In this document: in pieces, positions 1 through 64,000 of the stretch
Numbering within the stretch: the first letter of the stretch is position 1
Layout: each line of letters opens with the position of its first letter
NCBI GenBank assembly: GCA_963842945.1
Contig: CAWJIM010000021.1
Coordinates: forward strand, 160,001 to 224,000
Direction: 5' to 3'
Source of the DNA: an uncultured Gemmatimonadales bacterium
GTDB lineage: Bacteria > Gemmatimonadota > Gemmatimonadetes > Gemmatimonadales > GWC2-71-9
DNA length: 64,000 nucleotides
Program-made: the position numbers and the translations under genes
Notes under the pieces: model-generated
Database searches by the model: none
Told to the model about the DNA's origin: nothing
The model's input: the letters and a program-made list of their open reading frames with translations, nothing else

Positions 1-239
1 GAGATCGGCTCGCCGCACCCACGGCAACGAGCCCGGAGAATCAACCAGGAGAGCACGGGGATGTTGTCGTACCACGCCAGCGCCCGGCCGCAGCGGGGGC
101 AGCGAGACCGGGGGTGAACCACCGACTGCTTCGGCTCCGCTCCCCAACGCAGGATGCACACATTCAGGAAGCTGCCGATCATCGCTCCGAGGAGCGCGGC
201 CACCACGATCTCGAATCCAAGAGGAAGGTCAGCGAGCAC
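1..239 (-). CDS. pilD: Type IV prepilin peptidase, N-terminal part (runs off the window edge)
   Basis: Manual translation: [32 protein letters not shown]...PRSRCPRCGRALAWYDNIPVLSWLILRARCRGCGEPI. The GSFLNV motif and two CxxC motifs are typical of PilD. Confidence 0.9.
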   Translation of the reverse strand, partial: MLADLPLGFEIVVAALLGAMIGSFLNVCILRWGAEPKQSVVHPRSRCPRCGRALAWYDNIPVLSWLILRARCRGCGEPI

Positions 240-1011
240 GGGTGACCTCGTACAACAGGATGCCGGCGGCAACCGCCACGTTGAGCGACTCCACCCCGCG
301 GGCCAGCGGGATGGCGACGCGCCGGTCGGCCGCCAGCTCCAGAGCCGGGCTCGCGCCGGCGCCCTCGTTCCCCAGCACCAGCGCCACCGGCGCGCGGTCG
401 GGGCTGCTGCCCCGCAATTGCTCGACTCTCTCGCCCGCTGCGTCGGCCACCCAGATCTCCGATCGTTGAAGGCGGGACCACGCCACGAACTCCTCAGCCG
501 TGGCCGAGACCGTCGGTAGCTTGAAGCTCGCGCCCATCGCCGAGCGCAACACTTTCGGATTGGTCAGATCGGCCGTCCCCTTCAGCGCGACCACTCCCGC
601 GGCGCCAAGTCCTAACGCGGTGCGCACAATGGTGCCCACGTTGCCCGGGTCCTGCACCCCATCGAGCACCAGCAGCGTCGTTCCGGAGAGCAGCTGGAGG
701 TCCACCCAGCTCCAACGCCTGGGCTCGATCACGGCGATCACGCCCTGGGGATGCTCGGTATCGGCCAGGGCCTCCAGCTCAGTCTCGCTGACGTCTTCCA
801 CTCGGACGCCGCGGCCGGCCAGCGCCGCCTTGAGAGAGTTCCCCCGGGTGGTACTTTCCAGCGTCGCAGAAACCGCCGCACCGCGAATCACAATGCCGCC
901 GGCGAGCGCCTCCTCGACGAGACGAACGCCTTCGGCCAGGGCCAATCCGCGCCGTTCCCTGCCGCGGCGGCGGTGCAGGTCTCGAATCAGCGTCTGGAGG
1001 GAGCTGTTCAT
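229..1011 (-). CDS. TrmH/SpoU-family RNA 2'-O-methyltransferase
   Basis: [22 protein letters not shown] and [21 protein letters not shown] motifs. Start taken at ATG 1011. Confidence 0.9.
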
Positions 1012-1026
1012 GCCGGTGCTCACCCG

Positions 1027-1825
1027 ATGAAGATCGCCCTCACCATTGCCGGATCGGATTCCGGCGGCGGCGCCGGGATCCAGGCGGACCTGAAAACCTT
1101 CCAGCAATTCGGCGTTTTCGGGACTTCGGTGATCGTCGCCCTGACCGCCCAGAATACCCGGCAGGTTCGCGCGGTCGAGAGCGTCCCCGAAAACATGGTG
1201 ACCGAACAACTCACCGCGCTGGCGGAGGATCTTCCGCCTGCAGCGCTCAAGACCGGCATGCTGGCCGAAGCCCCGCTGGTCCGGCTGGTGGCGCGCGCCA
1301 TCCGGGAAAACGGCTGGGGCCCGCTGGTGGTCGATCCGGTCATGGTGGCCACCTCGGGGACCCGCCTCCTGAGCACTGAGGCCGAAGAGGTGGTGCGGGA
1401 GGATCTGCTTCCGCTAGCCGCTCTGGTGACCCCGAACCTGGACGAGGCCGCGATCCTGACCGGCCGCGTGGTGCACGATGCGACCGACCATGGAGCGGGC
1501 CGGCTCGACGCTGTTGCGGTTCGGCGCCGGAGCAGCCCTCATCAAGGGAGGCCATCTCCGCGGGCCGGTGCTGACCGACATCCTGGTGACGCCATCCGGA
1601 ATCCGCCGCTTCACCCGGGCCCGGATCGACACCGCGTCGATCCACGGCACCGGGTGCACCCTGTCAGCGGCGATCACTGCCGGACTCGCGCTGGGCCGGC
1701 CGCTGGAGCGGGCGGTGGAGGATGGGCTGGACTTCGTCCATCGCGCAATCGCGGCGGCGCCGGGACTGGGCAGCGGACACGGTCCGCTCAATCACACCGT
1801 GGACGCTCCTAAAGCTTCGCAATGA
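1027..1825 (+). CDS. thiD: Hydroxymethylpyrimidine/phosphomethylpyrimidine kinase (frameshift near 1480)
   Basis: [33 protein letters not shown] and TPNLDEA in one frame; [11 protein letters not shown] and GHGPLNH in the next frame. Confidence 0.92.
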
Positions 1826-2617
1826 TTCCTTCGACCAGTCCTGCCAGCTGGCCCCCGACCCGGCGAGCCGCCTCCATCACTTCGATATGATCGAGCTTCT
1901 GCGGCAGAATCCCGGCGGCCGCATTACTGACCACGGAGATTCCCAGGCAGCGAATCCCCCGAGCCCGGGCGGTGATGACTTCGAGCACGGTAGACATTCC
2001 CACGGCATCGGCGCCGAGCCGCTCCAGCATACGGATCTCTGCCGGTGTCTCGTAGCTGGGGCCGAGCAGCTGGACGTAGACCCCATCCTGCAGGGCGAGG
2101 TGTTGCTCCTGCGCCGCCTCATGCGCCAGGGCGCGAAGCGACCGATCGTACGGCTCGGACATGTCGGGGAACCGCTCCTCCCCCGGCAGCACCGGTCCGA
2201 TCAGCGGGTTACGAAAGGTCAAGTTCATATGGTCGTTGATCAGCATCAGGGCGCCCGACGTCAAGCTTCGGCGGATTCCACCTGCGGCATTAGTGAGGAT
2301 CAGAGTCTCGATGCCCAGGTTGGCAAAGGCCCGGATGGGGAGGGCGGTAACGCTCGCCTGGTGACCCTCATATAGATGGAAGCGTCCGCTCTGGGCCAGG
2401 ACCTCCTTGCCCGCGAGCTTGCCGATCACCAGTTCGCCGCCGTGTCCAATCACGGTGGTCTCGGGAAATCCCGGGATGTCTCCGTAGGGGATTCTGACGG
2501 CTTCCCCGATCCGGTCGGCCAGTCCACCCAAACCGGACCCCAGCACGACCGCCACCTGGGCCGCCGTGAGCCAATTCTCGCTCGTATCGCTTCTGCCGCT
2601 GCTTCGATGTCGTTCAC
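1809..2617 (-). CDS. punA: Purine-nucleoside phosphorylase (PNP I type; frameshift near the 5' end)
   Basis: [32 protein letters not shown] and [10 protein letters not shown] motifs. The N-terminus [16 protein letters not shown] is in the adjacent frame. Confidence 0.9.
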
Positions 2618-2653
2618 CGAATCATGTTGTGAGGGTTTTCGCGACTGGCGCGG

Positions 2654-2959
2654 GCTCCTCCGGGCGCTGCAGCACTCGCCGGTCGGAGCCCGGCAGATTG
2701 AGCAGATGCAGGGTCCCGAACCAGAGCCGGTCTCCTCCCCTCGTGCTGACGCGCCCTGTGGAGCCCCACGCCAGTCGCTATCACTCGCTTTTCACTAGTG
2801 CGACACGTCTGACCGCATCCTTTATATCACCGGAGCTGGAGTCTGCTCCGGAGGGGCGCGTCAGCACGAGGGGAGGAGACCGGGATTGCCTCGAGGACTG
2901 TCGAGCGATGAGGAGTCCCCGGGCTCCGACCGTCGAGTGCTGCAGCGCCTCGGAGGAGC
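2654..2959. repeat. Large nested inverted repeat, intergenic
   Basis: 2727-2756 is the exact reverse complement of 2854-2883 (30 bp). 2654-2693 pairs with 2919-2959 with one mismatch and one indel. Confidence 0.9.
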
Positions 2960-2987
2960 AGCTCCAGCTCCGTTCACTGACACCGTG

Positions 2988-4405
2988 TCACAGCAAAATC
3001 CCGGCGATGGTCGCCGACAAGAAATTCGCCAGCGTCCCCGCGAGCATCGCGCGGATCCCCAGACGGGCGAGGTCACGCTTGCGCTCCGGCACCAGCGCCC
3101 CGATGCCGCCCAGTTGAATACCCACCGAGCTGAAGTTGGCGAATCCCGCCAGCGCAAACGACGCAATGGTGAATGACCGCGGGTCGAGCTGCTCCTTCAT
3201 CGGCCCCAGCTGGGAGTAGGCGATGAACTCGTTGAGAACCATCCGGGTGCCGAGCAGGCTTCCAATGGTCCCACTGTCGTGCCAGGGTACGCCCATGACC
3301 CAGGCGATCGGACGAAAGATCCAGCCGAGCACGGTCTGCAGGTCGCGAGGGAACCAGTTGATGTAGCCGTGAATCGCAGCAAAGCCTCCGTTGAGCAGCG
3401 CGACCAGGGCCACGAACGACACCAGCATCGCGATCACGTTCAGCATCAGGTTCAAGCCCTCGCTGGTGCCCCTGGCGGCGGCGTCGAGCAGGTTCACGTC
3501 CTGCTTGGGCATGTCGAGCTTCACCTTGCCGTAGGTCTCCGGCACTTCGGTCTCGGGCTCGAACAGCTTGGCCATCATGATGGTGCCAGGGGCGGTCATG
3601 ATTACCGCGGTCAGCAGATGCCGGGCCTCGATCCCAAAGGCGATGTACGCCACCATGATCGAGCCCGAGATGTGAGCCATCCCCGAGGTCATCACCGTCA
3701 TCAGCTCGGAGCGGGTCATCCGCGCAAGGAAGGGCCGAATGGTGAGCGGCGCCTCGGTCTGACCCATGAAGATCGACGCCGCCACGTTGAGGCTTTCGGC
3801 TCCGCTCGCGCCCATCACCCGGCTCATCAGAATGGCGAAGGCGCGCACGATGAGCTGCATGATGCCGAGGTAGTACATGATGGCAAACAGCGCGCTGACG
3901 AAGATGATCGCGGGCAGAAGCTGGAACGCGAAGATCACGCCCAGGCTGGAGTTCGGCTTACCCAGCTCGCCGAAGACGAACTGGGAGCCGATGTAGGAGT
4001 AGTTGAGGATTCCGGTGACGAAGCTGCCCAGCGCGCGAAACAGCTGTTGGCCGGCGGGAATGCGGAGCACAAAGATGGCGAACAGGAGCTGCAGGGTGAG
4101 CCCCCAGGCCACCACCCGCCAGCGGATCTGTCGCCGGTTGTGCGACAGGGCGATCGCGATCGCCACCAGGGCGACGATACCGAAGAGGCCGGTGAGCCGC
4201 GAGCCGAGGCTCTGGGACTGGTGGACCGGCGTGAGATCGGGCTTGGGCGGCTGGAGCACCTGCGTGTCGCGCTGAACCCGAACGCTGTGCCTGGGTCTGG
4301 GCCACCAGCCCGCTGACCCCGCGCCAGGTGAGCCCCGGAATCATCCAGGAAGAGAGGAGCGCGGCGACGAGCAGGAGAGTGCCGAAGAAGCCAGCGTAGT
4401 CGCAT
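2988..4405 (-). CDS. nupC: Concentrative nucleoside transporter (NupC/CNT family); 5' extension frameshifted
   Basis: IFMGQTEAPL, VLNEFIAY and GFANFSSVGIQLGG CNT motifs, with multiple TM segments. Confidence 0.88.
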
Positions 4406-4411
4406 GGAAGG

Positions 4412-4457
4412 GATCCTTCGCTTCGCTCAGGATGACAGCCGGGGGCTCAGGATGACA
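4412..4457. repeat. REP-like element (GATCCTTCGCTTCGCTCAGGATGACA plus a second GCTCAGGATGACA)
   Basis: 13-bp direct repeat GCTCAGGATGACA, intergenic between add and nupC. Confidence 0.6.
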
Positions 4458-4478
4458 CCGCGTCTGGCAACGCTCAGC

Positions 4479-4518
4479 GACTCGTGACTCGTGACTCGCG
4501 ACTCGTGACTCGTGACTC
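4479..4518. repeat. Heptamer tandem repeat (GACTCGT)n
   Basis: gactcgtgactcgtgactcgcgactcgtgactcgtgactc, directly after the add stop codon. Confidence 0.9.
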
Positions 4519-4522
4519 TTGC

Positions 4523-5551
4523 CTATAACGCCGCCAATTCCTCCCTCGCGCGCGCTACCAGCTTCTGTCTCTCCGGCCAGGGCAGAAACGCGCTCTCGAA
4601 GCCATTGAGAATCAGCCGGTCGATCTCGTCGCGGGTGAAGCCCAGCTCGGTGTGCGCCAGCCAGTATTCGTCACTCAGGGAGACGCCGGTCATCAGCCAG
4701 CCATCGGTGCACAAGGTGACGTTGAGCCCGGCGTCGAAGTACTCGCGCACCGGATGGTCCGACGCCCGGGGCACCGCGCGAGTCTGAATGTTGCTGGTGA
4801 TATTGATCTCCACCGGAATCCGCCGGTCCCGGATGTACTCCATGCAGCGTCCGGCTGTCTCCGATCCGGGTGCCGTGGCCGATCCGGTTGGCATGGCAGA
4901 GGGCGATCGCCTCCGCCACCGACTCCGGCCCGGCGGCTTCGCCCGCGTGCACCGTGATGCCGAGATATCCCTTCTGTGCCAGGTCGAAGGCAGCCTTGTG
5001 CCGGCCCGGCGGGCCGGCCCGCCTCGCCGCCGGCCAGATCGAACGCCACCACGCCCCGGTCCCGGTGCTCCACCGAGCAGCCGTGCGATCTCCGACTGAG
5101 ACGGCGGGGTCATAGTGCCGGAGCGAGCAGTTGATTACCCGGGCCACCACGCCAAACTCGCGCTCTCCCCGCGCAAGACCCGCGCAGCTCGGCTTCGATG
5201 ACCTGATCCAGCGTCAGTCCCTGCCGCCGGCTCAGCTCGGGGCAGTAGCGAACCTCGAGATAGCGCAGGTTGTCGCGGGCGGCATCCTCCACCATCTCGT
5301 AGGCCACCCGCTCGATCGCCTCGGGAGTCTGCAGCAGGGGGATGGTATAATCGAACCGGCGGAGATAGTCCTCGAGGTCGCCGGCGTCGTCGACCAGCAT
5401 GAACCTCCGGAGCGGGTCGGGGCTCGCTCGCGGGCAGCTCGATCTTCGCCTGGCGTGCCAGGTCGATCATCGTTTCGGCCCGGAGACAGCTGTCGAGATG
5501 CACGTGCAGCTCCGCCTTGGGCAGGCGCCCGATCAGCTCACGTGTCAGCAT
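4523..5551 (-). CDS. add: Adenosine deaminase (several frameshifts)
   Basis: LPKAELHVHLD, YLEVRYCP, TVHAGEAAG, RIGHG and VTLCTDGWLM motifs spread over frames. Confidence 0.9.
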
Positions 5552-5774
5552 TGCTTCCCCGCCTGGCCCGCACCACCACCCGAAGGATGGCCCCACTCGC
5601 CAGGATCTGGTCCGGATCGACCTCGATCCCCCGTCCATCGGTGACATAGGCCTCGCCGGCGATCACCCGGTCGCTCAGTGCAGGGTCGAACCGCCGCAGC
5701 GCCTCGGCCGCGGTAGAGCCGGCGGGCAGATCCACCAGCGCGGAGTTCACGAAGACCCGGATGTCGGGAAGCAT
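5538..5774 (-). CDS. Small ThiS/MoaD-like (beta-grasp-like) protein without C-terminal GG
   Basis: 78 aa, IRVFVNSALVDLPAGSTAAEAL...GAILRVV. Overlaps the add start by 14 bp. Confidence 0.6.
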   Translation of the reverse strand: MLPDIRVFVNSALVDLPAGSTAAEALRRFDPALSDRVIAGEAYVTDGRGIEVDPDQILASGAILRVVVRARRGSNADT

Positions 5775-5829
5775 GGCCGGGAAATATCAGAGGGGAAGGC
5801 AGATGCGCAAAGGCGGCGGGATAACCATT

Positions 5830-5847
5830 CCGTGACAGACCTGTGAC
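5830..5847. promoter_or_regulatory. Candidate Pho box (CCGTGAC-N4-CTGTGAC)
   Basis: 11-bp direct repeat. The reverse strand (5849-5832) reads CGGTCAC-AGGT-CTGTCAC, close to the E. coli Pho box. Confidence 0.6.
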
Positions 5848-5914
5848 CGCGCGACAATGTGGCCGGACTAGCATTCTCGGCGACGGGGTTCACCCACTAC
5901 ACCAAAAGGCGACA

Positions 5915-6351
5915 ATGTTGCTCTCCCGGTGCTCAGCGATCTGTCGTCTGCTCCCGCTTGCCCTGGCGATTGCCGGCTGCAGCGGACTTCAGGCCGGTCC
6001 CGAGACATCCAGCGTGACCCCGGTTCCCGCTTCACGCGACTCGGCCTTCGTCCGGGCTCGCCGCGCGCTGCAGGGCGAATCGTTCACCCTCGACCTGGTG
6101 GACTCGACCGGTGGTCGTCTGAGCGGTACCCGGTGGCCCGGTTCCAACGCCCAGCTGGGCACCGCCACCGCCTGCCACGTCAACGTCGCCCTGACGATCC
6201 GGGGCGACGCCAACAGCTCCGAGGTGGCTTCGACCAGCCGGTGGATAGCTCCGAGCAGCATGAGCGAGAAATCCCCAAGGTCTGCGAGCAGGAGCGCAGC
6301 CAGGTGCTGGACCGGACGAATCAGGTGCTGGTCCCACCCCCCACACCATAA
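5915..6351 (+). CDS. Hypothetical lipoprotein (frameshift near 6275)
   Basis: Signal peptide with lipobox LAIAGC. The C-terminus KVCEQERSQVLDRTNQVLVPPPTP is in another frame. Confidence 0.65.
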
Positions 6352-6509
6352 CGGAAGAGATTCTGCCCGGGTCAGCGATGAGGAATCCCCGCTACCCGCT
6401 CCGCGTACGAGCCCCCGCAAAGCCTGACCCACCGGCTCCGGAGACGGGCTTACCTGTCCCTCCCGCCCTCCCCCTATATTCGTCCCTACCCTCGAGTACG
6501 GGATTGGGC

Positions 6510-7217
6510 ATGACCCATCGTATCCTCGTCGTGGACGACGAGCCGGATATTACCGCGCTGGTCGCCTACCACCTGGCCAAGGTGGGCTATCGGGTGTCCA
6601 CTGCGGCCAACGGCCCCGACGCGCTGAAAGCGGCGCGGGACGAACGTCCCGATGTCGTGGTGCTGGATCTGATGCTGCCCGGCGTGTCCGGCTACGACGT
6701 GCTGGCGGAGCTTCGCCGCCGGGAGGAAACCAAGGATGTGGGAGTCATTCTCCTCACCGCCCGGCGGGAGGAAACCGACCGGATCCGCGGCTTGTCGCTC
6801 GGCGCCGACGACTACCTGACCAAGCCGTTCTCCCCCCAGGAGCTGTCGCTCCGGGTTGGCGCCCTGCTCCGCCGGCTGGGATCGCCCGCGGTGAGCGCCG
6901 GCTCGACCCTCAGCGCCGGCCCCATCTCCATCGACCGCTCGGCTCACCGCGCGACCCTCCACGGCCGCGAGCTGAACCTCACCGCGACCGAGTACAAGCT
7001 TCTGCTTACCTTGGTGGAACGGCGGGGAAGAGTGCAGAGCCGTCCCCAGTTGCTGGAGATCGTCTGGGAGGCTCAGCCGGACATTCAGACCCGCACGGTG
7101 GACATGCACGTGCAGCGGCTCAGAACCAAGCTGGAGGATGCCGGCAAGTTGATCGAGACCGTGCGAGGATTCGGCTACCGCTTTCGGGGAGGTGAGCGCG
7201 GGGCGCGCAGCAAGTGA
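6510..7217 (+). CDS. phoB: OmpR-family response regulator, PhoB/PhoP
   Basis: ILVVDDE, LDLMLP, GADDYLTKPF and TRTVDMHVQRLRTKL motifs; located in a phosphate locus. Confidence 0.85.
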   Translation: MTHRILVVDDEPDITALVAYHLAKVGYRVSTAANGPDALKAARDERPDVVVLDLMLPGVSGYDVLAELRRREETKDVGVILLTARREETDRIRGLSLGADDYLTKPFSPQELSLRVGALLRRLGSPAVSAGSTLSAGPISIDRSAHRATLHGRELNLTATEYKLLLTLVERRGRVQSRPQLLEIVWEAQPDIQTRTVDMHVQRLRTKLEDAGKLIETVRGFGYRFRGGERGARSK

Positions 7218-8939
7218 GCTTTGTTCGGCGGCTGGTGCTGGGATCCATATCTGATCCTGGTGTTGACGGTGGGGATCCTCTTTGGACTGGCCGAGCGCTC
7301 TCTCCGCCGGGATCTGGAAACCGACATCGTGCGCTCGCTGGAGAGCGAGGCGCGCCTGGTTCGCGAGGCCCTCCCCGCCGATACCGCGGCATGGCAGGTC
7401 ACCGTACGTCGTCTCGCGTCGCAGACCGGACATCGCATTTCCCTGATCGACCGCCGCGGCTGGGTCCGCGCGGATAGCGACTTTCCGCCCGGCCAGCTGC
7501 CCCCTCTGGAAAACCACAGTAACCGTCCCGAGGTTCAGGCCGCATTGCGTGGAGGGCGCGGAAGCTCCAGCCGGCGGAGCGCCAGCGTCGGCCGACTGCT
7601 GATGTACGTCGCGATACCAGGCCGCCCCGGGGTGGTGCGGGTGGCCGCGGGTCTGGATCAGGTGGACGAAATCGTGAACCGCGCTCAACAGGCGGTGGCC
7701 GGCGCCGCCCTGTTGGCGTTGCTGATCGGGAGCGTGCTCGCGCTCGCCGCCGGCCGTTCGATCGCCCGGCCGCTGGTGGAGATCGGATCGGCCGCCCGGG
7801 CGATTGCCGATGGCGCGCCGCCCCGCTTTCCCCATTCGGGCATTCCCGACATCGATCGCCTGGTGCAGGCGCTCCGGGAGATGCACCGCCAGCTGGCCGA
7901 CCGCTTCGCGGACCTGCGCCGGGAACAGTCGGAATCGGCAGCCCTGGTCGAATCCATGGTGGAAGGGGTCATTGCCGCCGACGTACGCGGCCGCATCGTC
8001 ACCGCCAACTCGGCGGCCCGCCGGATTCTGGGATACAAGTTCGATGAATCGCTGCCCGACTTCCCCGCGCTGTTTCGGGTGAAGGGCGCGCGGGAGGTCG
8101 TCAACCAGGTGATGCGGGGGAAACTGGTGCAGGATCGCGAAGTCGAGATGGAAGACCGCACGCTGTTGATGAACGCGCGCCCGCTGCCGTCGGGCGGGGC
8201 CGTGTTGGTGCTGCACGATCTCACCGAGCTCAGGCGGCTCGAGTCCATGCGGCGCGACTTTGTGGCCAACGTGTCGCACGAGCTCAAGACCCCGCTCACC
8301 TCGATCTCCGGGTACGCCGAGACCCTGCTCAGCGATAATCTCGAGCCCGAGGTGAGCCGACGATTCGTGGCCACCATAGCCGGGAACGCCAAGCGGATGC
8401 AGCGTCTGGTGGACGATCTGCTGGATCTGGCCCGGCTGGAAGCAGGGCGGTGGCAACCCGAGCCCGAGCCGATCAATCTGGCGGCGATCTGCCGGGAAAC
8501 CTGGGATGGACTGGGCGACGGCAACCGGAGGGCAGCAATCGATTATCAGATCGACATCGGGGCCGGGGCCGACGAGCTGATCGCCGATCCCGATGCGGTG
8601 CGCCAGATCCTGACCAATCTGCTGGAGAACTCATCCCGCTATACCCCGGCCGGTGGGCGGATCACCTGCCGCGCCGCGGTAGTCAATTCGGGCATTGCCC
8701 TGAGCGTCGCCGACACCGGTTCCGGCATCATCCCGGACCACCTGCCCCGCATTTTCGAGCGGTTCTATCGCTCAGACCCGGCTCGTTCCCGGGAGCAGGG
8801 AGGCACCGGGCTGGGTCTCGCCATCGTCAAGCATCTGGTCGAAGCCCACGGCGGACGGGTGTCGGCGCAGAGCGAGCTGGGTGTCGGCACCACCATCACC
8901 TGCTGGTTTCGGGCCGATCAGGCACGGCAAAATCTTTAA
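7214..8939 (+). CDS. phoR: Sensor histidine kinase, PhoR (HAMP-PAS-HisKA-HATPase)
   Basis: RRDFVANVSHELKTPLT, FERFYRSD and GGTGLGLAIVKH motifs. GTGA overlap with phoB and a 5' frameshift. Confidence 0.88.
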
Positions 8940-9165
8940 GGGCCACTGAAGCGGCCGGAGACTCATGCTGCAGCCGGCGTGGCCGCAACTCCGCAGACCT
9001 CACGGTAGCTTCGATCCAGTCGCTCCATCTCTCGCTCCCAGGACCGGAAAACTCTTTAGCTTGGATTCCACGATCGACGCGAGGAGGCGTGAATTTCTGC
9101 CTGACTCCGAACCCAGCACGTAAGTCCGCCCACCGCAGATACCTAGACCTTGGCCGGCTAACCGA

Positions 9166-9183
9166 TCGTTACCCATTCGTGAC
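9166..9183. promoter_or_regulatory. Candidate Pho box (TCGTTAC-N4-TCGTGAC) upstream of ppx-ppk1
   Basis: 11-bp direct repeat about 50 bp upstream of the ppx ATG. Confidence 0.55.
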
Positions 9184-9232
9184 GAAGGGGACTGGCGCGA
9201 AAGCCGAAGTAAGTCGAATCTACAAACCAGCT

Positions 9233-10859
9233 ATGACCTCACCTGAATCACCGGCATCGCCCCGCCTGGCCGCCATCGACGTTGGCACCAACACGATCCG
9301 ACTGACCGTCGCCGAGGTTCAGGACGACGATACCTATCGCATTCTGGACGAAGAGCGAGAGATGGTCCGGCTGGGAGAGAAGCTGGACCGGACCGGCCGG
9401 CTCTCCGATGAGGCCATCCAGCGCGCGCTCGCCGCGATCGGCAAGATGAAGGCGATCGCCGACGGCTTCAAAATCCGCCAGATCCGGGCTATTGCGACGA
9501 GTGCGGTGCGCGAGGCCGCCAACGGGCGCCAGTTTATCCGTGAGGTCTCCCGGCAGCACAAGGTCAGGATCGACGTGATTTCGGGCGAGGAAGAGGCCCA
9601 GCTCGCCTTCCACACCGCCGCCCGCCACTTCGATTTCCAGGGCCGCTCCACCGCCGTGGTTGACATCGGCGGCGGCAGCGTCGAGGTGATCCTCTCCGCC
9701 GGCACCGCCATCGATCACGTATATTCGCTGCCCTTGGGCGCGGTGCGGGTCACCGAGCGGTTGGTCCGATCCGACCCGCTCAAGCCGAAGCATTGGAAAG
9801 CGATGAAGGAGGAGATCGATCGCGGCATTCGGTCGGTGCTCCGCCAACCCCATCACCGGGCGGAGATCATGATCGGCAGCGGCGGCACCTTCACCGCGCT
9901 GGCCCACATGTCCAAGTTCCAGCGCGAAGGCCGCCATGGCTCGGTGCAGGGCTACGTGCTCACGCCCTCGGACATCGTCCACCTGCTGCGCCACTTGCGG
10001 GATACCCCACTGGAAGCCCGGCGGCAGATCCCCGGGCTGAGCCCCGACCGGGCCGACATCATCGTGGCCGGTGCCGCGGTAATCTCCCGGCTGGTACGAG
10101 GGCTCGGCACCCAGCAGATCATGGTAAACGAGCGCGGGATCAGGGACGGCCTGCTGCTCCGTATGATCTCGGAGCTGCCGGGCCGGTCACCCAATAATCA
10201 GCTGCCTCAGCCCAGCAACCGGATCGACTGGGCCCGCCATTTTGCCCGGAAGGCACACTCCAACGAGCGGCATTGCGAGCAGGTGGCCAATCTGGCGCTC
10301 CAGATCTTCGATGGAGTCAAGACCCGGTACGACCTGCCCGCTTCCAGCCGGGACCTGCTCCAGGCCGCCGCGATCCTGCACGACATCGGTTATCTCATCA
10401 GTCACGCCAAGCATCACAAACACGCTTACCATCTGATCATGCACGGTGACCTTCCCGGCTTCAGCCCTCACGAGGTGGAGCTCATCGCCAATGTGGTGCG
10501 CTATCACCGCAAGGCGTTTCCGCGAAAGCGGCACGAGAACCTGGCCTATCTGGATGGGTCGGATCGCCGGCTCATCGCGCGGCTGAGCGGAATTCTTCGA
10601 ATCGCCGAGGGGCTGGACCGCACGCATTCCCAGTCCATCACCGGGATCAAGGTGCGAGCGCTCCGGGGAAGACTCCGGATCAGCGTCGAGGCCCAGTCGC
10701 TTCCTCGAGATCGAAGTTGCCGACGCGGCCCGAAAGGCGGATCTGTTCCGCAATGCGTTCGGCACCGAGGTGGAGCTGGTCTGGCATCCACTCGGGTCAC
10801 GCACCCGGATGAACGCCGGCTCCCGAGGTTCACACTTGCACGTGGTTGGGGCGGGCTGA
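9233..10859 (+). CDS. ppx: Exopolyphosphatase Ppx/GppA with HD domain (frameshift near 10705)
   Basis: AAIDVGTNTIRL, ATSAVREA, DIGGGSVE and LHDIG motifs. The C-terminus EIEVADAARKADLFRNAFG...* is in a shifted frame ending at TGA 10857-10859. Confidence 0.88.
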
Positions 10860-10867
10860 GACCGATC

Positions 10868-13116
<2,249 letters not shown>

Positions 13117-13120
<4 letters not shown>

Positions 13121-13620
13121 GGATTCTCGTGGTGCGGCATGGACCGGCGGGCGACCGGGAGGAATGGGAGCGCACCGGAAAAGACGACAGCCTTCGTCCC
13201 CTGACTCCCAAGGGGAAGAAGGAGGTACGAAAGGCCGCCGCCGGCCTGGTCCGCCTGCTTCCATCCCTCGACCTCATCGCCACCAGCCCCTGGACTCGCG
13301 CGGCGCAAACCGCCGAAATCGTGAACCAGGAATACGGAGTTGACCTGGAAGAGTTGGAGGAGCTCACCTCCGACCACCGGCCCGAAGAGCTGCGTCCCTG
13401 GCTGGATCAGCAGGGCAACCGCGAGGCGGTGGCGGTGGTGGGACACGAGCCGCACCTGGGACTTCTGGTCGGATATCTGCTGAGCGGCCGGAGCGCGTCC
13501 TTCGTTGATCTCAAGAAGGGGGGCGCCTGTCTACTGGAGATGGGCCGCCCAACCAAGCCCGGAGGCGGATGTCTCGAGTGGTTGATGACAGATCGCGAGC
13601 TCCGGCGACTCGGTGAGTAG
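13117..13620 (+). CDS. sixA: SixA-like histidine phosphatase
   Basis: RHG motif, RPLTPKG, TSPWTRAAQTA and VGHEP. Confidence 0.85.
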
Positions 13621-13623
13621 CTC

Positions 13624-14721
13624 ATGCCGCCCCGACTTCCCTCCAACCTGCTGGACCGATCGGCCGAAGAAGCGTCCCGCCTGCTCTCACTGAGCTATCT
13701 CGATCAGATCGATTCGGCCCACGTACGCCTGGGGGATCAGCTCGACCAGGAGGCGCTGCACGATTTCCGGGTGGGGATCCGCCGGCTGCGCTCGGCCATC
13801 CGAGCCTATCGGGCGGAGCTGGAGGGCAGCGTCACCGGCAAGATGCGCCGGCGGCTGCGCAATCTCGCCCGCGCGACCAATGATGGCCGGGACGTAGAGG
13901 TTCAGCTCGCCTGGTTAGGGAAGCAGGCACAGCTGGTGGGGTCGGACGACATTCCCGGCTTCTATTGGCTGGTGGGCCGGCTGGAGGATCGGAAGCAGAA
14001 GACCCACGACCGCGCCGTAGCCGACGTGGCACGCCGGTACGAGAAGACGGCGTTGAGGCTCCGAAGGGCGCTCGGAATTCTCCGAATCGAGCTGCAGACC
14101 GCGCAGGGGCAGCGGCCGACAACCTTTCGTGAGGCGACCGGAGCCCTGGCACAGCGCCAGGTTCAGCGGTTGCGAGACGATCTCGGCCGGATCCAGGGCG
14201 CGGACGACGGCGAGCAGGCGCACAGGACTCGGATTTCGCTCAAGCGGCTCAGGTATCTCCTGGAGCCGATTGCCCGGGGCAACCGGCGAGTGGGTGCCCT
14301 GGTCCGGAGGTTCAAGGAGGCGCAGGATCTGCTGGGCGAGCACCACGACATGCACGTCTTCTCGTTGGCGATCGCCTCCTTCCGCGAAGGCGTTTCGGCC
14401 AGCAAGTTCTCGGGTCTGGAGCCCGGGCTCGCCACGCTGGCACGCTTGGCGGATGAGGCGGGGAGGGCGGCGTTCGATCGCTTTCAGTCGGTCTGGGGCG
14501 GCGAGCTGGGATCCCGCATACTTGCCCGTGCTGATGAGCTTGGGAGCGCATTGGGAGAAGAAGTCGCGAGTCACGAGTCACGAGTCGAGATTCACGAGAC
14601 GAGAGTCATGAGTCCCGAGACGAGCGACCCGGGGAGCCCACCAGTCCCCCACATCGAGTCCGGCCTCGTGAGTGGCGGGCCAGAACCGGCCGGCGAAGAA
14701 CTTGCGACTCGTGACTCGTGA
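13624..14721 (+). CDS. CHAD-domain (polyphosphate-binding) protein
   Basis: EALHDFRVGIRRLRS, HRTRISLKRLRY and QDLLGEHHD CHAD motifs. Confidence 0.88.
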   Translation: MPPRLPSNLLDRSAEEASRLLSLSYLDQIDSAHVRLGDQLDQEALHDFRVGIRRLRSAIRAYRAELEGSVTGKMRRRLRNLARATNDGRDVEVQLAWLGKQAQLVGSDDIPGFYWLVGRLEDRKQKTHDRAVADVARRYEKTALRLRRALGILRIELQTAQGQRPTTFREATGALAQRQVQRLRDDLGRIQGADDGEQAHRTRISLKRLRYLLEPIARGNRRVGALVRRFKEAQDLLGEHHDMHVFSLAIASFREGVSASKFSGLEPGLATLARLADEAGRAAFDRFQSVWGGELGSRILARADELGSALGEEVASHESRVEIHETRVMSPETSDPGSPPVPHIESGLVSGGPEPAGEELATRDS

Positions 14722-14773
14722 CCCGTGACTATCTCGCGACCGGTGACTATCTCGTGACCCGTGACTCGTGACT
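14562..14773. repeat. Inverted pair of heptamer arrays, (CGAGTCA)n ... (TGACTCG)n
   Basis: Left arm about 14562-14620 lies inside the CHAD CDS. Right arm about 14704-14773 spans its stop codon. Confidence 0.8.
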
Positions 14774-14787
14774 TCAAGGAGATTCGT

Positions 14788-15216
14788 ATGGCTAAAGTAA
14801 AGGACCAGCTCGGCCAGCTCGGAATGGGAACTCTCGTCGCCGGGTTGAAGGCGCTCGAGAGCGGCGTGTCCAAGAAGCAGTTCAAGCGCCTGATCGCCAC
14901 CGCGGTGGCGCAGCTGCTCACCATGCATCCCGACTACGGGGCGGGGAAGGCGCGGCGGCGGGCCAGGAAGATCGTGGGTGCCAGGCCGTCGAAGAAGATG
15001 CTGGTGAAGGCGGGCAAGGCCGGGGTGAAAGAGGCGCTGGGCACCGCGGCGGCTGCGGCTGCAACGGGCGCCGCGCTCAAGGTGGCGGGCAAGGTCGGCC
15101 GGAAGATCACCGAGCGGGTGAACGAGGCCGTGGGTGTGGGCGCCGGCGCCTCCTCCGGAGCAGGCTCCCGCCGCGACGACAATAACTCGGACCGTCAGGA
15201 CGAGTCCGAACGCTAG
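14788..15216 (+). CDS. Lys/Arg/Ala-rich basic hypothetical protein
   Basis: AAGGAG RBS; 142 aa; GKARRRARKIVGARPSKKMLVKAGKAG; charged tail RRDDNNSDRQDESER. Confidence 0.75.
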   Translation: MAKVKDQLGQLGMGTLVAGLKALESGVSKKQFKRLIATAVAQLLTMHPDYGAGKARRRARKIVGARPSKKMLVKAGKAGVKEALGTAAAAAATGAALKVAGKVGRKITERVNEAVGVGAGASSGAGSRRDDNNSDRQDESER

Positions 15217-15271
15217 TTGCGCTTCGAGGCTGATTGCCGGTCTGACGACTGATGCTGGCGGCTGAACGACT

Positions 15272-15676
15272 GTGCCACTCATCCGCCAAGCGGGATCCAT
15301 CGTTATCCGCCTCGACACGAAGGAACCGCAAGTTCTGCTCGTCAGCGCCAGGCGGAATCCCCGGAACTGGATCTTTCCCAAGGGCCACATCGAGAAGGGT
15401 GAGAGCCCGGAAGCGGCGGCGCTGAGGGAAACCCGGGAAGAGGCCGGCGTTTCCGCCAGGCTGATCGGACCGGCGGGAATTCTGGAGTACGGATTTCTCG
15501 GCGCCAAGGCCCGGGTGGAGTACTTCCTGGTGCTCTTTACCCGCGAGGCCGGGCCGCCGGAAGATGGCCGGCAGCGGATCTGGTGCGGACTGGACGACGC
15601 GCTCGACCGCCTGAGCTACAAGAACACCCGGAAGCTCCTGCGGAAGGCATGGAAGCAGCTTTCAGCCTCCGCCTGA
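15272..15676 (+). CDS. NUDIX hydrolase
   Basis: WIFPKGHIEKGESPEAAALRETREEAG Nudix box. Confidence 0.9.
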   Translation: MPLIRQAGSIVIRLDTKEPQVLLVSARRNPRNWIFPKGHIEKGESPEAAALRETREEAGVSARLIGPAGILEYGFLGAKARVEYFLVLFTREAGPPEDGRQRIWCGLDDALDRLSYKNTRKLLRKAWKQLSASA

Positions 15677-15688
15677 GCTACCTCGCTG

Positions 15689-17124
15689 CTAGTTGACCGG
15701 AATCCGCGGCGCTTTCGGCTGAGGTCCTAGCTCGAGACTCTCCACGTATTCCTCTTTCGGAAACAGATCGGGTCGGTGAGTCAGTTCGAACGTCGTGGCC
15801 TCCTCCACTCCGTTGGCGCTGGCCGCGTGGCCGGCGCTGTAGAGCTTGGGATACCTCTCCCGCACCCAGGTATCCTCGAGGGCGAGGGGGTATTCCCCGA
15901 ACTCTTTGCCGTTGGCCGCATAGTACAGACCGGCGCCATTGGCGTCCGGCATCTCGACGTCGCCGCCGATTCCAGCCGAGATGGCCTGCATCTGGGTCAG
16001 CGGCGGGCCGAAGTTCATGGACAGAGCGTCTTTGCCTTCCCGGTGCCGGGTGGTGTGGAGCATGGTCCAGGCATCCGGCGACATTGTCCGGCATAGGCAA
16101 GCGGCGGTCGGTGATGGTGTTCGGCCCCTCGGTGCGCTGGGGTTCGAGCGGCGGCTTCGGGGCACTGGGGACGACCTCGAAGCTTTGCTCCTTGGTGTCG
16201 CGCCGCATCATTATGGTTCCGAAGGCCGCCCCGCCGACCCCGCCTTTGGTCTTCGGCCGGCAGGTCGTGATGTCAGGTCCGCAATCGGCATCCAATCACT
16301 TGGACGTCGGGCGCCACCAGCTCCTGCTGCCTCGGCACCCACATCCCGCGGGCGAACCCCACGAGTCCCTCCGCATTCGTCTGGAACAGCAGGAGTGAAC
16401 GATCCCCGGACCACCGAGGACTCCCGCGTCTTCCGGTCCTTCAGCTTCATGTCGTAGCTGAGCTGGTAGACGGTACAGCGGCGGAACAAGTAGGTCACCT
16501 GCCGCTCCCAGGCCTCCTCCAGCTCGGGGCTGGTGATCCTGATCTGCCGCCCCCAGTCGGCCATCGCGATGATGAGCGCCTGGCCGTTGCCCGTAGCCAT
16601 ACACTCATCGAAGGCCTCGGCCAGGCAGCGGTACCGGGCCAGGGAGAAGGCCTGCCCCAGGATGGACTTGCTGTCGCCCAGGCCGCCGAAGCTGAGGCCG
16701 GCCAGACCGATGATCTGAGCCTGGTGCTCCATCTTTACGATCCGGCCGAGCATGCTCCGGGCGAGCTCGCAGGTGGCGGCCGGGTTGGCCATGATATCAA
16801 AGGCGGGCTGCAGGACGTTCTTTACCCACCATTCCCGAAAGCTTCGAGCGCCCTCCTCGACGGCGGTGGGGAGGTTCGGGATCCTGCATCAGACCCCATC
16901 ATCTCCTTCTGCCGTTCGATGCCCAGTAGCTTCGCCGCGTCGCCTTGCTTCACCATGAAATCACGCTCGGCGATGACCAGCCTTCCCGCATCCATCCGGA
17001 GCTGGTGCATGTCGGCCTGGCTCGCCCGACCCTGTTGCAGGCCCCAGCCGGGCAGCAACTGGGCTCGGGCCGGCGAGGCCCAGGACAAAGCCAGCGAGGC
17101 GGCAAGGACAAAGGAGCGGCGCAT
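15689..17124 (-). CDS. Secreted hypothetical protein, about 480 aa, split by frameshifts
   Basis: Signal peptide MRRSFVLAASLALSWASPARA-Q, then consecutive minus-strand ORF pieces 16822-17208, 16211-16792, 15678-16295 and 15689-16165. Confidence 0.6.
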
Positions 17125-17309
17125 GGTCTTAATGTGGCGCCGTTCCCTGGCTCCGCCAGCACTCCGCGGGATGAAGGAGGCGCCACTGGGGGCCCGCCGC
17201 AACCACATTAACGGATATCTCCTCGACGGTCAGCTTGTTCGGGGACATCATCACCTTGTCACTGCAGTCCAGGCTGCCTGCCGCCGCATTCACGCTGTAA
17301 ACTCCTCCC

Positions 17310-19658
17310 ATGCTCCGGCTCCTTGGTTTGCTCCCTCTGGCCCTTGCCGCTCCCATTCTGCTACTGGCCCAGGAGGAAACGTACGCCGCGACCGCCATGC
17401 GCGGCATCAGCAATAATGGAAAGAACGCCACGGACCCCTACGTCACCGCCGGCGATCGGGCCTACCTGATCGGCACCCAGGACGGAAACTTCCCCGACCT
17501 GGGCGAGCACTTGGCCCTGAGATGGGCGGCCTCTGGGTCCATCCTATCAAGCTGATCGACGGCTTCGAGGCAAGCATCGCCGACTCCGCCGGGCAGGAGG
17601 TTGCGCTCCGAAAGAGCGAGGAGTTCATCAATTACCCCTACGGGAATCGCTTCCGGTACGGCCAGGTGCTGGATCAGGTCGAGATCGACCGCTTCCAGTT
17701 TGCCCCGGAGGGTCGGCCGGGCATCGTGGTGCAGTACACCCTGCGCAACCAGAGCGACCAGCGGCGGGAGCTCCGCTTTCGGCTCAGGGTGAAAACGGAT
17801 CTCCTTCCCGTCTGGCAGTCCGAAAAAATCGGCCTCACCGACGCTCCCGACCGGGTGAGCTGGCAGCCGGCCACGCGCCGGTTCCTCGCCCGGGACAAAC
17901 GTCACCGCTGGTTCGCGGTCTGGGGAGCAACCACGGCCGCCGGGGCGACGCCGGCTGCCCAGTCCGGACCCGATCTCCAGCGCAGGACAGGGAGTGACCG
18001 CCGCCTCGAGCTACCTTGTCTCGATCGAGCCGCGTGACAGCACGACCCTCACCTTCGTCTTCGCCGGCTCGACCCGCTCGAGCTCAGCGGCGGAGAGCAC
18101 GTTCACCTCCATCGCCCGAAGCCACGTGTCGCTGCTGGGGCGGAAGAAGTCGCACTACGCCGCGCTGATCCAACGCGCCCGAATCCGGATCCCCGACCAG
18201 CAGCTGCAGCAGGTCTACGACTGGGTCCGAATCAACAACGCGTGGCTGGTCCGGGACGTGCCGGGGATCGGTCGCGGGCTCGGCGCCGGTCTGCCGGAAT
18301 ATCCCTGGTGGTTCGGCACCGACGGCGCCTACTCGCTCCATGGTCAGATCGCGACCGGTGACTTCGATCTGGCAAGGCAGACGCTGCGGCTCCTCCTGTC
18401 TCAGTCCAACAAGGTCAACGGCAACGGCCGGATCATCCACGAGGTCACCACCAACGGTGTGGTGTTCAATCCGGGCAACACCCAGGAGACCGCGCATTTC
18501 ATCATGACCGCGGCCAAGGTGGTCCGCTGGACCGGCGACCTGGCGTTTGCCCGGGAGATGTACCCCGCGATGAAGCGGGGAATTCGCTGGCTCCTGGTCG
18601 ACATGGATGAAAACCGAAACCTCTTCCCCGGCGGCTACGGCGTCACCGAGATCTCCGGGCTCAACGCGGAGCTGATCGATGTCGCGGTCTATACTCAGCA
18701 GGCGCTGCTGGCTACGGCCGACATCGCCACCGTCCTGGGCCACCAGAGCTCGGCAGCGCGCTACCGGCAGCAGGCGGAGGAGTTGAAGCGGCGGATCAAC
18801 GACCGCCTCTGGCTCGAGGATGAAAGCTCGTACGCCGACTTCTACGGCACCCGGGCCCAGGCGATCAGCGCGACCGAAGGCGTCATCAAGCAGATCCGCC
18901 TCAGGGGTGAGGACAAGATGTCGGCAAGGGACCGCGAGCTGATCCCCTACTACGAGCGGCTCCGGGGCCGGTTCGAGGCGATGCCGGATACGACCAAAGG
19001 CTGGATCACCAACAAGAACTGGGTGGTGGCGACGCCGATGGAGACCGGGATCGCGCCGAGGGAGCGGGCCATCCAGGCGCTCGACCGGATCCGGCGGAGC
19101 GATGTGGGAGAATACGGGCCATATCTGTCAGCCGTGGCGCAGGCGGCAATGATGACCATCTCGACCGGGGTGCTGGCGGTAGCGGAGGCGACCTATGGCC
19201 GAGCCGATCAGTCGCTCTGGTACATGAACCGGATCGTCGAGACCTTCGGCCGCAAGCTCCCCGGCTCGATATCGGAGATGATGCCGGACTATGGCGACTT
19301 CGTTCAGGCTTGGACCGTCTACGGGATCGTGGTGCCGCTGGTGGAGCACGTCTTCGGGGTGCAACCCGACGCGGTGCACCAGACGGTGACCTTCGAGCCG
19401 CACCTGCCGGCGGGTTGGGAGAATTTGAGCATCGAGGACCTGCGAGTGGGCACCAACCGGATCTCGTTCACTCGGGCGAAGACCGATGGAGGGATCGAGT
19501 ACCGGATCGACGGCAAGGAGAGCGGCTGGCGCTTCGTGCTGAAGGAGGAGCCGCTGCCCGGTGCCAGGTACTACCTGAACGGCAAACCGATCTCCCCCGA
19601 TTCCACCGGAATCAGGATGACGGATCGGCAGAACCAGCTACTGATTGTTTCGCAGTAG
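17310..19658 (+). CDS. Secreted (alpha/alpha)6-barrel glycoside hydrolase, amylo-alpha-1,6-glucosidase-like (frameshifts near 17520 and 17990)
   Basis: Signal peptide; AGLPEYPWWFGTD, GRIIHE, NTQET and QAWT motifs. Confidence 0.75.
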
Positions 19659-21242
19659 CGGCCTCCCCTAGCGCGGCTGCGCCACCGGACCCGGCCGGCA
19701 CGTGGGTCAACCACCAGTCCCGCGCCCGATCCTCGGTCCACGCGCTCGCCCCCTCGAGCTGAGCCAGCCGGGAGGACAGTTCTCTGGCGGACTGCGGCCG
19801 CTGGCCGGGGTCCTTGGCGAGACAGGACAGGATCAAATCTTCCAGCTCGGGAGGGATGGGCCGGTCGGTACGGGCGGATGGAGGCACCGGTGGTGTCTGC
19901 ACGTGCTTCAGCAGCAGTCCCATCTGCGTGTCGGCGGTGAACACCAGCTCGCCGGTCAGGAACCAGTATGCCAGACAGCCGGTAGCGTAGATATCCGCCC
20001 GCCCGTCCACCTCGCCCCCGGTCACCTGCTCGGGAGCAATGAACGCCGGGGTGCCCCGGACCGCGTTCTCCCCGGTTCTGGTGACGTTCCCGCCCGGAGT
20101 GTCCCGGACCGCCCCCACGATCCCGAAATCCAGCACCTTCACGAAGTCGTACTCCTCGCCGTAGCGGCAGAGATAGATGTTGGCCGGCTTGATGTCCCGA
20201 TGCACCAGGCCGCAGGACTGCGCCTCGGAGAGCGAGTGGCACACCTGCCGCAGCAGGTAGATGGCCCGCTCGGCCGGCAATCGGCCCGAAGCGCCGGAGC
20301 AGTGAGTCGGCATCGAGCCCGTCCAGCAGCTCCATCACGTAGTAGAAGGCGCCGTCGTCGGCCATCCCGAAATCGAAGAGCTCCACCGTATGGGGGGAGC
20401 GGAGCCGGGCGATCACCTCGGCCTCGCGCTGGAATCGCCGCATGGCCTCGGCCGAGGCACCGGCGCGACCGTCGCCGGCCACCGACGGGCCGGATCAGCT
20501 TGATGGCCGCGGGCCGGGTCAGCATCCGATGGCGGGCGCGCCAGACTTCTCCCATTCCCCCTTCACCCAGCTTCTCCTCCAGGCGATAGCTCCCCAGCTC
20601 CCGCGCCCGCCTGACCTCGGTGCCCAGCCGGTAGACCACCCGGGCGCCGACGTAGGCCATGGCCACCACGAGCAGATAGGGAAACACCAGCCCAAAGAAG
20701 AACTGCGCCGGGTTCACCCGGAGCGAAGTGCCGCCGGACGAGATCGTGAGTCCGATGATGACCGGGACCGAGCTGACCGACGCCAGGGCGGCCAGCACCG
20801 CCCGGCGCGGCGTGGTCGGCACCACCACGGTGAAGAGCACCACCCACACGGCGACCCAGGAGAGTCCCAGAAACCCCTGTGGTATCTTGAATCCCATCGG
20901 GTCGCCGAATTCGGCGGCGGCGATGGCGTAGCTGCTGGCGATCTCGAACACCAGCCGAGGTTCATGGACGGTGGGAAGCGAGAAGCGCTCGCTCCGGATC
21001 ACGGCGGCGACCACCAACGCCACCACGATCCCGATCACGCCGGGGACCCCACAGAAGGAAGCTCCCCAGGAAGCGGGCTCGCTCCTCCGGGATAGCAGTG
21101 CCGGAAAGATCCCGGCCATGAAGAAGACGAACGCGTAGAGCAGGGCGAGGTGCGAAGGCGGCCGGCGGATTGCTGGAGCAGGTCGATCGGAAGGCCCGAG
21201 CGAGCGTCCGCGGGTGGCCGAATCGCCTGCCGGGGCGTGCAT
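19612..21242 (-). CDS. Membrane-anchored Hanks-type Ser/Thr protein kinase (frameshifts)
   Basis: TM N-terminus; LGEGGMGEVW, AAIKLI, HRDIKPAN, VKVLDFG and GTPAFIAPEQ motifs. Confidence 0.9.
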
Positions 21243-21517
21243 GAGGGTGACTTGATGGTTTATCGCGGGCACCACCTACGTTAACCCGGACTGATAGCTT
21301 CGTCTAATCTCGCCCGGCTGTCCCAGGTTCCGGTGCGACAAACTGTGGTCGTACCGTTACCCCAACGTTGCCAAACGCAGCCGCGCTGGCGATACTTTTT
21401 TATCTCACCGCAGCACCCCTGAGAAAAGATGTAGCCCGACAACCGCGCAATTTCTTGCATCGCGCGGGGCGGTCGCACTGTGCTCGCACGAGCACTCGAA
21501 AGGCGGAGCCACGCACG

Positions 21518-22660
21518 ATGACGACTGCGATAGCGTCGCCCAGCATTGCGCCCAGGCCATCCAGCCATTCGGCCCCCGCCACAGCCCAGCCTCCGCGGAT
21601 CGATCCCCTGGAGTCCGCCCGGGTGCAGACGCTTCGCGGCATAGCGTGTCTGTTGCTGGTTGCCTTTCATGCCATCGGATCATCTTCGGCTTCAGGACTG
21701 CACGCGCCGGACAGCTCCGTCTACCGGCACTTCACCAATCTGTTCGTCCACATCCGGATGCCGCTGTTCACCTTCCTCTCCGGCCTGGTGTACGCCTACC
21801 GGCCGCTGCGGCCGGAACAGGCTCTCGAATTTTCGGGGAAGAAGCTGCGCCGCCTGGGCGTGCCGCTGATCGTCGCAACCACGGTCCTGTATACTCTGCA
21901 CCTCGTGACGGATCACCGGGTGCCGCCGGCCTCCCAGGTCTGGACCATCTACATCTATCCCTATTGGCATCTCTGGTTCGTACAGGCGCTGCTGCTGGTG
22001 TTCGTCGCGGTGATCACGTTCGAGATCCTTGGCGCCCTATCGACGTTCCGCCAATTCCTGTACGTGTTCGCACTCTCACTGGTGCTCTACTCCGGCGGGC
22101 TGTTCGAGGGACACGAGGCCTTCGGCCTCAACAACGCCACGTACCTTCTGCCGTTCTTCCTGGCCGGTCTCGCCGCGCACCGCTACCGCGGTGTCCTGCA
22201 AACCAGGCAGGCACTGACACTAACGCTGGGGTGCCTCATCGCGGCTCAGGGTTGGCATGGCTACTTCGTCCTGACCCGGACCCTCGCCCCGATCGATCCG
22301 GTGGCGCATCGGTCCATCCTCAACCTGCTGATTGGCATGTCGGCGAGCCTGAGCGCCTTGCAGCTGCTGCCCCGGATGCGGCTGATGGAACAGATCGGAG
22401 GGTCCTCCTACACCATCTACCTCTACCATCCTGTCTTCGTCGCGGCGGCGCTCACTAGCATCGGAACCCGGATCCCGCTTCCCACCGGCCTGCTGTTCGT
22501 GATTGCGGGAACCGTCGGCATCGTGGGCCCAATGCTGCTGGAGCGAGCGGCTACCCGCGTTCCGGGGGGCCGGCTACTGCTCGAGGGCAGCACGGCGGGA
22601 CTGGCGCAGCAGCGGGCCCGGGTGCCAGCGGCGCAGGGAGAAATAAGACCGGCGGCCTGA
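21518..22660 (+). CDS. Acyltransferase-3 family membrane O-acyltransferase
   Basis: LRGIACLLLVAFH, RMPLFTFLSG, HLWF and SYTIYLYH motifs. Confidence 0.85.
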   Translation: MTTAIASPSIAPRPSSHSAPATAQPPRIDPLESARVQTLRGIACLLLVAFHAIGSSSASGLHAPDSSVYRHFTNLFVHIRMPLFTFLSGLVYAYRPLRPEQALEFSGKKLRRLGVPLIVATTVLYTLHLVTDHRVPPASQVWTIYIYPYWHLWFVQALLLVFVAVITFEILGALSTFRQFLYVFALSLVLYSGGLFEGHEAFGLNNATYLLPFFLAGLAAHRYRGVLQTRQALTLTLGCLIAAQGWHGYFVLTRTLAPIDPVAHRSILNLLIGMSASLSALQLLPRMRLMEQIGGSSYTIYLYHPVFVAAALTSIGTRIPLPTGLLFVIAGTVGIVGPMLLERAATRVPGGRLLLEGSTAGLAQQRARVPAAQGEIRPAA

Positions 22661-22739
22661 GGCCGGCACCGATCAACACACGAAGCGGGCGGTTCATTAA
22701 GACACGGGTCGGTGATCGGTCTGTGCTCGCGGCGGGGTT

Positions 22740-23573
22740 CTAGACCAATCGTTGCGCTTTGAGCCAGTAGTAGAGCTCGTCGATCCAATGGTCACTGCTG
22801 GTGCCCTGCTTCCTCATGCCGAAGCCGTGGCCACCGGCGCTGAAGACGTGGATCTCGGGCCGCTGGCCTGCTGAAACCAGCGCGTCGCGAAACCTCAGCA
22901 CCGGATCCAGCGCTACCCGATCGTCCTGGGCCCAGGCCATAAACAGCGGCGGTAGACTGGCTGGGACCGCCGGCATGACGCCGAAAGGTCCGCCATAGAT
23001 AAAGGCGGCGAAGTTGGGCCGGCCCGCCGAGTCGGCTTGCAACACCGCCCCACTCGCCACCATTGCTCCGGCGGAGAAACCCAGAAATCCGATCCGATCC
23101 GGGAGACGCCCCACTGCGCGGCGTGTCGCCGGACTACCTTGAGAGCCTGAATGCCGTCGGCGATGCCGTATCGCCCGGCGGTATCCATGTCCATCTCGGG
23201 GATTCCCTCCTGGAGCTTCTCGACAGTACGGTACTTGAGCAGGAAGGCGGCAATGCCGCGAGCTCGCAGCCACTCGGCCACTTCCCTGCCCTCGAGCCCC
23301 ACGGTTAACGCGACGAAGGCTCCACCCGGAGCGATGATCACACCCGTGCCGGTGGCCTTGGATCGCTCCGGGAGATACGGTGTCAGAGTGGGAGTCACCA
23401 CATTCATCACGACGCTGCCGACCGGCGTGTGCTCGAAGGTCCGCTCCGTCTGGGTCCAGTGCTCCGGACCCGGGAGCCATCCCGGGCCAGATCCTGATTG
23501 CCTGAGCCGTCAGGGTGCCGGTGCACCCCGCCATGGCCGCCGAAACCAGGAGCAGCCGACGTCGCCCGCTCAC
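22740..23573 (-). CDS. Secreted alpha/beta hydrolase (esterase-like; frameshifts)
   Basis: IAPGGAF oxyanion loop, GFSAG nucleophile elbow and GGHGFG. Confidence 0.8.
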   Translation of the reverse strand: MSGRRRLLLVSAAMAGCTGTLTAQAIRIWPGMAPGSGALDPDGADLRAHAGRQRRDECGDSHSDTVSPGAIQGHRHGCDHRSGWSLRRVNRGARGQGSGRVAASSRHCRLPAQVPYCREAPGGNPRDGHGYRRAIRHRRRHSGSQGSPATRRAVGRLPDRIGFLGFSAGAMVASGAVLQADSAGRPNFAAFIYGGPFGVMPAVPASLPPLFMAWAQDDRVALDPVLRFRDALVSAGQRPEIHVFSAGGHGFGMRKQGTSSDHWIDELYYWLKAQRLV

Positions 23574-23616
23574 GGGGGACCTTCGCTGCGGACGGAAAGT
23601 GCGTGACGGAACAGGT

Positions 23617-25093
23617 TCAGCGGGTCGTATCGATCTTTGATCCGCTGAAGGCGCGATAGTTCCGCCGATAGTACAGCGTGGACCAGGGCACGCCCGACGT
23701 GTTCAACTCCGGGTCGGCGAGGTCGGTGTCGGGATGATTGATGAACGTGCCGTCATAGCGCTCGCCCGGAACCGGCACGCCGCCGGTCTCGGCGAAGAGT
23801 CGCGGTAGAACGCGCGCACCCACGCCAGGTTCTTCGCCTCGTCCTGCGGGTCCAGCCAGCCGGCGGTGCAGGCGATGTCGAGAATCGAGCCGCGCTGCGC
23901 CGAGGCCGTCGCGTCGGGCGCGACGGTGTTGACCTGTCCGCCGTAGCGTCGCGAGCCCGAGCATGCCGCCCATGACGTCGTGGTCGGTGCGCGTCAGGTA
24001 GTCGTATGCGACGCCGATCTGGCGATCGGTGAGCCGCTTCCTGAGCAGCGCGTCCTTCACCTTCACGCTCACGCCGCCGGGCGGCGCGGCAAAGAGATCG
24101 GGGAGCGGGTTCAGCGCGAAGTCGAGCCAGGACATGCGCGCGAGCTCCGGTCGCCGCGGCGCGGCGACCCCTCGGCGCAGCGCCGCCAGGTGCTCGTCGA
24201 TCTGGCGCTCCGCGGCCTCCGCCCGCCGTGCTCACGCCGCGAACGACGATCTTCCCGAACTGCTGGCGATGGATCTCGAGCAGCGTCCAGAGCGACGCGT
24301 TCGGCGAGCCGGCGTCGCTGTTGCGCTCGCACCAGGTGCCGTGGTTCTGCAGCAGCCGCAGGAAGCTCGCGCGGTCGACGTCGCTCCAGCTCCACTCCGC
24401 GTTGAAGGTGGTGATCGACTCCGGCGCGCGCGGCAGCAGCGTCGCCGGGTCGTCGCCGGCGGCGTCCGGGCGAGCGGAACCAGTAGCGGGTGACGACGCC
24501 GAAGTTGCCGCCGCCGCCGCCGGTGTGCGCCCACCACAGCTCGCGATCGGGTCGGATGCCTCGCGGGTCGCGACGACGCTGCTCGCGCGGCCGTCCTCGT
24601 CCACCGTGACCACCTCGACCGCGTACAGGTAGTCCGCGGCCAGGCCGAGCTGGCGGCAGAGGAAGCCGAACGCGCCGCCCGCCACGTGGCCGCCCATGCC
24701 GATCGCCGGATACTCGCCGAGCGGCAGCACGATCCCCCAGTCTCGTACAGCGCGCGGAACGTCTCGCCGACCGTGGCGCCGGCCTCGACCGCGACGGCGC
24801 CCATCTCCGCGTCGTAGTAGATGCGCTTCATCGGCGAGACGTCGATGATCACCCGCACCTCGGGATCCGAGACGAACCCCTCGAGGCAGTGGCCGCCGCT
24901 GGTCACGACGAGGCGGCGGCCTTCGCTCACCGCATCCTGGACCGCGGCGACCACCTCGTCGGTCGAGCCGGCCAGCCGCACGTAGTCGGGGCTGCGCGCT
25001 GAAGCGCTTGTTGAAGCGCTTGTCGACGACGGCGTGATAACCGGGGTCGTCAGGGAGTAGTCTAGCTAAATACAAACCGGCAGGGCGGGTCAA
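23617..25093 (-). CDS. FAD-linked oxidoreductase, berberine-bridge-enzyme-like (many frameshifts; 5' end uncertain)
   Basis: SGGHCLEGFV FAD-attachment motif, GGHVAGGAFG and FINHPD...LYYRRNY BBE-type C-terminus. Confidence 0.8.
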
Positions 25094-25142
25094 CTATCTC
25101 AGGGTAATGGAAGCAAAATCCCCTTGAGAGCCGTTCTTCTGC

Positions 25143-25469
25143 TCAAACGAAACCAGGTACGTGCTTCCCCCGCGTGCGCCAGTACCCGTTCGGTGAAATC
25201 CAGGCGCTCCTGCATCTCGTTTAGGTCGGCCCGCAGGTCGCTCACCTCGAACTAAAGATCCTCCAGTCCGGACTGAAGCTCTCCCGGCTCAGCGCTCGGT
25301 TGCAACCTCCCTCGCAGGCGCTGGCCCAGAGCCCGAACCCGAGCGCCAGAGCAGCGTGGACTGCGGCATGAGACGGCTCCGCGGCCCCCGCGGCAAATCC
25401 TACCGCAACCAGATTGACGGCGCACAATACCACCGCGATCGGCTGCCAGATTTTCGGCTTGAAGGTCAT
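25143..25469 (-). pseudogene. Small two-TM plus coiled-coil protein with a frameshift and an in-frame TAG (25252-25254)
   Basis: MTFKPKIWQPIAVVL... then ...GLEDL*FEVSDLRADLNEMQERLDFTERVLA; the reading frame continues past the stop. Confidence 0.5.
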
Positions 25470-25538
25470 GACGCATCCTCCGGCTCGAGTGCACCAGCTC
25501 AGTTAATGGATACCTACGATTGGTCGGGGGCTAATGTT

Positions 25539-26025
25539 TCAGTCTAATACTGCCCTCGGCCTGATGGCTCCAATGCCGGTCCTCCGAGACGTGACCCGCT
25601 CCATCACCAGGACGGCCAGTGCAGCCATGGCCAGGAAGTTGAGACCGACGGCTTCGCCCCGAGGGTGATTCATCAATTCCAGAGTAGATCGGCTCCCCAA
25701 TCCCCACATGGGGGCCAGTCCGGTCTTGCCGATCCATACCCCAAATTGTGCCCCGCAATAGAAGAGGTAAAGCATGCTGGCCGAAGAATACGCGGGTATT
25801 TGCAGGGCCTGCACCAGAAGGAGAGCGGATAGCCGCGGGGGAGATCGAACCACAGCTCGCGGCCGGCATAGGCGCAGAGAGCAAACGGAATGCCGAGGGA
25901 GCCGATGATCAGCCGCTGGAGCAAGCTCAGCCCCGAAGCCGCCGCCGAGCTGGACGCGACGGCCATGCCGATGAATCCGCCGGTGATCTCCAGCCCTGCC
26001 ACCAGTCTCCGGGCCCGGGAATCAT
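25539..26025 (-). CDS. Hypothetical membrane protein (frameshifted)
   Basis: Hydrophobic ORF pieces 25673-26002 and 25539-25853. Confidence 0.5.
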
Positions 26026-26376
26026 CTAGGAGGCTCGGCGCAGCTTCAGCCAGACCGTCACCACTCCGACGGCCAGGCAGCCGGTGGCCAGCACACCGGC
26101 GAAGAAGAACAGCAGCCCGGGTCCGACCGGGTTGGGGTTGGGGTCCGGCCAGAGACCGACTTCAGCGGCAAGGATGATGGCAACCAGCGGTGTCGAGCCG
26201 AGGAGCAGCAGCGTCAGGCCGGTTCGGACCCAGCCCGAGCGAAGGTAGGCAGGCCGGTGGGCTCCGCTGTTGAAGACCCAGGCGAGCAACCCGAGCGGAG
26301 GTGCCAGTATGCACAGCAGGAGCACCAGCGGGTTGGGTCCGGATGTGATGTTTGGGTTGTCCGGCACGGGGCCCAA
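26026..26376 (-). CDS. Hypothetical membrane protein (three TM segments)
   Basis: Three hydrophobic stretches; GLWPDPNPNPVGPGLLFFF. Confidence 0.6.
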   Translation of the reverse strand: MGPVPDNPNITSGPNPLVLLLCILAPPLGLLAWVFNSGAHRPAYLRSGWVRTGLTLLLLGSTPLVAIILAAEVGLWPDPNPNPVGPGLLFFFAGVLATGCLAVGVVTVWLKLRRAS

Positions 26377-26443
26377 CCTCTAGGTGGCAGACCCCTTAAT
26401 TGTCCTACAACGCGGCATTTCCTTTAGTGATGGCTTTACTCTC

Positions 26444-26494
26444 TCGTTACACGAACGGACGGTTCCTGTGACTTGGCGGGCGTATTTCCGTGAC
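26444..26494. promoter_or_regulatory. Candidate Pho half-sites at 22-bp spacing
   Basis: TCGTTAC (26444), CTGTGAC (26466) and CCGTGAC (26488), upstream of porin-pstS. Confidence 0.5.
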
Positions 26495-26577
26495 TTGGTA
26501 CTGTTGGTTTACTGCTCGCGGGCAGCCACCTGCTCGGAGCTCGTGAGGGAAGTGCCTTCCTACAGAGGAGAGAGGTC

Positions 26578-27666
26578 ATGACTATAGGGCTCCGCCCTTC
26601 TGCGATGGCATCACTGATTTTGTGGCTCACCTCCTTCGGAGTTGCCGCAGCCCAGACTACCGCGCCAAAGATCGAGAACGACCGTTCTGGTCTACGCCCA
26701 GTACGGCTACCAGTTCAATACCGATTCGGTAACCAGTCGGAATCTCAACGCCTTCGACCTTACCCGGGCCTACATCAACGTGACCGGCAAGTTCGTCGAA
26801 GGGGTGTCAGTCAGGGTGACACCGGAATTTACCGGGTGGCGGATGGCTCGCTGGCCTTCCGGCTCAAGTACGCCTACGCGGCCTATACTCCAGAAAACAG
26901 TCCCCTCACCGCCAAGTTCGGGGTGATGCACACACCCTGGCTCGATTGGGAGGAAGCGCTGTGGGATTACCGGATGCAGGGCCAGATGGCAATGGAGCGG
27001 TTCCGCAGCCCCGCTGCCGCCGGTTACCTCGCATCTTCGGATTTCGGCGCCGGAGTCGACGGCAAGTTCGGGTACGACAACGTCAACTTCCAGGTCGGGG
27101 TGTACAACGGCGAGTTCTACTCCAAGCCGGAGAGCGATTCATACAAGGATTTCGAGGCCCGGCTGTCGGTGCGGGTCCTGAAGACGGACGATTTCAGCCG
27201 CGTAGGCGGGCTTCGGATCACCGGTTATGCCGGGGTGGGTCAGCCTACTGGTGGCGGAATGAGGGATCGCTATATCGGCATGGTGTCCTACCGATCCAAG
27301 ATGCTTACCCTGGCCGGTGAATACGGACGGGGACGTGACCGGCTCGACAACCTCGCGCCGGTCACCGGAACTCCGCCACCCGCCGCGGTGCCCCAGACCG
27401 ACTCGGATGTGTGGAGCTTCTTCGGCGTGTTCAACGTGCCGAACACGAGAGCCGGAATCCTCGCGCGGTACGATCGGCAGACGCCGAGTACCGACATCAG
27501 CGGCAACGATCAGGAGCGGGCGATCGGCGGCGTCTCCTATCAACTCACTCCCCAGGTACGCCTCCTCGGCGACATCGACACCTTCTGGAACGAACCGGGC
27601 ATCTACACCAATGCGGTAAACTCGACCCGCACCACCGGGTTCATCCATATGCAATTCAATTTCTAG
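26578..27666 (+). CDS. Outer-membrane porin, probably phosphate-related (5' frameshifts)
   Basis: Signal peptide, amphipathic beta-strands, C-terminal Phe (HMQFNF); directly upstream of pstS. Confidence 0.75.
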   Translation: MTIGLRPSAMASLILWLTSFGVAAAQTTAPKIENDRSGLRPVRLPVQYRFGNQSESQRLRPYPGLHQRDRQVRRRGVSQGDTGIYRVADGSLAFRLKYAYAAYTPENSPLTAKFGVMHTPWLDWEEALWDYRMQGQMAMERFRSPAAAGYLASSDFGAGVDGKFGYDNVNFQVGVYNGEFYSKPESDSYKDFEARLSVRVLKTDDFSRVGGLRITGYAGVGQPTGGGMRDRYIGMVSYRSKMLTLAGEYGRGRDRLDNLAPVTGTPPPAAVPQTDSDVWSFFGVFNVPNTRAGILARYDRQTPSTDISGNDQERAIGGVSYQLTPQVRLLGDIDTFWNEPGIYTNAVNSTRTTGFIHMQFNF

Positions 27667-27697
27667 CCGGTGGCACTGCATACTTGGAGACTAAAGC

Positions 27698-28760
27698 ATG
27701 AGAGAGCACTCCACGATCGGCTCTGGCATCACGCTTCTGATCGGGTTGGCCACGCTGAGCGGCCCGCAGGCAGCGCTCAGGTGACCCTCACCGGTGCCGG
27801 GGCCACCTTTCCCAATCCGATCTACACCAAGTGGTTCGACGCGTACAACAAGAAGACCGGCGTCCAGATCAACTACCAGTCGATCGGCTCCGGCGGCGGG
27901 ATCCGCCAGTTCACCGAGGGCACGGTGGATTTCGGCGCCAGCGACGGTCCCATGAGCGACGAGCAGATCAGGCGGTGGGTGGCAAGGTGCTCCACGTGCC
28001 GACCGTGCTCGGGGCCGTGGTCGTGACCTATAACCTCCCGGGACTGGGTGACGCCAAGCTCAAGTTCGACGGAGCCACCATCGCCGGGATCTTCCTGGGC
28101 CGGATAACCAAGTGGAACGACCAGAAGATTGCCGGACTCAATCCGGGAGTCAAGCTCCCTGACTCGGACATCATCGTGGTCCACCGGTCGGACGGCTCGG
28201 GCACGAGCTACATCTTTACCGACTACCTCACCAAGGTGTCCCCCGAGTGGAAGACCAAAGTCGGCAAGGCCACCTCGGTCAACTGGCCGGCCGGCTCGGG
28301 GGAAAAGGAAACGAGGGCGTGACCCAGCAGATCAAGCAGGCCGAAGGAGCGCTGGGCTACGTTGAGCTGATCTACGCCCTGTCGAACAACTCCGTACGCC
28401 CATATCAAGAACACCTCCGGCAAGTTCGTCGAGCCTTCCCTCGCCTCGGTAACGGCTGCCGCCGCAGGGGCCAAATTCGACAAAGACACCGATTTCCGGG
28501 TGTCGATCACCGACGCCCCGGGAGCCGAGGCCTATCCGATCTCGTCCTTCACTTGGCTCCTGGTTCAGCCAGACAACAAGGAGCCGCCAAGGCCAAGCCC
28601 ATCCGTGACTTCCTGGCCTGGATGATCACCCCCGAGGCGCAGAAAATGGCGGCCGACTTGAAGTATTCTCCGCTGCCGCGCCCGGTGGTACCGCTGGTCC
28701 GAGGCACGGCTGCCGACCCTGAAGGCCGGCGGCAAGGCATCGAGATCGCAGGAGCGCTGA
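27698..28760 (+). CDS. pstS: Phosphate ABC transporter substrate-binding protein, copy 1 (frameshifts)
   Basis: [31 protein letters not shown] and GYVELIYA motifs. Confidence 0.9.
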
Positions 28761-28841
28761 GGTCAACGGCCGGCCCCAGGTGCAGGCGTTTGCAGACGGC
28801 GGAGACCATACAGCTCTGGAGCTGGTACCTGAACTTAAACC

Positions 28842-29895
28842 GTGGACTTAGACCTGCAGAGAGCTCTGCTCCTGACACAGCCGGTGCTTGCATGAGGCTG
28901 GCGACCGCCGCCGAGCTCGGCCGGACGGCGCGGCGCACCGCAGGCGGAGGCAGCGCTCACCGGGGCCGGCGCAACCTTCCCCAATCCGATCTACACCAAG
29001 TGGTTCGACGCGTACGACAAGGAGACCGGCGTGCGGATCAACTACCAGTCGATCGGCTCGGGCGGCGGCATCCGGCAGTTCACCGAGGGCACCGTGGACT
29101 TCGGCGCCACCGACGGCGCCGATGACCGATGAGCAGATCGCCGCGGTGCAGGGCAACGTCCTGCACATCCCCACCGTGCTCGGCGCGGTGGTGCTGACCT
29201 ACAACCTGCCCGCGATCGGCAACACGCAGCTCGAGCTTCGACGGCGCCACTGCTGGCGGACATCTTCCTCGGCCGGATCACCAGGTGGAACGACCCGCGG
29301 ATCGCCGCGCTCAACCCCGGCGTCGAGCCTGCCCGACCAGGACATCATCGTGGTCCACCGCTCCGACGGCTCCGGCACCACCTACATCTTCACCGACTAC
29401 CTGTCGCAAGGTCTCCCCGGAGTGGAAGGCGAAGGTCGGCAAGAGCCACCTCGGTCAACTGGCCGGTCGGGCTGGGCGGCAAGGGCAACGAAGGCGTCAC
29501 CCAGCAGGTCAAGCAGTACCCGGGGCATCGGCTACGTCGAGCTGATCTATGCCATCTCCAACGGGCTGCCCTACGCCGAGATCAGGAACGCCGCGGGCGC
29601 CTTCGTCCAGCCCACCTCGAAGAGCGTGACCGCGGCCGCGGCCGGTGCCGAGCTCCGCCGGACACCGACTTCCGGGTGTCGATCACCAATGCGCCGGGGC
29701 AAGGATGCCTACCCGATCTCCTCGTTCACCTGGCTGCTGGTTCAGAAGGAACCCCGACACTGCCAAGGCCAAGACCCTCATGGACTTCCTCGCGTGGATG
29801 CTCGAGCCGGCGGCCCAGCGGATGGCGGCCGACCTGCACTACGCGCCGCTCCCGGTGCCGGTGATCGAGCTGGTGCAGCAACGGATCGGCCGTAA
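28842..29895 (+). CDS. pstS: Phosphate ABC transporter substrate-binding protein, copy 2 (frameshifts; start uncertain)
   Basis: Same PstS motifs with a diverged sequence; [11 protein letters not shown]. Confidence 0.85.
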
Positions 29896-29906
29896 AGCCA
29901 CCCTCC

Positions 29907-29962
29907 CCGTGACCAGCCGTTACAAAGCCGTGACGACGCCGGAGGCCCGGCGCTGGTAGACT
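29907..29962 (+). promoter_or_regulatory. Candidate Pho box and -10 element upstream of pstC
   Basis: CCGTGAC (29907), CCGTTAC (29917) and CCGTGAC (29928); TAGACT at 29957-29962, 7 nt before the ATG. Confidence 0.6.
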
Positions 29963-29969
29963 CCTGAAC

Positions 29970-30963
29970 ATGACTGCCGACCGCCCGCCTCCGGAAACTG
30001 CTCCTCCCCGGCGCCAGCAGCCGTCTCTCTCGAGCGAGCCAACCACGGCGACCGGGTCTTCAAGGCGCTGCTTGACGCTCGCCGCGCTGGCGATCCCGAT
30101 CCTGCTCGGGTTCCTGGTCTTCGAGCTCTGGGCCGGCGCCGGCTGGCCATCGCGCCGGTTCGGGTTCGACTTCGTCACCTCCAGCACCTGGGACCCGGTG
30201 GCCGAGGAGTTCGGCGCGCTTCCCGCTGATCTTCGGCACCCTGGTCTCCTCGCTGCTGGCGCTCCTGATCGCGGTGCCGCTCTCGCTCGGCGTCGCGATC
30301 TACCTCACGGAGTTCGCCCCCAAGTCGGTGCGCCAGCCGGTGGCCTTTCTCATCGGCCTGCTGGCCGCGATACCCAGCGTGGTGTACGGCCTCTGGGGCA
30401 TCTTCGTTCTCGTTCCCGCTGCTCCGCACCACCGTCTTCCCGTTCCTGCGCGAAGCCTGGGCTTCCTCCCGTTCTTTCAGGGCCCGATCTACGGTCCGTC
30501 CATGCTGGCGGCCGGGATCATCCTGGCCATCATGGTGATGCCGTACATCATGTCGGTGTCCCGGGAGGTGCTGCTGGCCGTGCCGAACACCCAGCGGGAG
30601 GCGGCGCTGGCACTCGGCGCCACCCGGTGGGAAGCGGTGACCACCGCCGTGCTGCCCTACGCCCGGTCCGGGATCATCGGCGCCATCATCCTGGGACTGG
30701 GCCGGGCGCTGGGCGAGACCATGGCGGTGACCATGCTGATCGGCAACCGGCACGAGATCGCCGCCTCGCTCTTCGCGCCGGGCTACACCATGGCCGCGGC
30801 GATCGCCAACGAGTTCTCCGAAGCGGTGGGCGACCTGCACCTCTCCGCGCTGGCCTACGTGGCCTTCGTGCTTTTTCTGGTGACGGTGCTGGTGAACGCC
30901 GGCGCCCGGCTGCTGATCTGGCGGGTGGCCCGCGGGTCGGGCGCGGGGAGCAGCGCCCTGTGA
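29970..30963 (+). CDS. pstC: Phosphate ABC transporter permease (frameshifts)
   Basis: LLAAIPSVVYGLWG, EAALALGATRWE and GLGRALGETMAV motifs. Confidence 0.92.
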
Positions 30964-31818
30964 GGCGGCCGGCGCTGAACCGCCGCGTGCTCCGCGAGCT
31001 TCAGCAACCTGATGGTCGGGCTGATGATCGGCGCCGTCGTCGTGGCGCTGCTCCCGCTGTTCTTCATCCTGCTGAATCTGGTGCTCAAGGGAGCGGGCAG
31101 CCTCTCGCTGGACTTCTTCACCCGGATGCCGGCTCCGGCCGGCGAGACCGGGGGCGGAGTGGCCCATGCGCTGGTGGGAACGCTCCTCATCGTGGGCATG
31201 GCCAGCCTCATCGGGCTGCCGATCGGATCGGGGCCGGGCATCTACTGCGCCGAGTATCCCACCAGCCGGCTCACCTGGGTCACCCGGTTCGTGGCCGACG
31301 TGATGAACGGCACGCCTTCGATTGTGGTGGGCGTCTTTGCCTGGGCCTGGATCGTGGCGCCAGCAGAAGCACTTCTCCGCGCTGGCCGGAAGCGTCGCGC
31401 TGGCCCTGCTCATGATTCCCATGGTGCTGCGCACCACCGAGGAGATGATCAAGCTGGTGCCCAACTCGCTGCGTGAGGCGGCGCTGGCGCTGGGATATCC
31501 CCGGTGGCGCACCAGCCTTTCGGTGGTGGTGCGCACCACGCTGCCGGGATCATGACCGGAGGTCTGCTGGCCGTGGCCCGGATCGCCGGCGAGACCGCGC
31601 CGCTGCTCTTTACCGCGCTGGGCAGCCAGTACCTGAGCTTCGATATCGACCAGCCGATGGCCGCGCTGCCGCTCACGGTGTTCACCTACGCCACCGGCCC
31701 CTACGAGGAGTGGCACCGGTACGCCTGGGCCGCCGCTCTGGTGCTGATCCTGGTGGTCTTCCTGCTGAGCCTGGGCGCCCGGCTGGCCATCCGCCGGAGG
31801 TTTAGCCTCAATGGCTGA
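30960..31818 (+). CDS. pstA: Phosphate ABC transporter permease (frameshifts)
   Basis: GTPSIVVG, VPNSLREAALALG and ARIAGETAPLLFT motifs. Confidence 0.92.
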
Positions 31819-32635
31819 GCCCGCCTTGAGCGTACCGCGGCCGTGCCGCGACCGCGGCCAGCCGGCGGCGGCCGACGCCGCCCAGGATCGTCACCGACAA
31901 GCTCACGGCCATGTACGGCAAGTTCACCGCGGTCAAGAGCGTGTCGCTCGGCTTTGCGCCCAACCAGGTGCACGCGCTGATCGGCCCGTCGGGGTGCGGC
32001 AAGTCCACCTTTCTCCGCACCCTCAACCGGATGCACGAGCTGTCGGACCATGGCTGGATCACCGGCCGGGTGCTGCTCGACGGCGAGGACATCTACGCGC
32101 CGAGGGTCAACGCCATGCAGCTCCGGCGCCGGGTGGGCATGGTCTTCCAGCGGCCCACGCCGTTTCCCACGATGTCGATCTACGACAACGTGGCGGCGGG
32201 GCTGCGGGTCAACGGCCGGCTGCCGCGGGCCGGAGCTGGATGCAGTGGTCGAGCGGGCGCTGCGCCAGGCCGCGCTGTGGGACGAGGTGAAGGACCGGCT
32301 CCAGCGCCAGCGCGATGGCGCTGTCGGCGGCCAGCAGCAGCGGCTCTGCATCGCGCGCACCATCGCGCCCTCGCCGGATGTGATCCTGCTGGACGAGCCC
32401 ACCGCCTCGCTCGACCCGCAGGGCACCCAGCGGATCGAGGAGCTGCTGTTCGAGCTCAAGCGAGACTTCACCATCATCATCGTGACCCACAACATGCAGC
32501 AGGCGGCCCGGGTGTCGGACACCACCACCTTCTTCTATCTGGGCAGCATGGTCGAGACCGGGCCGACCCGCCAGATCTTCACCGCGCCGCGGCAGGAGCA
32601 GACCGAGGCCTACATCACCGGGAAGGTTCGGATGA
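31811..32635 (+). CDS. pstB: Phosphate ABC transporter ATPase, copy 1 (frameshifts)
   Basis: [20 protein letters not shown] and [13 protein letters not shown] motifs. Confidence 0.9.
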
Positions 32636-33489
32636 GCACCACGATGCAGCCCGAGACCCGTGACGTGCAACGGGCACCAAGGGACGACGCCTACGCTCCC
32701 CGACGCTCCGATGCCGCCGCTCGGTCCGCGGCGAGCCCGGCGATCGATGTCCGCGACTTCGATTTCTTCGTACGGCCCGCGCCAGGCGCTGAGAGGCCTG
32801 AACTTCGCGATCCCGCGGCAGGGCGGTCACGGCGATCATCGGGCCGTCCGGCTGCGGCAAGTCCACCTTCCTCCGCTCCATCAACCGGCTGAACGACCTG
32901 ATTCCCGGGCGCCCGCCACCAGGGCGACATCCTGGTCGAGGGCGTGTCGGTGTTCGGCCCGGGCACCGACCTGGTGTCGCTCCGGCAGCGGGTCGGGATG
33001 GTCTTCCAGCGGCCCAATCCGTTCCCCAAGACGATCTTCGAGAACGTGGCCTACGGCCCGGCGCTCAACGCGCTGGTGACCCGGCGCGATCTGCCCGATC
33101 TGGTCGAGCGCTGCCTCCGCCAGGCGGCGCTGTGGGACGAGGTGAAGGACCGGCTCGACGAGCCCGGCACCGGACTCTCGGGCGGGCAGCAGCAGCGGCT
33201 CTGCATCGCCCGGGCGCTCGGCAACGAGCCCGAGGTGCTGCTGATGGACGAGCCCTGCTCGGCGCTCGACCCGATCGCGACCCAGCGGGTCGAGGAGCTG
33301 ATCTTCGAGCTGAAGCAGGACTACACCATCGTCATCGTGACCCACAACATGCAGCAGGCGGCGCGGGTGTCCGACTACACCGGCTTCTTCGATCGGGGCG
33401 AGCTGATCGAGTTCGATGAGACCGAGCGGATCTTCACCAAGCCGGCCCACGAGCGCACCGAAGCCTATATCACCGGGAGATTCGGATGA
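32632..33489 (+). CDS. pstB: Phosphate ABC transporter ATPase, copy 2 (frameshifts)
   Basis: [31 protein letters not shown] and YITGRFG motifs. Confidence 0.92.
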
Positions 33490-34232
33490 GCGTCGACGTC
33501 CATCGGCATTTTCACGACGAGCTGAGCCACGTCAAGGTGCGGCTGCTCACCATGTCCGGTGAGGCGGAGGCCGCGCTCGGCCTGGCGGTCGACGCGCTGC
33601 TGGAGCGCGACAGCGAGAAGGCCGCGGCGGGTGATCGCCGGCGACCGGGTGATCGACGCATGGAAGTGGAGATCGAAGAGCAGTGCATCAATCTCCTGGC
33701 GCTGCAGCAGCCGATGGCGCGAGACCTCCGCATGCTCACGTCGGCGCTCAAGATCGCCAACGACCTCGAGCGGGTGGGCGACCACGCGGTCAACATCGCC
33801 CAGTCGGCCGAGCGGCTGCTTCAGGCCCGGCCCATCGCGCCGGAGCCCGAGATCGTCGAGATGGCTCGACTGGCCCGGGAGATGCTCTCCGATGCGCTGG
33901 AGGCCTTCATTCGGGGCGACGCCGCGGCGGGGCGCGAAGTCTGCCGGCGGGACGACAAGGTGGATGCGCTGCACCGCTCGGTCTTCCGGATCCTGCTGAC
34001 CCACATGATGGAGGACCCCCACACCATCGGCGCGGGTATGGAGCTGTTCCTGGTGAGCCGGAACCTGGAGCGGGTGGCCGACCTGGCAACGAACATCGGC
34101 GAAGACGTGGTGTTTCTGGTGGAGGGGCGCTCGATCAAGCATCACGCAGAAGACCGGGAGAGGCAAGAGAGCTGGGAGTCAGGAGCTAGGCCCAGCTACT
34201 CTCCATACGGAATCCAGATGTTCTTGATCTGA
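33486..34232 (+). CDS. phoU: Phosphate signalling protein (3' end uncertain)
   Basis: [22 protein letters not shown] and [13 protein letters not shown] motifs. Confidence 0.92.
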
Positions 34233-36638
34233 GTGGCTTGCTCGAGAAACTCTTCGCCCGCCCCGAGGCTGGCGTTGGCCCAATCGCGAGAGGCAGCCTC
34301 CTCGACCCAGGTCCGCTTCATGTTGCCGGCCGAGAGCCGTTCCACTTCCGCTCCAGTCTCCTGGTCCCCGAAGTACCAGATCCCATCCACATCGTCGTGA
34401 GTGGCAAGGATCCGTCCCAACTCCCGAGGGTCGCCGGTCACGATGTTGATGACACCGTCGGGCAGGTCCGAGGTCTCCAGCACCTGATACAGATCCGTGG
34501 CCGCCAGCGGGGCCGCAGCCGATGGAATCGCTACTACGCTGTTGCCCAGCGCGACGCCCGGAAGCACGGTGGACACGAAACCAAGCAGCGGCCACTCGCG
34601 GGGGAGCCACCACGCCCAGGACGCCGATCGGCTCCGGCATGGCCAGGGTGACGTTGCGATACGGCGTATGGTGGACCGCGCCATCGTACTTGTCGGCCCA
34701 GGCCGCATAGGTGTACATCCGCTCGATGGTCAGGGCGACTTCATTCTCGCCTGACCCGCCGAACGTTTGCAGTCGAGCCACAAACTCCTCGGCTCGGGCC
34801 GCCAGATTCTCCGCCAGGTAGTAGAGCACCTGAGCCCGGGCATGAGCCGTGGCGTGGGCCCAGGTGGCCGCCTTGTGCGCCGCTTCGACGGCATTGCGAA
34901 TGTCTTTTCGGTTCCCCTGCCCCACTTCACCCAGGTGTTTCCCCGCCCGGTCCAGCACCGGGATACTGTAGCCCGAATCAGGCCGGACTTGTTTGCCGCC
35001 GATGTACAACTTGGGCGTGCGATCGATTGGCGGTAAGGCGGTAGGGCGGTAAGGCGGTAAGACGTGAGCGGATGACTTTGCAGTCGCGTTGCGGGCACCA
35101 GTTTTCCGGAACTTACCGCTTTTCCGACTTACCGTCTTACCGCCTTCCTGCCCCGCTGCCCGGCCGCCCCGCTCCCCTACCCATTTCACATACTCCCTCA
35201 GCCCCTCTCGTCCGCCTTCCCGGCCAAAGCCGCTCTCGCGGTAGCCGCCGAAGCCGCTGGCGGCATCGAAGACGTTGGTACAGTTGATCCAGATGGTGCC
35301 GGCCTTGAGCTGCGGGGCAATATCGAGCGCCAGGTTGATGTTCTCGGTCCAGACGCTGGCGGCCAGGCCATAGCGCGTGTTGTTGGCCAGCTCCACCGCC
35401 TCCGCCGGGGTGCGGAAGGTCATCAGCACCACGACCGGCCCGAAGATCTCCACCTGAGCGATGGTAGCCGCCGGCGAGACCTCGGTGAACAGCGTGGGCG
35501 GGAAGAACCAGCCGTCCCGGGGGCAGCTCCAGGAGGGCTGCCAGAGAGTAGCGCCCTCGTCTTCGCCTCGGCGCACCAGCTGCTGAATCTTCTCCAGCTG
35601 CACCGGCGCGATGATGGCGCCCATGTCCACCGCCTTGTCCAGGGGATCGCCCACCCGGAGCGTCTCCATTCGCGCCTTGAGCTTGGAGACCAGACGTTCC
35701 TGTGATCCTTCGTGCACCAGGATGCGCGATCCGGCGCAGCAGACCTGGCCCTGGTTGAACCAGATGGCGTCCACCACGCCTTCCACCACGCTGTCCAGGT
35801 CGCTGTCGCCGAACACGATGAACGGGGACTTTCCGCCCAGCTCGAGTGACAATTTCTTGCCGCTCCCGGCCGTCGCCTGGCGAATGAGCCGTCCCACCTC
35901 GGTCGAGCCGGTAAAAGCGATCTTGTCCACATCGGGATGCTTCACCAGGGCTTCGCCAGCCCGCCCATCCCCCGTCACGATGTTCACCACCCCGGAGGGG
36001 AGCCCGATCTCCTCGCACAGCTCTGCGAACCTCAGCGCCGTCAGAGAGGTGAACTCGGCGGGCTTGAGCACTACGGTGTTTCCCATGGCGAGCGCGGGGG
36101 CAATCTTCCAGGCCAACATGAGAAGCGGAAAGTTCCACGGAATGATCTGCCCGATGACTCCCACCGGCTCCCGCTCCGGCAGCTCCTGCTCCATCAGCTG
36201 GGCCCAGCCGGCATGGTGATAGAAGTGACGCGCTACCAGCGGCACGTCGATGTCGCGGGATTCCCGGATCGGCTTGCCGTTGTCGAGTGATTCCAGGACG
36301 GCAAAGAACCGGCTGTGCTTCTGGATTTGCCGGGCAATTGCGTAGAGGTAGCGGGCCCGGCCGTGCCCGCCCAGCGCCCACCATTGCGGCTGAGCCTTGC
36401 GTGCGGCGGCAACCGCGCGTTCTATGTCGGCTGGACTCGCTTGGGTCAGGGTAGCGAGAGGCCTCGCCGTGGCGGGATTCAGCGTCTCAAACGTCTCTCG
36501 GCCCGGCTCGCTCCACCGTCCCCCGATAAACAGCCCGAACCTCCGCCCTCGGTGCTCGAGCCATTCCTCCACCCGCCCGGGAGGCTCGGGCGCAGGCCCG
36601 TATTCCATTGAGTGGAAGATCTCAGGAACTGAGGCCAC
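34196..36638 (-). CDS. Aldehyde dehydrogenase with a second C-terminal ALDH-like domain (ALDH16-like; frameshift near 34605)
   Basis: PWNFP, FTGSTEVG, LELGGKSP, GQVCCAGSR and EIFGP motifs, followed by a second ALDH-like domain; adjacent to deoC. Confidence 0.88.
35029..35178. repeat. Inverted octamer arrays, (GGCGGTAA)4 ... (TTACCGCC-like)n, inside the ALDH linker
   Basis: 35029-35060 versus 35112-35145; translated as LPPYRPTALPP and GGKTVSRKSGK. Confidence 0.8.
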
Positions 36639-36664
36639 GAACCGTGCCTTTGTGGTGAGATGTC

Positions 36665-37676
36665 CTAGGCACTGGGATGCCGGTGGACTGCCGAGTACCT
36701 GCCGGTAACGTAATGCTCCAGCTGGCGCTCGATGTCGGAGAGCAGCGTGCTGGCGCCGATCCGGAATAGATTTGGCCGGAGCCACAGATCGCCCAGCTCA
36801 TCCTTCATCAACGCCATCCAGTCCAGCGACTCTCGCGCCGAGCGGATCCCGCCTGCGGCCTTGAGCCCGACCAGGTGGCCAGTCCGCTCCTGGTACTCTC
36901 TGATAGCCCGACACATCACCAGTCCAACCGGCAGGGTGGCGTTCACGGACTCCTTGCCGGTCGAGGTCTTAATGAAGTCGGCGCCTGCCATCATGCACAC
37001 CAGTGCGGCCCGGGCAACGTTCCGCAGCGTGGCAAGCTCTCCAGTGGCGAGGATGGTCTTGATGTGGGCGTCACCGCAGGCCTCCCGCATGGTCCGCACC
37101 TCGTCATAGAGCGCGGACCAGTTCTCGGTCAGCACATGAGCCCGGGTGATGACCACATCGATCTCTTCCGCACCGGCCTCGACCGACGCGCGTATTTCCG
37201 CGATTCGCTGCTCGATAGGGTGAAAGACCGGCGGGGAATCCGGTGGAGACGGCAGCCACTGGTATCCCAGAGCCCTCCAGTGCTGCCACCGCTGTCTCGA
37301 CGAATGCGTGATAGACGCAGACGGCAGCGGCCCGGATGGGAAGCTGCCGCGCCTCCATCGACTCGAGCAGATCAACCCGAACCGGCCGCCGCGCCTTGGC
37401 GCAGAGACGCCGCACTCGGCCCGCCGTGTCGTCGCCCTGCAGGGTCGTCAGATCGATCAGGGTGATGGCCCGGAGCAGCCAGGCGGCCTGCCACTGCCGC
37501 TTAACGGTTCGCCTGGTCCGGAGCGTGGCCGTCCGCCGCTCGATCGCACTACGGTTGACCCGGACCTCCTGGATCCAGTCGAGCTCCAGGGGAGTACCGG
37601 GGTTTCTGGGGGTGACCGGCACCTCCAGGGCGCCCGTCGATGAGGAAGGAATTCGCGCCGGCGGCAGCGAGGGCAT
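36665..37676 (-). CDS. deoC: Deoxyribose-phosphate aldolase (frameshifts near 37220-37330)
   Basis: IDLTTLQGDDT, AAVSTGFP, GADFIKTSTGK, KAAGGIR and FRIGAS motifs. Confidence 0.92.
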
Positions 37677-37724
37677 GTTGGAAGTTACCGGCCGCCTGGC
37701 ATTCGACAACTGCAGCCGACTTCG

Positions 37725-38486
37725 TCAGGTCTGCTCGCGGTACCCCAGGGTGTCCACCGTGCGGGCCAGCGCGCGATGCTTGGACACCAATGCGGGATCG
37801 CGGAATATCGAAATCAGCACCGCGCCGGTGACGAAACCGCCGGCATGGGCCCAGAAGGCAACACCGCCTTCTCCGCTCGCCAACCCACCGCCCACCAGCT
37901 GAAGCAGGAACCAGTACCCTAGCATGAGGTACGCCGGGACCACGATGCGGGTGATGAAGATCCCCAGTATCACCAGCATGTGAACCCGAACTTTCGGGTA
38001 CAGCACCACGTAAGCGCCCATGACCCCGCTGATGGCGCCCGACGCGCCGACCATGGGGACGGCGCTCCCTGGGTTGACCAGGGTCTGCGAAGCGGCAGCG
38101 GCAAGCCCACAGATGATATAGAAGAAGAAGTAGCGGATGCGGCCCATCGAGTCTTCCACGTTGTTCCCAAAGACCCAGAGGAACCACATGTTCCCAATGA
38201 GGTGAAACCAACCGCCATGGAGAAACATGGAGGTGAGCGGGGTGTACCAGCTGGGATCCCCCTCAATGACGCAGGCCATCGTGCGGCTCATGGGGATGCT
38301 GAAGCCGTCCGGCAGCCGGCCCAGAAACTCTCCCGGGATGAGGCCGAGCTCGCAAACCGAGCGGGAGAGGCTGGGTTCCGCGCCCATTCCCTGCACCACA
38401 ACCCAGGACACCACGTTCAACCCGATCAGGAGCAGGGTAACGAGGGGTGTGGCGAGGGTGGGATTATCGTCTCGGTAGGGGAACAT
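37725..38486 (-). CDS. Rhomboid intramembrane serine protease
   Basis: FLHGGWFHLIGNM, GASGA and AFWAHAGGF motifs. Confidence 0.92.
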   Translation of the reverse strand: MFPYRDDNPTLATPLVTLLLIGLNVVSWVVVQGMGAEPSLSRSVCELGLIPGEFLGRLPDGFSIPMSRTMACVIEGDPSWYTPLTSMFLHGGWFHLIGNMWFLWVFGNNVEDSMGRIRYFFFYIICGLAAAASQTLVNPGSAVPMVGASGAISGVMGAYVVLYPKVRVHMLVILGIFITRIVVPAYLMLGYWFLLQLVGGGLASGEGGVAFWAHAGGFVTGAVLISIFRDPALVSKHRALARTVDTLGYREQT

Positions 38487-38512
38487 GGCTCAATATAGCC
38501 GAGCCGGTGGAG

Positions 38513-39638
38513 TCACTCAGACGGTGCTTCGGTATTAACGAGCTCGGGTTTGGAGACCGGCGGGCGGCGGAGCTCCTGCTCCAGCGAGGGACGGTCATCC
38601 TTGGTGAACGGCTCCAGCGCTACCGGCTGCCCGGTATCGGCCGACCGGTAGAGCGCGCGGATAATCCGGACGTCGGCCAGACCCTCCCAGCCCGAAGGCT
38701 CGGCGGCGTTTCCGTTGATGATGCTCTCGGAAAAGCTGATCAGCTCGGGCGCGAACTGGTCCCGCTTGGGAAAAGTCTTGCTCCGGGTGCGGCCCTCCAC
38801 GGTAACCTTCTGCTCCAACACTTCGGCATAGTCATAGGCGGGATCAAGCACCAACTGTCCTTTGGAGCCGACTACCCGGTAATGGGAGACATCGGCCGCC
38901 CCAAAGCTGCAGGTAAACGTGGCCAGCCGCTCGCGCCCGGGGAACCGAAGAATGGCGCTGGTGGTCTCCTCACACTGCAGAAAACGCTGATCTCCCTTGT
39001 TGGCGCTGAACGCCACAACCTCCATCGGCTCGGCCCCAAACAGATTCCGCACCGCGTTGATGCAGTAGATCCCGATGTCGTACAGCGTCCCACCGCCAAG
39101 CTCCCGGGGATTGAGGCGGATGTCGCCGTCCTTCACCGTCATGGTGAAGACTGAGTCGAACAAGCCGAGGGTCTCCCAGCTTCCCACTCTGGACCAGATC
39201 GATCGCCTTCAGGTTGGCTTCCTCGAAGTGGAGCCGATAGGCGACCATGAGCTTGGCCTGATGTTCTTCGGCCACCCGGATCATGGAGCGGCAGTCTTCC
39301 TCCGTCACCGCCATGGGCTTCTCGCACAGGACGTGAATCCCGCGGCGGAGAGCCCGTTCGGAATACTCGCGGTGGAGATGATTGGGGAGCGTTATATAGA
39401 CCGCGTCGACCGCACCGCTGTCCAGGCACTCGTCGAATTCTTCGTAGGAGTACCGCCCCCGGACCTTATACTTGCGTGCCAGCTTCTCCAGCTTCTCGGC
39501 GTCGCTGGAAACGAGGGCGGTCAGCTCGGAGTTTTCGGCGTGGGCAAAAGCCGGCAGCACGGCGACCTGGGCGATGTGTCCCAGACCGACGACGGCGTAA
39601 CGGACCTTCTCGGCGTGCGGCGAGACCTTGCGGGGCAT
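38513..39638 (-). CDS. Gfo/Idh/MocA oxidoreductase (frameshift near 39170)
   Basis: VVGLGHIA, HVLCEKPMA and YDIGIYCIN motifs. Confidence 0.9.
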
Positions 39639-39703
39639 CGGGACCGCTACGGCTATTGGCTATGAATCGGAGACGCGGTCACAGCCAATAGCCGTAGCCC
39701 TCT

Positions 39704-39853
39704 TTACAAAGCCCTTCTGCCCTGAATCAACTGCATCACGGCCATGATCACCGCGATGACCAGCAGGACGTGGATGAAACCCCCGAGGGTGTAGGATGTG
39801 ACGACCCCCAGCAACCACAGCACCAGGAGTATCACGAAGATCGTCCACAGCAT
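39704..39853 (-). CDS. lmo0937-family small membrane protein (49 aa; not in the ORF track)
   Basis: MLWTIFVILLVLWLLGVVTSYTLGGFIHVLLVIAVIMAVMQLIQGRRAL*, preceded by a GGAGGAGG RBS. Confidence 0.85.
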   Translation of the reverse strand: MLWTIFVILLVLWLLGVVTSYTLGGFIHVLLVIAVIMAVMQLIQGRRAL

Positions 39854-39982
39854 GGCTACCTCCTCCCGTTCGGTAAGCCTCCAAAGACCAGCCGTGCCCC
39901 AAGGGTGAGGCGAGATTCAACCTAACGCAGCCAGGGTGGCCACCGTCGTGAGCCATGTCACGGGTGATACGCTCCTTATTTG

Positions 39983-40059
39983 TGCCAAAACGGCAGCTTT
40001 GCACGGTATGGCGCTTGCTCCTGCACCCGCTCGACCCGTGTGCGAGTGACAGACTGGCA
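39983..40059 (+). promoter_or_regulatory. Candidate sigma54 promoter for dnaK, flanked by two TGVCA-N3-YGGCA sites
   Basis: GG-N10-GC at 40005-40018 (GGTATGGCGCTTGC); TGCCAAAACGGCA at 39983 and TGACAGACTGGCA at 40047. Confidence 0.5.
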
Positions 40060-40076
40060 TCCACGGCAACACATGA

Positions 40077-42023
<1,947 letters not shown>

Positions 42024-42045
42024 GCGGTAAGAGGTAAGCGGTTAG

Positions 42046-42077
42046 CGGGGGTCTTCGAAAATCGTCGGAGGCCCCCG
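42046..42077 (+). terminator. Hairpin after dnaK, flanked by inverted TAAGCGG/CCGCTTA-type heptamers
   Basis: CGGGGGTCTTCGA ... TCGGAGGCCCCCG; weak U tract. Confidence 0.55.
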
Positions 42078-42210
42078 TGCCCGCTTATTCCTTAGCCGAC
42101 CCTCACCTCACCTCTTACCGCAGTCTGGCCGAAACTCCCCACCGGGCTTCGGGGTAGGGTTAAATTGATCTCAGGCCGCATCACCCAAACGCTTTCTCGA
42201 AGGACCTTCG

Positions 42211-43776
42211 ATGTCCGCACGATCATTGAACTGGCTGAAGTTCGGAGGGTTGGTCGCCCTGGCCTTTGCTCTTGGGCTGCTCTTCGCCGGCCTGCTCGAT
42301 CTGCCCAGCCGTTCCTCGGCTCAGGTTCAGGGTCGTCAGGCTTCTCCGATAACCCAGGTGCCGGCTCCTTCGATCCCAGCCGCGCGACCCCTGCAGGACC
42401 TGAGTGAAGCCTTTGCCGCCGTCGCGGAGCACGTAAAACCGACCGTGGTCTACATTCGCTCTCAGCGCACCGAGCAGACCACGCGGCAGCGAGTTCCTCC
42501 CGGCATGGAACGGTTCTTCCCGCGGTTCCGGCAACAGCCCGACATCGAGCAGGGCAGCGGCTCGGGTTTCGTTATCTCCGCCGATGGTTACATCCTGACC
42601 AACAACCACGTGGTCGAAGGCGCCGAACAGGTCACGGTTCGCCTGCTGGACCGCCGTGAGTTCAAGGCCAAAGTCATCGGAAGCGACGCCAACACCGATG
42701 TGGCCGTGCTCAAGATCGACGCCAAGGGACTCCAGCCCGTGGCCTTGGGCAATAGCGACGATGCCCGGGTGGGAGAATGGGTGCTGGCCATCGGGAATCC
42801 CCTGGGTGAGGGGCTCACCTTCACGGTCACCTCCGGCATCGTGAGCGCCAAGGGCCGAGCGCTGCAAGGGCTGCCGGGCCGCGGCCAGGGCAGCATTCAG
42901 GACTTCATCCAGACCGATGCAGCTATCAACCCGGGAAATTCGGGTGGACCCCTGGTGAGTGTCCGGGGCGAGGTCATCGGGATCAACTCCGCGATAGCCA
43001 GCGAGACCGGCTTTTACTCGGGCTACGGCTTTGCCATCCCGATCAATCTGGCGCGCACGGTCATGAATCAGCTGATCGAGACCGGCTCAGTGCACCGGGC
43101 GGCGTTGGGTGTCTCGATCGACAACGTGACCCTCAACGACGCGGCCTACGTCGGTCTGCCGGAGATCCGAGGGGTCGTGGTCAAGGACATCCCCAGTGAC
43201 GACTCGCCGGCCAAGGCAGCAGGGATTCTCCCGGGCGACGTGATCATCTCGGTGGATGGGAAGCCGGTCGAGAGAGTGGGTCAACTTCAGCAGGTGATCG
43301 GATTCCGCAAGCCGGGTGAGATGGTCAAGGTCGAGGTTGCCCGGAAGGGCGGAGTGCGGAAGACCTTTAACGTCAAGCTCCAGGCCCTGAATGACCAGCC
43401 GCAGTTGGCAGCCGCTGACCAGGGTGACTCGGATAACGCCGATAACACCGGCGGTTCGGCCATGAACCGGCTGGGCGTGAATGTGGAACCGGTCACTCCC
43501 GATGTGGCCCAACAGCTTCAACTGCCGTCGAACATGCGCGGGTTGGTGGTGACCGCCGTTACGCCGGGCGGACCGTCGTGGCAGACGCTGTACGACGACC
43601 CCCAGAACAACGGCCCCGACATCATCCTTTCGGTCGAGGGTAAGTCAGTGAGGACCGAGGCCGAGCTGCGGAATGCGCTCCAGGCCGAGAAGCCGGGCAG
43701 CATCGTAACCCTGGGCATCTATAACCCGCGGGCGCAGGGCCGCCGGGTGGAACGGGTTCGGCTGGCGGACAAGTAG
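42211..43776 (+). CDS. degP: HtrA/DegP serine protease with two PDZ domains
   Basis: GSGSGF, TNNHVV and QTDAAINPGNSGG motifs. Confidence 0.93.
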   Translation: MSARSLNWLKFGGLVALAFALGLLFAGLLDLPSRSSAQVQGRQASPITQVPAPSIPAARPLQDLSEAFAAVAEHVKPTVVYIRSQRTEQTTRQRVPPGMERFFPRFRQQPDIEQGSGSGFVISADGYILTNNHVVEGAEQVTVRLLDRREFKAKVIGSDANTDVAVLKIDAKGLQPVALGNSDDARVGEWVLAIGNPLGEGLTFTVTSGIVSAKGRALQGLPGRGQGSIQDFIQTDAAINPGNSGGPLVSVRGEVIGINSAIASETGFYSGYGFAIPINLARTVMNQLIETGSVHRAALGVSIDNVTLNDAAYVGLPEIRGVVVKDIPSDDSPAKAAGILPGDVIISVDGKPVERVGQLQQVIGFRKPGEMVKVEVARKGGVRKTFNVKLQALNDQPQLAAADQGDSDNADNTGGSAMNRLGVNVEPVTPDVAQQLQLPSNMRGLVVTAVTPGGPSWQTLYDDPQNNGPDIILSVEGKSVRTEAELRNALQAEKPGSIVTLGIYNPRAQGRRVERVRLADK

Positions 43777-43800
43777 GGCGGAACGACGGAACGCAGGAGC

Positions 43801-43837
43801 ATAAGAAGTCCCCTGACATTGGCAGGGGGCTTCTTAT
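43801..43837 (+). terminator. Intrinsic terminator-like hairpin after degP
   Basis: ATAAGAAGTCCCCTG ... CAGGGGGCTTCTTAT. Confidence 0.7.
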
Positions 43838-43874
43838 ATCTCCCGCCCTTCCCGTCCTGAAGTAACTTCCTCCT

Positions 43875-44573
43875 ATGACTATGCGCGGGATGATCTTCGA
43901 TGTCGACGGGACCCTGGTAGACACCAATCCGGCCCACGTCGAAGCCTGGTGCCGCGCCTTTCGCCGGCTCGGTTTTCAGATTCCGCCGGAGCGGATCGTG
44001 CCCGAGATCGGCAAGGGCGGCGACAAGCTGGTCCCTTCTCTTCTGGGTGCCGAGGTGGAGGAACGGCTGGGAGAGGAGCTTCGGAGAGCTCAGAAGGCCG
44101 AGTTCCTCGAGATTGCCCGGACCCAACGTTTCCGGGTATTCCCCGGCGCCACCGAGATCTTCAATGCCCTCCGGGGCCGGGGCATCCGCACGGCCCTCGC
44201 CACCTCCAGTGATGAGAAGCATCTGGCCGCAACGTCGGCAAGCGCCGGCATCGATCTGACTCGGCTGCCCGACGTGGTCGTTTCCAAAAGCCCGGACGAA
44301 CCAAGCAAGCCGTCGCCCGACTTGGTGGTGGACGCGGTGCACAAGCTCGAGCTGCCGGCTTCACATTGCGCCATGGTAGGTGACACGGTGTATGATGGGG
44401 AGGCCTGCCAGGGCGCGGGTGTCGCCTTCCTGGGGGTTCTCACGGGGCCTGCCGCCGAGCAGCCGCTGCTCGACGTGGGCGCCATTGCAGTCTGGCGAGA
44501 CGTGGGCCACCTGCTGAGCGAGCTGGACCGGGCCATCGATATCGCCGCCCTTGCCGCGACAGCCGGCGACTGA
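43875..44573 (+). CDS. HAD-superfamily hydrolase
   Basis: FDVDGTLVD, KPSPD and VGDTVYD motifs. Confidence 0.9.
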   Translation: MTMRGMIFDVDGTLVDTNPAHVEAWCRAFRRLGFQIPPERIVPEIGKGGDKLVPSLLGAEVEERLGEELRRAQKAEFLEIARTQRFRVFPGATEIFNALRGRGIRTALATSSDEKHLAATSASAGIDLTRLPDVVVSKSPDEPSKPSPDLVVDAVHKLELPASHCAMVGDTVYDGEACQGAGVAFLGVLTGPAAEQPLLDVGAIAVWRDVGHLLSELDRAIDIAALAATAGD

Positions 44574-44604
44574 CCGGCACAATTTCTTCCAGGAGCGCCG
44601 TCCG

Positions 44605-44874
44605 ATGACGACGAGTGAAGCCACCGACTGGATGAACCATCCCGCCATCAGAGCCCTGGTCGATCAGGCGAACATGCTGGCACTGGAGGAGCGCATTACC
44701 CTGGTCAAGGGGCTGATCCCCGCTATTGCGAACGGGTTGTCGGACGAAGAGTACGATCGGTTCGTCACCTTCGTGCGGCTAAAGGGCGAGCGCTACCTGG
44801 AGGCCAAATCCCATCCTGGTACCGGCCGGGCGGAGCGGCACACTCCCGGTGAGCGAGAGCTGGAAGGGAGGTAA
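44605..44874 (+). CDS. Small hypothetical protein (89 aa)
   Basis: AGGAG upstream; helical-looking sequence with normal codon style. Confidence 0.65.
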   Translation: MTTSEATDWMNHPAIRALVDQANMLALEERITLVKGLIPAIANGLSDEEYDRFVTFVRLKGERYLEAKSHPGTGRAERHTPGERELEGR

Positions 44875-44929
44875 GTCGGCAGCGGGGCAGCGGGCAGCGA
44901 AAGATCCATGTCGAGCCTGAAAGAACTGC

Positions 44930-46594
44930 ATGATCCAACGAACATCCCGAAGCATTCTTCTCGCGATGGGGCTCGTACTCGTGTCCTGTCGAGCTGAACC
45001 CCCGAAGGCGGCCGATACTTCCGGCCGCAACTCCGAGTCTCCTATTGAGACCAAGCTGGCCCAATACACCAGCGTCTCGCTGACCACCGATCTGACCAAG
45101 CTCAGCCCCCACGAGCGGCAAATGCTGCCGCTGCTGATTGCTGCCGCAAGGTCGATGGATGAGATCTTCTGGCGACAGGCCTATGGCGACCGGGAGGCCC
45201 TCCTCAGGAGCATCACCGATCCGGCGGTTCGGCGCTACGCGGAGATCAACTACGGACCGTGGGACCGGCTGGACAACAATGCGCCGTTCATCGATGGAGT
45301 GGGACCCAAGCCGCCCGGGGCCGGCTTCTTTCCCCGTGACATGACCAAGGAAGAGTTCCAGTCGGCCGCTCAGTCGAAAGCCGGAAAGCAGCTCCGCAGC
45401 CAGTACACCATGGTTCACCGGGATTCGGCCGGTCGGCTGGTGCCGACGGCCTATCATCAGGTCTTTGCCAGTCAGGTGGCAGCAGCAGCGGCCAATCTCA
45501 GAAAGGCCGCGGTGCTGGCGGATGATCCCGGACTGCGGAAATACCTGGAGCTGCGGGCCCGTGCGCTGGAGACCGATGACTACCAGGCCAGTGATCTGGC
45601 ATGGCTGGACATGAAGAACAACACCATTGATCTGGTGATCGGTCCCATCGAGAACTACGAAGACCAGCTCTTCGGCTATAAGACTGCCAACGAGGCCTTC
45701 GTCCTGGTAAAGGACAAGGAATGGAGCGCTCGGCTCGCTCATTACGCGGCCATGCTCCCGGGACTGCAGCAGGAACTGCCGGTCCCGGCCGCCTACAAGC
45801 GGGAACGGCCGGGCACTGATTCCGATCTCAACGCCTACGATGCTGTCTACTATGCCGGAGACGCCAACGCCGGATCCAAGACGATCGCCATCAACCTGCC
45901 GAACGACGAGGAGGTGCAGCTTCGGAAGGGGACCCGGCGACTACAGCTCAAGAATGCCATGCAGGCCAAGTTCGAGAAGATCCTGCTGCCGGTGGCCGAC
46001 GAGCTGATCGCCCAGGACCAGCGGAGTCACCTCAACTTCGATGCCTTCTTTTCCAACGTCATGTTCCACGAGGTGGCGCACGGGCTGGGGATCAAGAACA
46101 CCATCAACGGGAAGGGAACCGTGCGCGAGGCGCTGAAGGAGCAGCATGGCGCCCTGGAAGAAGGCAAGGCTGATATCCTGGGCCTCTACATGATCACCAA
46201 GCTCCATCAGCGGGGGGAGCTGAAGGCTCCGCTGGAAGACAATTACGTCACCTTTCTGGCCAGCATCTTCCGCTCGATCCGCTTCGGCGCTTCCAACGCC
46301 CACGGGAGAGCCAACGCCACTCAATTCTCCTTCTTCGAAGAACGGGGCGCATTCAGCCGCGACTCCACTACTGGACGCTATCGAGTGGACTTTCCGAGGA
46401 TGAAGGAAGCGGTGGATGCCCTGGCCGGCCAGATACTGCGCTTCCAGGGCGACGGAGACTACGTGGGCGTCACCCGCTTCATGGAGCAACGTGGCAAGCT
46501 TTCACCGGTGCTCCAGCAGGATCTCGACCGGCTGGGAAGTAAGGGAATTCCGGTGGATGTCGTGTTCGACCAGGGCGAGCAGATCCTGAAATGA
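44930..46594 (+). CDS. Dipeptidyl-peptidase III (M49)-like zinc peptidase lipoprotein
   Basis: Lipobox LVSC; HEVAH and EEGKAD motifs; AINLPND. Confidence 0.82.
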   Translation: MIQRTSRSILLAMGLVLVSCRAEPPKAADTSGRNSESPIETKLAQYTSVSLTTDLTKLSPHERQMLPLLIAAARSMDEIFWRQAYGDREALLRSITDPAVRRYAEINYGPWDRLDNNAPFIDGVGPKPPGAGFFPRDMTKEEFQSAAQSKAGKQLRSQYTMVHRDSAGRLVPTAYHQVFASQVAAAAANLRKAAVLADDPGLRKYLELRARALETDDYQASDLAWLDMKNNTIDLVIGPIENYEDQLFGYKTANEAFVLVKDKEWSARLAHYAAMLPGLQQELPVPAAYKRERPGTDSDLNAYDAVYYAGDANAGSKTIAINLPNDEEVQLRKGTRRLQLKNAMQAKFEKILLPVADELIAQDQRSHLNFDAFFSNVMFHEVAHGLGIKNTINGKGTVREALKEQHGALEEGKADILGLYMITKLHQRGELKAPLEDNYVTFLASIFRSIRFGASNAHGRANATQFSFFEERGAFSRDSTTGRYRVDFPRMKEAVDALAGQILRFQGDGDYVGVTRFMEQRGKLSPVLQQDLDRLGSKGIPVDVVFDQGEQILK

Positions 46595-46612
46595 TCCGCC
46601 TCGAGATCCGTC

Positions 46613-47404
46613 GTGGCTAAGCCTGAGGTTCACGTCAGGAGTGTTCGGAGACGCCGAACCGAGCCTCCGACGCCTCCCCTGCCCCAGCCGCCGAACATTC
46701 GGAACTGGCTGATTTATGCGGGCATGGTAACGCTGGTTGCCGCCCTGATGCTGGACGGGTTCCTCCGGGACCACCCCCAACATCCCCTTCCCAAGCTGTC
46801 GTACGCGACCGAGGTGCGCTCGGCTCTGGCCGAGGTGGGCGACTCGCTTCAGGTCGTGGTCTCCTGGGACCTCACTTTGTCCGATCCGGAAGGACGGCCC
46901 GATTCCGTTCTGATCAAGGTCACTCACGGCCAGGAAAACCGGTCGGTGCTCGCGACCCAGACCGCAAGCCAGTTGTCGGATACCGTCTACCTGCCCTCGC
47001 CCGGGAGAGGCGAGACCCTGGCCGGGCTCTCCTGTGTCGTGACCGCACACCTGGGGTACCCGGTGGATGAGAGCTGTACGCCATGGCAATACGTTCGTCC
47101 CAGCGCCGCGGCGGCCGGGACGGTGAGTCAGATTGTGATCAAGCCGAACGGCCTTCAGGTAGATCCGGACGTGGGAGGGAAGTGCGCGCAGTGGCAGCGC
47201 GCTCACCCGGACCGCCCGGTCTGGATAGAAGTGAACGTCACCGCGGTTCCGGAGTGCACCGGTCCCAACCACAAGCCGGCCGTGGCGCAGTTCTGCGCCT
47301 TTGCCGTGCTCCCCGGCGGAAGGCGGGTCAAAACCGCAGCCTCGAGCAACAACCGCTACTGCGATGGGCTTTTTGTCGAATGGAGTCGGGAGCTGTATTC
47401 CTGA
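46613..47404 (+). CDS. Hypothetical single-TM protein with a six-Cys C-terminal domain
   Basis: Basic, Pro-rich N-terminus; one TM segment; beta-rich C-terminal region. Confidence 0.65.
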   Translation: MAKPEVHVRSVRRRRTEPPTPPLPQPPNIRNWLIYAGMVTLVAALMLDGFLRDHPQHPLPKLSYATEVRSALAEVGDSLQVVVSWDLTLSDPEGRPDSVLIKVTHGQENRSVLATQTASQLSDTVYLPSPGRGETLAGLSCVVTAHLGYPVDESCTPWQYVRPSAAAAGTVSQIVIKPNGLQVDPDVGGKCAQWQRAHPDRPVWIEVNVTAVPECTGPNHKPAVAQFCAFAVLPGGRRVKTAASSNNRYCDGLFVEWSRELYS

Positions 47405-48249
47405 GCCTGTTCGCTGCGCTTGAGGTCGGTGACATCCCGCTGAGTTCCCCAGGCCCCCGCCAGCTGTCCCCGCTCGAAGATCCCCACCAGGTTGTTCACG
47501 AAATACTTGGACTTGCCGTACCGGTCGATCTCATGGGACTGGGCATCCTCCAGCCGATACCCGCTTCGGATGAAGCTCCGGAGGTAGGCGACGTTCTCAG
47601 GGTTTGACGGGGGACAAAACACGACCAGGCGGGTTCCGACCACGTCGGCGGCAGTCCGGAAGCCGTACATCCGGGCGAACGCGTCGTTACACTCCGCCAG
47701 GACCGAGTACAGATACAGATGCTCGACCTGCTCGTCCTCCGGCAGTGTGATGTCCAGGGGCTGCTCGTGACGAAACCGCCAGGTAGCTTCGGTGGTGACC
47801 TCGCGCAGAGGAGCCGAATCCGCTTCTCCGTCCGCCGTGTCTTCCGCGCCATGCCTCGGTGGCTGATCGGGCCGTTCCCTGGACGCGGGGCGCGTCGCCT
47901 GCGGGTCTGAGGGGGTCCGGTGGACGGGGTCGGTTCTCCGGAACCTGGAGCACAGCAGGACCAGAAGGACTCCGGCAACCGCGAGCACCGGATCGCGGGC
48001 TACCAGGGTCGCGAGTCCGAGTGCCAGAATACCCGGCCCGGTCCCGCCATAGAGTGCGCTCACCGCTACGGCTACGAGCAGAGCCGGGCGACCATCGTAT
48101 GCCCCTGCCGCCAGCTTCCTCACACCCAGTAACAGCAGAACGCCCAAAGCCACCGACACCGCCGCAAGACCATACCGCAGGAGTGGGGTAGACAGGGTCG
48201 GAGGGGGGCGGAAGCGAGGTGAGGTAGACACCAGGAGACGGTTCCTCAT
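47356..48249 (-). CDS. Membrane sensor with PAS/PAC domain and no output domain
   Basis: TM block LRYGLAAVSV; NDAFARMYG and WGTQRDVTDLKR (PAC end), followed by a stop. Confidence 0.7.
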   Translation of the reverse strand: MRNRLLVSTSPRFRPPPTLSTPLLRYGLAAVSVALGVLLLLGVRKLAAGAYDGRPALLVAVAVSALYGGTGPGILALGLATLVARDPVLAVAGVLLVLLCSRFRRTDPVHRTPSDPQATRPASRERPDQPPRHGAEDTADGEADSAPLREVTTEATWRFRHEQPLDITLPEDEQVEHLYLYSVLAECNDAFARMYGFRTAADVVGTRLVVFCPPSNPENVAYLRSFIRSGYRLEDAQSHEIDRYGKSKYFVNNLVGIFERGQLAGAWGTQRDVTDLKRSEQAQEYSSRLHSTKSPSQ

Positions 48250-48326
48250 CGGTGGTATCTGAAGCTAGAGCCGCTATCGAGGGGGCACAACCAAGACGAT
48301 GCGTCACCCGCGGTCACCAGTCGCAC

Positions 48327-48360
48327 AAAAGCCGGAGGGACACGATGGTCCCCCCGGCTT
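48327..48360 (-). terminator. Intrinsic terminator for the 48383-49069 gene
   Basis: AAGCCGGAGGGAC ... GTCCCCCCGGCTT hairpin with an A4 run on the plus strand. Confidence 0.65.
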
Positions 48361-48382
48361 CAGGTACTCTCAGCGTGCTGTA

Positions 48383-49069
48383 TTAGACCCGCGAGAGACG
48401 CCGCTCCGGCCCGCTGTAACTGGAATCATGCCGGTATCTCCGCTCGTTGCCCCGCCAGGCCTCGGTTTCGCCCTGACCGTTTGCGTCACCGGTACGCTCT
48501 ACTCTGGCCTCTTCCCGGCGGACCGTATCGGATACCCGCTCGGTGCCCAGGGAGCCGAGGTCCCCGCCGCTCTCGTAGAGACAGGTCCGGGCCTCTTCAG
48601 GGCGGTTTCCGGGTGAAACCGTGACCAGGGTGCCACCCGCCCGGAACCCCTGATCGAAGTGCTTGGCATCCTCCTCGGGCACGCCCATCCCCACCAGGGC
48701 ACCCAGGAGGCCCCCAGCGGCCGCGCCGATCCCGGCGCCCGCAAGGGTCGAGGCCAGCGTTCCGCCCGCGAGGATGGGGCCGACACCGGGAATGACCAGG
48801 GCGCCGACTCCCGCGAGCAGCCCAATCACCCCTCCCAGCACACCACCACCGATGGCGCCGGTGGCTGCGCCCTCCGCTGCCTGCGTACCGGTCCCCTGGA
48901 TGAGATCCTCCTGCTTGCTGCGGTCCTTGATGGCTACGCCGATCTGACTCTCGGAGAAGCCCCTCTCCTTGAGGCGCTGAATCGCCCGCTCGGCGTCCGC
49001 CTGATTGTGAAAGAGACCCACCACCGTACCGCTGGTTCGGGTGGTCTCGTTGTTTCGATTGCTCATCAT
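48383..49069 (-). CDS. General stress protein with glycine-zipper segment (YflT/17M-like)
   Basis: TVVGLF...AERAIQRL...GFSESQIGV; GALVIPGVGPILAGG; GMGVPEEDA. Confidence 0.8.
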   Translation of the reverse strand: MMSNRNNETTRTSGTVVGLFHNQADAERAIQRLKERGFSESQIGVAIKDRSKQEDLIQGTGTQAAEGAATGAIGGGVLGGVIGLLAGVGALVIPGVGPILAGGTLASTLAGAGIGAAAGGLLGALVGMGVPEEDAKHFDQGFRAGGTLVTVSPGNRPEEARTCLYESGGDLGSLGTERVSDTVRREEARVERTGDANGQGETEAWRGNERRYRHDSSYSGPERRLSRV

Positions 49070-49212
49070 GAATCTCCTTGTTCTTCCATGTCGAAAACTC
49101 GCGTGCGATCACTGCCAGCCGACAACGTAGACCTCGTAAGAGGATGATGGAGTGATCAGTCTCACCGAAAATGCAGCGGGAGCAGAAGGTGGATGGGTTA
49201 TACTATAGGCAC

Positions 49213-49294
49213 GCGAACGTGGCGGAATCGGCAGACGCGCAGGACTTAGGATCCTGTCCCGAAAGGGGTGCGGGTTCAACTCCCGCCGTTCGCA
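49213..49294 (+). tRNA. tRNA-Leu, anticodon TAG (CCA not encoded)
   Basis: Acceptor stem GCGAACG/CGTTCGC; anticodon arm CAGGA-CTTAGGA-TCCTG; long variable arm; GGTTCAAC T-loop. Confidence 0.96.
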
Positions 49295-49428
49295 TTCGAG
49301 ATGTTCGGCCCCGCTTCCCTCCCTTCCCCGCTTCCCGCTTCCCCGCCTCCACCCCCCGGCACGTCCATTGCTCTGTCCGCTCTTCCGGTCGTACTAGCCT
49401 CTGAAATCACGCTTTACGGAGTCGGGCC

Positions 49429-50178
49429 ATGTCAGACAGACGGGTTAACGGGCATCTTGCGTCAACCGGCATCCTGGTCCTGATCTTGGGGCTGCCGTTG
49501 TTCGGCTGCGCGGGCAAGTCGGCTGAAGCCGCCCCGGCACCGGCGGCAGCATCCCGCCGGGCCACTACGGTGCAGCCGGCGGTCAGGACGGAGCAGGACC
49601 GGCGCATGTCCCGTCTGGAGCTCGCCCTGCTGGAGAAAACGGCGCAAGTCGAAGACCTGCAGGGCCAGCTGGACGAGGCCCGGGAAGAGGTAGTTCGCGC
49701 CATGGCCAAACTGCAGACCCTGGCCAGCAGAGCGGAGGCGGCATCGGGCATGGCAGAGGCCGAGGTTGCGCTCCAACCCCTCAAAGTCCGGTCGGCCCAG
49801 CAGACGGTGCCCGAGGCCACCCAGGCGACTCGGCTCCTGCGGGAGGCGTCCACCGAGTTCAACCAGGAGAATTACGGCGGGGCCTTATACCTGGCGACCC
49901 AGGCCAAGGCCCTGGCGGCCGCTGGTACCGGGCGGCTGTCAGGTCGGGATCGTACGGCTGACCGGCCCGGTGAGAAGCCATTCGCCGTCCCCGTCCCGCT
50001 CAAGGCTGTCGGCTCGGGAAATGTGCGTGAGGCACCGGGCACCACTGCCCCAGTGGCATTTGCGGTGGCGGGTGGGGACAGTCTGACCGGTTATTCCTAC
50101 CTGGAGGACTGGGTTCGGATCAGCGATGGCATGGGGCGGGGCGGCTGGATCTTCCGGAAGCTGATTGTCCGCCGCTAG
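49429..50178 (+). CDS. Lipoprotein with coiled coil and C-terminal SH3b-like domain
   Basis: Lipobox LFGC; NVREAPG...WVRI...GGWI pattern. Confidence 0.72.
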   Translation: MSDRRVNGHLASTGILVLILGLPLFGCAGKSAEAAPAPAAASRRATTVQPAVRTEQDRRMSRLELALLEKTAQVEDLQGQLDEAREEVVRAMAKLQTLASRAEAASGMAEAEVALQPLKVRSAQQTVPEATQATRLLREASTEFNQENYGGALYLATQAKALAAAGTGRLSGRDRTADRPGEKPFAVPVPLKAVGSGNVREAPGTTAPVAFAVAGGDSLTGYSYLEDWVRISDGMGRGGWIFRKLIVRR

Positions 50179-51828
50179 CTAGGCCTTTCCCTTCGACTTG
50201 GCCGGCTTCGTGCCGGCCCGCACCACCCGGTTCCGCCCGGCGCGCTTGGCGGTATAGAGAGCCTCGTCCGCATTCGCAATCACTTCCTCCGCCGTCTCCC
50301 CATCGTTCGGGAACTCGGCTATTCCGATGCTCAGGGTGATCTTGCGCCCGGCAAACTGGTGGGACTCGACCCGGGCTCTGATCCGCTCCGCCACTTCATT
50401 TGCCACCTCCCCGCTGGTGCCGGTTAGCAGCACCGCGAACTCTTCCCCGCCGTATCGGGCCGTGCAATCCTCGTCCCGGGTGGAGTTCAGCAGAATGGTC
50501 GCCACCTTCTTGAGGACCTCGTCTCCGGCCGGGTGACCGAACGCATCGTTGTACTTCTTGAACTCGTCGACATCCGCCATGAGGACGCTGAACGCCCCCT
50601 TATGGCGATAGGACCGGAGCAACTCCTGGGAGAGGCGCTGGGTGAGATAACGGCGATTGTACAGGCCGGTGAGCGAATCCGAGGTTGAGAGCCGTTCCAG
50701 ATCCTCGTTCTGCTTGCGCAGCCGATCGTTCATCGCGTCCAGCTCCTGGCGACCCTGCCGGAGCCGGGCGACCATGTGGTTGAACACATCGGTCAACTCC
50801 CCGACTTCGCCGGTGGCGGCAGGCAGGTCCACCGCCAAGTCGCCCTCGGCCACCTCGACCGCGCCCTGAATCAGCCGCTCGAGCGGCCGCACGATCCGGA
50901 TTCCGAGGCGGTATGCTGTGAAGCCGACGGTGAGCAGCAGTCCGCATACCATGAGCAGGGTCCCATTGCGGAATCGCCGGATCTGCTGAAAGGCGGCCTC
51001 GGCTGGAATCTCGGAGACGACGGCCCACTTGGCCCTCGGAATTCGCTTGAGGCTTCCCACCACTTCCGCGCCCGACAGGCCCTCGTAGCCGATCACCAGT
51101 CCCTCGCGCGACTTGAGCCGGTCAAGCGTGCGCGGCTTGAGACGTGACTTCATGAATTCGGCGGAGCTCTCGGCGGTCCCCACCAGCATGTCGCCGGCGA
51201 TGGTGATCAGGAAGGCCTGGCCCCCGCGCGGGGCAAAGACCCGCAATCCTTTTTGCGCCCCGCGGAGGCTGAGCCGCGCCGCGAGCGCCCCGAGCATATG
51301 GCCCTCTCCACGCTTGACCGGCACCGCCACCACCAGCACCCCCCTGGTCAGCGACGCGTCCCAGCTCGCCTGGCCCACTAGCGCGTCATTGGTACTCAGC
51401 TCCTTGGCCCAGTCGGGCGGAAGGGCGATCGCCTTGCCCTGGGGACCGGTAGCGGCAACCGGCCGACCCTGGGGATCGAACACCACGAGATCTTCGTACT
51501 CGTTGAATCGGTCACGTACCGAGGTGAGATAGTCGTTGAGGCGTTCCTGCGAGTTTCCTGGCCGCTGCCGGGACAGCTTTTCCGACACCTCGTAGGAGCT
51601 GGCGAACACCCGGAGGTCGTACAGGCGCTCCTTCAGCCATACATCCATCTCGCGGGCTGCCTGGCCGCTGGAGCTGAGCAGCTCCTGTTTGATCTTTGCT
51701 TCCAGGGCGCGGCTGTTCTGACTATAGGAAATCCATGCGGTGAGCCCGGACGGCAGCAGGGCAACGATCAGCGCAAACACCAGAATCTTGCTTCGGACCG
51801 TGTCCAGTTTCAGCCGCAGCTTAGGCAA
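50179..51828 (-). CDS. Diguanylate cyclase (TM, Cache-like, HAMP and GGDEF domains)
   Basis: DSLTGLYNRR, DVDEFKKYND and RYGGEEF motifs; TTG start with GAGGAG RBS. Confidence 0.92.
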   Translation of the reverse strand: MPKLRLKLDTVRSKILVFALIVALLPSGLTAWISYSQNSRALEAKIKQELLSSSGQAAREMDVWLKERLYDLRVFASSYEVSEKLSRQRPGNSQERLNDYLTSVRDRFNEYEDLVVFDPQGRPVAATGPQGKAIALPPDWAKELSTNDALVGQASWDASLTRGVLVVAVPVKRGEGHMLGALAARLSLRGAQKGLRVFAPRGGQAFLITIAGDMLVGTAESSAEFMKSRLKPRTLDRLKSREGLVIGYEGLSGAEVVGSLKRIPRAKWAVVSEIPAEAAFQQIRRFRNGTLLMVCGLLLTVGFTAYRLGIRIVRPLERLIQGAVEVAEGDLAVDLPAATGEVGELTDVFNHMVARLRQGRQELDAMNDRLRKQNEDLERLSTSDSLTGLYNRRYLTQRLSQELLRSYRHKGAFSVLMADVDEFKKYNDAFGHPAGDEVLKKVATILLNSTRDEDCTARYGGEEFAVLLTGTSGEVANEVAERIRARVESHQFAGRKITLSIGIAEFPNDGETAEEVIANADEALYTAKRAGRNRVVRAGTKPAKSKGKA

Positions 51829-51878
51829 GACAGCTCCTCGGTCAGGTTAGGTAGCGCCGATAGGGTGAGGCCACTGAA

Positions 51879-51894
51879 GCAGGTACCAGGCCAA
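51879..51894 (-). promoter_or_regulatory. Candidate sigma54 promoter for the diguanylate cyclase
   Basis: Minus strand TTGGCCTGGTACCTGC, GG-N10-GC. Confidence 0.45.
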
Positions 51895-52073
51895 TCCTTA
51901 TGGCTATGGTGCGCAACGACATAGGTGGATGAAGCGGGGCGGAAAAAGCGGTGCGCTGCCGACGGTCTGGCAGATTCCCTGAGCCGGCCTAGTCTCGCGC
52001 CGGCAGCTTTCGGACGGTGCCGGTCAGGGCGGCAATGCGAAGCTTGTAGATGGTGGGAATGTCGGTCGGTAAG

Positions 52074-52103
52074 TTGACACTCAGCCGCGGGCGGTCTTAG
52101 CTT
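52074..52103 (+). promoter_or_regulatory. Sigma70-type promoter
   Basis: TTGACA-18 nt-TAGCTT. Confidence 0.65.
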
Positions 52104-52133
52104 GCCAGCGAACGATCATCAGCCGGAGCAACA

Positions 52134-52226
52134 ATGTATCACGGTCTGCGGCACCTCCTCGAGCTCAATCCCCGGCGGCACAACCGCTGGCTTCGCTGCG
52201 CACCGCGCAGAGACCAGGGAGCGTAG
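52134..52226 (+). CDS. Putative leader peptide (30 aa)
   Basis: GGAG RBS; MYHGLRHLLELNPRRHNRWLRCAPRRDQGA*; lies between the promoter and the terminator. Confidence 0.6.
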   Translation: MYHGLRHLLELNPRRHNRWLRCAPRRDQGA

Positions 52227-52266
52227 GCCTTAGCTAGAAGCTCGGACAGTACGTCCTGCACCCAGG

Positions 52267-52291
52267 CCCGCTCAAGATGAGCGGGTTTTTT
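52267..52291 (+). terminator. Intrinsic terminator in the 5' leader (attenuator)
   Basis: CCCGCTCA-AGA-TGAGCGGG-TTTTTT, ending 23 nt before the activator ATG. Confidence 0.85.
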
Positions 52292-52314
52292 GTTGAGCTT
52301 TTACTGGAGTCGCA

Positions 52315-53922
52315 ATGACCAACCCGGCTACCGGGGATGTCCCGCGGATCGTGGTTCATCCCCCCGCCTTGCTGCCGTCCGAAACGAAGCCCCGCCCCAG
52401 CGAGGCTGAGACGGACCCAGCTCCGCTGCTCCGGACTGAGACCGGTGAGGCCAGGAAGCTGGGGACTCTGGTCGACGTCAGCCAGACCCTTGCCGGACAT
52501 CTGAGTCTCCCGGCGGGGCTTTCAGGCGTCCTCCTGATTCTGGTCCGCCGCTGTTCGGTGCTTCGTGGAGCCGTGGCTCTCTTGAGCGAGCAAACCGGGG
52601 TCTTGGAGATCAGGGCCCAGGTAGGGCTGCACCACGATCGGGAAGGCGGTCACTACGGTGCCGCCCAGGGAATCCTCGCGGAGGCAGCCACCACGGGTGA
52701 GACTATCGTCATCGCCCGCCAGGTCGATGGAAACAGCGAACACACCGCGCTGGCAGTTCCAATTGTCTTGCACCGGCGCTGCATCGGCTCGTTGATGGTC
52801 GAAGTGCGATTTCGTCCCGAACGCGACGTGGATCGGCTGCTGAAATTTCTGCGGGTGGTGGCCTCCATGATTTCGCAGGCGGTCCGGATTCACCGGCTGC
52901 TCGAGGTGGAGCGGCAAAAGCTGGTCGCCGAGAACGCTCAGCTGCGCCAGGAGCTGCAGCAACGGAATCCCCTTTTCAATCTCGTGGGGGCGAGCGGCCC
53001 GATGCGTGAGCTCTACGAATCGGTGGCCAGGGTCGCCGGAAGTAACACCACGGTGTTGATCCGGGGCGAATCGGGTACGGGCAAGGAGCTGGTCGCTCAA
53101 GCCATCCACTTGCACTCGCCCCGAGCCAAGAAACCCTTCATCAAGGTGAACTGCGCGGCGTTGCCGGAGACTCTGGTCGAATCCGAGCTGTTCGGCTACG
53201 AACGAGGGGCGTTTACCGGAGCGCTGCAGCGGAAGAAGGGGCGCTTCGAGCTGGCCGACGGCGGAACGTTGTTCCTGGATGAGATCGGCGAGCTGAGTCC
53301 GGCCACCCAGGTAAAGCTGCTGCGGGTCCTGCAGGAGCGAGAGTTCGAGCGGGTAGGAGGAACGGAGTCGGTTCCGGTGGACGTGCGGGTGATTGCGGCC
53401 ACCAACCGGGACCTGGAGAAAGCACTGGCCGACGCCAGCTTCCGGGAAGATCTGTACTACCGGCTGAACGTCTTCCCCATCTTCATCCCGCCGCTTCGCT
53501 CCCGAAAAGCGGACGTGCTTCCCCTGGCAGATCACTTCATCGAGAAGTACGCCCGGGAGCACGGGAAGAACATCCGGCGGATCTCCACGCCGGCTATCGA
53601 CCTGCTCTCCAGCTATCACTGGCCCGGCAACGTGCGCGAGCTGGAGAACACCATCGAGCGAGCCGTCCTGCTGGCGGACGGAGAGGTCATTCATGGCTAT
53701 CACTTACCGCCGACGCTGCAGACCGCGGACGCCACCGGCACGGTAGTGAGCACTTCGCTGGATGGTGCGGTCGAGGCCTTCGAGCGCAGTCTGATCGAGG
53801 ACGCCCTCAAGACCGCCCGGGGTAATCGGTCCCGGGCCGCGAGGCTCCTGGGCACCACTCAACGGGTGATCAGCTACAAGGTCAGGAAATACGGGATAGA
53901 TCCGGCTCGACTGAAGTCGTGA
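52315..53922 (+). CDS. Sigma54-dependent activator (GAF-AAA+-Fis HTH, NifA-like architecture)
   Basis: [20 protein letters not shown] and [10 protein letters not shown] motifs; C-terminal HTH. Confidence 0.93.
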
Positions 53923-54149
53923 CCGCCCTTCGCTTCAGGAGCCGCCTCAGTGCGGGAGGAGTAGGCGGCGACCGCGGCAACGAGCAGATTGGCCACGATG
54001 ACCGGCAGCGCGTGGAGCATGATGCCGTACACCACCCAGAGGAGCGCGGCTGCGGCCTGGGTCAGGCGGAGAGCTTGCTGGGTCTTGCGGGAGTAGGAGG
54101 CCAGGAACACGGCCGTCGCGAGCCATCCCAGCGCGTCGGCGGCTCTCAT
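53874..54149 (-). CDS. Small three-TM membrane protein (YgjV/PQ-loop-like)
   Basis: [13 protein letters not shown]...LWVVYG...PVIVAN; ATGA overlap with the upstream HAD gene. Confidence 0.7.
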
Positions 54150-54956
54150 GCGACCGCCGGGTGCTTATCGGGATGGGCTCCCCGGATGATCAGGGAGTCA
54201 GTCCGCGCCTTGTCCCACTCCTGCAGCACAAAGCCGTGGGAGCCAAAGAAGGCGCGGATGGCGCCGGCGTCGAGTTTGACGATCTCTTCCAGCACCGGCA
54301 CCATCACGCTGAGCACGTCGTCGCTGAGCACGGTTCTCCGGGCGATCGGGGTAAGGAACTTGTTCTCGGACACCGCGACCGTCAGTCCGTCCATCCGGTT
54401 CACGTGCAGCATGACATGCACGTCCGACCCGCCGTCTCCAACGTAGACGATGCGATCGCCGCTCAGTCCCAGCTCGGCCCGAAGCTGGTCCAGCACGGCC
54501 ACCTTCCCGTACCCGGCCGGTGCCCTGATGATGGACTGGATCTCGCCCGTTTCCGGGATCGTAGCGGAAACGGGTGCCGTGGATCCGCTCGGGCGGAACC
54601 ATTCCGGCCAGCGCAGCACGGATCACTTCCTCCGGCGCGGCCGAGATGACGCAGAAGGTGAAGCGGAACCCCTGCAGTGAGTCCAGCACCCGGCCGAGCA
54701 CCGCGATATGCTGCTTCAGGCGGATGCGACGGCCCACCTCTTCCAGGTCCTCCTTTCGAACCCGCCGGTATTCCGGATCGTGGAGCAAAAGATAGGAGAG
54801 CTCGGCGCCCTGATTCACCAGATGCATGGACGAGAGCCCCGAGCACTTTTCCTCGAACCCGCCGATGCCGAGCATCTCGCTCAGGAGGAAGCCGGAATCG
54901 TTGAAGCTGAGCGTCTGATCGAAGTCACTGGCCAGCAGATAGTGCTTTGGGTTCAT
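54146..54956 (-). CDS. HAD-IB family phosphatase (frameshift near 54550)
   Basis: [17 protein letters not shown] and YVGDGGSD motifs. Confidence 0.85.
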
Positions 54957-55288
54957 GGGCGCTTGACCACCGTCTGTGACCGGGCGGCGACCTCCCGCCG
55001 CACGATGGCGGCGTCGAGAAACGCCTGCTCCAGCGGAGCCAGGCGCGGACGTCCAGCCTCGGCCGCCGCGCCGGGACGCTCGGTCAGCGGCGCCGGGGCG
55101 CAATGAATGACCGGCGCCGCCTGATTCCATTCCTTGGCGCGCTCTCTGGAGCGGGCTGCGAGCCTCGCACCGGTGTCGTTGGCCGATCCGAATGCCTGGC
55201 TCTGGGCCTGCAGCGCGCCAGCGCGACTCATTCCCAGCACCAGCATCATAGGCGCCATCATCGAGATTGTTGGATATCTCATCCGCAT
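54953..55288 (-). CDS. Small secreted hypothetical protein
   Basis: GAGGAG RBS; signal-peptide-like N-terminus (…ALQA-Q); ATGA overlap with the HAD gene. Confidence 0.6.
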
Positions 55289-55398
55289 CACTCCTCTGAA
55301 AACATCAAAGCTTCGCCGCATGCTGACGCTCGGCGAAGACGATCGAGTCACGATTGCGCAACGAGCCGCGACTTTCGTGGGGGTCCAGCGATACGAAG

Positions 55399-55521
55399 GC
55401 AACCCGCATGCCACGCATGAGGCACACGAATCACCCTCGCAGAGGAGGGCTGCGCGAGATCGGACCTGAAGCAACCCGACCAGATTGTCGGAAGCCTTCG
55501 GTCCAATCGACAAAATTGTTA
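55399..55521 (-). promoter_or_regulatory. Sigma54 promoter with two palindromic upstream sites
   Basis: Minus strand TGGCATGCGGGTTGC (55413-55399); CGACCAGATTGTCG at 55477 and CGACAAAATTGTTA at 55508. Confidence 0.75.
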
Positions 55522-55803
55522 GATCGGATGGGTGACGCTATCTGGAGAATCGCCGGTCCTGCAGCAGTTCACGGCAGGTCGATTGCGCGGAGCAAGACCA
55601 GTCGAGGCACCGAGGATTCTGGTGGGCCCACAGGATTGAGTCGCCCAGGGGGCCGGAGTGTCCCGGCCGAGCGGCCGAGTGCTGGCTGGGGTCGGCCTGG
55701 GGTGCCATGGGCGGCGGCTGGTCCGATGACCGCCCAGTGCAACGATTGGCGCGGCGCTGTCCAAATTGACCCTGAGGTCAGCGTCAGGGTAGATTCCCGC
55801 ACA

Positions 55804-57057
55804 ATGAGTTCCATCACCGTCGAGAAGACTGCCGAAGATTCCGCCTCCAAGTCATTACGTGTGACGGTACCGGTAGACCGCATCCGCGAGGCGGAAGAGC
55901 GGGCCTTGAAGTACTACGCCAAGCGGGCCCGGCTGCCGGGCTTTCGACCGGGCAAGGCGCCGGACACCGTCGTCCGCAAACGCTTCGGCGATGCCATTCG
56001 CCAGACGGTACTCGAAGAGGTGATTCGGGAGAGCTGGGAAACCGCCAAGACCAATGAGTCGCTCAAACCGATTACCGATCCCTCGATTCGCAATCTGAAG
56101 TTCGAAGAGGGAAGCCCCATCGAGTTCGAGCTGCACGTGGAAGTGCGGCCCGAGCTCAAGCTGGATCGAACCGGCGGCTTCCGGCTGGAGCGCCGGGTGG
56201 CGCCGGTGAGCGATGAGGCGGTGGCGGAGCAGGTGACCCGAATTCAGGAGCACAAGGCTACCTGGATCCCGATCGAGGGGGCCAAGCCGGCCCCAGGGCA
56301 GATGGTTCGAGTGGAGGTTGCTCCGGTAGAAAACGGAGTGGCCGGATCGGCTCAGCCTCACGATCTGGTGCTGGGCGAGAACCAGGCCATTCCGGAGCTG
56401 GAAGAGCAGATCATGGGGCTCCTCCCGGGCGAGACCACGGAAACCGAGGTCCGCTTTCCCGAGGATCATCCTGACGAGTCCCGCCGGGGTCAGACTCGCC
56501 GGGTGCGGATCACGCTGCACGAGGTCAAGCGGCAGGAGTTGCCGCCGCTGGACGATGCGCTGGCGCGCGAGTCGGGAGATTTCGAGGGCCTCGATGCGCT
56601 CAGGGCCGCCATCCGCCAGGATCTCGAGCGCGAGGCGGGCCGCGAGGCCGATGCCCAGCTCCGGCAGCAGCTGATTGCCCAGATTGTCGAGGCTAACCGG
56701 GTCGAGGCTCCGCACTCCCTGGTTCACCGGCTGCTGCACGGGTACGCCGAGATGTACAAGGTCCCCCAGGACCAGCTGGAGGGGTTCGAGCAGCAGTTTC
56801 ATGGGATCGCGGAAACCCAGGTCAAACGCGATCTCGTGCTGGATGCTCTGATCGAAGCGCACGGTCTCCGCGCCACCGAGGCGGATATTGACGAGCGAAT
56901 CAACAGCATGGCCGCTGCCCGGGGAACGCCTGCCAGCCAGGTGTACGCTTCCCTGCAAAAGGCCAACCGGCTCCAGGAGCTGGAGCGGGTGCTTACCGAA
57001 GACAAGGTCTTCGATTTCCTCCTGAAGCAGTCCACCATTGAAGAGGTCAAGTCTTGA
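55804..57057 (+). CDS. tig: Trigger factor
   Basis: [10 protein letters not shown] ribosome-binding signature; FKBP-like middle domain; upstream of clpP. Confidence 0.95.
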
Positions 57058-57059
57058 CG

Positions 57060-57692
57060 ATGGCCACTCTGTATCCGCCCTATATCATCGAGCGTTCCAG
57101 TCGCGGCGAGCGCACCTACGACATCTTTTCCCGCCTGCTGATGGACCGCATCGTGTTTCTGGGCGCTCCCATCAATGACGATGTCTCCAACATCATCATC
57201 GCGCAGCTCCTGTTCCTCGAGGCCGACAACCCCGATAAGGACATTTACCTCTATGTCAACTCGCCCGGCGGGGTGGTTTCAGCCGGCATGGCCATCTACG
57301 ACACCATGCAGCACTTGAGGGCGCCGGTGAATACCATCTGCATGGGGATGGCTGCTTCGATGGGGTCCTTCCTCCTGGCGGCCGGGGCCAAGGGCAAGCG
57401 CAGCGCGCTACCTCATTCCCGAATCATGATCCACCAGCCCTCGGGCGGGGCCCAAGGGACTGCGGCGGACATCGAGATCCAGGCCCGCGAGATCCTCTAT
57501 CTCCGCTCCAAGATGAACTCGCTCTACGCCCTGCATACCGGGCAGCCGATCGAGACCATCGAACGAGACATGGATCGCGACCGGTTCATGAGCGCGGAAG
57601 AGGCCAAGGCCTACGGTTTGATCGACAGCGTGTTCACGCCGCACAAGGAGTTGGTGCCACACACGAACGGCAAGGACCGCAAGGAGACTTGA
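57060..57692 (+). CDS. clpP: Clp protease proteolytic subunit
   Basis: [15 protein letters not shown] and MIHQP motifs. Confidence 0.98.
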
Positions 57693-57753
57693 CGGTCGGG
57701 AGACCCGGGGGCACTTTACCCGGCACCCAATCACCTCCATCACGAAGCGCTCC

Positions 57754-58997
<1,244 letters not shown>

Positions 58998-59001
<4 letters not shown>

Positions 59002-59708
59002 GACAAGCAGGGCAGCGGGGCAGCGGGGCGGCGGCGGCAGAGCCGAAGCAGTCGGAAGGAAGTCTCAGGGGCGCACTGGGTGCGCCCTTCTCACGTGCGG
59101 CTGGTGCACCCAATCCACTGGCCTCCCAGCCGGTCGAGTTTGTCGGCTCGTTTCCCGACCCCGGCGTACGGCTGGAGCCTTTGCTACCCGAGATCGCCTT
59201 TATCGGGCGATCCAACGTGGGCAAATCGAGCCTGATCAATGCCCTGCTGGTCCGACCCGGGCTGGCCCGGGTCAGCGGCTCTCCCGGCAAAACCACGCTC
59301 CTCAATTTTTACCGGCTGCCATCGCTGTATCTGGTGGATCTGCCGGGCTATGGCTTTGCCCGGGCCAGCAAGGCCGACCGGGCCGGCTATCGGAAGCTCG
59401 TCAACGGCTATCTCCGGAGCAGGCAGATGCTGAGCGGGATCGTGTGGCTGCTCGACATTCGACACGACCCATCGAAGGAAGATCGGGAGATGCAGGAGTT
59501 ATTGATCGAGAGCGGCCGACCCGTGCTAGCGGTCTTGACCAAATCGGATAAGTTGAGCCGCTCCGCCACTGCTGCCCGTCAGCGTGAGCTGGCGGAGATT
59601 CTGCAGCTCCGGACGGAACAGATCGAAATGACCAGCAGCCGCTCGGGACTGGGAACATCCGAGCTGGCCCAGAGTGTCTTGGCCGCCGTCCAGGGGGGAA
59701 GCCGATGA
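58998..59708 (+). CDS. engB: GTP-binding protein EngB/YihA
   Basis: [15 protein letters not shown] and TKSD motifs. Confidence 0.93.
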
Positions 59709-60322
59709 GCCTGCGTCATATTGGTCTTGCGGTTCTGGCGCTGGGGTGCGCTCACCCGGCCACCGGCCAGTCTCAGGATCAGGGCCGGCCCCTCCCCCAG
59801 GGGTATGGCAGCCTGACGCAGGACGATCTCTCGCTCCGAGTCGGGGACGATAACCTGGTCATCCGATTCGTCCCGCTCGATCCGAGATTGATGCCCCTCC
59901 TCGCTCGGGACGCCGCTCAGTCGCTCCGGTTCCTGCTGGACAGCCATAAGCGCGCAATCGATTCCGTGGCGTCGCGCGCCGGAGTGGCCACGCCGGGTAT
60001 TGGGCTGGTCAGCTTCTTCGGACAACGCGCCGATGCCAGGTTCGACCCCCAGACCTTGACGATCCTTATCCGAAACCGGGTTTTCCGTCCCCTCGGCGTG
60101 ATTGCCCTGAGCCCGAAGTTCAATTCTCAACAGCTCGGCGTACGAGAGCAGGCGAGTGCGCTGTACCTGTTCGAGGAGGAGATACCGGTGAACGACTCGT
60201 TCTTGCTGTCCTACGGGGTGTTGACCTCGGAAGACTGGGAGCGGAAGCTGCCGTTATTGGACCGGGAGCGAGCCCGGGTGGCCGCCCGTTCCCGAACCGA
60301 ACCGATCGACACCGGCCGGTAA
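59705..60322 (+). CDS. Hypothetical lipoprotein
   Basis: Lipobox LALGC; ATGA overlap with engB. Confidence 0.7.
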   Translation: MSLRHIGLAVLALGCAHPATGQSQDQGRPLPQGYGSLTQDDLSLRVGDDNLVIRFVPLDPRLMPLLARDAAQSLRFLLDSHKRAIDSVASRAGVATPGIGLVSFFGQRADARFDPQTLTILIRNRVFRPLGVIALSPKFNSQQLGVREQASALYLFEEEIPVNDSFLLSYGVLTSEDWERKLPLLDRERARVAARSRTEPIDTGR

Positions 60323-60576
60323 CCACCCTCAAGGCCGGCGCTCAGTAACATTCCCAGGATTTACCAATAGTTGCGCTCATCAGCGGGTCGGCCTGGCTGG
60401 CCGTCCGGGCCCACCGCAATGACCCTGCCAAAGCCTGCGGCAGCCCCCATGGGAGAGCTGGTTTCAGGTAAACCCCACCACTGCAATCCCCACCACTGGT
60501 GTCCCAACTTCCCCCTGCCCATCATTAAACTGTACGCGCACTTCCACCCCCTCACGGGGACTGAACGAGACCCCCC

Positions 60577-61422
60577 ATGGTCCTGCTACCGCTGCGCGCA
60601 GTCCGCCTGCCCAAGGCTACCGAACAGTTTTACGACGGCTGGCTGGCCGATCTCGAGGAACAGCTGTCGCAGCCGAAGGCTGACTGGCACCGGATCACCC
60701 GCGAGCTGCTGTTCCAGATCACCTACCCGGGCGCTCAGGATTATGAAGGAATGCTGCAGGACCCCAAGACCCCGGAGGCGAGCCGGGTGGCCCTGCTCTC
60801 CCTGGATCCTCGAAACATTACCCTCGAGCCGGAGTATTACGCCGAAGTTGACGCCGAGCGGTACGCCCGAGTGAAACCACTGATCTGGCTCTGGCAGAGC
60901 TTCGATCGCTCCCCGCTGGGGGGCGGGAACGTGCATCTCGGAGTTCGGCTCCGCCGAGTTCTCGCCCGACACATCTTTGCCCGGGTGGGCCGCAACTTCA
61001 AAGCGTTTCAGTTCGTGGAGTTTTCCTTCGGCTACAACCTGGAGGTGGGCGACGATGTGGTGGTCCACCGGAACGTGCTGCTGGACGATCGCGGGGGAAT
61101 TACCCTGGGCAACCGGGTGAGCATCTCCGACTACGCCAACATCTACAGCCACACCCACAGCATCGTGGACCAGAAGGATGTCACCAACGCACGAACTGTT
61201 CTCGAAGACGACGTTCGAATCACCTATCACGCCACAGTACTCGCGGGAGTTCGCGTCGGTCGAAACGCCATGGTAGGGGCCAATGCGGTCGCGACCAAGG
61301 ACGTGCGGCCCTATCACGTGAACGTGGGCATTCCTGCCAAGTCGATTCGAATCAAGCCGAACGCGCCACCGGAGGCCTACGTGACCGAGCGCGTGGTTCG
61401 AAGCCAAGCCCGGGAGCCCTGA
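60577..61422 (+). CDS. Hexapeptide-repeat acyltransferase with N-terminal helical extension
   Basis: VGDDVV, LGNRVSI, VGRNAMVGANAV and GIPAK left-handed beta-helix pattern. Confidence 0.85.
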   Translation: MVLLPLRAVRLPKATEQFYDGWLADLEEQLSQPKADWHRITRELLFQITYPGAQDYEGMLQDPKTPEASRVALLSLDPRNITLEPEYYAEVDAERYARVKPLIWLWQSFDRSPLGGGNVHLGVRLRRVLARHIFARVGRNFKAFQFVEFSFGYNLEVGDDVVVHRNVLLDDRGGITLGNRVSISDYANIYSHTHSIVDQKDVTNARTVLEDDVRITYHATVLAGVRVGRNAMVGANAVATKDVRPYHVNVGIPAKSIRIKPNAPPEAYVTERVVRSQAREP

Positions 61423-61456
61423 GCTGGCGCGCCGTCAGGCTCCTTCTCCCCTCTCG

Positions 61457-63775
61457 ATGGCGGCTGTTGCCGCCCTGGCCGCAGTGGTGTCCATCATTGC
61501 GGTGATCCTGACGACCCACGGACTGCCTCGGCTCCCAGTTACCCTGCTGCTCTTCTTTACCCTGGCGCTGGTGGCTGCATCGCACCTGCGCCGCGACTGG
61601 GAGATTCCGCTCCACCTCGTCTCTACCGTCCTCCTCGGGGCCATCGCCTGGTGGGCGGAGGAACGCGTCTGGTGGATCTCGCTGCTCGCCTTGTCCAGCG
61701 TGCTGGGGACCTTCTGGGTCGCGTTGCTCCGAGCCCGGCGGCGCTCCGTTGATGCGGAGGCCAAAGCCGATCAGCTGGCGGTGCAGGTCGACCGCCGCAT
61801 CAGCGAGCTGTTTTCGCTGCAGGAGCTGAGCTATGTCCTGTCGGAGTCGATTCAGCTCGACCGAGTGGTGGACCAGGTGGCGAAGTATGCCGCTCGGTTC
61901 CTCCAGACCGATGGAGCCATCGTGGTGGTCGTCGAGATGGACGGCAAGGTGCTTCGGGTGGTGGCCGGATCGGGGACGCTGGAATCGATGGTCGGCCAGG
62001 TCAGCGCGGACTCGGAGAGCGCACTGGTTCGGTTCGCCATCGGCCGCGACCGGATCGAGGTGGCCCAGGGAGAAGAGACCCCCACCGTGGACCTCATCGG
62101 CGGAGTGCTGGTGCGCTCCGCCGCCGTGGCGCCGCTCCGGGCTCAGGGCATCACGATGGGTGCCCTGGCCGTAGCCGACCGGCGCGGGGGCCCATTTACC
62201 ACCGAAGACCTCTGGCTGCTGTCTACCGTAGCGACCAACGCCTCAGTCGTCCTCGCCAACAGCCGCCTGTATGAGATGGTCCGCCGCGGCCAGGAGGAGT
62301 GGGAAACCGCCTTCAACGCCCTGGCTGAGGGCATTGCCGTCGTTGGGCCGACCGGCGCAATCCTCAGGGCCAACCGCGCTCTGGCCACCTTGGCGCAAGT
62401 GGCCGAGCCGGAGCTGGTAGGACGAAACTTTTCGGAGCTGTTTGCCGGAGCCGCGGAACCGGTATCCGGTATGATCCAGGCGGCCTATCGCGGAGAGAAA
62501 GGCGCTCCCCTGGTCGTCCGGCTGGACGAGAGTCATCAGGTGCTGAGGCTCACTGCAGCACCGTTGGCAGGGGTTGAGCCGGGCTCGGTGGTGATCCTCA
62601 TCGAAGACGTGACCGAGCAGCGTATGCTCGAGGCGCAAATCATTCAGAACGACAAGATGGCCTCGATCGGGCAGCTGGTCTCCGGCGTGGCCCATGAGCT
62701 GAACAATCCCCTCACCTCGATAGCCGGCCTGGCGGAGCTGTTGCTGGAGCGACCGGCCCACCCCGATCTCCCCCGGGAGCACCTCCGGGTCATCCACGAT
62801 CAAGCCGAGCGGGCCGGGCGAATCGTGCGTAATCTGTTGACCTTTGCCCGGAAGGGCGGAGTCAGCGAGAAAACGGCGGTGGACCTGAACGATGTGGTGA
62901 CCCGGACGTCGCTGCTGATCGTTTATGAGCTACAGCTGCATGGTATCGATCTGAATTCCGAGCTGAGCTCCGATCCGGTCATCGTTCTGGGAGACCGCTA
63001 CGAGCTGCAGCAGGTTTTGCTCAATCTGATCACCAATGCCGTGCAGGCAGTTACCGCACTCTCCGTCGAGCTGGGCCGGCGCATCACCCTGATCACCAGG
63101 CGGGAGGACGGAGAGGCAGTGCTGCGAGTGAGAGACAACGGTCCAGGAGTACCGCGGCATCTGGCGCCCTACCTCTTCACTCCATTCTTCACGACCAAGG
63201 CACCCGGAGAAGGTACCGGGTTGGGACTCTCGCTCAGCTACGGTCTGGTCAAGGCGCACGGCGGAGATCTCACCTACGAGCCGCCGGGTGACGAGGGCGC
63301 CGAGTTCCGGGTGAGCCTGCCCCTCTACGAAGCCGACCTGCCGGCCGAGGTTGCTGCCACAGGCACACAGAACGGCCAGTCACACCGTCGCATTCTCGTG
63401 GTCGACGAAGACCCGGCAGTGCACCGGCTGGTCCGCGCGCTGTTCGCCCCGGACGGGCACGCGGTGGAATCAGTGAGGTCCGGGGAACAGGCCCTCAGAT
63501 TGGCACAGGAGGGAGAATACGACATGATCATCGCAGATGTGCGGATGCCGGCCGGATCTGACGAACCGTTCGCCGACGTGTTGCTGCACACCTGCCCCCA
63601 CACTCGAAACCGGCTGGTCGTCGCCTGCCGCGGTGAAGAGGAGCTGCCCCCGCGCTTCACTGAACAATCGATCCACCGAGTCAGGAAGCCGTTCAACCCG
63701 CGGGACCTGCGGAGCGTGGCGAAAGAGATTCTCAGTAGCCTGCCGCGCTCGCCGGCTTCCAAGGGAGCACGCTGA
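61457..63775 (+). CDS. Hybrid sensor histidine kinase (TM, GAF, PAS, HisKA, HATPase, receiver)
   Basis: GVAHELNNPL, PFFTTK, GTGLGL and ILVVDED...ADVRMP...KPF motifs. Confidence 0.9.
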   Translation: MAAVAALAAVVSIIAVILTTHGLPRLPVTLLLFFTLALVAASHLRRDWEIPLHLVSTVLLGAIAWWAEERVWWISLLALSSVLGTFWVALLRARRRSVDAEAKADQLAVQVDRRISELFSLQELSYVLSESIQLDRVVDQVAKYAARFLQTDGAIVVVVEMDGKVLRVVAGSGTLESMVGQVSADSESALVRFAIGRDRIEVAQGEETPTVDLIGGVLVRSAAVAPLRAQGITMGALAVADRRGGPFTTEDLWLLSTVATNASVVLANSRLYEMVRRGQEEWETAFNALAEGIAVVGPTGAILRANRALATLAQVAEPELVGRNFSELFAGAAEPVSGMIQAAYRGEKGAPLVVRLDESHQVLRLTAAPLAGVEPGSVVILIEDVTEQRMLEAQIIQNDKMASIGQLVSGVAHELNNPLTSIAGLAELLLERPAHPDLPREHLRVIHDQAERAGRIVRNLLTFARKGGVSEKTAVDLNDVVTRTSLLIVYELQLHGIDLNSELSSDPVIVLGDRYELQQVLLNLITNAVQAVTALSVELGRRITLITRREDGEAVLRVRDNGPGVPRHLAPYLFTPFFTTKAPGEGTGLGLSLSYGLVKAHGGDLTYEPPGDEGAEFRVSLPLYEADLPAEVAATGTQNGQSHRRILVVDEDPAVHRLVRALFAPDGHAVESVRSGEQALRLAQEGEYDMIIADVRMPAGSDEPFADVLLHTCPHTRNRLVVACRGEEELPPRFTEQSIHRVRKPFNPRDLRSVAKEILSSLPRSPASKGAR

Positions 63776-64000
63776 TCCGGCCCTTCACCTTGGCCGTGGC
63801 GGTTGACGCATCCGCGGTTGCCCAATAATTCCCGCCTGCCGCCAAATCCGGAGCCTCGATGAACCAGCGTGACGCGCGAAGAAAGATGTTGCCGGTCACC
63901 TCGCTGGCGTGGCCGTCCCCGTCCACCACCAATCCGTCGCCTACCCCATCGAAGATGTTTCCCCGGATCTGGGCCCGGGTGGTGTGCTCCATCACGATGC
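63732..64000 (-). CDS. C-terminus of a parallel beta-helix-repeat protein (partial)
   Basis: IRGNIF and VTGNIF repeats; GNYW motif. Confidence 0.55.
   Translation of the reverse strand, partial: IVMEHTTRAQIRGNIFDGVGDGLVVDGDGHASEVTGNIFLRASRWFIEAPDLAAGGNYWATADASTATAKVKGRISVLPWKPASAAGY

Follow-up and report, generated by a model that had tools for sequence, protein, structure and literature searches.

An apparent leader attenuator with asparagine and cysteine codons precedes a NifA-like sigma54 activator gene in Gemmatimonadales

In the attenuators represented by trpL, hisL, thrL and ilvL, the position of the ribosome selects either an antiterminator or an intrinsic terminator, and the sensing of two amino acids by a single leader has its precedent in thrL and ilvL. 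In mycobacteria the whiB7/wblC leader contains a uORF of variable length and sequence which is enriched in one amino acid and gates a transcription factor gene (PMC10274678). The leaderless polycysteine sORFs of mycobacteria attenuate translation via sequestration of the RBS, several operons being tied to one ribosome-read signal, a 'ribulon' (10.1101/834739). The target RNA of ANTAR antitermination consists of two hairpins with 6-nt loops carrying A1 and G4, the second of them overlapping the terminator (PMC3369931). Within the open-access literature we found neither an Asn-codon attenuator nor a leader-peptide attenuator that controls a sigma54 activator, and none in Gemmatimonadota.

The locus described here lies in a window of 64,000 nucleotides from an uncultured Gemmatimonadales bacterium. 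Like whiB7/wblC it places a uORF and a terminator/antiterminator before a transcription factor gene, and the uORF is variable in sequence and enriched in certain amino acids; unlike that leader, it favours Asn and Cys rather than Ala, precedes a sigma54 GAF-AAA+ activator rather than WhiB7, is tied to a nitrogen regulon and belongs to another phylum. With the trpL type it shares a 5' leader in which a short ORF, provided with a start signal, precedes an intrinsic terminator, but its control codons are scattered, a 1:2 protector hairpin is not evident in the window, and a regulator gene is controlled rather than biosynthetic enzymes. The activator leader falls outside both classes since there is no WhiB7, no tandem codon run and no biosynthetic gene. 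A further feature of the trpL type, an antiterminator that cannot coexist with the terminator and would be masked by a ribosome at the stop codon, was indicated by conservation and modelling, covariation not being significant. As in the mycobacterial polycysteine sORFs, Cys codons act as the proposed sensor, many of the uORFs are leaderless and the ribosome-read signal is common to several operons; here, however, an intrinsic terminator is used and one to four scattered Cys codons are mixed with Asn.

The features are collected in Table 1. An earlier note on this DNA had described a promoter, a GGAG, a 30-codon uORF, a U-tract terminator and an activator gene in that order, and all these parts are present where it had placed them, giving a leader element of 240 nt before the activator ATG at 52315. 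The complementarity that it had noticed between the strand around the uORF stop and the 5' arm of the terminator is real in sequence and geometry, 52219-52223 facing 52269-52273 and 52226-52230 facing 52264-52268. Statistics from the window alone are modest: the promoter is missed by a simple sigma70 consensus scan (0 matches), the fold of the whole leader has a z of -1.4, and the antiterminator duplex (-17.0 kcal/mol) has a p of 0.15 against shuffles. It is conservation among relatives that makes the leader more than a chance arrangement. Rfam covariance models, riboswitch and T-box included, gave nothing relevant in the window or at 10 loci. A scan of the 4183 called genes of the genome returned five promoter-plus-terminator leaders, and only those of the activator and of glnA have a clear uORF. 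A frameshift of the uORF by assembly error was rejected, the same frame being kept in five close relatives. One contig from a public RNA run, of 151 nt, spans 52155-52305 with one mismatch and ends 14 nt beyond the T tract; low-depth contigs of this sort show neither ends nor strand, so that it counts neither way. A divergent dCache-HAMP-GGDEF diguanylate cyclase gene (50179-51828) adjoins the activator promoter, and a tRNA gene lies at 49213-49294.

Table 1. Positions, within the window, of the leader, the activator gene and its likely target operon
Feature	Position	Strand	Remarks
sigma70-type promoter	52074..52103	+	-35 TTGACA 52074-52079, -10 TAGCTT 52098-52103, spacer 18 nt
GGAG, Shine-Dalgarno-like	52125..52128	+	5 nt ahead of uORF start
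30-codon leader uORF	52134..52226	+	TAG stop 52224-52226; presumably translated
Candidate control codons in uORF	Asn12 52167-52169, Asn17 52182-52184, Cys22 52197-52199	+	
Predicted antiterminator 5' strand	52219..52230	+	overlaps uORF stop codon, pairs with 52264-52273
Intrinsic terminator	52264..52291	+	hairpin 52264-52288; core 52267-52273 with 52279-52285; six T 52286-52291
535-aa GAF + sigma54 AAA+ + Fis-type HTH activator	52315..53922	+	NifA-like, below NifA cut-off
Small membrane protein, YgjV / SemiSWEET-like	53874..54149	-	last gene of likely target operon
HAD-IB (MtnX-like) phosphatase	54146..54956	-	likely target; two reading frames in assembly, single in close relatives
Small ORF, ~100 aa, no Pfam/NCBIfam family	54953..55249	-	first gene of likely target operon
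sigma54 (-24/-12) promoter of convergent operon	55399..55413	-	
Two ACA-N4-TGT-type inverted repeats	55477-55491, 55508-55522		likely enhancer sites of activator; putative binding

A search for orthologues of the activator identified 33 genomes out of 401 in the family and 57 out of 103 in the genus (the genus tallies count one unpublished genome, G443, whose loci support no claim), and 63 activator loci, one per genome and up to 30 from each search, were examined. The terminator is found at 36 of them, always together with promoter and uORF (36/36); the comparison of orthologous leaders that the earlier note had called for thus recovers the same layout at 36 of the 63. Among the 27 loci without the terminator there are two where the activator lies within an operon, and in the one with sufficient DNA the same leader precedes an upstream porin-like gene which heads the operon containing the activator. 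The leader is likewise present at all five metagenome loci containing the activator. A quick tree built from 76 proteins places it in two separate clades (4 changes, vs 25 with shuffled labels) which have the terminator core in common. When 33 leaders were aligned, no variation was seen in TTGAC, in the first T of the -10 element or in the terminator core (33/33). In many relatives the uORF starts 5-7 nt past the -10 element, i.e. it is leaderless. Against the main reading, several terminators of g23 have weak U tracts. Outside Gemmatimonadota the leader was absent from the best 80 loci across prokaryotes, taken from at least 600 candidates. One activator that branches below the g23/g26/g36 clade is preceded by a longer leader of 200 nt (L044:1095-1374), whose terminator is a variant and in which a clear uORF is missing.

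The content of the uORFs was analysed in the 36 activator leaders, each uORF being chosen by a position rule blind to content. Asn makes up 8.6% of the in-frame codons, compared with 0.9% in each of the other frames and 2.7% in dinucleotide shuffles, and occurs in 35 of the 36; Cys makes up 7.0%, compared with 2.1 and 1.0% in the other frames and 3.1% in shuffles, and occurs in 34. Reduced to one leader per lineage (16), there are 34 Asn codons against 11.0 +/- 2.9 in shuffles and 31 Cys codons against 13.0 +/- 3.1, counts which none of 2000 shuffles reached (p about 0.0005), although the lineages still share ancestry; no other residue, Arg, His and Trp included, falls below p 0.02 in these 16 representatives. 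The rarer Asn codon is favoured, AAT:AAC being 51:24 in the uORFs vs 3338:7708 in the long ORFs of the genome. The uORF of the window alone gives p 0.03 for Asn and p 0.5 for Cys. The earlier note had seen no codon run in it and had listed seven Arg, three His, one Trp and one Cys, all scattered; a tandem run is indeed absent from the window uORF and occurs only in some relatives, but that listing had overlooked the two Asn codons, which with the single Cys are the scattered candidates for control. Against the main reading, one close relative lacks an Asn codon while keeping Cys, and two leaders lack Cys. The peptide itself drifts: in three close pairs of relatives there are 19 non-synonymous vs 5 synonymous codon changes, the length ranges from 17 to 45 codons, a 1-nt indel alters the C-terminus, and no residue pattern is common to the uORFs of all lineages in the 36 leaders. 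The conserved signal is thus the Asn/Cys codon content, which points to the sensing of charged tRNA.

In order to model the switch, transcripts cut just 5' of the 3' arm of the terminator were folded with the ribosome footprint kept single-stranded; four leaders in which the position rule had chosen another frame are omitted from the ribosome model and kept in the codon counts. As a mean of 35 leaders, about 0.9 of the terminator 5' arm is predicted to be sequestered when the A site is at least 7 codons before the stop and 0.41 when the ribosome is at the stop, in line with the expectation of the earlier note that a ribosome at the stop codon would favour termination and one stalled upstream would allow read-through. 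In the activator leaders the modelled switch point falls just downstream of the Asn/Cys codons. In the window, sequestration drops after codon 26, and read-through is therefore predicted whether the ribosome stalls at Asn12, at Asn17 or at Cys22. As to a 1:2 protector hairpin, which would give termination when the uORF is not translated, sequestration with no ribosome on the RNA is 0.94 in the window and 0.17-1.0 across leaders. Antiterminator pairing in the 33-leader alignment amounts to 82%, vs 30-54% when the strand is slid; against the main reading, its duplex beats shuffles (p<=0.05) in only 17 of 35 activator leaders and 12 of 26 glnA leaders. The covariation proposed earlier as a check did not materialise, neither the antiterminator (178/500 shuffles) nor the terminator exceeding shuffled alignments; a terminator core without variation would fit a strand required to pair in two ways, which is not proof. 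We consider that the leader is very probably a functioning ribosome-dependent attenuator.

The same genome has another attenuator of this family before glnA-amtB-glnK (G000:C24:218122-218404, L110), with a promoter box, a uORF containing Arg(CGA)-Asn, an antiterminator and a terminator. Among relatives a uORF leader occurs at 34 of 55 glnA loci, and the Arg(CGA)-Asn codon pair is present in every one of the 34. In the 29 glnA uORFs picked by the rule, Asn is 2.2-fold over shuffles and Cys is depleted (0.2-fold), and the modelled switch lies 2-3 codons past Asn. In 25/29 glnA promoters, in 6/36 activator promoters and at 1/134 promoter-like sites of the genome, the one being glnA, the -35 element is preceded at a distance of 8 nt by a TGCA-N5-TGCA box; the activator promoter of the window does not have it. 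The exact pattern has 74 matches (including G000:C24:218122-218147) in 56 of the 103 genomes, vs 6 in the reversed control. The 46 box loci inspected are mostly glnA. At the others the box stands alone before amt genes, is joined by an Arg-Asn uORF before a nitrate reductase-like gene, a porin-like gene and an antiporter, or falls inside coding sequence, where several matches are probably due to chance. The genome contains GatB and a frameshifted AsnRS, while GlnRS and gltB were not found above cut-off in this 87% complete genome; given GatB, the frameshifted AsnRS and the lack of a GlnRS above cut-off, Asn-tRNA would track the pool of free Asn.

A conserved 11-nt element occurs in short transcripts which are driven by the box and diverge from leaderless activators (L009, L011, L014, L038, L078, L303, L306, L308-L311) and in the glnA leaders L128 and L134-L136, and the same letters are found inside amt coding sequence (L007, L008, L125, L126); the element may be an amtB remnant retained as a regulatory RNA. 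A second amt/glnA set is located on G000:C18 together with an ANTAR protein; many genes of this contig are broken, and it may be a contaminant (contamination of the bin is 6%). Frameshifts in the assembly split the HAD gene, asnS (G000:C2) and a second glnA (G000:C19); a 92% relative has the HAD gene intact, and the splits are probably indel errors of the assembly.

In the earlier note the gene behind the switch was taken for a GAF-AAA+ sigma54 activator, and the GAF, sigma54 AAA+ and Fis HTH domains were confirmed. The best NCBIfam match is NifA (TIGR01817), at 484 bits vs an equivalog cut-off of 528.85. The protein thus has the GAF-AAA+-HTH architecture of NifA and Aquifex Nlh1 (PDB 8jrc, 9qq6, 4g3k), and TGT/ACA half-sites near a sigma54 promoter, but differs from NifA in that score below the cut-off and in its likely target, a phosphatase-transporter operon. 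The named records among its close homologues are Gemmatimonadales. Binding of the activator at 55477-55522 is suggested by linkage. The half-sites there presumably stand in inverted order relative to the NifA site. A single copy of the enhancer-plus-sigma54 pattern was found in each of 20 genomes out of 103, and the reversed control gave none. In 17 of 19 cases examined it is followed by the HAD gene, the remaining two being short loci at contig ends, and similar inverted-repeat sites precede two myxobacterial homologues of the activator.

The best PDB match of the HAD protein is MtnX at E 0.37 and the Atlas names given to it are automatic, neither fixing the substrate. The likely target operon has no clear nitrogen or sulfur link, which speaks against the main reading: no nitrogen or sulfur gene recurs near it in 80 metagenome neighbourhoods (clusters judged from sequences), and the annotated neighbours include no nif, cysteine-pathway or resistance gene. 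On a plasmid of Gemmatirosa kalamazoonensis (L266:5391-9073) the HAD and small transporter genes are divergent from putative ergothioneine-synthesis genes, which we take to resemble egtB and egtD. Elsewhere in the genome a sulfate-uptake operon (G000:C23:190099-195997) begins with a porin-like gene and is preceded by a sigma54-like promoter and an Rrf2-like regulator; it is a possible sulfur target of the activator, and no clear enhancer site was found there.

Layout, conservation, mutually exclusive pairings and the enrichment in Asn and Cys are read from the sequences directly, and from them we infer the following mechanism. We propose, as the probable reading, that the attenuator reads through when Asn-tRNA or Cys-tRNA runs short and in this manner gates the activator. 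The uORF would be translated behind the RNA polymerase; a ribosome reaching the last codons would cover 52219-52230 and allow the terminator to form, and one that pauses at Asn12, Asn17 or Cys22 would leave 52219-52230 free to pair with the 5' arm of the terminator, so that transcription continues. Low Asn-tRNA would signal nitrogen shortage, as it may in the leaders which these bacteria have before glnA, nitrate reductase and porin genes, and the Cys codons would add a second input, for sulfur, giving an OR gate. The activator would then drive the adjoining sigma54 operon of small ORF, HAD phosphatase and small transporter, probably with a scavenging function.

Other readings of the same leader have to be weighed. 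It could be a general sensor of translation stress in the style of whiB7/wblC, in which read-through follows from any stall, such as one caused by ribosome-targeting antibiotics, and the enrichment is secondary. The modelled stall at nearly any codon at least 7 before the stop does free the antiterminator, Arg-x-Arg patterns are present, and any amino acid in the whiB7 uORF can act as a trigger (PMC10274678); such a sensor nevertheless seems unlikely, as the strong enrichment is confined to Asn and Cys, parallel Asn leaders stand before glnA and other nitrogen genes, and no resistance gene is annotated nearby. That cysteine alone is sensed, the Asn codons being relics of a nitrogen-regulon ancestor or the result of RNA-level constraints, is decidedly unlikely in our view: Asn is the more enriched residue, is encoded by both of its codons and is found in 35/36 leaders, two leaders have no Cys, and the annotated neighbours lack a cysteine-pathway gene. 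Such a sensor would nonetheless suit the position of Cys as the codon nearest the switch in the clade of the window, the close relative which has lost both Asn and kept Cys, the lineages with 3-4 Cys, the missing glnA box of the window promoter and the Cys attenuators already known (10.1101/834739).

The earlier note had thought of a ligand- or stress-responsive arrest peptide, and a nascent peptide of the TnaC, ErmCL or CruR type, stalling the ribosome on a small ligand or metal, would account for the Asn-Arg neighbours that recur in the clade of the window, in the g23 clade and in glnA leaders, as well as for Cys-x-Cys or Cys-Cys in several lineages. The excess of non-synonymous changes, the variable length and C-terminus and the want of a residue pattern across all lineages, with Asn/Cys content retained, tell against the suggestion and make it very unlikely. 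The invariant terminator core could also be explained by an RNA-binding protein or a metabolite (an ANTAR target, a riboswitch or a T-box) throwing the switch, with the ORF incidental. Hairpins of ANTAR type do appear at the acidobacterial homologues of the activator: in six of six (L214, L222, L234, L236, L237, L238) a different terminator follows an A1/G4 hexaloop hairpin ~115-140 nt before the GAF match, L222 and L234 have further such hairpins upstream, and these homologues are likely, from their sequences, to be under ANTAR control. The Gemmatimonadales leaders resemble ANTAR systems in placing nitrogen-linked genes behind an intrinsic terminator, but differ by having no dual hexaloop: a pair of 6-nt-loop hairpins with A1 and G4, of which the second overlaps the terminator, occurs in 0/36 activator leaders (a single one in 2/36) and in 0/29 glnA leaders. 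As there is also no Rfam match in the window and 10 loci, and the codon bias is confined to one frame, a switch of this kind is most improbable.

Sensing of charged Asn- and Cys-tRNA, the reading that we prefer, leads to a wider and more tentative proposal, to which we would give not quite even confidence. Gemmatimonadales would run a nitrogen regulon through the ribosome, with Asn-codon attenuators before glnA, nitrate reductase, a porin and the NifA-like activator; Cys gained in the activator leader would make it a nitrogen/sulfur OR gate on top of a sigma54 cascade, and Acidobacteriota would use ANTAR antitermination on the same gene. If the preferred reading is right, Asn would be a new sensed amino acid for attenuation, nitrogen status would be read at the ribosome and not only through PII/NtrBC, and the leader would be a first point from which nutrient regulation could be tested in the Gemmatimonadales, an abundant and barely cultured group of soil bacteria.
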